A stretch of 64,000 nucleotides of DNA from Rhodosorus marinus CCMP1338 (lineage: Eukaryota > Plantae > Rhodophyta): contig JAMWBK010000002.1 in NCBI GenBank assembly GCA_029953675.1, positions 2,418,001 through 2,482,000 on the forward strand, written 5' to 3'. Position 1 is the stretch's first letter; the number at the start of each line of letters is the position of its first letter. The position numbers and the translations under genes are program-made. The notes beneath the pieces were generated by a model. That model saw only the letters and a list, made by a program, of their open reading frames with translations, did no database searches and was not told the DNA's origin. Below, one piece after another: positions 1 to 64,000 of this stretch.

Positions 1-199
1 AGGAAATGAGTCCGTGGAAAAGGAAACGGGAACGATTACAATGGGCGAGGTGGATGATGAAGAGCGACATGTGGAAATGCAAGTTTTGGTGGACGATTCG
101 CTAGGAGAAATTGTAAAGGACAGCGATGGGGTTTCGGGGACGACACCCGAGAAGCCAAGAGTGGAAATTGTAGAAGAGCAAACAAAGGAAACAGATTAA
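1..199 (+). CDS. 3' end of a gene entering from the left; acidic, probably disordered C-terminus
   Basis: Frame is open from the window edge to TAA at 197-199 (…VEIVEEQTKETD*). No recognisable domain. Confidence 0.5.
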   Translation, partial: GNESVEKETGTITMGEVDDEERHVEMQVLVDDSLGEIVKDSDGVSGTTPEKPRVEIVEEQTKETD

Positions 200-516
200 C
201 AAGAACTCGAAAATCAACGGAAAAAGATTCGAATTGGAACCCTTGACGAGGATGTATTGAATATCAACGAAAGACTGCAGACGAACGCAAGGATCGTCTC
301 AATGTACAGCACTATGGCTACTACTAGGCTCAATCAGGAGACTTTCGCTGCAAGACCGGAATCCAAAAAAAGCGGGGCGCCTGGGTTTTAATTACTCAAA
401 AAAAAATTACTTGTCCGGCGCGAGTTAGTCCATGTTATCTAGTTAATTATTTCAGGACGGTTTCTACCCCTCCCGAGGCTCAGCTCAAACACGCGAAGAT
501 TCAGAGCTGGCAATTT

Positions 517-3500
517 TCAGCTCTTCTGTTTTGTAGCAAATGCGTCCGCAAAGGACTTCAGTAAGTCTTCACTGAATGGTTGCCGCTGCTTGCTTCTCCT
601 AAGATTCTTCCCCGAAATTTCGTCCTTCTCGTCGTCTGATTCTGACTGTTGTAAATCTTCCCTAAGCGGAACTGCCTCATCTTCGTCTCCATCGCCGTCC
701 CGACTTCCCGTCATCATGTCCATCAAGAACTTCGGGCCAGTCACCGTAAGAGATGGGAGGGTATGAGAAGGAAGCTCAAATGCAGATAATGCGCGTCGCG
801 AGGCCGATAGCGCCACGTTGAGGTCTACATCCTCTTCCCGGCTCTTCTTATGATCATCATCATCTGACATTTCTGCGTCTTCACTTTGATCGAGCTCCTC
901 CTCTGCATCAGCAGTATTCCCGGATTCCGTCCTCGCTCGTGTTTGACGGACGCTGTCGTTCTCGCTGAGGACGATAAACTCCAAATCTTTCGCTAGGAGC
1001 ACCAACGCGGATTGGTCCCCAGTCTCCACCGGTACAAACGACATCGCCAGAACGTCGTGCCTGAAACGAAACACTCGTTTTGGAACGGGCTTTGAAACCT
1101 CGAAGATGGCGACAGCACACTGCGGTGTGCTTTCCGAGGAAGTCGACAAGTTCACAATGACCGCAAAGTTCTCACCGAGAGGATCTGCAGCAAACTCCCT
1201 CACTTTCATCCTAAAAGTCAAGTTCATCACCGAGCAGGTCAGGGTTCTATTCCACAATAGCCAACTCAGTCCAAGTGACCGTGAAGCCTGAAAAAGTACT
1301 GCCTTTCAAAACAAGAAAGCACAAGCCATTGTACGTACCTCGCTGACCACCAAACAGACCCCGTGATTACGTTCCAAACGTGTACACTTCTCGAACTCGA
1401 CGTAATCACAAGCGGGCTTTCAGTACTCCCCGTAAAGGACACGGATGTGATGTACTCGTTGGTCGGTGAATGACACAGGATTCTAGGATCAGCATCGATA
1501 TCTGTGATACCGTCCTCGTTCAATGTCCAAAGTGCCAGAACAGGACCACAAGCAGATGCCAGAAGAGAGCCATCCTTACTGAAACAAAGTGACGAACACC
1601 TAAAGCCACGGTACCCTATGCTTCTCGAGCAGTACCAGTCACTCTCCTTCCTCAGTTTCCAGAAATTGATACTGCCCTCCGACGACGACGTGGCAACGAC
1701 GTTCAAACGCGGATGAAAAACCAAACTGGTCGTATAGGCTCCCCCATGAGGATTTTCCACTTTCGCTGCTACTCGGAACTTGCCCTCGGGGTCAATCGAG
1801 TTGAACCTAAGAGTTTCCGTGACGAACTCGACATCCTTCACAACGAGGACGAAGAATCTTAGACCGCCAGTGCAAAGCGCGTGCCTTCACAAGTTCAATA
1901 TACTGGACTGTGGCTCGGCCTTACCTCGGAAGTCTTCGCTCTGAGAACATCGAGTGTAACTAGAAACGATCCATCAGCACTCAAACATGCGAGTTGCACC
2001 TTGCAAGTTGTACCCTTGCTCGGAGTCGCTCGATCCTTGAAAGCGAACAGCTCGTTTCTCGCACTGATCACAATGTCCGCCAGGTGTTCATCTCGCCACA
2101 TATCATAAGCTTGGATAACGTTCGGCAATCCCACCACGAGGGCAACGCCTGGGGATTTCAGATCAGGTAACAGACAAACCTTCGCCAATTTCTAAATCGC
2201 CAAGTGTTGTGAAGGTGGTCCATTCCAGTCAGACAGTGCAATCAAGTGCTGCCCCAAGCACTCAAAGGGCTTTCTAAACAAAGAGCATTAAATGGGAACG
2301 TACCGATCGGCTCCAAGAGCTTTGGTGAAAAGCATCGACAGGACGAATTCCCCGAACCTGGGCAACCACTGAGAACGAAGCGGCTGATACAAATCTCACC
2401 GCGTTGTCCCCACAAGTGAGCGCATATGAGGTTCCCGATGGCCTCGGCGAAATGCTCAAGATCGCTCCTCCTATCCGCGGCAAAAACCGTTTTCTCCCGG
2501 TGCTCAGCTCCCACATGACTAGCACTGCTTCTGAACCTCCAGAGAGCAAGATGTTGCCTTCATTAGTATAGGCAAGACTCAGTACAGAGCTCGCATGCCA
2601 GTGCATCTTCGACTGGCTAACGTTCTCCCCCTTCAACGTCTTCCTTCCCTTCACGTGACCTTCTGTTTCCATCGAAATGTTGTCAAAACGGTGCTAATGA
2701 GCTCCTGGTGGAGACTGGATTGAGGTTGAAACCATCATCAAGCTAGTCTAAGCTGTTTTCACGCACCGCAGAGCTTCACAACATTATGGTACACAGTGAT
2801 AACGCCAATCTCGTCACCAACAGCGAGGGATCCATCCTCAGGATGGAGCGACACTGCTGTAATTCTTCGGTTGTGTTTAAACTTCACAAAGCTACGGTTC
2901 TCAAAAGCCACGTTGCCACTAAACACGTAAACAGACCTCCTCCTGATGCCCAGGATCGTATCGCTCTTCGGTCCTGCGGCGATAAAGTTACAGTTCAAGC
3001 CAATGCTCGCTTCTGTACGGCCCTTCATGATCTCAATCTGTTACCAAAGTACGAAGAATCATGTAGCAAGTTCTTAGCAAATAGTTCCTGCAATACAGAC
3101 GAGAAGAAAGTCGAAAGAGCCCTGCCATGGCGTAAAGATTGGAAACCGCGATTCATACCCGTCTGAGCTCGCTACCTACTGCAATATACGCACGGTTTCT
3201 TTGTCCTTCTTGGATCGCAACGGCATGGATGGGGTATCCCACGTCAATTGTCCTGAGAATACTCCCATCTGACAAGTCCCATAACCGTGCTGTGCCGTCC
3301 GTAGAAGTCGAGATGCACCGAAACTTTCCTAGATCAGCAACTGCCGTGATTCCTTCTATGTGCTCCGAAAGGGTTTTAACCTGTAGTCAGTAATCCCAGT
3401 CTCGGTCAGTCCTCGCGAGGAAGCGCAGAAGAACGCCAGTCAATCCTGAGTGTATCTTATTACCCGGCCAAGACTTGAGATTTGATTGCCTGCTTCATCC

Positions 3501-3649
3501 GGTTGCCCAAAACCGTACATCTTCAGAGACCTGCCAGAAGGTAAAATCACGTAACGTCCATTTCCGCTCCAAACTGGGGAAGCAGTTCGTCCGCTCATAC
3601 TTCCACCTGAACGTGAAAAGAAAAATGTCGTAGACGGAGTTAGTCTCAT
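517..3649 (-). CDS. WDR75: WD-repeat protein 75 / UTP17 (SSU processome t-UTP), multi-exon
   Basis: WD40 segments (ISTSTDGTARLWDL; AVSLHPEDGSLAVGDEIG; VVATSSSEGSINFWKL) and the family-typical MHWHASSVLSLAYTNEGNILLSGGSEAVLVMWELSTGRKRFLPRIGG. Acidic tail ends …ATKQKS*. Exons join at GT-AG sites. Confidence 0.9.
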
Positions 3650-3925
3650 CTACCTGAAAAAGATCATGGAACTGGGCTTGGTCATCTCACCCCCATACAA
3701 CTCTGTACTCCATTGATCCTTCATTCTTGATGAAAGCGTCTCCACCGAGCGCAGAGGTTGCACAGTTCCTCAAACTGAGTTAACCCTCACAGCTAATCGT
3801 TCGTTTTAGTCATACTGCCTGACTCAAGTGTTTTTTTTCGGTCCCTCTTAAGCGCTGCCCAACTACGCACGCCGCCCACGCAGAGACGACTGGTGCATCC
3901 ATTCCATCCGAACCGTCTTGCATAG

Positions 3926-4458
3926 ATCAGCTGGATTGGGCTGAAGTGCATGGCATTCCGCTTGATGAGACAATGGTGAATGGACGGAGTGGGAAGACTT
4001 GAGTTAATTCTTTGCCGTTCGCTCGCCTCCGCTGGTTCTGGATGGTGCTACTGTAGGCTACGTGGAAAAATGTCTGTGTCGGCCGCCGTGCGGATTTCGT
4101 CATTGCTCCTCCCTACTCTCGGAGATGGGATGAGGCTTTCGAGCCTTTCTCGTTTGAATTCAACGGAATTTTCAAATCATTCCTGACACGAGCTCGAGCA
4201 AAGTTGCACATAGAGTGTGCATCCTCCGGATACAGGTGCGTTTCCAAACTGGCACCAAGCCAGAAAACGCTTTTTTTCTTTCCTCGTTCTCGACGTCGCA
4301 TGCCTTTCAATTTCAGAAAGGGCAAGCTGTGCTCTCTCTGTCGTATGAATACTCTTCTGTCTCTACAGGCTTCAACAAGCGCAGCCAGTCAACTCGGAGT
4401 GCATGCACATGACCTCTACAACCGCGTTACCGTCGGTGCACACATTCCGCGTTCATAG
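3926..4458 (+). CDS. Possible small multi-exon hypothetical gene
   Basis: AG/GT-bounded segments 3926-3975 and 4057-4235 splice in frame (DQLDWAEVHGIPLDETM|ATWKNVCVGRRADFVIAPPYSRRWDEAFEPFSFEF…). Start, end and family are unresolved. Confidence 0.3.
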
Positions 4459-5986
4459 AATCATTTAGCTATAGAAAAACTGTCTAGACAGTTGGCATAC
4501 ATCTAATGGTTAGTCTCCTACCAAAACTTTCCATCATTGGCTGTTATTGAAAACGGACAGTCTGTCTCTACTTTACTGGCCAATAACTCAAACGTTGTAC
4601 CCCTGATGGGAAAGTGCAGACTCTCTGAAAGCAACTGGGAAGTTTGCTCAAGTTTTACTATCGGAATCAATTTTGTTCCCTAACAAGGGGTGTGGAGAAA
4701 TTTTTTCTTGCTCCGTTCGTGTTTTCTTTCAAAACTTATAATTCAGGCTGGTGTTCATGATTTCTTCGGAAATACATGATCCAAACTCACACTGCTTCCC
4801 AGGTCGTGAAAGCTGAAACTGCGTCGGTGAGCGTGGGACCTGCTCGGGTTGAATGACGTTGTTAACTTTCTACTTAGATCGCGTCATTTGGCAATCGTAA
4901 GATCTGTCTTTCGAGTTTTTCACAGGGTTGAACCTTGCTCGATGCAATGGTGGGTCCACCCTTTCCCGGCCGCCAGGAGTGTGTGCCCCTGGTGAAACTC
5001 GCGATGAAGCCATTCTCCGTCCAGTGTCAGGTTGTGGCGTTTACTCCAGTCCTTTGCTTGCCAACTCTTGGTATCTTTACCTTGTCATATTGTCATGGTC
5101 TCTAGATTGGTATGCTTTGATCGTTTTGACCACACTCCAGTTGGTTGTTACTATACCCGCAATCAAGAAGCCCTGACAATGTTTAAATTATTTCTAGTAT
5201 ACATGAAAGCAGCTCGGCCTATGGTTTACTAATTTTGAGATCGTCCGTACTTTTTACAGAGTTGCAATCCAGAAAACGGAGTTGAAATATTCCCAAAAAA
5301 TTCCAATTAATGTACCTCGGTTTATCACGTTCCTCTATATTTAGAAATATATTATTCATAATCTAATATTTTAGGGTGTGCATCAAGAGTGCTTTCCCGC
5401 GGCCCCGTAGGGTACAACTCAACGAAATATTAGTTTTATTTTGAAAATATGTAGTATCGGGGAAAAAAAGCTGACAATACCCGGGGGTACAATCCTCAGA
5501 GGTAGGCTCCTAAATATTTGTTGATTTGGGAATAATGTGCGTTCGACTAAGGAGGAGATCTGTTGATTCGGACGGCCCCCGAGGAAGCAGTGAGGGATAA
5601 ACTAGATTCTCGAGCATGCTTAAAGATGTGATGGAGGTAAACCACTCGCTAATACCTGTTGATAACGTGCCTGTACCCCCTCCGGTGACTCACCACAAGT
5701 GAATCGCCCTAGTTTTAGACATACCCCGAAAACGATATTGTCTTTGACGATTTCTGTTTTCAGACGTTTTGTGTGATGAGGATGGCCGCTTTGAAATCGC
5801 ATAATAGCCTGTTGAGGTTTCGTTAGGCGAGCTGGTGGGGGGAGTTTCCGATATACATAGTGGTTTCGAGGGCGTGAAAGCAGCGGGTAGGAGTTTGCTA
5901 GGTTGGCTTCCTTGTGTTCGTAATAATTTCTGGCGTGGAGTTGTGTTTGCTTTGCTTTTTTTGTTTGGTTGGGTCTTTGGAACGGG

Positions 5987-6894
5987 ATGAGCGCCGGCAT
6001 GTTGCGAGTTGGATTGCTGCGGCGGATGGGGCGTATCGCCTCAAAGGAGACGAGAAGATTTATGGCAGATGAGGCAACCAAGTCGACCAGGGATCCGACT
6101 AAGTTAATGTTCAATTTTCTTGTCCCCAGTTCGTCAGTGTACAAGGACGCGGAAGTGGTGAGTTGGAAACGTCGATATGCATTTTGACGATTTGCATGAG
6201 TCCGATGCCGTGCTGCTATCTGAGAGTTGAACACATGTAGTGTAGCTCCTGAAAGAAAATTTAACGTCCTGATCTTGATCATATCATTGCTTTGCTTCTG
6301 GCGTTTTGCTTGGATAACAGGATATGGTTGTTATCCCAGCGGCCACTGGTGAAATGGGTATTGTCTCAAGTCATGTTCCAACGGTTGCACAAATGATCCC
6401 AGGAATGGTATCTGTGTTCACAGGCGAAAAGGTACGATTTTGGTCTTCCCGAAGTTTTTTCGGAGATAAATTGTCTAAAATTCCGATCGTTTCACGTTCT
6501 AGGTCGAAAAGTATTTCGTAAGCAGCGGTTACACATTTATTCATCCGGACAGGACCGATGTTTGCGCCGCAGAGGCGGTAAAGGTAAGTCTATCTTGTGC
6601 AATTGACCACCCAAGATTCTCTTTCCACCAGCACTGATGCTTGTTTGTATTCAATGCGATTAGCTTGACGACGTTGACGCTGAGGCAGTTAAAAGTCAGT
6701 TAGCTCATTGCGAGAGTGCTATGGCTGGGGCGTCAAACGAAAAGGACAAGGCTGAGGCTCAGATCGGTACGTGGCAAGGGTTTACCGCCAAACGATTCTT
6801 TCGCTAACTCACAAATCTCACAAACTTGCTCATCGTACTCCGCGCAGGGGTTGAACTCTATAGTGCTCTCACCAGTGCCCTCGCGAGAAAGTAA
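5987..6894 (+). CDS. ATP5D: Mitochondrial F1 ATP synthase delta subunit, 5 exons
   Basis: Spliced product: Arg-rich presequence MSAGMLRVGLLRRMGR…, then KLMFNFLVPSSSVYKDAEV|DMVVIPAATGEMGIVSSHVPTVAQMIPG…|VEKYFVSSGYTFIHPD…AEAVK|LDDVDAEAV…KAEAQIG|VELYSALTSALARK*. Confidence 0.95.
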
Positions 6895-8529
6895 GGACAT
6901 CCCGTGCCCGTTTTGGCATTCTAACAATGTTGGTTTGCGGTCTAATAAATATAACAGAACTACACCAAAGGCAACTATCGCACCTGGAAGTTGTTCGCAC
7001 GTACAACCTGTGATAGAATTCGACGCATACGCCGATGGTTGTATCCGATCAAATCTATCGGGAGCTCCTGCCCTTTTTGATGGTTATTAGACGCAGCCGC
7101 TTTGCCGTATCAATCAAAATACCGACGGTTTCCAGTTGGTCAACCAAGGCGAACAAGAATTCGGCTAGCTCTTCATTCGTTCAACTTAGGTCCCAAGGTG
7201 TAGTAAGCTATTATCGGATACTCCTGCCAAGGGGGTCTTGGAGGTGGTGCCGGCACAACAGAATTCCTCCGGCAGAGCGAGTGCGACTGCCTCTAGAACC
7301 TTGTCTTGTTGTTCTTTTCACGCGCATACGCTTCAAACATCAGCAGCATCGCTCCAACCCTCCCAAGTCTACCCCCATTCGAAAACGCACCACACTACCT
7401 CACCTATGGAGTTGGAGACCGATCGATTGCGTTCTGCCTAGTACGCATTCAATCTTCCCTAGTAGTACAAGAAGTGCACTAACCACACGTCGGCTCCTAC
7501 GCAAAATATTTGATATTTAATTTCACAACCAATATCTGCCAAACCCTATATGCAATTAAAACAGTCAGCTCTAAAACAACACCAAATAAATCTAATTCTG
7601 AACTTCAACCCAATAAATTCAAATAAAACCTCGTTTTCTGTTACATTAAGAAAATAACTCCCCCTAAAAATCCTTTGTTTTGCTCTTTCATTCTATTTAA
7701 CCCTAACGCGAGGGAAAAGTGTGAAAACGAGAGAGAAAAGTGCTCTCTCCCCTCAAACGACCAGGAAGAACATCTCCGTTGGCTGCTTTTTTTAACAAGG
7801 GGGGGGGGGGGTCGTTTTACCCAATTTTTTAATTTGATCCCTGAGAGGAAGAAAAAATCTCCAAAAATCATGGATGATATTCAGTTTTCGGATATTTTCA
7901 TATTGTTTCTCGTAATCTGTGAGGAGTTTTTGAAGGGGGTGGGGGGAAAGAGGAAGGAGAGGTGTTGTTTTTTGTTTGTTTTTTATTAAAGAGCGCGCGA
8001 GTAATATGTCTTGACTGGCGACTCTTTTTTCAAAGGGGGGAAGGTGGGTAGAGTCATGTATCCGGGATTGATAGGAAGACTCCCTTTGGTGTTAGATGGA
8101 CTTTGGGGTTCTGGTTACTTGAAGTTCGTCTTAGTTGGTTTGCGGGGGGAAGGAAGGGGGAAGATCTAAGGAGGGGGCGGAAGGGAGGTTAGGACTGTGT
8201 CTTCGTAGTCTGTATAGATCGTTTTTCTTTTAAGCAGCATTTTGGACGAACAGGGTTCTCTTTCATTATTTTTTTTTTATTTCGGGTTGCTGCGAGACGT
8301 GGTCTGGAAGAACTGGTCCGTCCTGGGTTTGACGGAGAAGGTGAGTTCTTCCGTTGCTTAATTTTCGAGTGGCTCATAATCCGTGTGCCAGACGTGAAGC
8401 TGAATCGTTCTGCAAAAAGTTCGCCTGACATTGTGTTGTGTTGTCTTTTTTTGGGTGGTTTGCTCTTTCGATCGCTTAGACTGTCCTCGGAAGTTTGGGT
8501 TGTTTACGATCTGAGAATACTAGATAGTC

Positions 8530-9673
8530 ATGTTTGAACCTGAACCTTATGAACCCGTCAATGATCCGGAAAATGGATCTATGGATGCAGAGGCTCTTTC
8601 AGCAGAGTTGCTGAAGGTAAGCTTAGCTGAGGAATTGATGTTGACGGAATTCCTGTTCGTTACTGAGCCATTCTCGGGTTCTGTACGGTCTAGCTGAGGA
8701 AAGAGAATACGGTGATGAGAAAGATGAGCGAAGATGCGCTGAGAGCGAAGGAGGACTACCGACAGAAGTACATGGAAATCGAGAAAGCTTTTGCTCCGAC
8801 GATGGAGGAGCTTACCGCCGCCAATAAGAGTCTTGAAGAAGCTGACGAAATCCTGGAAGAGATCCAGGGGAAGGTAGATCAAGCGGAGTCCTCAAAGACT
8901 GCTGCTGATCAGGTAAGGCCCGCAGACTGGGATATTCAAAATCTACTGTTTTCGTGTCACCTGAGTCAGAACCTGATACACACAACTGCTACTGCTTCCT
9001 ACCAGCTGTATCAACAAGCGAACGAAGAGAACGCTCGCCTAACCGAGGTGAGGTTCCCGCACGGAATGCCTAATAGCTAAGATCCTCCGGGACTCATTGT
9101 TTCTCCCCCTCCACCAAGTAGATAGTAGATGATTTGGATAAGCAAATAGAAGCGGCAAAATCAGGCCTTGCAAAAGCAGAGGAGGATAATGAACGAACGC
9201 AACAGGAAGCCGAGAAGCTCAGGGTATCATTGGAGCAGGCGAAGGGCGCTACCGAGGAGATGAATAGGGAGAAGCATGATCTGCTGAAGAGCCACGCTGA
9301 AACGACGAGCGCGTTGAGAAAGGAGATCGAAGAGGAAAAGAAGATGCTTGAGGAAGCGAAAGCTCAAGTTGTCAAATTCAGCGCGGAAGCATCCACCGCG
9401 AAGCAACAGTTGGCAGAGCTACAGAAGGAGGTGGCAGAGCTACAGAAAGCGGCTGTGGAGTCTTCAGCAGCTATGGAGACGTTGCACGCAGACTTGGCAA
9501 AGACAGCGGATGGTATGAAGACAGCTCAGGACACCGTAGCGAAGCTCGAGGCGGAGAATGCCGCAAAGCCAGAACCAAAGTCGCAACTGATTCCTGGAGT
9601 TGGAGTTGGCGCGCTTGTAACGGGAGCCGCGCTTTTGCTTCTCCGAGCGATAAGCAAACCGAGGTCAAACTAG
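8530..9673 (+). CDS. Coiled-coil protein with C-terminal tail anchor, 4 exons
   Basis: Exons from 8530-8616 and 8694 onward join in frame. Long E/K/A-rich heptad region, then a hydrophobic LIPGVGVGALVTGAALLLL followed by basic RAISKPRSN*. Confidence 0.75.
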
Positions 9674-10084
9674 CGCAAACGACGTGGCTTTGGTGGAGCG
9701 ATGCGTATCGAAGCTCCTTCCGGGGCTATGAAATTGCTACACAAGAGGCTGTTAGGCCGAGAATAAATTTGTTGCGTCTGTGGGGCTTGAGTGATTGCGA
9801 ATTCCAGGCGCTCTGAATATGCACCTCTTCGTTTTCTATAAACTTGCGATTCCCTCCGATTCCTACGTTTGAACTATTCGCTGCAGTCCTCCCGAACTGT
9901 TAGGGCGAAACGGTCATGGCGTAAATTCCCTCCTGGTATAGAGGAGGATTGAGCTCGTACAACTGCGTGCACAGCGTGTGCTCAGGCCGAACGTCTGAAA
10001 ACGCCATTGCTGGATCTTTGAAACCCGTAATCCGATTTTCTTCGGTCAATAAGATTGGTCGCTTTCTTCAGCAAAAAATAGTTC

Positions 10085-11008
10085 CTAGCCGCGCCCTCTG
10101 TCTCCACGGCCTCGACCACCACCACGACCTAACGAGCCAAACCAGACAAGACCATGTACAGCCATTGTCAGCTTCAAAGTTCTGAACTGCATCTCGTGCA
10201 TTTGTCAACTCACCTCGACCCCTTCCTCTTCCACGAGAGTTCGGCCTCTGAAAGAAACGACAAGGAAACACATTAAGAGTGAGGTGTCAGAAACGGATCG
10301 TATTACGTGAAGGTGTGCAGAAGCATGATCAGATCGTGTTCTCACATTATCCCTCCGGTTAGCGTTCTCCTCTTGTACAACATCGATGATCTCGTCGGGG
10401 ACTCTCAAATACCTGCATTAGCAAGAGCACAAATCAAGTCCTGCTTCAGATCCCTACGCTTGAAACTGAACGCAAGTCAAGAGCCTAGTTTTACGCTTTA
10501 GCCTCACTTGATTGCACTACCGCGGATGTAAATCTCAGTAACTTTCCAAAACTTCTCTCCGTCCTTCGAAGTACAAACGACCTCGCGCAAGTTCAGGTTC
10601 ATCCATGTATCGATCGAAACAAGAAATCCATTGTACGTTTCTCCAGTCTTCAGCTCGACCAGCTAACCCGCGCGAACAAGAAGGAACGCGGTCAAAAATG
10701 AAGAAAACTAATCAGCAAAAATGGAAGGGGATTCCATCCCAGCTCTTTCCATTCAAAAAACAAGAAGACTAGACAGTAACAACAAATAAAAAGAAGCAGA
10801 ACCATTCAATCGCTACGCTTTCTCACCATAGGGTGACCTTGACATGTCCTCAACAGCGACAACGGAAGCTAATCACCAGACAAAAAAATAGCACACAAAA
10901 AAAGACACACGCGACAGATTCAGTAACAGATCGATCCATCGGAGCTTTTCTGAGCCAACAAAACAGAATATATAGCGTCGCTTCTTCTTCATCCCTTCAC
11001 CTTACCAT
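10085..11008 (-). CDS. LSM4: U6 snRNA-associated Sm-like protein LSm4
   Basis: M|[14 protein letters not shown]|[52 protein letters not shown]|[10 protein letters not shown]…, with an RG-rich tail [14 protein letters not shown]. The first exon is the ATG alone (11006-11008). Confidence 0.95.
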
Positions 11009-12272
11009 CTTCCGAGAGGGAAAAAAGCTTCACCCAAGAAAATGCAAAACTCCGCGATCCAAGAAGAAGATCCAAAAGACAAAAACTCTACCCAAAACAA
11101 CAACAACAATAAGACAGTCTTTGCTAATAGAAACGTCCTCGTCGTCGAGCTTGCTCAGCCTACTAAATCAATCTGAGTTCGTCCTCCTCCTCCTCTTCAC
11201 CGGAAAAGAGCTGCTACAAAGGCGAAGAACATCAACAGTTCAATCTCTTCACTAAGACTTTCTTTTCATCAGATCGAGAAGCGCTCCTTGGGCAAGTAAA
11301 GCGGTGCAAAGTGTTAAATTTCGACTTTCCTCGTCAAGAGGACAGATGAGGAGAGCGGGCAATCAGGTAAGTAGAGTGGAGAGACTTTGTAGCGGAAGGG
11401 TAGTTTGGTAGTCTACCTTCTGCTCTGATTCTCTCAGTCTAGATAACGCGGCGATTACAGATTTAGGGTTGAGGAAAAAAAGCGAGCTTTCCTCGAAACA
11501 GCAATCGGTTCTTTGGTCTCAAGCGGTGATAAGGAAAGCTTGGGTGCCCGCGACGGTTAGAGACCAGGCATCCGAGACTTGATCGGGGAACGCAATGGCC
11601 GAATGGTGTCTGGACTACTGATCGAGGAGGCAGTGGTCTGTGTCGAAGTGCCCTATATTGGTCACCCAAACCAATTGAACGCCACGACTTTTATGAATCC
11701 ACTGTCGTCTGCCGATGATGGCCATTGCTTTGCTCTGATTTTGTGAGAGCGTTTTCTGGTTTACCTGAGGTCTGATGCATACCTTGTTCGTTCAGGCCAA
11801 CATCATCAGAATTGAATCTCGATGAACCTTTTGGTAGAGGTCATCGCTTTGCACTCAAAATTGCGGATGGCACCGGCTAGGCTCATCTCGGTGCAGCAGA
11901 CTAGCTCATTTAATACATGACACACAACCCTAACCTTCCTTCTTGGCACTGTTCACGCTGTTGAGGCTAAGGTGCTCTAACGATCATCAAAGCGAAAAAA
12001 AACGAAACCTTACCGGTCCGTTACTAGTCGAGTCCTCCCTCCACCAAGATTTGTGGGATACAGGAACCGAAGCAATAGAATATTCTCAGAAGCAAGATAC
12101 TACGGACATCAGCTACCCGCCTCTTCCATAGTTCGTGGTGGGATCCGGTACGGGGGTTGGAGTATAGCGACCTGCTGCTTATGGGAAAGCAGTGGATCAT
12201 TTGGCGGTCGATTGCCCCGGGTTGGCTTCTAGCTTCGCTCTCACCTTTGGTTGTACGCGCGGTGAGCTTCTG

Positions 12273-12854
12273 CTATGGCAATAGAAATCCAATTTCAAAA
12301 TAAAGAAACACCAGACAAGCACAGACAACGGCCATCCTTCCCCTCAGCTTTGAAAATGGTCTTGATGCTTGACACGTCCTTGGGCTTTGTGATGAACTAT
12401 TTCCAGAGCACCCCTTATTCCAATCGTGAACTGGGATCGCGTCCTCAGCATCTTGCAGTTCCTCTAGCCTTCTTCAATCAACGTCATCGTCATCTTCTCT
12501 CCCTTCTACTTATTCATCGTCCTCCCTGTCATCGTCCGCTACGTCAGTTTCTTCCTTCAAGATCGTCGTCAGTCTTTTTATGAACCTTCTCCTCGCAGCA
12601 TCTCCAGAAACGAAGGGCTCATCTAGCAACCTCTCAAGCGGGGACTTGTTGCTCCCGTCGTCTCGAGCCTCCTTCAAAATATACTCCACCTCATCCAAAC
12701 TTCGCTGCCCCTCGAAATGCCACCCCGTCGTAAAGACATTAACCGCAGCCAACGCTACACAAATCAGAAACCCGACCAGAAGAAATCTCCGCACACGGGC
12801 TGTACCCACTTGCCTCGAAGCTTGTCTTGAACTTTCGCGCTTGTCCTCGCCCAT
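12273..12854 (-). pseudogene. Type II membrane protein-like frame with two in-frame stops
   Basis: MGEDKRE…RRFLLVGFLICVALAAVNVFTTG (TM helix)…DDDREDDE*VEGREDDDDVD*RRLEELQDAEDAIPVHDW. Stops are at 12510-12512 and 12474-12476. It could instead be a short intact 114-aa gene. Confidence 0.4.
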
Positions 12855-12862
12855 CTTTGCGA

Positions 12863-12899
12863 ACACACACACACACACACACACGCACACACACGCACA
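12863..12899. repeat. (CA)n microsatellite
   Basis: acacacacacacacacacacacgcacacacacgcaca. Confidence 0.95.
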
Positions 12900-13064
12900 A
12901 TGTATCCAAGTCAACAGCGTCCTTGTCTTAAATCCCTTTGACAGACCCTTCAACCCGGTCCACTACTCTCATCAGCAGAAGACGAGCCCTTCCCACCAAG
13001 CCAAATCTCTGCTTAAGGACTTTTCTCGATGCTCTTAGGTGCAATAATTTGCTCTTCACATCAA

Positions 13065-13365
13065 AAAGCCGGTGAAGAGGAAGTCTCAATCATCTCTGTA
13101 TGAATATCACAAAGCTCATGACCATAGAGAACCGCCAACCAAAGTAGTAGGATCCTCTCGTACTGATCAGACTCCTTGGATACCTGGTGCTCATCCACAC
13201 CCAAGCAAAAGCGAAGAGGGAGGTCAAGATTACAAAGCTCGACAGACGAGATGAAGCATTTCGAGATAGGAGCTACGAATCATCACCAGGATCTCTCTCG
13301 TCCTGATCACTCTGGTTTCGCTAGCACATCACCCAGCTTGAGTCGAAAGCCGGTGAAGACGAAGA
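13065..13365. repeat. Degenerate ~140-bp tandem repeat (about 2.1 units)
   Basis: aaagccggtgaaga at 13065 and 13346, with the variant aaagcgaagagg at 13208. aggatc(c/t)ctcgt(a/c)ctgatca at 13149 and 13288. Confidence 0.55.
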
Positions 13366-14325
13366 TGTGACGACGAAACCTTTTTTTTTGACATGCGACT
13401 GATGAGGCCAGTCGACTACGGAGTTCCTTTTCAAATTCGGCGCAGAGAGGACGTTAAGGGGCACTTGACTGCTACCCCGTAGAGAAGCTGGGCAACGTCT
13501 GGGTTGGATATTGATCGAATTAGTGGTGCGCTGCATTAGTCACCTGTAGTGAAGGCTACGGTTACTCGTCCATACTTTTTGGCTTTATGGCCGGTGGTCC
13601 GAAAGCGCACGACTGTGTCGTTCGTCTACAAATACGTCCTTCAGAGCCGTGAAGACGCTAAAGGAAAATGTAGCTTCCGGATCGCATGGATGGCGCTATT
13701 TCCTCTCCTGTTAATTGGAAACCTGAATTCTTCAAGTCGATGTGACGTGGATACCACCACGGGTCGCGTCGTTGAGAACTGGTTGACTTTTCGAGCTGAG
13801 CCTTTGGGCAGGAAAGACTTTTCGACTGCTATTGAGGATGCAAATCCGGCCGAGAAGGAAATCGACATCAACCACCGGCTGGACAGGCCTGTCCCACGTG
13901 GCGGCCCTGTTTCATTCAACGCTGTTGGAGAAGCAGTACCTCGTGTGATCGCGAATGTGGCGTGACCTTTCCCATCCTAAACTCTTTCTCGAAGTTGATC
14001 ATAAATCTAGCAGAGTTTCCAGTTGACCACATCTGTCTGTGGGACTCCACGAGCAAGTACAGTGCTTGCAGCGACCAAATGTCAATACTCAGTTGAGGAC
14101 GGCTGATGCTTCATCCTCGATGTCGTGCTTTGTTCATGGTTAAGACAGTCACAGACGTGCTTTGCGTACGAAAGTGAGGATCCCTACTCTGAATACTTCA
14201 TTGATTTCCGTGTTTGTGTCGCTCGTGTAGACCCGAAAGCACCCCTATCCAAATGTACTTACGACTCCAACCTGAACGAAGCTGCGGGGCTCGAGGCACA
14301 TCTACAAATGTTTGTTCAGGTTACT

Positions 14326-16323
14326 TTAGTCTGTGCTGGATTCTGCCGGGTTTTCCTCCGCAGGAAGTGCGGCCGATGGAGTGTCTACAACTGCAACCTC
14401 GGTAGCATCGTCTTCCACTAAGAGCTTCTTCAGGGAGTCAATCAACGGCCTCGCATCTGGTCCAAGGCTGCTGACGATCGTCTGCCAAGCAAACAGAAAC
14501 GGATACTTTTTGGTGAGACTTGCCAGGTCCTGTTCCGCGTAGTCGATCTTTCCACAATCTATGAGTTCTTACCTCAGCGCTGTTAAGCAACTCCTGGACG
14601 TCGATCCCCATTTCCTTAAGCATCGATCTCATCTCCTGCGCCTCTTCCGGAGAAACTCCTTGCTCGCTCATCAATTGCTGCAGTGCGAACATCATCTGCA
14701 TCACGTCCGCGTTCACATCTTCTCCCATGCCACCTGGCCCTCCGACGTTTTCTTCGCTGAAAGTAGATTTTAATTTCTCCATCATTTCCTTCGCCTGCGG
14801 GTCAAGATTCGCTTGCTCCATTGCCTCCTGCATCATGGCCTTCACAACCTCCTCGTACATGGCGCTTGCACTGCAAAGGGCCGCAGCAAGCAGAACAAGA
14901 TGGTAAGCAACACGAGAGTCTTCCAACTTGAGCATTGCCATTCGCGCTTACCTTTCGGTTGAAACACCAAGCAGGACCTGCAGATCTTCAAGCTCACGTG
15001 TTCCAGTTTGATCTTGTACGTTTCCTTTTGCCAATACGGCCATTGCGTGGAGGCGGTATATTTCTTCAGACATCTCCGCCCCTAAAACGCTTCCAGGGAG
15101 GGTAACCTTCCAAAGTTGGAAAAGGGGATTGCATGAATGATACGATACATGCAAATTTGGATCAACTATGTCTCTCATAAAAGGCGTACCGAGATTTCCT
15201 TGCCGAAGGCGTCCTTCGCGAGGGACCGACCGCGAGCAACGGTCGTCGCTAGCGCTTGGATCTCTCGCAGAGGAGGTGGCTTAGCAGCTGATGACATCAT
15301 CGATTCCAGATCTCCGACGATCTTGCGCACTTGGTCCTCAACTACTGCAACTGATACAGAACTGATAGTGGCAGCGGCCTCAACATCGGTCAAGTTTGAC
15401 GATTTCGCCGCGGCTGTCGCTTGGGCCACATCGCTCTCACCACTCACGTACTACAAGGAAGAGATACCACGAGTGTGAGAACAACGCACGGCCGACTTCA
15501 AGCGACCGCCTTGTGACTTTGAGAGCCAAAAGCAAAATGGAAACTGAAATTATCTACGACAATGAATGCTCCTCGTTACCTTGACGACGACTTCTTCAAA
15601 CGAGGCTGTGGAATCAGCCGACTCAGGACTAGTCGTTTCGGACTGAGCGCCTGTTTCCGGTTCAGGCGTTTCCGATGCAGGGGGAGCCTCCGACTCAGAT
15701 TCCGTTGGCGGGGTCTGGAAGATATCCAGTTTCACAGCCGGAGCACGAGTTCGCGCAGGTTTTCTTTCCCTGAACTTGTATTTCGTCTTGGATTTTTCCA
15801 GAATTTGTTTGGCGATTGCAGCAGTGTCCTCTCGTTCCTTCCTCTGTGGTCGTGCTCCCGTTTTCCACTCCGCATCGCTTATGCCCGGCGAGGTTGATTG
15901 CAAGTCTTGCTGGAATTTCTGAACCTGTCTCTGCTGAAATCGCTGAAGGGCAAAATAGCCGCCGCCAACCGCAGCGCCAACTGCTACCACATACGGTGCA
16001 GCTTTCAACCCCGTCATCGCCGCATTCTTAACAGCCTGCATGCTTTCGTTGCCCTTGTCCTGCCTTTTTTTCGTCTCCCTCTCAGATGGAAGAACAAATT
16101 CCGCCGCCGACTCCGTCATCCGAAACATGGCTCCCCCTCCTCGGGCCGCCATCGCCTGATCTGGGCGTCCAAGCAGACTGAACCCGGCGGCGACTACAGC
16201 AGCAGCCTTCTTCCAGCCATCTTTCCTCTCCCGATCCAAGCTGCAAACTACAGTCTGCCGATTCGAGACTTTCCCACCTCTCTGTAAAACCAGACCATTG
16301 CCCACGAACGCCTCCCCATCCAT
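14326..16323 (-). CDS. Hypothetical plastid-targeted membrane protein, multi-exon
   Basis: Transit-peptide-like MDGEAFVG…, hydrophobic AAAVVAAGFSLL…AMA, a TM helix (AAPYVVAVGAAVGGGYFAL), a Pro/Glu/Ser linker, then helical exons joined at GT-AG sites (VVVK|YVSGE…KEIS|…VSTE|SASAMYEEVVK…) to TAA at 14326. Confidence 0.75.
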
Positions 16324-18346
16324 TATGTAATGGATCTCCATCTCCACTGCCAACACCAACTGCAGCCAGCCACCCCGCAAAACACCTGTTCTCCCAAAAG
16401 GCCTAACCCCAGACTAACCAAACCTAAAAGTACAGACCAAAACTCTGTCCGCGTCGTCCAATCGTCGCTCCATTCGCGCTCCCCATCCCCTCCTCCCCAA
16501 CTTTATACTCATATGTATTTATATTGCTCACGTCCACGACAAGGAAACGCGCGGCAACATCTTCATCGAGCGATTCAAGAAACGCGGCCGGAAAATGGGA
16601 CGATCACACGCAAATACATAAATCTCACCCCGCAAAGGGAGGAGGAGGATACGGCTTATAGTTGTCAGACTCTATGATCACATTTCTTTTTCCTGCTGTC
16701 CGCAGAGAACCGCCATCGTTTGTAAATTAAGAATCAAGTTCATCTCTCCGTTGAGACCGTTTGATGAGAGCTCTTCCAGAGCTCTCAAACGGGGTAGATT
16801 GGCCGCTGACCTTCTCTTCTCCGTGGGGGGGTAAGCGGGGAGGGTTGTTAAGAGGCTTAGATCCTCGGTCACTGCTTTACAAATTCTTTAGCACACTGGT
16901 TTTGACCTGCATCCACATCCTCCGATTGAAACCGACAGCTCTAGCTGAACATCGCGCAGTGAACCACCGAGGAATTAGGAAGGATTTTCCAAATTTGGCG
17001 TTTTTGGTCATGTTTAATCGTTTGTTCTAAATTTAGAAACAGGTGAAATTGAGTTGAGGGGTTATTTGCGCAGTATGCTTGGGGACATTATTAAGCATTC
17101 AAACAAAATCTAACATCTTTCTGAAAAAGCATGGTGACCCTAGACCCGTGGATACCATCAGGAGAAACTACGGTCGGTCGTCGATGCTGACCAAAATTTT
17201 CGATTGTCGAAATTCTACGTGCTGAGCCAAGCATTATTTTTTGGATGAATGGACATTGTGGCGATGGCGAAGATCGCATACTTAGACATGCATTTCATCG
17301 CAGTCGATGCTCTCTCCCGGTCGTATCGAAGCCGGTCGAAAACTTCCTCTCTTTCGAGTTCTAGGATCCTCTCTGCGCTTCGAAGTCCCAAGCTGTGGTT
17401 TCAGCAATCTTGTGTTATCCCACGGCCGCTGTCCTGAACTTCGTCGATGATTCCGGTTCGTTGACAGCTACGGTTATGTAGCGGAGATTCAACGCACCGC
17501 TCATCCATCAGGACTCCGAAATGGCCTATGCGACAGAAAGCTTACGGTGGCCAGAACTCGATCGCCTTGTGTGGTAATGTTTACGGATGTATTCTGGTAG
17601 TACCGAAATTGACCAACTGGCGAGGGCATGGCATCATACGGTGACGCCAACGTCTTCTGTGCTTTGCGAGTTGCGTGGGCGGCGCTACAGCTTGCCATGA
17701 AAAATATATGTGTGACCGGCTGTTACTGGTCACGGATGAGAAATCCATTTCCGCGATAATACCTTTGCTTTCCTCCTTAGAGCCAACTCGTATCAACCAG
17801 TCGCGGCTCCAGAGTTTGGGAAAGCCCCTGGGGCTCTTTACCTCACTTGCATCCTGGCTCACCCAGAGCTAGCACTCACTGATTTTGAACTGCGCACGTG
17901 CCTCCGCCTGTGCTTGGGGATCGACTTGCCGCCCTGGTCTGGTCGTGGACTAGACACTGCAAGTTTTGTTCAGAGCGGCCGCTCGGTAACTGTGGTGCCC
18001 GTCTGCTCGCGAGCTGTACGGCGGTGGAAGGTGCGCGAACGGCTGGGCGAACCTGTGTGGCCAGCGCATTCCCCTTTGCACAAAGTCCGATTCAGCATCG
18101 CTCGAGCTTTGCTTAATTTGCTTGGCAGGGTTCTGAGGTGTACAGTGACTCTCTCAGGAACTCATCCGCTTGTTTGCCTAATCGGTCGAAGGTCTCCCTG
18201 CAGAATGGCACGAAGATGCCATCGGCGACCATACCGATGACTTGCATTTCTTTCTGCTTGACGAGGAGTAGTGGATCGTACGATATCACGAAGCGCTCTG
18301 CGATTCATAATCATTTAATATATCTACGATACATATGTGCGGCTGC

Positions 18347-18751
18347 TTAAATAGGTCTCGATACGTTGACATACCAGATCTCAACAGTCACACGATTCAG
18401 TCCTGCAAGTATATCGATGACCAGTCGAGGATCATCCTGGAAAGGATTTGAACGCCACCTATCGTTCGCTGATACCAGTAGACGGCCCAATCCAGAGCCG
18501 TTGTACAACTTCCACTTGAGACTCAAGAAATAACAGCCGCAATCAACACCTTCTGTCAGTTTGTTGTCTTGCTCGTCGCAGGTGATTGGGTCTCTCACAC
18601 TCTGATAGTCCACGCCTCCCCCCGTTGCCGGCGGCATATCAAAAACTGTCGGAACACCTCGAGCCCAGGGCACCACACTCCCTTCCGCATGGATAAAGGC
18701 TCCTGTGACACGGACGCAACATGCTAGAAGCAGACACAAGCTCCTTCTCAA
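18347..18751 (-). CDS. Hypothetical secreted protein
   Basis: Signal-peptide-like MRRSLCLLLACCVRVTGA followed by a Cys-containing globular-looking segment. I found no in-frame downstream exon. Confidence 0.4.
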   Translation of the reverse strand: MRRSLCLLLACCVRVTGAFIHAEGSVVPWARGVPTVFDMPPATGGGVDYQSVRDPITCDEQDNKLTEGVDCGCYFLSLKWKLYNGSGLGRLLVSANDRWRSNPFQDDPRLVIDILAGLNRVTVEIWYVNVSRPI

Positions 18752-21700
18752 GAAACGGCAAGGCTGCCCTCCTCCACCTGGGAGAAGAATTTTCAGCGCA
18801 GCAATCCGATTTCCTCACTATCTGAGCCATTCAGTTCAATCAACTTTACCAGCGCAGTCAATAGAAGCTCACGATGCTACTGATTTCAACAAAGCAATCC
18901 TCTACCGAAGTGAGCAGAACAGTGCAATGGCAGCGTTCCTGAAGTAACCTAGAAAGACGAGGGTCAGTAACTAGACGGTGACATTGGGAGTCAGGTGGTA
19001 ACCATCCTTGGCAAAGGTCCGCGAAACGCTGCTTCGAGGTTCAGTCCATGCGCGCTGAAGGAAACAACATTCAGGTTCTGTAGAATGTCGACCTTGACAG
19101 CCCATGTACACGAAGAACCCAAAAACATGCTGCGGCTGCCATGTTCCCGTGAACCTTCCCAGCTAAGCCAGAAGAGTAGCTATCCTGAATCTTAACAGTG
19201 AAAGACCACAGCCCAGGACCGAAGCGTGCTGGGGGGAGTGCTATGCCGGAGACTAGAGTGGATGGTGTGCGTGGAAGGGTTGGTTGCCTTTCTAAGGCAT
19301 TTCTACTCTGAGGGAACGATTCTGGAGGAAAACCCTCAAACTCCTATGGCAGAGTTTCATTGGACAAAGTTGCGACTGTTCACATTCATCCGGAGTAAGC
19401 GGTACGGGGCGGTGTGGGGCGGGACGAAACTAGTTTCCTCGCACCACGAAACTGACTCTACGACAAAGGTGGGATTTCAGATTGGGACGGAGCTTGAAAT
19501 ATTAGAAGTAGGGCTTTTTCGGTAGTAAAACTCTTACTTCGAGATTATGAGAAACTCTAGTTTGCCTCTTTTGCGCAGAGTTGTGGCGCCACTCAGCAAA
19601 ACCTAGCACACAAGATGTCCACTCGGCTTCTGACACGACGCTCGAAACAAATAGAGAAGCTGTTTGCTAGCACAGCCCCGACCACATGTTGCCCACACCA
19701 AGCTACAAAGAAAGCCGAAAATTTCGATACAAGAAACTCAAAATGGCGCTGAGCGGAAAAGCTAACCACGTCCTCAGCACAGATTCTGTTAAAACGCGGT
19801 GTGCGATAAGTTACAATTCACGCCAGTAAAGCTTTGCCGTCACAACCCCAGACAACCAAAAAACAATTAAACTGTTCAAGTTTAATAGTATTCTATTTTA
19901 CTGACTATGGTGCCGCGTAGCTTCCGGACTCAGGGCACTCGTACGTTCCCGTGTTGAATGGATCCAGCAGATAAGGCTCTGCACCAACACACCCCGTTTA
20001 TCGTGTGGGGAAGCGATAGGTATATGGCCTGGGGTGTGCTGCTCCTTTGTCCTTTTTTGTTTTTTCCTTCTATTCTCTTCGAACTGAGTATTTTCGGAAA
20101 CCCGCGATGACCATGCACGTTGCCCCATCCGTTTTTCTTATTGTTTCGAAGAAATTTCACCACTGTATTGAACAGCTTGCTGAACGTGCGCTTCAGAAGA
20201 ATCCCAAACTCAGGCCATACACAAGAAAAGTGGGCTATTTTTATTGACTTAACAGATTCTTATAAAGCCCTAGTTCCAATGACAAGGATGTGGATGGCAC
20301 TGCTCTCTCTACATAGCGATCAGATAACTTGTCGTTCTCAATAGCGAGATCTCGTTGAGCGCCAGAATTCCGAGCACGGTTGTAAGATCATTAGTTCCAT
20401 CGCTTTCGTAATGTTAGAGCGCGGCAGGAAGAGGAGCTTTCTCTCCCTCGGACTTAGCTTCTTTTTTTGCCGTCGACACGCTGGGAAGTTTTTTACGGAA
20501 GAAGCGCGTTTGTCTGACCAGCACAAGAACGCACGCCATGTCCCCGGCCACGGAACAGTTCGGGCGGCGCTTTGTTGACTAGCAGCCAGCGGTTACCGAT
20601 TGCTAATAGGGACGATCCTAGACTAGACGGAGAAGACCGCGCAGTTGAAAGCATTGAAAAGTTACACGTGAATGGTAGCTAGATGAAAGCGCGTGTTTGC
20701 GTCTTCCTATACCTCTTTCCTCTCTATGCTTAGGGTCCATATGATATGGCAACGCGTGCTCTTCCCTTGCGGCAATGAACTTATCACCTCAAGATGACCG
20801 TTAAGGGTCTCTTCATTGGCCACAAGAGGACTGGCAGAAATGCGCATCGCTTTTCGCTTCGAAATAATCTCATTCCTTAACGAGGTGAAAAGACATCAAC
20901 CTTCCCACCACCACGTCGAAGCATCTTCAGAAATCAATTTAAAAATAAGCAGAAAAAGATAAACGCGGCGATTGCCCAGCTCCAAGTGCGTGCTCTACGG
21001 CTCAACAGACGATCAACGCATCGACATATAGGCATCAATGCTCCACGCAATTGACGCGCAGCTCGAACAAGCCTTTCGAAAAAGCATTAAGTGTATCAAA
21101 GACCGAAAAAAACAAGACCAAAGATGATTCTCATCATACCACTGAGCCGGGGCCTTAACAGCTCCGAAGTTTGGGGAGAAGGAAGTGTCCACAACGATCC
21201 ACACCTTCTTCCTACCCAAAAACCTAAAGATCAAAGGGAAAGGTGCGAGAATCACGAACCCAGTCCCAACCATCGTCTAGCAACTTGGCAATACTGTCCC
21301 ATGCTCTGAAAATCCCTATTTGTCTTTAAAATACAAATACAATAATTGTATTACTGCTACCACTCACAACCCCTCCCCCAACTCTTTTCATGAAGCGAAA
21401 ACAAGGTGCACTTCTTCCTCCTACCCGTGAAAAAGTTCAAATTACAATATCAAGATCTGAAATTTGAGTTAAAACTAGATTGATTTACTGCAGCAGGATA
21501 ACTGGAGTTTTCCCGGCCCCCTGTTCGTCCGTTGTGGTGTCCATGCTGGACCAAAGTAGTCCCCAATTGGTCAAAGCAAGCAACAAACCCGGGGGTGAGA
21601 CCGCCGCCCCCCCGGGGTTTGGCGGACGTCCTACGTGGGAATTGAACGAATTCTTGGGGGAGGCTTAGAAGGCTCTTCTGGGGCTATGGAATCTGATTTA

Positions 21701-24259
21701 GGATCAACTGGTACCAATCGTCCCTGGTGTACTCATGAGGATTGGAAAGAAAGTAATTAGCGGGGCTTTGGTTGGATGAATGGATAGATTTAGGATTAGG
21801 AACACAAGGTAGTCCTCGATTCCTAGCTGTCGCTTCAGCGCTTTACCGTCACTCACTGGGCTTATGCTGGCACCTTGAATTGGACAAGGATCTAGCGCTT
21901 AAGAGGCTTATCGACCGACATTGACGTCTTGGAGTTGCACGCCAAGTCACATCGTGCTGTGGCAAGAAATTCGCTACACTGCGGAGACTGCAGAAGAAAT
22001 TCGCTGACTATTAGCTTCAGAGACTGAAGCCTTCTCACGGCTGTTGGGTCAAAAAGCTTTTTGCTGCTTGTTAGCAACGCTGGTCGGTTGGGGGGGATGA
22101 CATTATCCAATCACTATATTGGAGAATTTAACCGCAATTTTAGAATTGCCCGGGGGAGACAGGAGCTTACTCCTTGGGGGGGTGCGATGGCTAAGGTGGA
22201 TTTTCGCCGCTTCGGGAGACACTCCAAAAGACGACAAAAAAAGGACAACAAAATCAGAGATCCTCGCTGGAAGTGGTACACATAATTCTATTGTATAATA
22301 AAAGAAAAAAGACCCTCCGGTTGTCGGTGTAGGGAAACTGGATTCGATTAGATATATGTTCTATCGTAAAAAAAACCCTTCATGAGGAAATTTTTTTTTC
22401 AGGCCGACCGAGAATCCCCCCAAAATTCTTCTTGAAGATGATGGTTTTTCTTCCCCAAAATTCAGTCGAATGATCTTTATTTTTATTCTTTTATGCGGAC
22501 GTTTTGAGTGGGCTCGCTGCGGGGTCTGGCACGGGGCCATTGGAGCCTTCTTTTCTCGGACGAAGCTGTTTCCAACACTGTCCAAAACCGGAACAAAGTC
22601 AGATATGAAACAATTAAAGGAAATAGTTCATCCGAAAGTTTGCTCTCTTGTGATTGGTCTAGTTCGGACAGCCCCTAATAGAATTGAGCAATTTACCTGA
22701 AAGTTGCCGTATGCCTCGCATACATTCGTGAATACCAACGTGATCATTTTCACGAAGAAAGTCGATGATTTTCGAAAAAGTTCGGATATTCAAGTGGGTT
22801 CAATTTTGGAGCAGTTCACTCAGATTTACGTTGGTGGCGTTCCTAGCTCAAAATGATTGGATACTGGCGCAGAGCACGTTTCGCTTGGTCCTGGGGAGTT
22901 ATCCGTTAATTAAGAATTAGTCGAATTAAAATACGACAATTGAACACCAAAACATGCGAGACCTTCTTTTTCTCTCATTTTTTGTTTCGAAGGTGTCTAA
23001 ATATAACAACTATATGCTAGATTTGTAGAGTCCAGGTTTCTCCACTCTCGTCAACGGAGCTTGTTAGGGCTTGAATTGGTTAGATTCAAGGAAAGTTGGG
23101 CCTAAATTATGAGCGGCAATGTACTTTTTTTGGAAGGTCAAACGTGTGAAAAGTTAGTTCTCGCGGAATGTCTTCTCTACAAACTCCGTTTTCGGAGCTC
23201 ACGGGGGGCGAGTGTGGGAAATAAGGGGTTATGCCGTAGACTAGCCCCAAAACGCGGTTTGGTAAAAGACAGGAGACGAAATAGGTGAATCAGAGACTTT
23301 TCTAAGCAAAACGGTTGTATATCCTCCCCCCCCCCCGGCACCTACCGCTCTATACGCGTCGTTTTAAGTCTAGAGCACATCGGGACTGTAGGGATTCCCC
23401 AAGACAGCAGGATTTTTTACCCCCTTTAAAAAGAAAAAGAAGGAAAAACCCTCACGCACTTCATGGCCCCTCTCTTTTTCATTATATGCTTCTTTTTTCG
23501 CGAATGTAATGAGTTGACGGATGTCCCGTTCGGTATATAATTCTAAAGCAGTTATTCATCTATTGACACGCTTTCCATGAGAATTCTTTTATTATACAGT
23601 CTGAATACACTGTTATGATTGAAGAGCAGACACCAATATGCATAAATAAAAATCGAGGTTCTAGAAAAGAACGAAAAAATTGGAAGCGGGCAAAGAAGGC
23701 CTGCCGAGAAAACCCTTCGATTTCAAATAAACAGAGAGCAGAAAAAACCCTGTTTTCTTCCCTTTTTGCCTGCTTAGATTCCTTGCAGGACTGCTTGGCA
23801 CAAAGTGGTGTTTATTTAGGATTCTTGACCTTTTTTTGTTTTCGGTCAAATTACGTATAAGTGAAGGCTAGCTTGTAACGAACGGCCTAAAGAGCTCGCG
23901 GATGTCTTTGTTGGGAGAGGCAGGGGGGGGGGTTTGGTTGGGGGAAGAGGAATAGTATCGAGCGAGTGTATATGTGTTTGTGTGCGTGGGTGAAGGAGAG
24001 TGTGGGATCTCTGGTCGCGTTTGTTGTGCGCGTATACATACTGGCTTGTAAATTCGAAAGCTTGCTTGGGTTTCGGGGGTTGTTGCGGTAAGACGAGAGG
24101 GAATTTGTTTTTGTTGAGGGGGGATTTGGGAAGAATGGAGCGAATCGCAGTGTCATAAGACGTTTCTTATTTAAGACTGTGAGAAGGGGAGTGGGGGGTG
24201 GTCGGGTGACTGTACTTATGGTATTTGTAGAGCGGTGAGAAGTTTGTTGTATAGGAACC

Positions 24260-25399
24260 ATGTCGTCCGGTGCGTTGTTGTCTAGTGATGAAGGTTCTCA
24301 AAGGAGCCTCGAGAGATGTGACTCCGAGCGGAGTGGAAGTTCTTCGACTCAAGGAAGGGATAGGAAGCGAGGAAGAGAAAGCGCTAATGACTCGGGGCAA
24401 GGTGATAGATTAGTGAGGATTCAGGAAATCGCGAGGAGTGCGTGTATGTCACCGAAGAGCAAGGCCAAGGCCATGCAGAGGATCTTCAGCGAGCCCGCAA
24501 CATCCAAGCGACGAACAGGCGACGACGAGGAGCTGGAGGTGGTAGTGGAGAACTCAGAAGCTTCGCAGATTGCCGATGGCATCAAAGTGAGCATATCGAA
24601 GATTCCGAAAAAGGACGATGGAAGATTCGGTTGCAAGCACTACGTGCGAAAGTGTGCATTGGTTCCTGCTTGTTGCAATGAAGAAGAGAACGCAACGCCG
24701 GTTTTGTATATGTGTCGACTATGCCATGATGAGAAGGAAGGTCATACGATGGACCGATATGCGACGAAAAAGGTTGTGTGCTTGCTTTGCAGTACCATGC
24801 AGGACGTTGGCGAGAAGTGTGTGAATTGTGAGGAGACGTTTGCGAAGTACTTTTGCGGTGTGTGCAAGTTCTACGAGGATGAGGACAAGAACATCTACCA
24901 CTGTTCCGACTGTAACCTGTGCCGGTTGGGGAGACAAGAGGACAACCAGCATTGCAATCGTTGTGGAGCTTGTATATCTGTGGAATCTTTCCCAAAGCAC
25001 AAGTGTCGCGAGGGATCGTTGGACGCGCATTGCCCAATTTGCACAGAATATTTGTTCACGTCCGTGGAGAAGGTGGTGATTTTGAGATGTGGACATAGCT
25101 TGCACCACAAGTGCTTCCAAGACTACATTAAGGGAGACTTTAGGTGCCCTTTGTGCTTGAAGAGTGTAGCAGACTTCAAACCGTTCTTTGCGAAATGGGA
25201 AGAGATGCACAGAGAAGCGCTTCCTCCAGACCTGGCGAACAGAATGGTGTATGTGGCCTGCAACGATTGTCAGAGGAAGTCGAATACGCCTTTTCGAACG
25301 CAGTTTATGAGATGTATGCATTGCTCTAGTCACAACACGAGACCAATCGGGAGGGATGAGGCGGAGCCAGCAACGGCAGAAGCTGGGACCCTTCGCTAG
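24260..25399 (+). CDS. RCHY1: CHY zinc finger / CTCHY / RING-H2 E3 ligase (RCHY1/Pirh2-like)
   Basis: FGCKHYVRKCALVPACC (CHY); YFCGVCKFYED…YHCSDCNLCRLG; RING CPICTEYLF…CGHSLHHKC…CPLC; C-terminal CNDC…CMHCSSHNT zinc ribbon. Single exon. Confidence 0.92.
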   Translation: MSSGALLSSDEGSQRSLERCDSERSGSSSTQGRDRKRGRESANDSGQGDRLVRIQEIARSACMSPKSKAKAMQRIFSEPATSKRRTGDDEELEVVVENSEASQIADGIKVSISKIPKKDDGRFGCKHYVRKCALVPACCNEEENATPVLYMCRLCHDEKEGHTMDRYATKKVVCLLCSTMQDVGEKCVNCEETFAKYFCGVCKFYEDEDKNIYHCSDCNLCRLGRQEDNQHCNRCGACISVESFPKHKCREGSLDAHCPICTEYLFTSVEKVVILRCGHSLHHKCFQDYIKGDFRCPLCLKSVADFKPFFAKWEEMHREALPPDLANRMVYVACNDCQRKSNTPFRTQFMRCMHCSSHNTRPIGRDEAEPATAEAGTLR

Positions 25400-26697
25400 T
25401 CTTGATATGCATGTGGTATTATTTGAGGAGGTTATTAACTTTAGCGCGTGCTTCTGAAGCATGATGCACATGGCTCGTTAAAATTTTGACATTGACTAAA
25501 ATAACTAAAGAGGTTTTCGAAGACATGTGCGTCGCTGGCTACAAACACGATCCAATCAGCGAGCCACAGACAAACCCTCTGCGAGTCTCGCCGACAGGCC
25601 GCAGCTCATAACGCGAATCGTACTGTCCGTACGCAAGTGCTCTTTCCTTGCAAATATCTTCCCTGGTGGTCGAAGCCCGGAACTGTGACCTATCCCGGCT
25701 CACGGCACTGTTAAAAAAAAGCTTTTCGTTGCTAGCCCGCGAATAAGGCTCTCAGATCTATTCAGAGTCTGAACGCGGTTCAAACCCCTTTCTACTGCTG
25801 CTCAGAGTGCAGGCTATATGTTTTAAGCTTAAGAGCTAGAAACGGCCGTTGATACGCCTTGCTTCCACGGAGCGAAGACTGTTCTAGCGAATCAGGTGAG
25901 TAATGAATTCAAGACCGGCGCCCCTCCCTCTCCCCTCCAACCCCCCCCGCTGGTTTTAAAATTGCTTGCCCTCAATGGAGCACTGTAGGAAATTCTCGCG
26001 CAAATTGGTCAACTCCTAAAAAGCGCCTCCCCACTTTGCAAAGCGCCGCCCGCAAAGGTCTCCAAGGTTCCTGGTTTCTTCTGCTCATCTTCAGAAACGA
26101 ATTGCATGCCGGAGGTGGCGGCCAGTGAATGGATCCAGGTACCTACTGCGTGGGGGAATACTACCACCGACAAGAACCCTAACCAATACGGGTAAACTCC
26201 ACCCTAAAGCGCAACTCAACCCGCTCGGCAGGTGCTGTCTCTAATTCCAGTCCAACTTATTGAAATTTGGAACAAAATTCTCACACGGGGGTCGTGATTG
26301 AAGCCAATCATTCTAAAATTCAGTCATTATAAAGATTTTCAATCGATTTCTCAATCATTATAATCCTGACACCAGAGGTATTTCTTTCCTGCAGTACATG
26401 CGAATGGTATTATGACCCTCTTTGGAAGCCTGTACATGTACGGTCGGTGAAGAGAGTTCGTTGATGCATCTATATGAGCGTGCCCTGATCTTGGACTAAG
26501 CCCAGAGCGGGATGTGGATTCGAGGAAGCACTACCAACTTTTGTGCTGCTACCATCTGCCTTTGTTCTTTTCTTCTTTTTTTTTTGTTTGTGGTTCGGCA
26601 AATAGGTCAGTGGCCTCTTGTTCCTTTTTGCCGTCGCTCTTTTTTGGGGGGAGGGTAGAGGAGAGAGGAGTGGCCTACAGTGGGCTGGTGAGGAGCG

Positions 26698-27616
26698 ATG
26701 TCCAGCAGAGGTCGTAGGGGTGTTTTCGGACACCTGTCCTTATTGTTCATGGGGAAATCGCTGGTGGACCAGATTGGGAGGATGCCGGTGAAGCCCCTGG
26801 TGACTCTCGCCCTGATGGTGCTGCAAATTGCTGTTTACTTCTTGCTTGTCCCTGGTGTCGACTACAGCGTGAAAAACATATGTCTGAACCCGAGGGCGAT
26901 GCTTGGAAATATCACAGCGAGTATATGGGTCAGGAGAATTGTTGCGTCAGCTCTCCTTCACTCGAGTGATCGTCATCTGTATTTTAATATGATCTCGTTC
27001 TTGCACAAGGGTACGACCCCTAATGACCTCCTAAGAACCTCAACGGGACCGAGGATTGTCTCCGAACTAGATGTGCCAAATTTGCTCAACCGAGTTTCTA
27101 TTCTGTTTACTGTCAGGTGTCACACTTGAGCCGATCCTCGGCGCACAGCCATTTTTGATCCTGATCACTGCGCTTACATTCCTCAGTGGAATTATTAACG
27201 TGATCGTCTCCTACGTTGCAGCTGCGTATTTCGGCTATTCAGTACCTCTGTTCTCATGTGCGATTGGATTTTCCGGGGTTCTGTTCGGACTAAGCACTGT
27301 CCTCAATATGCAGTATCAGGAACGGTCTATACGTGTATTCGGATTCAGGTTGAAGCCGAGCTACGCAGCGTGGGCAGAGCTTGTAAGTTGCGAGACACCC
27401 AATTGTGGCCATCCGTCGCTCCGTTCAAAAAATGGAATGAATTCTGAACTTCAATTTCCTGCACAGGTGCTCACCCAGATTCTAGTACCCCGGGCTTCCC
27501 TGATGGGACACTTGAGCGGAATTCTTGCGGGGTTGATAGTCGTATACTACCAGAGATATAAACCGAGAACAACACCAACCCGCTTCCATGGCTCAGGTCG
27601 ACTTGGAACCCGATAA
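26698..27616 (+). CDS. RHBDD1: Rhomboid protease, RHBDD1/RBL14 type, 3 exons
   Basis: LLHSSDRHLYFNMISFLHKG, catalytic AIGFSGVLF, and SLMGHLSGILAG. Confidence 0.88.
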
Positions 27617-28313
27617 TCGCGCGGAACAAAGAGCACAGAACGAAGATCTTTTCACTTCGGACATTTTAGACGATATTTAATCTACGTAAAGAAGGAACGC
27701 TCTCAAGAGGTTAGGTACCCCATTATTCTCTTCTTTCTATGTTGGAGCTACTGAAGAGGCAGAAGGAAACAACTTTCACGTCAGGTGCCAACCCTGCCAA
27801 ATTCTCGATTCCTTTTTGGAAGACGCGATCACGGTTAGGGAAAACATCACTCTTGATTAGGGCAGTGGATGGAATCTATGGACAGATCATAAGCCTTCTC
27901 AATCCGCTCACTACCACAACCAATACCCAACCCCTTCCAACCAACACCCAGTATCTCTCACCTCCAACAATCAGTCAAATAAAACCAAATAATTTTAAAA
28001 AAATACAAAAACAGCCATCAATCAATATACGCTGGACTCCCAAAAATGACACTTGTCTATAAAACCTATTATCTGTCATCTATGTATTCAGTCAACTCTA
28101 CTAAATAAATTTTGTAATATGAATAAAAGCAATCAATAATTAATATTGGATTGATTTAGAAGATGACGATTATAGCTGGTTTAAGGTTTGTTTTGTTATT
28201 GACAGCAGACTCGCTTTAGCCAAATTCTTTTTTGATGGAGGAAAAGGTGAAGAGAACGCTTTTGTCTATTTTTGGAGGGTTTGGGGAAGGTGACCAGTGG
28301 CGGAGTTTGAGGA

Positions 28314-28328
28314 GGGAGGGAGGGAGGG
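28314..28328 (+). promoter_or_regulatory. Canonical G-quadruplex motif upstream of SFT2
   Basis: gggagggagggaggg on the sense strand, about 520 nt before the ATG. Function is inferred only. Confidence 0.35.
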
Positions 28329-28849
28329 AGGCAGGGAGAGTAAGCGGAGAGTACCGGAGAGCCGTTGAGAGGGAAGTGCAACCTGTCTTTTGGTATTGTG
28401 TACCCTGGATTGATAGTTTGTGGATGATTTTAGGTTTGTCAAAGTGTGTGTTGTAACTGTATATTTTTTGTTTTGATGTGATCTGTATGTGTGTAAATGT
28501 TTACACTTCGTGTTTGTGGGGAGGTGATTTCTAAGTAGCGGCCGCCGTGTTTTGAGTCTGTGAGCGTTTTGTGTGTTTTGGGAAGGTGAGACTTGTGGTT
28601 GTTTGTTTCGCCTGGGAAGAGGGGTGAATTTTGCGGAGTAGGGAGAGGCCTCGACTGGTTTTTGTTGGCGGAGTGGTGGAGGGACTTGGTCGCTGTTTTT
28701 GCTGACTCGCTTTTTGGAGTTGGGTTGATTTGGGAAGGCTTCGCCCTGAATTTTAGGGGGGGGAGGGAAGAAGGGGGAAGGAGGCTTGAATTTTATCTGC
28801 CAAGATTGGAGCTAGTATTAACCGTCGTTCGACGAAAGGAGGGTCCGGT

Positions 28850-29900
28850 ATGGGGCTTTTGGATAACATAAACAATCTTCAAGGTCTACAGGGATTCCAG
28901 AGAGAAGGAGTGGCGGATTCGTTGAGCGATTTTCAAAATGCTGCTATGAAGTCGCTTGGCAATGTAGGAGAAAAGGTATGATTGCAGCGTTGTATCGTTG
29001 AATAGAAATGTATGCCCGTGTTTCCTGGACTAAACCCATCATCTTCTTCACCAGTTGGGTGACCTTGGTGAGTCTGCTGCTGGAACGTTGAAGGGCTCTG
29101 TATACTCTGTACGAAACTTCATCGGCGATGACGGAGGTCCTTCAGATATTGAAAATAAAAGAAAACCAGAGGAATTTCAGCAGCAGACAACTTCGGAGGT
29201 ATGACCCGATAGCGTCTCCCGTACACAAGGAAACTTTAGTCGCTCACGGAAGAACTTATTCTTGAGTCTCACTACTTTGCAGGAAGTTAATGAGATTCTT
29301 AATCTCACTTGGACGCAGCGACTTATTCTGTTCTTGATGACTTTTGCCGCCGGCGCTGTAATGATGTGCTTGGCAGTTATGTTCATACCACTCATTGTCG
29401 TCAAACCTGCAAAGTTCGCTTTGAGCTTCACGTTTGGCAATGTATTAGCTGTTGTCAGGTATGCAGTTCTCCTTGACGCGTAGCCTTGGCTCCGACCTTT
29501 GTCCCCCCGTCTAACCTGATAATTCGTCCTTGCAGCACGTGGTTTCTGGTCGGTCCTCGTGCACAACTTCGCTCTATGTTTGATCCCATCCGGGCATGGG
29601 CAGCTGCTTTGTACGTCGGGTCCCTCGTCGTCACCTTGATCAGTATTTTCATCAACAGTCGTATTCGCTACTTTCTGGTCCTCGCGGCTATTGTGGTAGA
29701 AGCTATTTCTCGTAAGTGATCCACGCCATGACGAATTTTACTTGGATTCCGAAAAAGGAACTTTAGCTGAAGGTTTGCTCTCCTTCCTCCCCGCCCAAAC
29801 CCCTGTAGTGGTGTGGTACGCCATGAGCTACATTCCATATGGCAGAACTGTGATATCCAAACTGCTCAACCTAATCTGGGGAGGCTCAATTAGTCTCTAG
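28850..29900 (+). CDS. SFT2: Got1/SFT2-like vesicle transport protein, multi-exon
   Basis: LTWTQRLILFLMTFAAG…KPAKFALSFTFGNVLAVV|STWFLVGPRAQLRSMFDPIRAWAAALYVGSLVVTL…|WYAMSYIPYGR. Confidence 0.9.
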
Positions 29901-30218
29901 TTCCAACAGCAGAGTTCCCAAGCCCCTTGGGAAGAACAACTTACTTTACTGGTCTTTGTCACTACGACGAAACGTAGGGATCCGAAGGCGGAATCAATTT
30001 TTATGTTCGAGTACGGCGCGCGAGAGCGCTACTTAGCTGTGGATACGCAAGCGGGGGAGATCCCCGATTTAGTCTTTCTTAACCCACACCAGATGTGTTT
30101 TTTTTTTAAAGGATAAGTCTTCTACTAACAAGAGCTGCGCGCGCAAAGCTTGGGTACACGCCTCAAGAACTCAAGCCAATAGAAACCACCAGTTTGATGG
30201 AACAAGAGAGCCTGAGAA

Positions 30219-30364
30219 GCCCCTTCACATATTTCAACCACACAACGGTGGTGACCACATTTCTCTTCATTCGGAAACGGCTTTTGGGGTTACATGCCCC
30301 TTCACATATTTCAACCACACAACGGTGGTGACCACATTTCTCTTCATTCGGAAACGGCTTTTGG
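30219..30364. repeat. Exact 69-bp direct tandem duplication, period 77 bp
   Basis: gccccttcacatatttcaaccacacaacggtggtgaccacatttctcttcattcggaaacggcttttgg at 30219-30287 and 30296-30364. Confidence 0.95.
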
Positions 30365-30559
30365 CGTCACTGTTGACCTAGGGCGCTAGTGTGTAACAGG
30401 TCGTGGACTTCATTCGATCTACAGGGATTAGAGTGGCTTCCGGAACGATGACTGTCTTCTAGGATTTCAGGAGTTTCTTTGTTCGTCGTCCTACGGTGGT
30501 GGCTTGTTGCAAAAGGCACCAGGCAGTTCTACCGTATCGCCAATTGCAATCCTGGGAGG

Positions 30560-31296
30560 ATGACGGGAAAGTTGAAGATTCTGGGGCTGCACGGTCACTC
30601 GCAGGATGCGGAGGTCTTCAGGAGGAAGACTGGTGGGTTGAGAGGTGCGGTGAAGGGTATTGCAGAATTTGAATTTCTTAGCGCTCCTCATAAGGTTGAA
30701 CGTGGCGAGGACGCGGACGAAGTGGGGTACTCGTGGTATAGGTACAACAGCGGGATGGAGACTCTCACGATTAGCTTGAGGCAGTCACTGGACGAGATCA
30801 ATTCGTTCTTCAAGGCAAAGGGGCCTTTCGACGGGGTTTTCGCGTTTTCCCAAGGGTCGAGTCTTGCTATTCTTCTCGCGGCACTCCAGCGTGAACATGA
30901 CACACCCCTTGCGAAGGCACTCCGAGGTGAGCCCCTCCAGTCCTTGAGGACCGAAAAGCACTTGCTTCCAAGAAGACTAAGGTCCAGCTTCCACTCGTGC
31001 GAATCGTAGATGCCATGCCAGAGGTTTCTTTTAAGTTTATCGCCGTCTTCGCCGGGTTTCTGCCTAGGGATGAACCTTTCCGAAGCCTTGTAACTGAGTC
31101 AAGTCCATCGGTTAACAGCTTTCACTGTTACGGAGAAAAGGACCAGATCATAACCAAGGAGATGAGTCAAGATGCCGCACACGTCTTCAAGGAGCGCACG
31201 GTTGAGATCCACAGCGGCGGGCATTTTGTTCCTTCTAGTTCTGGCATCAGGAAAGCTTTTAAGGCTTTTGTGCAGTCCCAGGTTCATCCAAGCTGA
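30560..31296 (+). CDS. FSH1/OVCA2 family serine hydrolase, 2 exons
   Basis: LKILGLHGHSQDAEVF, nucleophile GPFDGVFAFSQG, SFHCYGEKDQII, and HSGGHFVPSS. Confidence 0.9.
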
Positions 31297-31513
31297 GCGG
31301 ATCGGATAAGCACTCACATTCAACCTTTTTAGCTTTGAGGTCAGAAGTGAGAACTCGCTTTTGGAATGCTTGATGAGCTTTATCCTATGATTATTCGGCG
31401 TGCTTCCATTTAGTTGGCCGGCATGGCTTCAAGTCAACGTTGCAGAGTACGAGAGAAGTTATTTTGTGTCTATACAATGAGAAGGTTGAGCCGTGACCCT
31501 CGAAAGTTTTGGG

Positions 31514-32719
31514 TCAAGAGCTGTTCCCAATTCCTTTCGTGATTTCCTCACGGATCTTCGTTACTGCTGATGCTGGGAAGAACAGCGCAAACCTTCGAAG
31601 GACGAGGCCACCCTTAACCGGCGCTTGACCGGGAAGCGAGAAACTCAGTACTAGAGAGGAATTGTTGTAAATAATATCGTCTTCATAGCGGAAAAACTCC
31701 AGTTTGGCAGGTGCCTCGCCTTCAGAATTCTGCCCCTTTTTCTTCCTCCTCTTCTTCTTGCTCTTCTTCCGGGCTTTCAACTTTGAACTCAATCCAGTGC
31801 TATTGGTCATCCCGCTGGTCAAGTACAAGTAGCTGTCGAACTTGAAGGAGTCTTTAAGCTCCTCTGTCGGTTCGTCCTCCTGCGCCCAGGTTATTTCATC
31901 AAAAATTGCCTCATGAAGCTTTGGAACCAGCTGGGGGGGGAAGTTCACAACACGCTCAGTCACTAGTAAGCCCATTTTTGACGATTCTCCCTCCTTCGGA
32001 AATATGGCCTTCAACTTTTGAGCTTCCTCGTTCACGGCCGAACGAACGAGCAACTTTCGAAGAGGTTTAAACAACGTTGTGTGAGTATTGGAGCTCAAAG
32101 CCGAAACGAACGCAATATCCTCGACTTCGTCACCGATCCTAACGACAGTACCCTAACCGAAATCAGAGAGTAAACGTTTTGCGCGATCGTCAGATCTAAC
32201 AGCTTCGGCCCAGACAATGGTGTTCGTAGACCAAGCAGCACCTACAACTCTTGTTTGCTTGCAAATTTCTTTGGTGAGCTGAGAAGTGTCTATTCCACCG
32301 TACGAACCAGTTCCAGAAAGTGCTATTAGCTTCTCCACAAACTCTTCATCCTCTTCGCCGGGATCAAAAAAGCCGACATCGGCATCAATTTCTGCAAACC
32401 GAATTTGGGTCCAAGAAAACAGCGCGTGTGGAAATTGTCAGAGGACTTGAAGCCTGAGAGGATCTACACGACGCAGACTGCCAAGTCAAAAACAAAACAA
32501 CCCTCGCTGAACTAGAGCTCTCGGGGAAGCTTTCCGCCTCTGCAGCATCGCCACTAAAGATAACCCACCTTCATCACCCTCATCAGCTATCATTCCTATC
32601 TCCTCTTCTTCGCTCTCGCTCTCGTCCCCTGAAGACTCATCTGGATGCTCTTCAACGTCGTCGGATGCCTCCTCCGCCGATCGTTTTCTTCTCGTAGGTT
32701 TTGAAGCTGTCCGCTCCAT
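31514..32719 (-). CDS. BCCIP: BCP1/BCCIP ribosome biogenesis factor, 3 exons
   Basis: Acidic N-terminus, EIDADVGFFDP, QTRV|GTVVRIG, GLLVTERVVNFPPQLVPKLHEAIFDEITWAQEDEPTEELKDSFKFDSYL. Confidence 0.9.
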
Positions 32720-33568
32720 ATCCAAATCAGTAGTATCAGTTTTAAACCAGATGAGTTTCCTCCAACACTTCAATCTCCAAGACGTTGCCAACTTAGAATT
32801 GAACCCCTTTCACCCGTTATGAAGACTCCTCGACCGCAGCGTTCCCCCTCTTCAATTGACAGTAGACTCCTTCCATGGGCACGCGTTTAAAAAACATCGA
32901 CTAAACCAGCTCGACGATAAAGTTGGACCCAAGGGGGGTTTACGAAAGCCGTGCTAATCTTTCCAATGGCCCTGGGCTATCATTTTTCTAAATTATTTCA
33001 ATATTGTCATGTATCATAAGCCGGTCGACGCAGTCCGTTGAGCAACGATACCCCCCTTATTAGAACGGGGAAAAATGAAATGTGTTTTTCATATATATTT
33101 AGATCATTTTGGTGGGAACAATGGCCGTATAGCCCGGAAGTTATTTCCGCAAAAGCGGAGAACGTACTGAACATGAATAACTGAAGAAAATTGGTCGATC
33201 AGAAATGGCTGTGGAACATTAACCACAGTCTGGCCAAGGAAAAGTTTGGACAAATCTTGTTGGTGTAGGTGTTTCGGAGTTCACTGTCAGAACATTGGTC
33301 CCCTTTGGATTTTATTTTGTTTTAGTGGGAAATTCTCTATTGAGGATCAGGCGGCTCTTTGGAGATTCTCGGGGAGACCTTCTTGAGTATAAAAAGCGTG
33401 GCTGACGAGAGGGTGAGAGAAGAGGCGGGCGGGGGGGGAAGGGGAAGGGAAGGAGCAGGGGCATCCATCCACCACAGCGCAGCTGCCATTGAAAGGCTAT
33501 TCGTTTTTTCAGTATTAGCATTTTTGACTTGCTTCGATTCGCGGTTCTTGTGGTATCCGGAGGAAAAC

Positions 33569-34287
33569 ATGGGCCGGCACGGTGGTGGTGAAGAAGTCTG
33601 TAGCTTGCATGTGAGTGGATATCCAGCAGATGCTGTGAGCTCTGACGATCTCAGAGAAGAATTCGAGCGATATGGGAAAATTGCTGACATCTATATGCCG
33701 AAGGACTACCATTCACGGAAGCCCAGGGGTTTCGCCTACGTAGAGTTTCGCCATTTGGATTCAGCGGAGGAGGCGAGACGCGAATTAGATGGGACGGTGA
33801 GCGATGTTCTGTCACGGACTGGAATGCGTAGCCAATAGTCTGACGAGCAACATTTGAGCTTCATGACATGGATTTCAGGAAATTTTCGGTGGTGGAAGGA
33901 CTGTGAACGTGAACTGGGCCTCTGGCAGACGCAAGAGTTCATCGGAAATGGAAGCTCGGGCCTTGCAACCACCAAGACGGAAAAGGTCGGCTCGAACAAT
34001 AGAGCATTCAAGTCGTTACTCCCGCCTTACAAGAAGGTACGCTGCTGGAAGAAACTCAGCTTCCAGATTTCCAGGCTCAAGATGTGCGTTGTGCCCATAG
34101 GCGCAGATGTCATTGCCACTGTCACAGATCCAGGTCAAGGTCTAGTCGTTCCTCCTACCGAAGTAGCTCGATTTCCTCGGAACGATCGAGATCTCGATCA
34201 CGGTCCAGAAGTCCATTTCACAATAGGTCTCACAGCACGACTAGGTCAAGACTAGACAGCCCCGAGTCCGGTGAGCTGGCCAAATAG
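33569..34287 (+). CDS. SR splicing factor with RRM and RS domain (SC35/SCL-like)
   Basis: FERYGKIADIYMPKDYHSRKPRGFAYVEF (RNP1), VNVNWASGRRK, and an SRSRSRSRS tail. Confidence 0.85.
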
Positions 34288-34527
34288 ATCCCGGAAGGCT
34301 GGATTTCCCGAATTCGCTCCATAACACGGTGTGAAAACAGGCTGTGGCTGTGAGGATCATAAAACACCTAGTTCAGCAACCGCCAAAACGCAGAGAAACA
34401 CTCCTGATCAAGGCATTCACATTGTACAAGGATTATTCAAACAAAGCGAGCGGTGGATAAACTTAACAAGCTTGCACAACAGCCTGGGGGCATATCTGAT
34501 TCCGAGCAGAACAATCATAACTACGAT

Positions 34528-36882
34528 CTACGCTTTAACAAGTCCTATGTGCTTCAAGAAGGCATCCTGGCTCGGTTCGCGCCCTAGGAAATTGCGAACC
34601 ATGTCCATACCGTCGAGGGAACCTCCAGGGGCAAGGATATTCTTTCGATATCGCATTCCCATTGTTGGATCAAGAAACCGTCCTTGGAAGGCGAGGAACA
34701 AGTCAGCACTGTACACCTCGCTCCAGAGATATCCGTAGTACCCCGACTCGTAGCCGCCCATAAGGTGTGCAAATCCAGCTGTAGGATTGCACCCTTCCTG
34801 CTGTGGGATTAATGAGATACTTTTACGAAGCTCCTTCCACAGTGTCTCCGTGACAACCGCTTCGGGAGATCGATGGCACGTCATATCGAACATACCGAAA
34901 AACACCTAGAGATGACCGCCGATGTGTTAGTGGGAATGGGCTAAGTTGCTCAGCTTGGTCCTCTGTATACTATGGATATTCATGCGCTCGTACCTGTCGA
35001 AGATTTAAAAGTCCAGTGTCTACAAGCCTGGATTTGATGACGGCCTGCAGCAATTCATCAGGTAGTGGAGTCTTGTCGAGGTAGTGTTCGCTCATCATCG
35101 ACAATGGTTCACCTTCGTAGCACCAGTTCTCAAGCATTTGACTTGGTGCCTCTACGAAGTCCCTCTCCACTCTCGTACAAGCAAACGAATGTACCCGTGC
35201 CTCAGAGCAAATGTTGTGCATGACATGGCCAAACTCATGGAAGTAGGTTTCGACCTCCCGATGCTTCAGAAGACTCGGCCGATCTTCGGTAGGGGGTGTG
35301 AAGTTGCAAAGCATAGCACAGCACGGAAGCTGTCTTTTGCCAGATGCGTCCAGACCAGTTCTCTGCAGGCCAAACACTGCTGCATGACCGTATTTGCCGT
35401 CCCGAGGGAACATATCAAGGTAAAACTGACCCAGAAAGTCGCCGGTATCCTTGTCATAAACAGCGAAAAGCTGGACATCCTACGATAAGCAAGAATGCAG
35501 AAGAACCGCAACTCTTAGCCTCATTCCCGGACACTTGGTTGGTTCATTCCCGTTTGTTCACACCTCATGCCACTGACGATTCAAGTCCTTGACCTCCTCA
35601 AACCGTAATCCCAAAATTGTTTGGTAAATCTCGTGCATTCCTTTGGTTACGACGTCGAGAGGAAAGTATTCCTGAAGTTTGGACTCATCGAGCTGATAGT
35701 CCTTATCGAGGAGCATCGTGTGATAGTACAACATGTCCCAAGAATTCACCACGCCATCAAACTCCATTCCCGTTGCCTCGCATTCCTCCTTCTTCAGTTC
35801 TAGCAAACGAGCCAGTTCCTTATCCGCTAAAGGCTTCAGCTTTTCCTTGAGTTCCAGGAGGAACTCCACTACTGTGTCCGCCGTTTTCGCCATTCTTATC
35901 TCCAGCGCATAGTCTGAGAACGTGTCGAACCCGAGCAACGATGCTACCTATTAGGTGATGAGCGCGGACAAGAAAAGGCTCAACAATCGAATGGCTCTGC
36001 ATCACGGATCGATGTGAAGAGTCTCTCACCTCCCTTCTCAGTGCTAAAACTTCATCAAACAATGGAATGTTGGCCTCCTGGCACATACGCCCTTTCAAAA
36101 AATCCATCCGTTTCCGGGTTTCGGCGATTTTACATCTCTGCATCAGCGGAAGCATGTCCGGGTATTTGAGCGTCACGTAGTATTTCAAGCCATCTTCAGT
36201 TTTCTTCAGCGACTCAAGCCATGGCTCAGGCATTCCACTCAGTTCTTCTCTTAGGAATGTCTCATTTGTAACGTCCTCATTCAGGTTCTTCGAGAATTCA
36301 GTGCAGAGCTCCGATATTCTCTTCTTGCACTCTCCGAGCTTGTCTTTGTCGTCCTGGTTGGCGCCAACAGGGAATCGAAAGCACAGTAAGGACGCAAGTG
36401 GTCCATTCCAGACAAATTTACAGCAGAATTGATCATGTGCATCGGCGTAAGCTGCTCACCTTTGGAAGCTCCAGTCCAGATCTGCGAAAATCTCTCAACA
36501 GCTTCGCGACCCACCTCTTCAGTTCTGGCTCAACCACTACCTCACCCTTTTCGCACCGCTCGTTGAAGCCTCTAACTGCGAGATAAATGTCTTCCCTTTG
36601 ACTTGCTTCTACACGGTATGCATCCATCTGAACCTCAGCTTTGGCAGCAGCTTCTCGCACTGCCGCATCCGTCGAAACGTACATGGGAAACGTGCACGAG
36701 CTCGAGTTCGTCTCGAAGGCCATCTCTGCCTCTCCAAGCAGTCGCAGCTCCTTCTCCCCCCATACCTCGATGGCTCCCAACTCATCCAAGTCCTGTTTGT
36801 TCTTTTCGATAATTTCCGTCTGGTACTCTACAATCTCTTCGCTCGTCCTGTTAAAGGAGATTAACGGCGGAAAGTATGCCAT
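34528..36882 (-). CDS. M3A metallo-oligopeptidase (thimet oligopeptidase/neurolysin-like), multi-exon
   Basis: TYFHEFGHVMHNICS (HEXXH), VERDFVEAPSQMLENW, DMFPRDGKYGHAAVF, and AGFAHLMGGYESGYYGYLWSEVYSAD. An upstream targeting exon is possible. Confidence 0.93.
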
Positions 36883-38785
36883 TTTTGGCCAAGATCCAGA
36901 GCTGTAAAACCCTAACACAAGGACACAGCAGAATTCCTCGTCACGACCACGGATCTTAGATCAGCTGAGGGGGTCCGCAAAACGAAACGATGCGCCCCAA
37001 TCCTGCCTCAACCAGTCCAATACTCAAGAAATTGAAGCTCTTCGTGATCAGTCAAATCGTGCATCCACTAAATTCACACGAGATCGAGCTTTGGTAAGCC
37101 AGCACGGCCAAGCGGTCGTTCCCTTTACCTGTCTAGCTGGAAGGCATTGGAACCATTTTGCCCCATTGCCAAACCACAAATATCCGATCTGAGAACGTAA
37201 CATAATCAAGCCGAATATTTAGATTTAGAATATTGAATTTGAATAACGGAAACTAAATAAAATATGAATCTTAATATAGAAACATAGTTTTTTAATTTAG
37301 AGAATACGACCGTGATTGTTCTGAAATGGAATGTGGCTGGAAAGCCAAATGCTCCCTCGAACTGATTGAGGACGAGCCGATCCATTAGGAGGCTGATTCT
37401 CACGAGGAGGTCTCATCTTTTTGACTTTTGATGCGGACTCGTCCTTGTCCGCTTTACGCAATATCGGAGATGGGCGCTGCAATTGAGCCACGGCACCGAG
37501 AGAGTCGGGTTTCTGCGATGTTTAGGATCGCTGGTTTCGTCCTGGGGCTTGGTTTTTTGCTTGCAACCAGAGGCCCAAGATGGGGTATTGCGTGTTCACC
37601 GATGGGGACAATCTTTTTTAGCGCTTGAGAGCAGTTGTTTATGATCACTGGATCACCTCGCGCCTAGGGATACTATCACGGAGCTGGTCCGTAGGCGGTT
37701 TAGGACAGGAGAGTCACAACTCACAGCCCGTCCATTGTCGTACCACGTACTCACTGGTCGTTTCCGGGATCCGTTTGCGGAGCAATCAAGTACGTTGCTG
37801 AGTCCTCCCTCGCTGCGGAGACAGTCAGTCTCTGTCCATCCCTAAACGGCCTCCCTCAGTCCAACAGACCGCGGAACTGCTGACGCAAACTATCAAGGCC
37901 GTCCTCATCCTAGCTTTTGTGCCAGTTTCGTCTGATGAAAAAACTGGTGATAGCTTTTCTACTCCTAAATATTTTTGATTTAGCCCCATCAGACCACAAA
38001 TTACATACGTTCTCAGTTGAAAACCCAAATTCCTTGGTTTTTAGATATATTTTCGTCAATCATATCTAGATCTATGATCTAACCCTCAAAGACACCATAA
38101 ATACCCACTCAACCACCTAAAACAACGCACCAATATTCTAAATATCTGCGTTGCCGCGAATCCCAGTTTAGTTATTTAAAAAACGAACACATTACCATGG
38201 GACACTTTCTGCAAATCAATGGGCACTAGATCACAAAGTGTGAATGAGAATGACGCCCTGTCCCGGGACAGAAGGCGCGCACTAGTGCCTTATAATATTC
38301 AAAACACTATTTTATGGATGAGAATGTGAATAGAGAAAAATCAATTCTGTAATTTCTTTTCCTATTCACAAATAGGATTTTGTTTTTGCTTTTTGGGGGG
38401 TATTTTTGAGTTTTTGAAAAAGTGCCGATAGAGTTTTGTTTATAAAAACAACCGGGAGAGACAAAAAAAAAAAATCTGGGCTGGGGGAAGGGGCGCTGCT
38501 GGGTGCCGCGGGGTGCAATGTGAGTGTTACTGATTACACTCTAGACGTTTTGGGGGTACTTTGTGTGGGAGAGGGGGAGGGAGGGAGGGAGCGAGACGAA
38601 GGAGAGCAGAGTTTTTTGTTTTCTTTTTTTTTGTTCTGTGAGAGAGGGAGTCTTAGATCTGATCGAGTATCTGTATTCTGTGGGCTTTTCTGTTGTTGTT
38701 TTTTGTAAAAAAAATTTGTTGTTGAGGAGGGATTAGTTGAGGGCGGGACTATTGGGATACCTGAGGTGGGAAGCCACTCTCATTG

Positions 38786-40513
38786 ATGGGTTTCTTGGGC
38801 CCAGTTTGGCCGTCAGTTCGATGTCGAACTTCGGTGTCCATGGTAAGTTTGTTCTTTGGTTCTTGTTCCTCGGGATGCATTTTGATCCCCACCCATGTGT
38901 GCGATGGTCGACGGATCGATCTCTAAATTGTCCCACGACGTGTTGGATTTTGTTCTGATTCATTCTTTGATTTATTCTGTCCCCGCTCAAACCAACAGCA
39001 GATCGATCGGAGAGGTCCTAGCAAAAAGCAGGAGGTCGATGGAAAATATGCGGCCAGGATCGTCTCTGGATCGGCCTTGAGCTTGGCGTTACTGGTTGGA
39101 TCTCCAGCGCTTGCCGAATCGGGATTGCCGGAGGCTTTTAGATCGCCTACCCAATCGATCACATCTACTGCCAACCGTGCTGGAGAAGTCGGCCTCAGAA
39201 CGGCAGAGTCCGCCGGGGAGTCAACGGCAGCGGACGCATGGCGAGTCCTCAAGCATGCTGGAGAAGTAGGAGCGGAGAAAATGGGACCCATTGCCGAATC
39301 GGCTGCAAAAGAGGCGTTGAAAGGGCTGCAGTATGCTGGAGAGGTGGGAATTAAGACAGTTGCACCCTTAGCGAAATCTGCCGCAACAGAAGCATGGAAA
39401 GTCGTTTCTAATTCAGTAAGCTCTTCTGCCAAGAACGCTGGGATCATTGGGGAGAGTAAAGAGGTAGTCGTTGATATCGCCACCGGTGACCCCGCTTCGT
39501 CTCCGGGCAAGTCTGTAAGCGATTATTTTCGGGCGCGATTTGGACTTCCAGAGGCTAAAAAAGCTCCCCCAGTGGGTCAAGAAGATGTAAAAGGTCGAAC
39601 TGGAGGTAAAGAAGCTGAAACGGGAAAAGAAGCCGAAAAGACGAGCAAACCCAGCGCTGAGTTTGATTCCGCGGCTAAAGAAAGCAAGAGCTCCGAGAAG
39701 CCAGGAGGGAAGCCAGAAGAGGCCAAGGACTCAGCGAAAACTGCAGATCAAGAACGGACTGATGACAAGGGGACCGGGCCTGCTGCTGCACCCGGAGCTA
39801 AAGAGGCACAGGAAAAAGTTGACCAGGGCAAGGAGGCAGCAGCGAAGGTGGAATCAGAATCCTCCAAAACAGTGAAAACAGACAAGGTTGGAGATGCTCC
39901 AGCTGGTGGCCAGGAGATCGCAGGGGATGTTGCAAATGAGCAGAAAAAGGAAGGGAGTCCAGGGATGGTAACGACTCAAGAGAAAACCTCAGAGCAGAAG
40001 GAAACGGTATCCACGACCGATGCCGTAGGTGAAACGCCATCCGTGGAGAATGTTCAGGCGCAAGCTCAGGAGATCCAAGACGGGGCTCCAGCTCTCGCTA
40101 TGGAAAAGAAGCCGGGTCCAATTCAGGTGAACAAGGAATGTACCTGCCCGGCACGTGCAGAAGGCGATGCGGAGGTCATGACCACGGCGACGGGGGAGCT
40201 GCGCCCCGAAGACAAGGGGCAAGGAGGGGCTGAAGCTTCCCCGGCCCTTACTGTCAAGACTTCTGAGGAAAAGAAGGAGGTGGGAAGCGAGGAAATCCAG
40301 AAATCGAGCGTAGAGGCCGCCGAGGAAAAGCAACAGTCTGGAACTGAAACATCCCAAGGCCCCAGCTCGACGGCCTCTGAGGATAAAAAGCTGGTGGCAG
40401 CTCGAGATAACAAGGAACCAGACGTCAAAACCGAGAGTAGGCAACTCGACGCATCCCAAGACACCGCAAGGTCGTCGCGGCGTGAGCAGAGGACTACTTT
40501 GGCTCCAGAGTAA
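38786..40513 (+). CDS. Orphan predicted thylakoid-lumen-targeted protein with three 26-aa repeats and a long acidic disordered region
   Basis: Exon 1 (38786-38842) encodes MGFLGPVWPSVRCRTSVSM. Exon 2 from 38999 is in frame with the 39077-40513 ORF: QIDRR…IVSGSALSLALLVGSPALA|ES. The 3' end is uncertain. Confidence 0.75.
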
Positions 40514-41656
40514 CCCAATGCTGTCGCGTACACTTGCAGATCATCATGGATGCTGGAAAAGACTTAGTTTGGAAAGCAAGAATGGACGACGAAAATTTGC
40601 TCCCTGTTTTAGCGTTCTTTCTCTCACGTAGTCTGCCCAACAGCAGGGTTGCGAAGTTCATCTACGACCGAGCCCGAGGACGAAGGTTGAAGAAGTTCGT
40701 TCGCGCCATGTATAGCTATCCAACTTGCCTCGCAGATATTTTTATGCATTTTCTTTCAAACACGGTTCACGTTGGTTGATACGAGCTGAAATAAACCTAT
40801 CGCACAACTACCGACCACCAACCTGGCCATGAACGCAGGGCGATCTTGCTGAAACAGCAGAGAGGGACACCATAGGAGCGAATCAAAAGCTGCGAAGGCG
40901 TGCATCGATGAGCGAGTCCTCATCTCCTCCGGACCAGGCAACGATTAAGCCGATGCTAAACTAAATCCGGCTCTGGACTCAACAAGGAATGCTAAGCATG
41001 CATCTGATGGAGAGGGGAACCGTACAATCGAATTCGACTATCAAAATCCCATCTGTTAGAGCGATAAGCGTATGGCTCGATGAGGAATTCCATTTCTCTT
41101 CGCGAACAGGGAATCGCTTCACACAATACGATACAAGATCCAACAGACAAGAGTCCGTCAACCCCATTCCATGTGGCTACGTCCTTTTTTACGCAATTCA
41201 ATATCGGAGTAATGTAAATGTGAACTTCCGAATTCACAAAAACCTATCTCTTGAAGCCTTCAAATTATTTTCACAAAGCCATAATGCTCAATGAGCTTTC
41301 ACAAAAAACTATTTGCATACATAAATAAAGACAGGCTGTTAAATAGTATGAATATGAATGAGAATTGCGTGTGTGGCATAAGTAGAAACGCGGAATGGGT
41401 ATTGCTATGCTAATATTATTAATGTGAAAGCGAATACGATGGAATTCATATTCACAAAGTGCTTGTTTGTGTGGATGAGAGACGGCGACATGTTATTGGC
41501 TTAGGTTACGGCACCGTATTGGGAATCGGCTTATGTGATCCCGTTCTTGGATGGTCAGGCTCCTGGCTCGGAAAGCTTGTTTGTTAGACTTTTGAAGAGT
41601 TGCAGATTGCGAGAAGGCAGCAGTAGCAATCTAAATTGGTGAAAGAGGTCTCCTTG

Positions 41657-42498
41657 ATGGGTTTCTTGGGCCCTGTTGGGCCACCACTTCGAAGCCGGAC
41701 CTCGGTGTCGATGGTAAGCCGACGTACTCTCTGCTCGATTTTGGTCTATGTCAAAGTTTTGGAATAAGCTTTTTGATCGAAGGATCAGGGATTGAGCCTT
41801 TCCTACAGCTCGGTTTTATTGATCGGTTCTCTTTTTTGTCTAATCACCAACACTTTTGTGGTTGTTTATCGCCACGCCTGCAGCAGGTCGATCGGAGGGA
41901 TGCTCTGAAAATAGTCTCTGGCTCAGCTTTGAGCATCGCGTTGATATCCATAGGATCTCCAGCCATTGCCGAATCAACAGCAGCGAAGGTAGACCAGCCT
42001 ACCACGTTCTAGCCACGATCTGAACAAAGCATCCCTCGCAATGCCTAGGGCTGACCTCGTTGTGATTGCCTCCCTCTCTCGGTGTAGGGCATAAGCAAGG
42101 GCCGCCTGTTTCCCTGCCCACAGAATGGAGCATGCCTATCGAGCTCGAGCTCTAATCAGCCATCAAAGTACATTGCTCCATGGAGCTACGAGGGGACTTC
42201 CGATGAAGCCAAAAGCAAGCTCCTGGACTACGCAAACAAGTCTTCATCGCTTAAGGTCGTCGCTCACGATGGTGACTACGTTTGGTTAGTGTACGAAGGA
42301 GGCACCCTCAAGGGCGAAGTCGACATCGAGTTCAAACTTCGAAAAGATGATCAAATCGTTACCATCAGAGCTGCGTCGCGACGAACCACTAAGGTCTACG
42401 CATTTTCCGCTCCATCGACAGACCTAAAAGCGCTTCTTACGGGACTTCGGCAGGATCTCGGATGGGAGGATCTGGACAAAGACTTGCTGGAGATGTGA
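41657..42498 (+). CDS. DUF1499-like thylakoid lumen protein, 3 exons
   Basis: Exons 41657-41713, 41884-41988 and 42088-42498: MGFLGPVGPPLRSRTSVSM|QVDRRDALKIVSGSALSIALISIGSPAIAESTAAK|GISKGRLFPCPQNGACLSSSSSNQPSKYIAPWSYEG…DIEFKL…TIRAASR. The family call rests on the PCPxxxxCxS/YIAPW/IRxASR motifs. Confidence 0.75.
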
Positions 42499-42637
42499 CA
42501 GAACTTCCTGCACCTGGTCCCCCCGATGGTGGATTGCCAAACCTTCTGGCAATAAAAATGAAAGAAATCCACGAAATCCCGGGTGGAGTGGAGGAAATCA
42601 TCAGAAATCTCGGCCACGGAGAGGCAGTGACCTCCTC

Positions 42638-43177
42638 TCATTCCCTGAATTCAATGTAGTAATCGATCGCCGCCGAGAATGCAGCCATTCCTGCGCATCC
42701 AACTGCCATCTGCGAAGCCCGTGCCCTCGCGCCAATTTGAGATCTCGGCGTAGACGCCATGGTTGCACCAGTGACGCAACCCGCATTAACAGCATTCCAA
42801 ATATCGTGCTTTGCTCGAATCTTTTCGATCGCGCACTCCGACCCAGAGTAGACCATCCCGAAAGCCGAAAAGCTCCTGGCGTAGCTGCCCATGGCCTTGG
42901 CAGCGGATCGGAACCCTACACTTAGCTTCTGCCTGGTCGAGCCCTTGAAATCAACGGCTTCATCAACGGCGTTCGAGTAGCCTCCGAAGAGGAGCCCGAA
43001 GAAAACTCCCAACCCAGCACCGGCCACGGCGCTCAATCCAGACTTGAAAACGCATGATTCCGTCAAGGTCTCAATGCTGAGGCCAGCGCCAGGAACCGCC
43101 GCTCCAGGCACCCCAGCAACCCCAGGCGCACCCGCATCTAAACTCGTAGACGCCTCGGCTTCGTTCATCTGATTCAT
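42638..43177 (-). CDS. TIM22: Mitochondrial inner membrane translocase Tim22
   Basis: TESCVFKSGLSAVAGAGLGVFFGLL, ARSFSAFGMVYSGSECAIEKIRAKHDIWNAVNAGCVTGA, and GCAGMAAFSAAIDYY. Both conserved Cys are present. Confidence 0.92.
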   Translation of the reverse strand: MNQMNEAEASTSLDAGAPGVAGVPGAAVPGAGLSIETLTESCVFKSGLSAVAGAGLGVFFGLLFGGYSNAVDEAVDFKGSTRQKLSVGFRSAAKAMGSYARSFSAFGMVYSGSECAIEKIRAKHDIWNAVNAGCVTGATMASTPRSQIGARARASQMAVGCAGMAAFSAAIDYYIEFRE

Positions 43178-43945
43178 CTAAACGTGTACACCTCAGTTTA
43201 CTCTACCCTCGACCGACAATGATCCATCCATGGCAGAGCTCCTTGTTCACCAATCCCCCGATCCATTTGCTTTGTCACCGGCGATAACGATAACACGGGG
43301 CGGCAGCCGCTGCTGAACTCTTGGGCAAGTCTAGGTCTGCAAGAGTCATCGAGGCTTGACGCTGGAATGAACACATCGTTGCTTACTAATTCAGTAGTTG
43401 AGGGATCCGAGCGATTTCTGGGTCCACAGGACGATCTCTTCCCGTGTAAGATCCATTATTTGTAACGACGGATGCCGACAAAGTATCGCCCGTCCGTGAA
43501 TTGAATCCATGAACATTGACAGGCTTATTGAGAGAATAAGCACATGGGAGATTAAGGGTTCCTGGTTGAGCGATCCGAGCGGTTGTGAGTCAATCAGACC
43601 ATTCTAATTCATTCATAGTTGCGGCAGTGACGCAATAAGTAGACGGTGGCATTGGCCGCCAGCTGATTTTGGGTGTCCAGCGTGAACATGCAAGGTTGTC
43701 GCTGGAAAGAACACAGCGAAGCTTGTGGATTCCTCGGTGATGGATCCGAGCGCTTTTTCTATCGATCGGGTTGTCCCTTCCCGCACCCAATCCTTTTGCT
43801 TGCGGCGGCGATGACGCGGTGCACGGCACACGGACGTCATTCCTCTGATGTGGAGGTCAATGAACAGGGTTCGTTGCCGACATGAATATAGTGGGGTTTG
43901 TTCCTTATCAGCCAAATTATCCGTTTCCGTGCCGTGACGTGTCGT

Positions 43946-44153
43946 TGGCACAATGCTCCGAAGCTCTAGCCCTATGCTTGTTGATGTCCACCAGCCTGAG
44001 TTGGTGTCAGACTTGTTCGATCTACTATCTCCATTGTCAGATTCATTCATGGCACGTTGCTCAGAAGCTCTAGCCCAGTGCTTACTGGGGTCCGCCAGCC
44101 TGAGTTGGTGTCAGACTTGTTCGATCAACTATCTCCATATTCAGATTCATTTA
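43946..44153. repeat. Diverged 104-bp tandem duplication
   Basis: tgctc(c/a)gaagctctagccc…ccagcctgagttggtgtcagacttgttcgatc(t/a)actatctccat at 43954 and 44058. Confidence 0.9.
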
Positions 44154-44753
44154 ACTAAAGAGATACTCAGACAAGGCGGTGCATTGTTTCTGGCCCACTC
44201 GAGGAGTCGATGGGTGCCCTTAACGCTGGTGTTGAGTCAATTCGGATCTGCTTCCACAAGTCAATTTGGTAGGGAAAGCCAGTCCTCGTTTGAACTGCAT
44301 GGACTCTTGAATAGCTTTCTAGACGCAAGCAAATACTTGTTGGCCTTCATCGTCTTTGCTTTCTCAATCTGCGCGTCAGATTGACCAAGGGGTTCACACC
44401 GTATGAGAATGAGATTTGTATGCTGCGATTCTCAAACATTACTGGTCGCTGTAAAAGGGACCAACAGATATCAGCTGATTCGCATTATGTTTCTGTCCAG
44501 CAAAGAGGATGACATGCCATGTTAAGGATCGTTCCCTGTATCCTCGTCTCACAACAAGCTCTGGTAGACTCTTCTTCGACATCCGTCGACGCATTGCCTT
44601 TTAGCGGGATATCCGTCGACGGATGAAGGGATTTAATAGTTCATTATCAATTAAAGCAGCGTTCTTCATATATTGTACATGTTTACCAATTCAGACATAT
44701 GCAGCGTACTTCTTCTTCCAAAACGTCCGCAACTTGATGCAACCTGTAACCCC

Positions 44754-47700
44754 TCAGCGTCGATCATCTCTTCCGCCTGGCCTCCTAAGGCGCGCTTGGA
44801 CAGGGGCTCGGTTTCCCGGCAGGGGCCCTCTCTGAGAACCGGGTGGGTACATACGGGGCTCGCGGTCACTGCCTCTCATGCCAAAGTTCTGGCCGCTGTC
44901 CGAACGATGAAGCTGTCCTCTAGGTGATACTGGTCTGCTCGGCCCGTATTCCATTCTTCGGTTGTCGTCCCTGTTTGGAGGACCTGCGCAATTCGAGGCA
45001 TTCGAAGTTAAGCATAAACTCATCGGCAATTGATGGCGGGGCAAACGCCGGTACCTCGAGATCTCTTCTGATCGAAACGATTAGGTGAAAGGCTTTCCGC
45101 TCTGCGACGTTTCATCTGGTCGTCTTCTCCAATTTCGCCGTCGCTATCCCTCCCACGATGGCGCTTTTGTCGCTCAGGTGCGTTTCCGGGTCGGTCCAAA
45201 TGGTCGCCGTCTCTTCCATCCTAGAAAATGTGCAAGGGAACGCCAACGTTAAGTAGTCAATCGCGGAAAACGGTATTCAATTGTTCTGATTGGACTACCT
45301 TCATATCGTTCCTCCGCGACACCGGAGATCTGCGGTCGTCCCTATAGCCACCCGACGAGGTCTCCAACTGCGGTAGAGCCTTTGAGATCATCCTCGGCGC
45401 ATCACCACTCCCTTTGGGCTTCAGTTCCCAAGTTCGCCCTCCGGTCCTTCCCCGAATGGTTTCACTGTACATACTTCGCGGGGACATTGCAGGTTCGTTG
45501 TTGAAGTTTGGCTTTTCATCTCTTCTCTTTTGGTCCGGTCGCGGTTCCTCGCCTCCGCGCTTATCGTCGTCCTTTTTGGCCTCTCTCTTGTTGTCTCTGT
45601 TGGAGTCGTTTGTAGATCGGTTCTCCCTGTCATTAGTTTTCGGTCCATCCTTCTCGACATCGTCAGCCGTGCTCTTTGGTTTCCCCGAAGATCCCTTCTC
45701 GGCGACCTTGGCGTTGCTCTTTGTTGGCGGCGCGGTCTTAGTGCTTTCAACCTATTGCGCATATTTTTGTGGTCAGGTGGTCTGCTGCACAATAATTTGC
45801 ATCATTTGTGCAATCGTGAGGTGACATACTGGCTTCTTCTTTGACTTCGTGCTGCTGGACTTCACACCCTCCGATTTTCCTTGCCTCTTTCCAGCTTCAA
45901 GCATTGCGAAGTAGCTAGTTGACATAAGTCGTATATCCTCCCGATCACCATTTCTGAGCTTGTCCACCTGTCGAAACAACGCATTCTGAGTTTTCTAGAG
46001 ACGCCCGTGATAAAGCTCAATGCGAGTCAAGGAATTGTATTCATTCATACCCTGTCAACGATGATACTCCTCACGTCCTCGGTCTTCGGGAAGACGGATT
46101 GGATGGCGATCAAAACTACAAGAGCGTTGCGTACTTGCATGTACTCTGTACTCTCCAACGCCACATGAAACGCCTGTGGATAAACGCATCCGCTTGCCAG
46201 TCAGACGTCAAACTTGTGCTCTTGATACATTTGCACAGTTGTTCGAAGACGAATTGTCCAATACATCAATACCAATCGAATCTAGCCTCAACCACAGCCG
46301 GGTGCGCTCGGACAACTGCATCCAGCCGGCTCGTTCGATCAGGAGAGGATTCCCTACCTTCGCTAAGTGCTGATTCATTCGATTCATTATCAACACAAAT
46401 CCGGCATGACCATCCTTGCTCTGGAAATCGAAACACGCTTTCGGTAGACATTCCGACTCAAAGAGTTTCTTGTTCGTACGCCACTTTTCTGTGACGGTAA
46501 GTGTTTCGCAAAGAAACCTAGCCGACAGGACCACAGAGATTTTCTTATTAGGAGATGCGCTTTCGGCCAACTGCTCAGTTTCTCGATAACGAACCTCCCG
46601 AAGCGACTGGCTTCAGCTTCTGTACACGCGAAAACAAGCTGTCCAACGCTTCGACAAAGGGTCGAAATATAAGCCACAATGTTAAACTCCTCGACATCAA
46701 GTTCCACCATAACGTCGATTACGAATCGTGCAGTGTAGACGGAGTCGCTCTGAGAAGCTATACATCGCGGTACAACACATCGCTCGAGGAATACGTTAAC
46801 CAGTTCCAGTTTGTTTCCACCACCCGGGAAGAACTGTCGTCGGCAGAAACAGCCTGGTTTAGTTTGGCTGCGTTTCATGCTGTGATTCCAAGCTGCGTCA
46901 TACCTTGGATTTTCTAGCCCGAAGCCGCTTGAATATAGCTTTAGTGTGCGCCTCGTGGTCCTTGCTCTCCTTTTCCAACTGGGATAGCTCTGTTTTCATT
47001 GTCTTGTTACGCTCAGTCTGCTCCGTTCCGACCTCACTCGGAGGAGATTCCCTTAGGACATTATTGCGCTTGTTGATCTCGGTTTCATAAGCCGTTTTCG
47101 AAAAATAGATGTCATAGAGCGAAAGACACCAGAAGGTGGTATAAAATTCGGGCGATAGGTTCTATGCAATCAAATGGAGTAGTGTGTTAAGCAAGGGAAA
47201 GGACGAGATCCGGCGCTCCGACCGCCCGTTCAATCTTTATCTGCACTTTGAGGGTTCGTTCGCTGGATTTCTCACCTTGATGATATGTTCCGGCAGAGGA
47301 AAATCCAGTGAGAATGATTGCTGTTGATCTTTTTCTGTTCCGTTCTCTGTGGGCTTCTCAGTTGCCTCGGTTTTGTCTTCGCTCTCTGTAAGCCACCACG
47401 ACCGGTGAAGAGCGCACTGCTTAGTATGGCAACCTGAGTAGCTGAGCATTGATGCAACTCTCACCGTCCATTGCATTCTCTGCTTTCCCGTCTTTTACTT
47501 CGTCTGCCTCGTTTTCGGCTAGCTTTTCGCCTCCATCGAGTTCCAACTCCAAGTAATCCATCTGGTAGCGATTGAGTTGGAAAGCAATATCTGGCTCAAC
47601 ATTGTATGCTACAAGGTCTCCGACCCCCAAAACGGAGAGCCGTTTGCTCTTCGTTCCCTTCGTCGCGTTCTGGTGCTGCAGGAACTCGGAGTAGAGAGTC

Positions 47701-50700
47701 AAGAAATCCTGGAATGGAAAGTTGGAAAACGCGAATACCTCAGCAAAGACCATCCTAAGGGATAGATTTCTCACTTGGGGAGCGCACTGGATTTCCCTCC
47801 GCTCAATACCTGGCATCTATCATAAACATTGCCGATAATCTTCAGGGGTCTACTTCTAAAATCTGCGGAGAATATTATGTCCTGCCTCTGCTGCTCAACA
47901 GCAATCGGCAGATGAGAGGTCAACCCAGATGCGAACAGCTCGTCTCGAAGTTTGGTTTCGGACTTTTTCGCACTGATAGTCGTCCCTCCCGCGCTGAGCA
48001 CGTTGGTAATAACGATATCCTTAAGGATCTGCAGTGGCAGAGAGAATGTGGGAAGTCAGTCTCTTAACCCAGAATTTGTTTCTCAACGCGTTGTATTTGT
48101 CCAAGGACACTTACAGGTCCGGCGTTCAGGGACTCAATCTGTGAAAGGCTCAGTTCCTCAATAATAGAAATACCGGTCATGCTGGAGACCACTTCACTTA
48201 GGAGAAATATTACAAGGGGGTCACCTTCCTGCATGGAATTGAAAGCGAATCCGAGGAAGGCCTTCATTTCCAAGCTCGCCGGGTATCGCCTCAGTACCAA
48301 TCCGGAAAATGCACAAAGGTTCGCAAACCTGTTCAGCGCAAAAACGAAACAACGCCGAGGGTCAGGAAACAACATTTGTGCTTGAGATCAAGCCTCAGCA
48401 GTTCGCCGAAAGCATGTTCTTGCTGCGAACCATTGAGCAATGTTTGTGCCGTCCTGCTTGAGCCTATCACGGTCACGATTCGAAAGTTGTTGAACACAGC
48501 TGTACAATAGAGTATCAAAGGCCAGATTTGTGACATAGCGGAGGGACTCTACGAGTGGTGGGATAATATTCTCGTAGCTCTTGACCTGCTCCAGCATTGC
48601 ATCAAATACTGGCATGCAGTTTCCTGTACAGCGAGATCGTCAATGGAAATCTTTAGAGCTCTTTTCTATTTTTGAGGGTATAAGGGTACCACCAAGCTTC
48701 GCCTTACCATGGGCAATCTTTGCAAGGCTGCGACCTGTATGCTTCTCGTTATCTTTGGTTAGCCTCCTGAGAACGCCCCTGGTTTCCTTCGCGGTCATCG
48801 CATTGACCACAAGCAGTATGGGGTTTTGAGCTACAGCCTCTCGTCGAAGCCAGTGGTAGTACTCAAACCTCTTGTCCAGGGGGACAGATTGGATTGCTTC
48901 CCAAAATTCGACAGAGAGAGGAGCGTTGCAACGAGTGAGGGAGACCCCAGGAAGAAGCATATCTCGAACGATAAGATCGAACAAGTCCGGATGGATGGAT
49001 TCTTTCTGTGTGTGGAAAGCAGCCGGACAGTGGAGATACGAGGATCAGGGCGAATTTGCATAAAGAAACTCTTCTTTTCTACGCTGGGAAGCTAGAAGCG
49101 CCTCCCCGGGATGAGCAGATGCTGACCAGACTTACCTTTTCAATAGACGCGAAGAACCTGGTCAACCGAAAAAGAAATCTGGTATCTCTATAGCAGTTCG
49201 ATCGAAGGACCTTCAGCATGTCGTACAGCGGATGAGAAGAGGGGTCCTTGACCCATCCCTCGACGTCCGATAAGGGCGGTACGATTCCCTGCTCCATGCT
49301 TCCCAGCGGAAGGTGACCTCGTTTGCGACTACCATGGGAAGCAGACCCTAAAAGGTGATGTGTCAAAAACCCCAGACGTAAGCTTTCGGGGTCCGTCTCC
49401 ATTATCACAAGCCTAGAAATGTCCATGCTCTGTACCTGCATAGTTTCCGGCCTGTGCAAGTATTGAATCAGCGAGGGATGTTAACGCTTGCGCCACCGAG
49501 CCGTGCAGAGCAACATCCAAAGACGTAGTTTCCGTTCCAAGTCTGGTAATTACTACTTCAGCTGTACTCCAATCTCCAAGCCGAAGGGAAGCCGCGAGCA
49601 AACCGATTTTTTGGCAATTGCTTCCTTCGTATGGACCCCTTTGTAAAAGTTCCAGCTCTTCCTACGAAATCAGGTACAACAATGCAGCGTGTTGGTCGCC
49701 AGAAACGGTGATGCCGCATTCATCTCGATCTTCCCTAGTGTCCTCCTGCGCCTTACCTCATTTGTCAACTCCTTTTCAATCTCATCCTTTGCCAAGCTCA
49801 CAATCTGCACCTTCTTCGCCAAAGCCTTGCACTTTTCCCGGAACGTGGTTTCTAGCAAACACAACGGGTCCTCTTCACCGCTGGCGGGGTCTTGAGGACT
49901 CAGATGTGGCCAGAGATTATCCAGCTCGACTAACCCTTCCCTCACGAGCAATGCCGAGACGTTCAGAACGGGCATAAGCGTTCTATCGTCGCTCCTCGAC
50001 CCTTCCTTTTCGACATTGTCTTGCTTGGCGCCATCCTTTGCTTCGTGGTAACGCTGAAGCTTGAATCCTATTAGCTGTGTGATGTATTCGATCTGAGAAA
50101 CGTTCCGAATCAAGTCAGCTCTCCAACGTTGGATACTGGCATAGGTTATCAACCGATAGTTGAAGTGCGAGTTGAAGCCCGGGGTGGACGTTCTTACTCT
50201 GTACTGTCTGAGGAGCTTATTGAAAAACAGTGGCAGCTTGAAGCTCGCTGGTGAGTCAATAGGAAGTCGTTGATCGCGAATTTCCAAAGCGGTCAGAGCA
50301 ATATCAATAACTCGAGTTGGGTCGAGATCGAAAAAGCCGATCAGACTTTGGACGGTTTGAACTCGTCTTGAACACGCGTCTTCGTCCGTCAAGTCCGGCT
50401 CCACCGCAAGATCCACAAGCTCTACAAGCAGCTTACTAAACCCTTCGGATTCTTCCCTTAGCAGGTTGAACTTGCGCTGGGTGTAGAATATTCTTGTGTT
50501 GGTAATGACCACCTTCTTCGACCACCACTGCGCGGTTCGAACGAGTCCACTGACTTCAAGGATCTCCGGTTCAAGCCTCTCTCGGAGCAACCATTCATCC
50601 ACAAGCTTTCGTTCGTTGATCATCTTCACCATACTGCTCAAGCACGAGAACGACGTTTTCGGCTCCTTGCTGTACGGTGTCATTGTATTTGCAAACCTGA

Positions 50701-51161
50701 AAGTTTCATAGCGAGCACGATCAGTACCAAAAAAAGGAAACTCTCATGAGAACGCAAAAAATCTCGAACTAAAGGCCTGGTGATATCACGAAATGCTTGT
50801 GCTAACTAGTAGTTCGGACGCAAAGTCGTGAAGCAGACTACAGCTGTTTCTACGACACTAGTCAAGGCGCCCGAAAAGGAGCCAGGGAGAAAGTTGAAGT
50901 CCAAGCCAACATCGACAAACAAAGCAGCGCTCCAGGAGCGCGAAATTTGCCAAAGAAAGCGTTGTCATACCATAGCGCGTCGACGAGCTCCGACGCTGTA
51001 ATCTGATCACCTTTCAATTTACTCTCGATTTCCTTCATCGCTTCCTCAACGCTCACAGAGGGTGGGACACTCATCACGCTCTTCTCCATCAGTTCCCCAA
51101 GCAAGGTCCATACTTGACCAGGAGACGTTGTCTTCGTTTTCATCTTGTCATCCACTTCCAT
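44754..51161 (-). CDS. THO2: THO complex subunit 2, multi-exon
   Basis: FYTQRKFNLLREESEGFSKL, SLIGFFDLDPTRVIDI, YENIIPPLVESLRY…LSNRDRDRLKQDGTN, EFYTTFWCLSLYDIYFP, YMQVRNALVVL, and a charged RD/RG-rich C-terminus. Confidence 0.95.
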
Positions 51162-51351
51162 CGTGAACGACGGAAACCCCCAAAACCACAACTCCTCAAG
51201 AAAGAGCTCGAAACAAATTCAAGTCGCCGCGTACGAAGTACAAAACCAACCCACCCTCAAAGCTTCCATCCCCAACACCCGAAATCCTTCAACAAGAAGA
51301 CTTTTGCAGACCTTCCTCCCCAACCGACATGACAAAAAATCCCTTTCGCGA

Positions 51352-52190
51352 CCTGAAGAGGACGGACAAGGACGAAAGCATTGCAAGATCTGTTGGATAG
51401 AGATAGTGATTAACGATACCTAGTCTGATCGTCAATCAGTGAATGGTCTTAAGAACTCGAAAGAAGATCCCTGTCTGACAAGATGGAATGAATCGATCGG
51501 GACGAACGAATCGGTTTCGCCACCGGAAGAGCATGGGCTAAGGACGAAAACGTTTGCAAAAAATCTGTTGCGTAGAGTGTAGCAATTATCTACAAGTAGC
51601 CTGGTATTGAACAAAGTGCATAGTATTCAGAACTCGAAAGAAGATCAGTGTGAAGAAGCCTACCAAACCTACATGTCAGCTCATCCGCTTCGCACGCTGA
51701 AAGAGGATGGACAAGGACGAGAGCATTGTAAGATCTGTTGCATAGAGGTAGCGGTTATCGATATGCAATCTGGTAATCAATCAGTGAATGGTCTGACAAG
51801 ATGGAATGGATCGATCGGGACTCCCGAGTCGTTTTCGCTACCTGAAAAGCATGGACTGAGGACAAAAGCATCTTCCAAAGCTCTGTTGCGTAGAGGGTAA
51901 TGATTATCAATAAGTAGCTTGGTACTCAACGAAGAGCATAGTATTCAGAACCAAAAGATCCCTATCTGACAAGATGGAATCGATTGATCAAAACTAGCTC
52001 ATAGGTGCAGTGCCTGAAGAGGATGGACCTTGGCAAAAGCATTGTTAGATCTGTTTACGTAGACATTTTGGCTACTTAAGCCTAGGTTGAGCGAAGTGCC
52101 ATGGTCTATAAAGTCTCCAAAGAAGATCCCTGTCTGACACGATAACATCGATCGACACCCGGGCTAGTAAGTCAGTGCTCTACCTGAATG
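51352..52190. repeat. ~171-bp tandem array of five monomers plus a partial one, with alternating A/B types
   Basis: Monomer starts cc(t/g)gaa(g/a)ag at 51352, 51523, 51696, 51841, 52013 and 52183 (171, 173, 145, 172, 170 bp). Units 1 and 3 resemble each other, as do units 2 and 4. Confidence 0.9.
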
Positions 52191-52562
52191 GGGTGCCCAT
52201 GGACAACCGCACCGCAGTGTACCTACTCCAGGCAAGATTGATCCCCGTCGTGGCTCTCAAACTGTTTCTTTAAAAGCCTCGGGTGACCATGGTCTTGAAG
52301 CTCAGGAAGTAGAGCACTCGTTCATTGAACAAACTCGTGTGGAAGGATTTTTAGATTATCCTGTAGAAGCTTTGGGGAACGTTAGACCCAATCTTGAAGT
52401 AGATTAATGACGAAGAAGGGAAAGGCTTGTCAGTCCGTCAGCCTTTAAAGAGCCTTTAGGCTGGTGTGGACCACAGACACTTCTCCGACCGTCATCGAGG
52501 TGAGGTGGGTATGAGCTGAGAGATAGTTTTGTCTTTTTCACGAGCTTTTGGTGGGGACTGGT

Positions 52563-54983
52563 ATGTATCGGAGCGGGTTTGTTGGGTCTGGTGGTGTTGG
52601 TGGAAGGGCGGCAGGCTTGAGAAGGATAGTGTGCGTAAGAATGGTTTCGACTTCTGCCACGACTCCAAAGACGGCGTACGCGGAGCTTTGCGATAGGTTG
52701 AAGGAGATTAGCTACTTGGGAGGGGTCGCTGGTTTACTGGGATGGGATGAGCAGGTTATGCTGCCTGAGGGCGGGATGACCGCTCGAGGGAAGCAGAAGG
52801 CGGCGCTGGCAGCGACGCTGCACGACAAGCAAACGGATTCCAGGTTGGGCGAGCTGATCACTACGGCTGAATCAGATGCGCAGGCTCTCGGACTCATGGA
52901 GCAGGCAAACATCCGAGATGCACGGATAGCTTACGATCGGTGAGCTTGATGCACGATCCGATGGCGCTGGTTGATCCTCTCAACTGAATAAAAGTCTTGC
53001 GTTTGTTCCTCCCAGCCATACAAAACTATCCCGGGAATTGGCGGCGAGGGAAGCAGAGCTTGGAGTCGAGGGTTTCATTGCTTGGAAGAAGGCTCGCGAG
53101 GAATCGAATTTCTCGATGTTCGCACCAGTCCTTCAGAAGATTGTTGACTTAAGAAAGGAAATCGCGAGCGTAACGAAACCTGAATGGGATTCTTACGACG
53201 CGTGCATTGACCTCTTTGAAAGGGGGATGACATCGGCACGCCTTACAGAGATCTTTGATGAGCTGAAAGCAGGGTTGGTACCTTTGTTAAACGATATTCG
53301 TGGCGCCCTTGACGCACAGCCGGAATTGCCCTCCGGCTTAAGAGGATCTGAAGATTGGGACACCGAAAAACAAGCTGAGCTTTCTCGACAGGTAAGGAAA
53401 ACCAAGGAGAATTTTCTTCTACGAACGCCCTGAAGAAGGCACTGGATAGAGATACGCCCTCGGCAACTGAGAGAGAGACGTTCTTTTCCTTGGAAACAGA
53501 TAGCGGAAGCACTTGGGTTTGATTTTCAGAGGTAATTTTGCATGAGATCAGACCATCACGTATCCGATCTATGCTCTTGAGACACTGGCCATACTTGCCT
53601 TTGGCCGTGCTTGTTTTAATGGTGTCTGATACTTTTTTTCTGCGCTGCCTTTGACTCATTGACAGAGGACGATTGGATGTCTCTGTACATCCCTTTACCG
53701 GTGGAAGCGATCCCGCTGACGTCAGAATCACGACTCGATATTCGTCTGATAATCCATGGTAAGTGCGAAACCACAATCCCCAGCTCACCGATCAACTGAT
53801 CCTCTCGATTCAGCTCCTCAGAAAAGAGACACGAGTTCCATCTTTAGTCTTGAGTCCAAGCCACACAATTGAGTCGTTTCCAGAGATATCTGTTGCTTCT
53901 TAGCGCATTGTCCATGTTCTGGTTGCTGTTTGCAAGAGTGTATATCTGACGCGACGGTTTTTGTTTCTGTTCATAGGGAGGTATGTTAAGAATGTGACTG
54001 ACTATATCGACTCTCCGAGGAGCAAATCTAAAGTGAGTACTGACTTTGTTGTCTCTGCAGGGTATTATGGGAACAGTCCACGAGGTGGGACATGCTATGT
54101 ACGAGCAAGGGAGGAACGAAGATTTCAGTGGACTTCCAGTGAGTTCCGCACTGAGCTTGGGAACGCACGAGAGCCAGAGTCTATTCTGGGAACGGTATGT
54201 GGGGCAGAGTCTCGGTTTCTGGGAGTTTGCGAGTAAGGCGGTGCATGAGATATTCCCACACACTTCATCCATTCCGGCGGAGGAGTTTTATCGTGGAGTC
54301 AACCGCGTGATGCCCAATTGCTTTATTCGTGTTGAAACCGATGAAGTAAGGCTGAAGAAGGAAGAGGGTCGGACTTCCAGACTCTGTTCTCGGGAGTTTT
54401 GAAAACTGACCTGGTTTTGTTTTCTGTGAAGGTGACCTACCCGCTTCACGTCATCCTGCGGTTCGAGTTGGAGAAAGGGATGATGGATGGTTCAATTGCG
54501 CTGGAAGACGTTCCTCGTCTCTGGAACGACAAATTTGAAGAGTACCTCGGTGTGCGCCCGGACTCGGATGCAAATGGAGTTTTGCAGGACGTCCATTGGA
54601 GCGGCGGAGCAATCGGGTACTTCCCAACGTACACGTTGGGTGCTATTGCTGGTGCGCAGTGGTTTTATGCCGTAAAGAAGGAGTTTCCAGATCTCAACGA
54701 AAAGATGGCAAAAGGAGAATTCTCCGAGGTTGGAAGAAACCAAAATATATATCAGCTCTCCACTCAGCACTCCACGACGTGCTGACCCGTGTCAAAAAAA
54801 TTCTTCATTCCACGCTCTTAGGTGAAGAAGTGGCTCAACGAAAAAATCCACTCCGTTGGCAGCCTGCACTCATCCTTGGATGAGCTGCTAGAGTCGGTGA
54901 CAGGTGAACCGCTCAACGTCAAGTACTTCCTTCAGTATCTCAACGACAAATACAGGGCATACTATGGGCTGGAGATCTACTGA
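52563..54983 (+). CDS. M32 metallocarboxypeptidase (carboxypeptidase Taq-like) with organelle transit peptide, multi-exon
   Basis: LLGWDEQVMLPEGG, GRLDVSVHPFTGG…VRITTRY, GTVHEVGHAMYEQG, GTHESQSLFWE, FIRVETDEVTYPLHVILRFELE, and GVLQDVHWSGGAIGYFPTYTLG. Confidence 0.95.
53977..53980 (+). other. Predicted 4-nt microexon (GGAG) in the M32 gene
   Basis: ttcatag|GGAG|gtatgt restores the frame between exon end 53758 and exon start 54061, giving DNPWEGIMGTVHEVGH. Confidence 0.75.
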
Positions 54984-56476
54984 GATGGAGAATTGGTTGA
55001 TGCCTCAAGAAGTTGTAGAGAGCATTCAAAACGCTCTCTATTTAGCGGTCATTGACGAAGCATAAATGTTCAACCGGATCTACGTGATGAAACTATGTTT
55101 TGTAACAAGAAAATCTGCAACTGTGCTCACGAGTCTGCAGGCTGTAAACGAAACCTCGGAACGCGTCTTAGCAGACGTCCATCTCAACGAAGACTTCAGC
55201 TGAATCATCAAATTGCCAGCGATGGCAAGGGATTCGCGGAGCTGTACCCTCTTAAAAGAATATATACGCAGCTCCTTCAAGTCGTCCTTCTCAGACAGTT
55301 CCGTGCTTGGACTTGACTTCGGTTTGGTGTTTCAGGCGGAGCTGGAGATGTGATTAACATTATATGCGGGTATGCACCCTCGGGCATTGGTGCATCTCGT
55401 CGTTCCACTACAGGTTTTGCAACATATGTGCGCGGCTGCTACCCGATCCACTGCAAGCCCAGCTACGTAATAGCCTACTGCGCTTGATGTTATGCACAAA
55501 ATTTGGTTTTAAGTACTGGCTGATCCTTCGGCGACTCCACCAGCTCCCATGTCGAAGATCGGTAACGAGAAGAGAAGTCCTCCATCGGAGCGGTCCTCCA
55601 CGACTCACCATCGCGGACTTGCGAAAAGCTTCCTTCACATTCTTTGATTCCGAGATGCCTTCGACGTTCGTTTGCAGCCTCGCCAATGTCTCAGGCTGGA
55701 TAAATTGGTGACCCACGAGTTAGGTGAACTACTCTTTACCACAGCACTCGTACCGTTTGCATCAACACCATGGGTGGAGGACGAAAACACATCATCCGCG
55801 CATCCGCCCGATTTGCTGACTCCGATCAGGCTGGCTGACTTGGTTCAGCTTTTCAACCACTATTTTCAGCTCTCCATGGGAAAAACTCTGTCATTCACCA
55901 CTACCTCTAACAAAACATGCCTTCGTGCTTCTCAGACTCCTGCGGGGATAAGTACCGTCCTCTTCCGTTGGTCTCGACAATTGATGATTTTGCTGAGACG
56001 GCAGAATCAGCGAAGCCACAGGCTTGCAATCTGCAGCCCTTCTCACTGTAGGGCCCTTGATGCATAATCATGATCGGTTTGATCCGGAATTCGCTTGTAC
56101 CGAACACATCGCGGAGATAGGTGAGGCATATCCGCGGAGGTGGAACTGAGGCTTCACTGAGAAATATTCCACTACTTAACTGTGAACCAATCCGCGATAT
56201 TATAAGTATTCGCTGAGGTCCTTAACGTCTCCCACCTGCACTAAAGCGATGGAATCCTTTCGCATCTGCATCATCTCTCTCCCGAACCTTCTCCTCCTAG
56301 TCAGAGCACATTTCTCTGTATCGTTATCGCACCAGATTGTCAGTAACGACGGTCGGTAAAAGGGCGAGAGGATAGACAGAGTGCGAGTAAATGCTTTTGG
56401 GGGTTCTTGTGTATGTGATAGAAGTGTGTGAACTTCTCATTAGGAACTAGGACTTATTTAACTTGTTTTGTTTTAG

Positions 56477-57252
56477 ATGGCTGTGCCGAGGCCAGCGAGT
56501 TTATCAGCCTTCCGTGAGTGGCATTGCCGTCAAAAATTTCTTTTCCTGTTTTTTTCTTTTTGATGTCGAACAGGTGCTGGTATTGGTTTTGGACTTTTCG
56601 TTTTCATCAAGCTGAACTGGGATTTGTTTTTTTGCGTTTTTTGATTTGTGGTCTTCATGCGGTCTGCAGGAGCACTCCTGCGTGCGCAACATAAGTAAGC
56701 AGTGACCTGCTTGCAAGCTCCGGAACGGAGATGGAGGAATGCAGGATGATTTTATGCTCCATGTTCTAACGTGCGGATTCTGATGTTTCGTTTCAGGACT
56801 TTTGTAGGAGACAAGGAAATGCTGGAGCGGGCTAGGATTCATTCTCGAGAACGTAGGATCACTAATTCTTGCCGATCTTGGAGCCGAAATAGGAACGTTT
56901 CTGACTTGTTTGGGTGTTCATCCTCATCTCCCGCAGAGTTTCTCAAGAACAAGGACTTAACAGACGATGCAGAAATAGAGAGACTCCGTAAGGAGGCCGA
57001 TAATGTAAGTCCTGTTTACCTCGCTTCTGTTTGCGAATGCTCCGCACACTTACGGGAACGACGTTCTCAAAACTCAGGCCACCGACTTTATCTTAAACGA
57101 CGTCGTCCGTGCGGAACTCAACCAAAAGAATGGACGATACGGTATGCATCGAACCACAGTACCCACGACACCCTGAACTGGAATGCCTAAGCCCTCAATC
57201 ATGTGCGTCTTCCGCAGTAATTGATGGAGCAAAGCTGACGGAGAGGAAGTGA
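56477..57252 (+). CDS. LYRM7: LYR-motif complex III assembly factor (LYRM7/MZM1), 6 small exons; not in the ORF track
   Basis: Exons 56477-56513, 56670-56694, 56797-56852, 56937-57004, 57078-57141 and 57218-57252 give MAVPRPASLSAFRALLRAQHKTFVGDKEMLERARIHSREQFLKNKDL…ATDFILNDVVRAELNQKNGRYV…. Confidence 0.8.
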
Positions 57253-57797
57253 CGATCGGTAACAAGTCATTCGCTACATGCTGACTGAACTAGATGGCCC
57301 CCGTGAAGACCTTGGTGGGCCCTTTTGAATACATGGCGATACCAAGTCTTTTGCAGTTGATTTTTCAGGACATTCGCCCTGCTTCCGCCCAGCAGGTTCA
57401 CTTGCTAGTGGGAGTTTCTATACGCGGTATGCTGAGAGTCCACCAGCTTCCCCGGCTATCGCCACTACCGTTCTCTACTTCGTTTTCAACGCAAAACGAA
57501 CATGTGCACACACTTCATGTTGAGGGGACGCTCCGAAATTTATTTAGCATCTAGTTACACGCTCATCAAAACACAAAAAGAAAAATATGTGTACTCGGAC
57601 GTGCTACTGGTTTGTAATGAAATCCCTGAGCCACTCGGAACAGCCGATATTGCACTGCAAATTTTCGTCTCCCCGCTCGGAATCCACGAGCTCGGCAAGC
57701 TTGCGGAAAAAAACACACGGTTCCTCGGCTGCGTGATGCGGTCGTCTGGACAACACTAGCGACGACGTCAGAGTTGATGTGGCACCAGAACGGACCC

Positions 57798-59556
57798 TTA
57801 TCTAATCAGTCTAAGCAGTTCAACAGCAGCTGATCCTCCAATGTAGTTCATCGCAGTAAGTACGCCAATGCCCAACATGGCTAGTCGACCAGAAGCGAGT
57901 TCTGTTTGAAGAAGAGCGCCGTTCTCCATCTCAAGTTTCTAAAAAGTATAACACCAGTTGAACAGCTCCTTTGAGAAATCAGGTCGAACATATGAGATGC
58001 TGTGAAGATGCATACCTCTTCGGCCTTCGTGGCCTCGCCTGCGGAAAGTGCCATTGCCTCAGTGACCTTCAAGGAAGGCTGCTCCTTAGCTTCGATTACC
58101 ATGTCTCCGAGATCAGAAATGAACGATTCGTTGAGACCGAGGGCTGGGACCCTCTGGAACGTCTCAATTCCTTTCTCTAATGCAAGCTCCCGGTACTCAA
58201 TATCGATCTCCTCCAGGGTTTCAATGTGCTCTGAAACGAAGCTGACGGGTACGACCACAAGAGTCTTTAGTCCAGACTCTGCAAGCTCCTCAATGACCTA
58301 GTCAGTTTTAAACCACAAGAGGGATGCTCTCAGCATCGTTGTCCAAGATTTTAAGACCATTTGTGAGAACCATGAAAGCAAGTTCACACCACATCTGTGT
58401 ACGGGCTCAACCACTTCACGGGGCCAACTCTGGACTGGTAGCAAAGCGTCCACGATACATCGTTTCCAACAAGCTCCATGACGCCCTTGCAGCAGTCCTG
58501 AATCTGCTTCTGGTAAGGATCACCAGCTTCAATGTAGCTCTCCGGGACTCCGTGTGCAGAGAACATTACTGTCATCGAGCTTTTCTGCTCGTCAGTCAGC
58601 TCGCCAATCGATTTGCTAATGAGCGACGCCATAGCCTGCTTGTAGCCATCGCGGGCGTACCTGTGGCAAGCGAAAAACCATAATATCCACGAAACCGTGA
58701 GTGATAGACCATTGATGCACGGCAGGGACTTGAATCAGACTCACCAGTCAGTAATGACAGTATGATCAACGTTCTTCGAGTTCCAGGTCTGGATGTCCTC
58801 CTTGAAGATCTTGTCCAGAACTCTGAGAGAAGAGCCGGACGTAGAAATCGAATACTGCGGATAGAGAGGCAGAACTACAAGCTTGCTAACTCCGTCCTTC
58901 TTTATCTCGTCAACTGCCTCCTCCGTAAAAGGGTGCCAATACCGCATGCCTACGTAGACTTTTGCATCCGGATAACCCTTTTGCTCCAAGGCAGATGCCA
59001 AAGCATCCGCCTGCTCAGAGGTGATACGCCTGATGGGTGACCCTCCACCGATGGACTCGTAAGCAGCTCGCGATTTCGGGGCTCGCGCACGTGCGATTTC
59101 CCCGGCAAGGAAGCCCTGAATAGGTGACAGCGCTGGAGGCAATCGGATGATGTCCTGGAGTATAACCAGCGAACACCGTCAGTGAGAGCCCAGATTCTGA
59201 GAAATTGCTTGGGGCCAAAATAACGTACCGGGTCGCTGAACAGATTGTACAAGAAGCCCTCCACGTCCTCGGGCCTCTCTGGACCACCAAGGTTCAGAAG
59301 CAACACACCTGTTTGCCCAAGACCGGACCAGGAAGACATAAAAATCAGCAATCCACAGCAATCAGCCCATTAACTTTTTCTTCCTGACAGACGAAGCGGA
59401 CTCACCAAGCTTTTCCTTCGTCTCTGTGGGAGTCGGTGCTGTAGCAACTGCCCTAACAGTTAACCTCCTCGTGGCAGCAGGAGGCCGCACAGAAACGGGC
59501 CTTCCCTGCGTTCGGCTCCTCAATCCAGAGAAGCTAGACGGAACAAACCCCACCAT
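57798..59556 (-). CDS. hemH: Plastid ferrochelatase with C-terminal CAB/HLIP-like helix
   Basis: Transit peptide MVGFVPSS…; [11 protein letters not shown]; IGGGSPIR; VGMRYWHPF; [15 protein letters not shown]; FSAHGVP; [11 protein letters not shown]; [14 protein letters not shown]. The last exon (57798-57938) encodes …[24 protein letters not shown]…. Confidence 0.95.
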
Positions 59557-60083
59557 CTCTCCTCTCTAGCCCCCCTACCCCGACCCACCCCCTCAACCAC
59601 CAAACAACAAACCTTCCTTGCTCTACCAACCCACAAACCGTGCACAGCACCCACCACACCACTCAGATCAACATGGAACGTGCCAAACAATCCCCTCCCG
59701 AAAACCGATGTCCCCGATCTCACTTACCCAGTGGATTCTTTTATGGCAAAAATTCTTATCTAAAATTTCTACCCACACCATTTCCGCCATCCTCGAAACT
59801 CCTCTCGTGTGTCAAACATGGGACCCCCCCCCCCCGCCCCTCTCCCCAACCCCCCCGGCAACAACCTTACCTTCTTGCGTCCAGATCACACCCCAAAAAT
59901 AAGGAACATAATCATTAACCCCTCTAATATTTCTCTTTCCCCAAGACTCGATTCCTAGATCTTCATAAATATCTAAATATTACAGAATATGTGATATATC
60001 CAGATGATTGAAAAGCAACTTCCCGTCCCCCCCACACATCCAACAAGATCATTTCATTAACTTGCCTTCCGCAGGAAAGTGGA

Positions 60084-60304
60084 AATGCCGGGTTAACCCC
60101 GAGCAAAAGATGAAATATAACCAAAAAAAAATCGAGGTGATGATTAATTTCTAGTTATAATTGATACATGTTTTCCAAGTTCTTCATTTAAAATCACGAA
60201 TGCGGGTAAACCCGGAGAAAGATGAAATTTGACCAAAAAATCGAAGCCACCTGTAATTTCTAGTTATAATGGATACATTGTCCTACGTTTTCACTTAAAA
60301 TCAC
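60084..60304. repeat. Diverged ~115-bp AT-rich tandem duplication
   Basis: aatgc(c)gggt(t/a)aacc… aagatgaaat…ccaaaaaa…tcga…taatttctagttataat(t/g)gataca…taaaatcac at 60084 and 60199. Confidence 0.85.
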
Positions 60305-62120
60305 AGCTGATGGATTCTTGTCAACCCCCTCCCCCCCCCTGGGCTACTCTTCCTACACGCTGCCACGAAATGTTTTTATGAAATTGTTTTAGCTATTTCG
60401 TTGTCAGGGTATGGAAAAGAGTGTGGGGGTAGCAGCGAACATTGGGAAAAAAGTGGTGTTTGATGGCATTTTCGAGCAACGGACAAATCCTATTTCCGTG
60501 CAATTTAGAAAGCGTTTAAGTTGTAGCTAATTTCATTATTTACGTGATGCATCATTGGTTAATAATAGTCTAAACGGAAAACAAATTCTTAGGATGTGTT
60601 ATTTATAGTGAATTATTTGATTTTATGAGATCGAGCTATTTGCCAGCAACGGGGTGCTTTGGTCGTTAGAAGAACATTCTACTCCTCCTCTCCCCTCCCA
60701 CCCCCCTGGGTGCTATTGTTTCCACTATTCTTGCTGATACTGTTTGCATAAATTTTTCTAAACAAAAAATAGGCATGAACGGAGTGAAGTCTTAAGGAAA
60801 ATATATTTGTCCCCACTAATTTTGAATTATGGAAATGTTTAGAATGGTTCCCGACCGTCCCAGTGGCTGTCCCGCGGTCTCAATATTATCCCACGGAACC
60901 ACCCCCCCCCCCTGCCCGCTCATCTTTCCGTCTTCTCCATGCGGACGAGATTTGTGTATCTGAGACGAGAGGATGGAAAGTTGTTTTTTCTTTTTAACGT
61001 TTTGATTTGTATTTGCAGTGTTTTGGTCGGGAGACGGTTCTTGGTTCTTGCCGTCGTATTGAATATTGTGGACGTTGATCCTGCGGGTAGCTGATCAATG
61101 AGCGTTGCATTCGACCGGCACTGATGGAGGTCTGCACCGATGCGCCGCGTGGGTTGGGTTTGCTGGATTTTGATGGTACAGCAATGTTCATTGATTGACG
61201 TTGCTACTCTGAACACAATCTGTTGCGGTCTTCGTACAATCCTGGACTTCGTGTTTTTTCCCCGGTCGACCCACAGGACAAATGTCTAACGCAGTAAACC
61301 ATTCAATAAGTCGCACTGTGGAAGCCGGACGCTTGCGTGAACGGGTTGCTGTCGGAACTCAAAGAGCACTTGCGTCCCTCGTATTTAGGGTTCTGTTTCC
61401 AAACCCGTTTGATCTGTGTGTCTGTGTTTGAGGGGATGGCGATGCGTTCTGTAGTGCGGTGTAGATGCTTCCGCGAAAGGGTCATCTCTTTTCACCTTAT
61501 GAAACTATTCCATGCTTATATTACATCGGGCTAGATTAACACGGCTCTGCTTGCTGATGCTGTAGCAGGAGCTATTAGTTCTTCGACCCGGTGGCCGACT
61601 GCTACCCGCTATTTGCGGGCCAGACAATATATTACAGATATGTGGCGATCCCAACGCTCAAATTAGACCTCAATGATTTCCACGTCCAGCGTCTCACGCA
61701 GTTTTGAGTTGCTCGTTGGGAAGGTGGTAGTAGACTTTCTCGCAGTTAAGCGACTTCAGCCTCAGGTTCTGCGCTCGCTGCGTTGGCGAATTGCTAAAGG
61801 CTGTTTCCAAGCTGAAAAGGGGACACGATCTCAGGATTCGACTAGATTCTGAGCAATCCCCGTAGAACAAAATCAAAATTCTTCCAAGTAGGTGGGTAAA
61901 CAGTGCATCCCAGCTTCAAGCCATTGTGTCGATCTACGAGACTATGGACCCTTGTGTCTCGGACATGCGCGAGTGTCCCGTCTGCCATGCCGTAATACCG
62001 ACTTGGTGTAGTAGGAGCATTCAACCTCCGTGTTCTTTAATATCTGCATGTATAACACCGGCAGTTAACGTCCCTGTGACACAATGGGTCACCATCGCAT
62101 CACTGCAGTATGACTTTCAT

Positions 62121-64000
62121 TCAATTTGTGTCCTGCTCGCCCACGCCGACACCCGCAGGCTCAGGCTTAACGCAGTCCCATAGTTTCTGATATGCTTCGC
62201 TTTTATCTGAGTCCAGTCCAAGCTCGTTGATGTCCGAACCAAACTTTCGTACGTCCAAGTAAAGCTGCATGCTGATTTTGTCCATCTCTGCATTGTTGCC
62301 TGCTGCACCTATGTTCAGTCTTCGCAGTGTATCTGCAGTCTGTCTCACGTTGAGAAGCAAATCTTTCGCCAGTTCGTAGTATCCAGTTACAGTTAATTCG
62401 ACAACCTCCTTCAGAATTTTGTTCTTCTCACTTTCGGTTAATGTAACTTCGGGATCCGTCAAGAACTGTCTCAGCGGCTTCAAAACATTGGGGACAAAGC
62501 GACTATACTGTGTTGGCGCTGGTCTGTTGGTCATTCTGTACGTTGCAAGAATTCCTCGCATTGTCTGCAAAGTCTCTATGCAACCCTTTGATATGACGGA
62601 CGAAATTCTCTCTCCCAGGTCTGGCTTAAGCGAAGCCAGGTTTTCTATCGCGTCGGAGAACGCGTTGTCGATGGCAGTTGTAGCTTCGCTCGGGAGCTTT
62701 CCGTTAGACCCCATCCGCACGACTGATGCCAACTCAGCCTGCAATCTCTCGGTTAATGTCTCCACATCAGAAAATACGACAGAAACATCCTTCGCGAGCA
62801 TGTCGGTCCCCCAAGATTCTTCTAAACCCTTTTTGGTCCATGTCGTGTACCTGAACCGTACCGAGTCGCTACAATGAGAAAAACAACAGACTCCCCTTCT
62901 TTCCCCTTCTTCACTCAAGCGCATCGACTTCACTTACCTCGCTAGGAGCTGAAGCGACAGTTTCAAAAATTTGTGAGTTAGCGGCCGCAAAAAGACGTCA
63001 TCATCCCAGCACTTTCGAAGCGCGGACACCAGCGCCTTCGTCGCTTGAAGACGGTAGAGATCAGGAGAGAGAATTCGAACGGCTGTTGTTTCCAGTGTGT
63101 CAGCTCCTTTTACGCCAGTAGAAGAGGTCGAGAGTGAGGGAGTGCTTTTTAGAGCATCCTCAAAAGTATTTGTGACCTGAGCGAAAAAAAACATTGCGTG
63201 AGACGCGAGAAGCGATAGCAAAAAATGCATGTCCGCAGTTTTTGTAACTCACCTCCTGAAAACGAAGCTGAAAATACACAGGCAGGCTCCATCTTCGCCA
63301 AAATTTAACGGTCTGCTTATGCCTCTGGAGGGTTTCAAGCTTCTCCGCAGTAGAACAAAGTTTTTCCAGGAGGGAGAATATCCTGGTTGCTCCCATGAAA
63401 GACTTGTGAAAGACGTCGGCTATCCCAGGAGAGAACACATTAAGATTGGATTCGATCCCGCTCTCGACTATAAGCACATAGAAGACGGCACGCCTTCTGT
63501 TTAGCCACTGCGTCATCGTCTCCTGTTAGGTAGCATGTTTGTTAGAAGAGCCACTTACTCTCTGGCCAAATGGCGTTGTTCACAAAGTCGAAAGATCGAA
63601 GTCGTTCCTCTGAGTCGCAAAGGGACGTCACGGGATTGCACTTCTCCCTTACAAAGTCACCGATTAGTATCTCAGCGGACTCTAGAATGTCTGCCGTGGT
63701 CACGCTTTCAGCGTTGTTTCCCATCCTTTCTTCTGCCAAAGTTGAGCAAACTGACATCTTGAGCTTTGTGCTGACGAAGGGTTTCACAACTTCGGATTGA
63801 AAGAGATCCTCCGCTGCGCTGATTATTCCAGCAATGGCTATTGCTGAAAGTGCTCGCAAGAGCAAGTCCTGTCCAGTGCCGGGAAGTGAATAGTTAAAAG
63901 CGCTTAGGCTTTCTTCTAGTACCAGCTGAGGGGCTAAAGTTTCAGACTGGTGGATAAGAGTTTACCTTGTCAGCTGTGAGGGCTTCCTTTAACCATTGTT
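62121..64000 (-). CDS. COG2: Conserved oligomeric Golgi complex subunit 2, 5'-truncated by the window edge
   Basis: FDFVNNAIWPE, VFSPGIADVFH, RRWSLPVYFQLRFQE, CWDDDVFLRPLTHKFLKLSLQLLAR, TYRMTNRPAP, and DKISMQLYLDV. Confidence 0.9.

Follow-up and report, generated by a model that had tools for sequence, protein, structure and literature searches.

An old local (tandem) duplication probably copied the leader of a DUF1499 gene onto a lineage-specific open reading frame in the nuclear DNA of the red alga Rhodosorus marinus CCMP1338. The two genes, designated here A (the lineage-specific frame) and B (the DUF1499 gene), are adjacent and in tandem on the forward strand of a 64-kb stretch of DNA, the whole of which was analyzed and is called the window; they lie 1.1 kb apart (Table 1). 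An earlier note on this DNA had reported that these neighbors share a two-exon leader, and BLASTN, shuffle tests and transcripts confirm the observation. The model of gene B, including its second intron, reproduces the annotated protein P0006 exactly, and gene A has no second intron. For comparison between strains, five leader sequences from three Rhodosorus strains were available.

Table 1. Features of the gene A and gene B locus (positions in the window; the slash in ATG/GTAAG marks the exon-intron boundary)
Feature	Position	Strand	Remarks
Upstream motif cluster, gene A	38239-38372	+	TGTGAAT at 38239 (+), 38325 (+) and 38364 (-); TGAATGAGAAT at 38241; ATTCACAAA at 38364
Gene A	38786-40513	+	Ala/Glu/Lys/Ser-rich disordered protein, Rhodosorus-only
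Start context of gene A, TCTC(A/C)TTG	38778-38785	+	just 5' of the ATG; A-B alignment starts here
Exon 1 of gene A, 19 codons, MGFLGPVWPSVRCRTSVSM	38786-38842	+	resembles an F-type stromal transit peptide; ends ATG/GTAAG
Intron 1 of gene A, 156 nt, phase 0	38843-38998	+	skipped in L002; z=0.9 against intron 1 of gene B
Junction copy 1, gene A exon 2 (QIDRRGPSKK)	38999-39028	+	RR kept; 20/24 identical to the gene B junction; score reached by 0/2000 shuffles
Junction copy 2, gene A exon 2 (QEVDGKYAAR)	39029-39058	+	RR replaced by GK; 18/24 identical to the gene B junction, p=0.0015
Hydrophobic core and AxA of gene A, IVSGSALSLALLVGSPALA	39059-39115	+	translation, alignment
Mature part of gene A	39116-40513	+	helical repeats of ~29 aa, then low-complexity Ala/Glu/Lys/Ser-rich tail
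Upstream motif cluster, gene B	41232-41458	+	TGTGAAT at 41232 (-) and 41450 (-); TGAATGAGAAT at 41355
Gene B	41657-42498	+	DUF1499, KAJ8907953.1 (annotated P0006)
Start context and exon 1 (41657-41713, MGFLGPVGPPLRSRTSVSM) of gene B	41649-41713	+	annotated in KAJ8907953.1 (P0006); in transcript ORF P0009
Intron 1 of gene B	41714-41886	+	tandem CAGCAG acceptor, distal AG used (annotation and transcripts); 79% identical between strains
Exon 2 of gene B: VDRRDALK, IVSGSALSIALISIGSPAIA, ESTAAK	41887-41988	+	thylakoid-transfer-type, RR beside core; dN/dS 0.05 between strains
Intron 2 of gene B	41989-42087	+	model matches P0006
Exon 3 of gene B	42088-42498	+	DUF1499 domain (Pfam PF07386) and stop codon

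The 57-nt first exons described in the earlier note (38786-38842 and 41657-41713) are present and encode the peptides listed in Table 1. They are identical at 47 of 57 nt, and each starts with ttgATGGGTTTCTTGGGCCC and finishes with ATG/GTAAG, so that a phase-0 intron follows codon 19 in both genes. The similarity between A and B consists of the 8-nt start context, exon 1 and the first ~90-120 nt of exon 2. BLASTN and a repeat search delineated a 70-nt match with 84% identity (38778-38847 versus 41649-41718, E=4e-17), as well as two matches in exon 2 (38996-39026/41881-41911 and 39098-39120/41953-41975). In segment-wise shuffle tests exon 1 and the exon-2 module reached z=18 and z=14, respectively, and the 5'UTR, intron 1 and 200 nt of downstream DNA showed no similarity (z<1); nothing is alike between A and B beyond the sequence ending in AxA-ES. 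The differences fall mostly at third codon positions (11/4/21 at the first, second and third position), a pattern of coding-type constraint on the leader.

Resemblance of this kind could be generic or convergent, if any red-algal lumen presequence looks so (MxF..., RR, core, AxA) or if the leader is an element present on many genes, and F-type N-termini are indeed general in rhodophytes (PMC7038456). We nevertheless regard this explanation as highly improbable, since the 84% DNA identity extends to the 8 nt 5' of the ATG, the intron has the same position and phase in both genes, and 20 of 33 codons at conserved degenerate residues are identical. The 17-mer ATGGGTTTCTTGGGCCC is found at two places only in the window, even when three mismatches are allowed, and no gene in the window other than A and B has a first exon of the F type or an RR signal. 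A profile was searched against 1.84 billion representative proteins; this search, which depends on N-termini being included in the stored ORFs, detected no third carrier of the leader and returned only the ortholog of gene A and one chance repeat protein. A word-index search of 5.8 billion proteins with residues 1-52 of the B leader produced just 14 word-sharing candidates, none of which scored, a result that argues only against a large family of near-identical leaders. A leader-alignment scan of metagenome contigs, a collection that holds no Rhodosorus transcriptomes and in which the gene A ortholog mRNA (contig L002) was itself missed, gave 157 pattern matches and 0 confirmed cases.

The mature regions behind the shared leader are unrelated, as had been claimed (A versus B, BLASTP E=15). 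Gene B was described previously as DUF1499-like, and its product indeed scores 55.5 bits with Pfam PF07386 over residues 61-153 (cutoff 22.6, E=9e-15); gene A gives no match. The DUF1499 protein is CPLD48, a conserved protein of the plant lineage (PMC3186191), and a scan for related loci in bacterial and archaeal genomes recovered nothing. Between strains, dN/dS of gene B is 0.05 in the exon-2 signal and 0.20 in the mature part.

The tandem arrangement on one strand at a distance of 1.1 kb would also suit a duplication of the entire DUF1499 gene, after which the mature domain of A diverged or was replaced. This alternative departs from the leader duplication only in the extent of what was first copied, and remnants of the domain could have vanished, because neutral sequence is already unalignable at that age. 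It is nonetheless unlikely: the mature parts resemble each other neither in protein nor in DNA, they differ in length (462 residues in A versus 140 in B) and in the share of disorder-promoting residues (71% versus 52%), gene A has no counterpart of intron 2, and the B domain is under clear constraint. Moreover, tblastn revealed neither a DUF1499 remnant in or after gene A nor a gene A remnant after the B leader.

The duplication is old rather than recent. In the tree of the module, which spans three strains, the A copies form one clade and the B copies another, each with 100/100 support; since the copies cluster by gene, the duplication predates the splits between strains, and a recent conversion of one gene by the other can be rejected. 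The great age is also evident from introns and UTRs that are unalignable between A and B. B looks like the donor and A like the recipient, because B is a member of an old family of the plastid lineage and the relatives of A are found in Rhodosorus only. The local recycling of a targeting cassette proposed in the earlier note is upheld in part: homologous DNA is limited to the presequence, transcripts bear out the junctions, the mature parts have nothing in common and no third carrier was found among the 1.84 billion representative proteins; the event itself, however, is not young.

By the duplication that we favor, a tandem copy of the DUF1499 gene's 5' portion, from the start context through exon 1 and intron 1 to the signal-encoding beginning of exon 2, would have come to head a different, lineage-specific ORF, the present gene A. 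Promoter elements were probably copied along with the leader. Upstream of the two genes lie clusters of common motifs (Table 1), with five of the eight TGTGAAT sites of the window situated upstream of A or B and the 11-mer TGAATGAGAAT found at 38241 and 41355 only; both motifs also occur in the contig of the gene B ortholog from another strain (L004).

The splicing of the leader is directly visible in transcripts, whose junction-confirming contigs derive from two other strains. As proposed, the exon at 38786 is joined to 38999: the mRNA of the gene A ortholog, L002, reads ATG/CAG with intron 1 skipped. The corresponding junction of gene B is backed by L004 (ATG/GTC), by the transcript ORFs P0009 and P0010 and by the annotated P0006. 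One detail had to be corrected, as exon 2 of gene B had been thought to open with the CAG at 41884; according to the annotation and transcripts, the acceptor is CAG/GTC at 41887, 3 nt downstream. Because the distal site of CAGCAG is used, the protein reads ...SVSM-VDRR and does not contain the Gln.

That exon 1 is translated as part of the protein is well supported. Both exon-1 peptides have Phe at position 3, four Ser/Thr, two Arg and no Asp or Glu, and Phe-3 is kept in all five sequences. A competing view takes exon 1 as a conserved 5' leader or upstream ORF, with translation from the Met at the exon junction giving a plain signal peptide and entry into the secretory pathway, or with two start codons giving a dual location. 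All five sequences keep the junction Met unchanged, and translation is made to begin there by several transcript ORF calls, among them those of NCGR for gene A, and by the GenBank CDS of gene A, which starts only at 38840. In addition, the window contains more ATG/GTAAG sites than expected (6 versus 1.09), and in L004, from the MMETSP0315 strain, a 1-nt deletion puts the exon-1 ATG out of frame, although the in-frame peptide is still GFVALVGPALRSRTPLSM. On the other hand, the MGFL AUG of gene A is preceded by no other AUG in 218 nt of 5'UTR and is the first of the orthologous mRNA L002, and the exon-1 AUG keeps the reading frame in four of the five sequences. In exon 1, A and B differ 4/0/6 by codon position, the Phe-3 and the acid-free Ser/Thr/Arg composition have been kept, the GenBank model of gene B and the transcript ORFs P0009 and P0010 begin with MGFL, and DUF1499 is a plastid-lineage family. 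We therefore give the competing view little credence, and regard exon 1 as probably translated; the out-of-frame ATG of L004 and the GenBank start of gene A keep its translation short of proof. It is equally well supported that the public annotation of gene A is 18 codons too short at the start and that exon 1 belongs to the CDS. Between strains, exon 1 of gene A shows four nonsynonymous changes and no synonymous ones.

With exon 1 translated, the leader would be arranged like a bipartite presequence of red algae. A short F-type stromal transit signal would come from exon 1, and the phase-0 intron after the invariant Met codon would separate this stromal part from a predicted bacterial-type signal in exon 2 with a basic n-region, a core of ~15-19 residues and Ala-x-Ala. 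The core and the Ala-x-Ala are present in both proteins with the same mean Kyte-Doolittle value of 1.76 (IVSGSALSLALLVGSPALA in A, IVSGSALSIALISIGSPAIA in B), and exon 2 of gene B ends six codons past AxA. Only gene B has an RR that directly precedes the core and is followed by a hydrophobic residue at +2/+3 (D-R-R-D-A-L-K-IVSG...); RRDALK is placed there as in thylakoid Tat substrates.

Gene A had been said to carry an insert that shifts the twin arginine. An intact RR does lie 15 residues upstream of the core, and the 12 residues in question reflect an internal tandem duplication, 30 nt long, of the junction between intron 1 and exon 2 (Table 1). The core-near copy reads GK, or GR in L002, where copies 1 and 2 are also similar to each other (p=0.0005). 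The duplication would have moved the intact RR away from the core, and the proximal copy then decayed. Given this displacement and decay, Sec or some other route appears likelier for A; a switch from Tat to Sec in A would follow solely from the lost proximal RR, core hydrophobicity being equal. Tat-signal profiles match neither protein (Pfam TAT_signal at E<=1, NCBIfam at E<=10), which is a weak negative, since these profiles are bacterial and short. The plastid and lumen destinations of A and B are likewise suggested by motifs only.

The previous description of gene A as an orphan repeat or disordered protein is borne out, as it belongs to no Pfam family and a word-index-limited search of 5.8 billion proteins gave matches only in Rhodosorus. 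It is transcribed (L002), and the ORF is kept between strains with in-frame indels, dN/dS of the mature part being 0.61. AlphaFold with a four-row alignment, too shallow for proof, gave a mean pLDDT of 34.5, compatible with disorder. In-frame echoes of the end of the B module (...PAIAES-TAAK/gtaga) occur in gene A at 39288-39307 and 39837-39852. The latter, which recalls the boundary of exon 2 and intron 2 of gene B, was rejected because it is not conserved in the other strain, despite a codon-shuffle P of 0.001 for the sum of the two hits; the echo at 39288-39307 is the only one treated as a lead. Tandem Repeats Finder reported no array in the coding region of gene A in the window, where the repeats are too diverged; an array is visible only in the gene A of the other strain, L002.

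A more speculative extension, which we put forward tentatively, is that gene A was born from the duplicated leader. Read-through past the signal would have entered former non-coding DNA, the cleavage-site region would have been re-duplicated into the 29-residue repeats, and the junction Met would be an ancestral start of a cyanobacterial-type signal peptide to which the stromal part was added later upstream. This idea draws on the two echoes, on the 87-nt unit still expanding in another strain and on the invariant junction Met; if true, the new gene came with its organelle address and regulation in place.

The way in which new proteins come by their organelle addresses is usually pieced together from land-plant cases that are old and dispersed, and the Rhodosorus pair is still side by side. 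Its exon structure cleanly separates the predicted stromal from the predicted thylakoid part, the event can be dated with the help of three strains, and gene A, the presumed recipient, is an orphan that evolves fast. The locus is thereby suited to asking whether a whole bipartite leader is reusable as a unit, whether an F-type exon is enough for plastid import in red algae, and which pathway is chosen once the twin arginine sits away from the core.

Plant Tat substrates, such as the 23-kDa and 16-kDa subunits of the oxygen-evolving complex, carry bipartite thylakoid-lumen presequences, and the F-type stromal transit signal is a feature of red algae and glaucophytes. Judged from the motifs, gene B resembles the former in having a stromal part, RR before a moderately hydrophobic core and AxA in this order; it differs, as does gene A, in a stromal part that is F-type and only ~19-22 residues long, and gene A also lacks the core-adjacent RR. 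Both Rhodosorus leaders, with Phe-3 in 5/5 sequences, are similar by motif to the F-based N-terminal plastid targeting of rhodophytes (Knopp et al. 2020, PMC7038456; also PMC2222254, 2007). With respect to DUF1499/CPLD48 (PF07386), the mature part of gene B scores above the Pfam threshold and no sign of this domain was detected in gene A. A close precedent is RPL32 of Populus and other Malpighiales, which gained the transit peptide of plastid SOD1 through duplication and exon shuffling (Cusack & Wolfe 2007; Ueda et al. 2007; both summarized in PMC8018952); such acquisition is discussed more generally in PMC7456531. There, as we propose for Rhodosorus, the leader and intron of a resident plastid-protein gene were copied onto a non-homologous mature protein, and homology ends at the presequence. 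In contrast to that case, the presumed Rhodosorus recipient is a lineage-specific orphan and not an organelle-transferred gene, donor and recipient are still neighbors, the cassette is bipartite (stromal and thylakoid-transfer), and the organism is a red alga, in which transit peptides are F-type. Genes are known to gain presequences through duplication or exon shuffling, and this pair is a clean red-algal case that combines a bipartite leader with an orphan gene.

The two genes sharing the leader lie in tandem on the plus strand of the chromosome-level nuclear genome of R. marinus CCMP1338 (GCA_029953675.1; PMC10250338), a red alga of the class Stylonematophyceae. An annotated protein of contig JAMWBK010000002.1 is 100% identical to the product of gene A, which encodes an orphan disordered protein. 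The product of gene B, a DUF1499 protein, is KAJ8907953.1 ("hypothetical protein NDN08_008056 [Rhodosorus marinus]"), and the three-exon model of this gene matches the 189-residue GenBank protein exactly. The nearby genes are of ordinary kinds, with Peptidase_M3 on the upstream side and Tim17 and THOC2 on the downstream side.

Exons and introns of the two leader-bearing genes (positions in the window)
Feature	Positions	Strand
Gene A exon 1	38786-38842	+
Gene A intron	38843-38998	+
Gene A exon 2	38999-40513	+
Gene B exon 1	41657-41713	+
Gene B intron 1	41714-41886	+
Gene B intron 2	41989-42087	+
Gene B exon 2	41887-41988	+
Gene B exon 3	42088-42498	+

Three contigs from the transcriptomes of two further R. 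marinus strains were compared with the gene models. The gene A mRNA (L002, with a 5'UTR of 218 nt) has the intron removed exactly as the earlier note had proposed, joining ...GTGTCCATG to CAGATCGATCGG, and its 533-aa ORF (P0010, beginning MGFLYPVGRSVRCRTSVSM) opens at the first AUG of the mRNA. In L004, a transcript of gene B, intron 1 is gone and ATG is joined to GTCGATCGG at the distal AG of a CAGCAG tandem acceptor, in agreement with the MMETSP ORF P0009 and the GenBank protein; since the transcript uses this AG, the exon 2 start previously placed at 41884 is 3 nt too early. The CAGCAG acceptor ends both first introns (38993-39001 in A, 41878-41886 in B), with the proximal AG used and Gln kept in A, and the distal AG used in B. 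The unspliced copy of the B locus from another strain (L003) has a single acceptor, AACAG, and intron identity between strains is 79%.

In GenBank the gene A CDS does not begin until the final codon of exon 1 (38840), leaving out 18 in-frame codons (first coding exon of 3 nt, product of 505 aa), and the older NCGR ORF calls likewise start at this codon. Unlike gene A, the DUF1499 gene next to it has its annotated start at the corresponding upstream ATG. In L004 (380-437; from MMETSP0315) a 1-nt deletion, ATGGGT to ATGGT (cATGGTTTTG), shifts the exon-1 ATG out of frame, yet the in-frame exon-1 peptide still reads GFVALVGPALRSRTPLSM. The deletion may be genuine or an assembly artefact; it would create an upstream ORF of 25 codons, with the main ORF then starting from the junction Met (MVDRRD...). 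The sequence ATGGTAAG occurs at six sites in the window, compared with 1.09 expected from shuffles: 11001(-), 14900(+), 38840(+), 41711(+), 48703(-), and 53756(+). Those at 11001 and 53756 have in-frame stops just 5' and could be introns directly after a start codon, and that at 48703 is within the THOC2 gene.

The pairing of the 57-nt first exons made in the earlier note is borne out: 47 of the 57 positions are identical, both exons have the same 17-mer start after TTG, and both end ATG/GTAAG. Allowing up to three mismatches, this 17-mer has only two sites within the window. BLASTN and a repeat finder detected a 70-nt match between A and B (84%, 38778-38847 vs 41649-41718, E=4e-17) and two blocks in exon 2 (38996-39026/41881-41911 and 39098-39120/41953-41975). 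When the genes were aligned globally, segment by segment, and scored against shuffled controls, z reached 18 in the start context with exon 1 and 14 in the exon-2 module. Outside the module similarity was near nil: 192 nt of 5'UTR scored z=0.6, intron 1 scored 0.9, and the 200 nt that follow the module scored 0.4. The homology extends from 8 nt 5' of the ATG to two codons past the Ala-x-Ala site. The mature parts are unrelated, as had been read from the sequence (BLASTP E=15); gene B matches DUF1499 above threshold, and gene A is without any family match in Pfam. A 19-nt inverted repeat inside the gene A coding region (39096-39114/40060-40078, 89% complementary), one arm of which is the leader c-region (TTGGATCTCCAGCGCTTGC), may be due to chance.

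Across the 48 module codons that align, 36 of 144 positions differ between A and B (11, 4, and 21 by codon position), ten of the differences being in exon 1 (4, 0, and 6). Conserved degenerate residues are encoded by identical codons in 20 of 33 cases between A and B, as compared to 36 of 44 for B between strains. These patterns of codon position and codon identity point to a translated sequence under purifying selection. In the maximum likelihood tree of the module, the two A copies and the three B copies form separate groups with support 100/100, and therefore the duplication is older than the split of these strains; recent gene conversion between A and B is ruled out by the same clustering by gene. 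The introns and UTRs are unalignable, which fits an old event with only the selected coding parts still recognisable. Comparison of the strains gives gene B a dN/dS of 0.05 in the exon-2 signal and 0.20 in the DUF1499 domain. The gene A mature part as a whole has 0.61, with a lower value in its repeats (0.38) than in the C-terminal two thirds (~0.77).

The gene A leader is 12 residues longer than that of B. The earlier note described an insert; the extra residues are present, but their nature is different. The B intron/exon junction (GCAG CAG GTC GAT CGG AGG GAT GC) matches two consecutive stretches of gene A, 38995-39018 (20/24 identical, a score reached in 0 of 2000 shuffles) and 39027-39050 (18/24, p=0.0015), and thus the insert is a 30-nt tandem duplication of the junction that took in the final nucleotides of the intron. 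The two copies in L002 are 16/21 identical to each other (p=0.0005). The upstream copy has RR intact (QIDRR), and VDGK stands in the copy adjoining the hydrophobic core, with IDGR in its place in the other strain; RR kept upstream and lost by the core is a state common to both strains.

Thylakoid Tat substrates are laid out as RR, an adjoining moderately hydrophobic core, and AxA. The putative exon-2 signal of gene B, (M)VDRRDALK-IVSGSALSIALISIGSPAIA-ES, has this layout, with RR directly before a moderately hydrophobic core followed by AxA. Neither A nor B matches the Tat-signal profiles of Pfam and NCBIfam. Core hydrophobicity is equal in the two genes (1.76 each), so the displaced RR is the sole argument for the Tat-to-Sec switch suggested earlier for gene A, which we consider possible but rather doubtful. 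With Phe as its third residue, four Ser/Thr, two Arg, and an absence of acidic residues, the exon-1 peptide fits the F-based N-terminal signal for plastid targeting in rhodophytes and glaucophytes (PMC7038456; PMC2222254). Intron 1 falls exactly between the two leader parts, behind an invariant Met. A plastid location of the gene B product fits, since DUF1499 is CPLD48, conserved in the plant lineage (PMC3186191). Judging from these sequence features, the presequence is probably a plastid/thylakoid address.

A generic module carried by many families should have given several database matches. Within the window, F-type first exons or RR signals were absent besides those of A and B. When 1.84 billion representative proteins were searched with a profile built from five leaders, the only matches were the gene A ortholog (57.6 bits, an entry without exon 1) and an unrelated repeat protein. 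N-termini are often missing from stored ORFs, which limits the sensitivity of this search, and the representative of the B cluster was itself not among the matches. A word-index search with the leader gave 14 candidates, none scoring. The profile result therefore speaks against a generic module.

Among 5.8 billion proteins, relatives of gene A were found only in Rhodosorus (59-63% identity). Disorder-promoting residues make up 71% of its mature part vs 52% in B, the net charge is -18, and the AlphaFold model has a mean pLDDT of 34.5, with helices confined to the repeat part. The repeat units are of ~29 residues; L002 (503-767) has three copies of the 87-nt unit, 96% identical, and the window (39226-39315) has one. 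The frame is open for >460 codons in both strains, and indels are in-frame. Repeat copy number varies among the stored ORFs (456, 486, and 533 residues), and hence either the array continues to change or some assemblies have collapsed it.

By parsimony B is the probable donor, because its family is old and widespread and A is confined to the genus. Neither within gene A nor 3' of it is any remnant of DUF1499 detectable; either only the 5' part was copied, or the remainder has been lost since. Five of the eight TGTGAAT sites in the window lie within ~650 nt upstream of A or B (38239-38372; 41232-41458), and the 11-mer TGAATGAGAAT occurs in the window at 38241 and 41355 only; L004, the contig of the B ortholog, retains both motifs, which may be a copied-promoter relic or a shared cis-regulatory element. 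The sequence ATTCACAAA is found at 38364, 41232, and 41450 only. The gene A 5'UTR/promoter (38570-38720) has a GGGAGGGAGGGAGGGAG purine tract and then long T runs, and conservation of the 5'UTR between the strains is partial (81-88%). A 36-nt query from B (...PAIAES-TAAK plus the first 6 nt of intron 2) is echoed in frame at two places in the mature region of A, 39288-39307 (17/20) and 39837-39852 (15/16), with the sequences CCATTGCCGAATC... and CAGCAGCGAAG/GTAGA, the latter across the B exon/intron boundary (codon-shuffle P for the sum = 0.001). The other strain keeps the first echo (P ~0.01-0.04) and not the second. Seeding of the repeat array from the 3' end of the leader is offered as a lead.

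We regard a real, specific, and old local duplication of a presequence as very likely. The fuller explanation, an old tandem copy of the 5' part of the DUF1499 gene that now heads the lineage-specific ORF of gene A, is likely as a whole. Gain of presequences by duplication or exon shuffling is discussed in general in PMC7456531, and a transit peptide gained by duplication and exon shuffling from a resident gene for a plastid protein, plastid SOD1 to RPL32, is documented for Populus and other Malpighiales in PMC8018952. The Rhodosorus case shares this mechanism, but differs in that the cassette is bipartite, the recipient is an orphan, the donor and recipient are still adjacent, and the host is a red alga.
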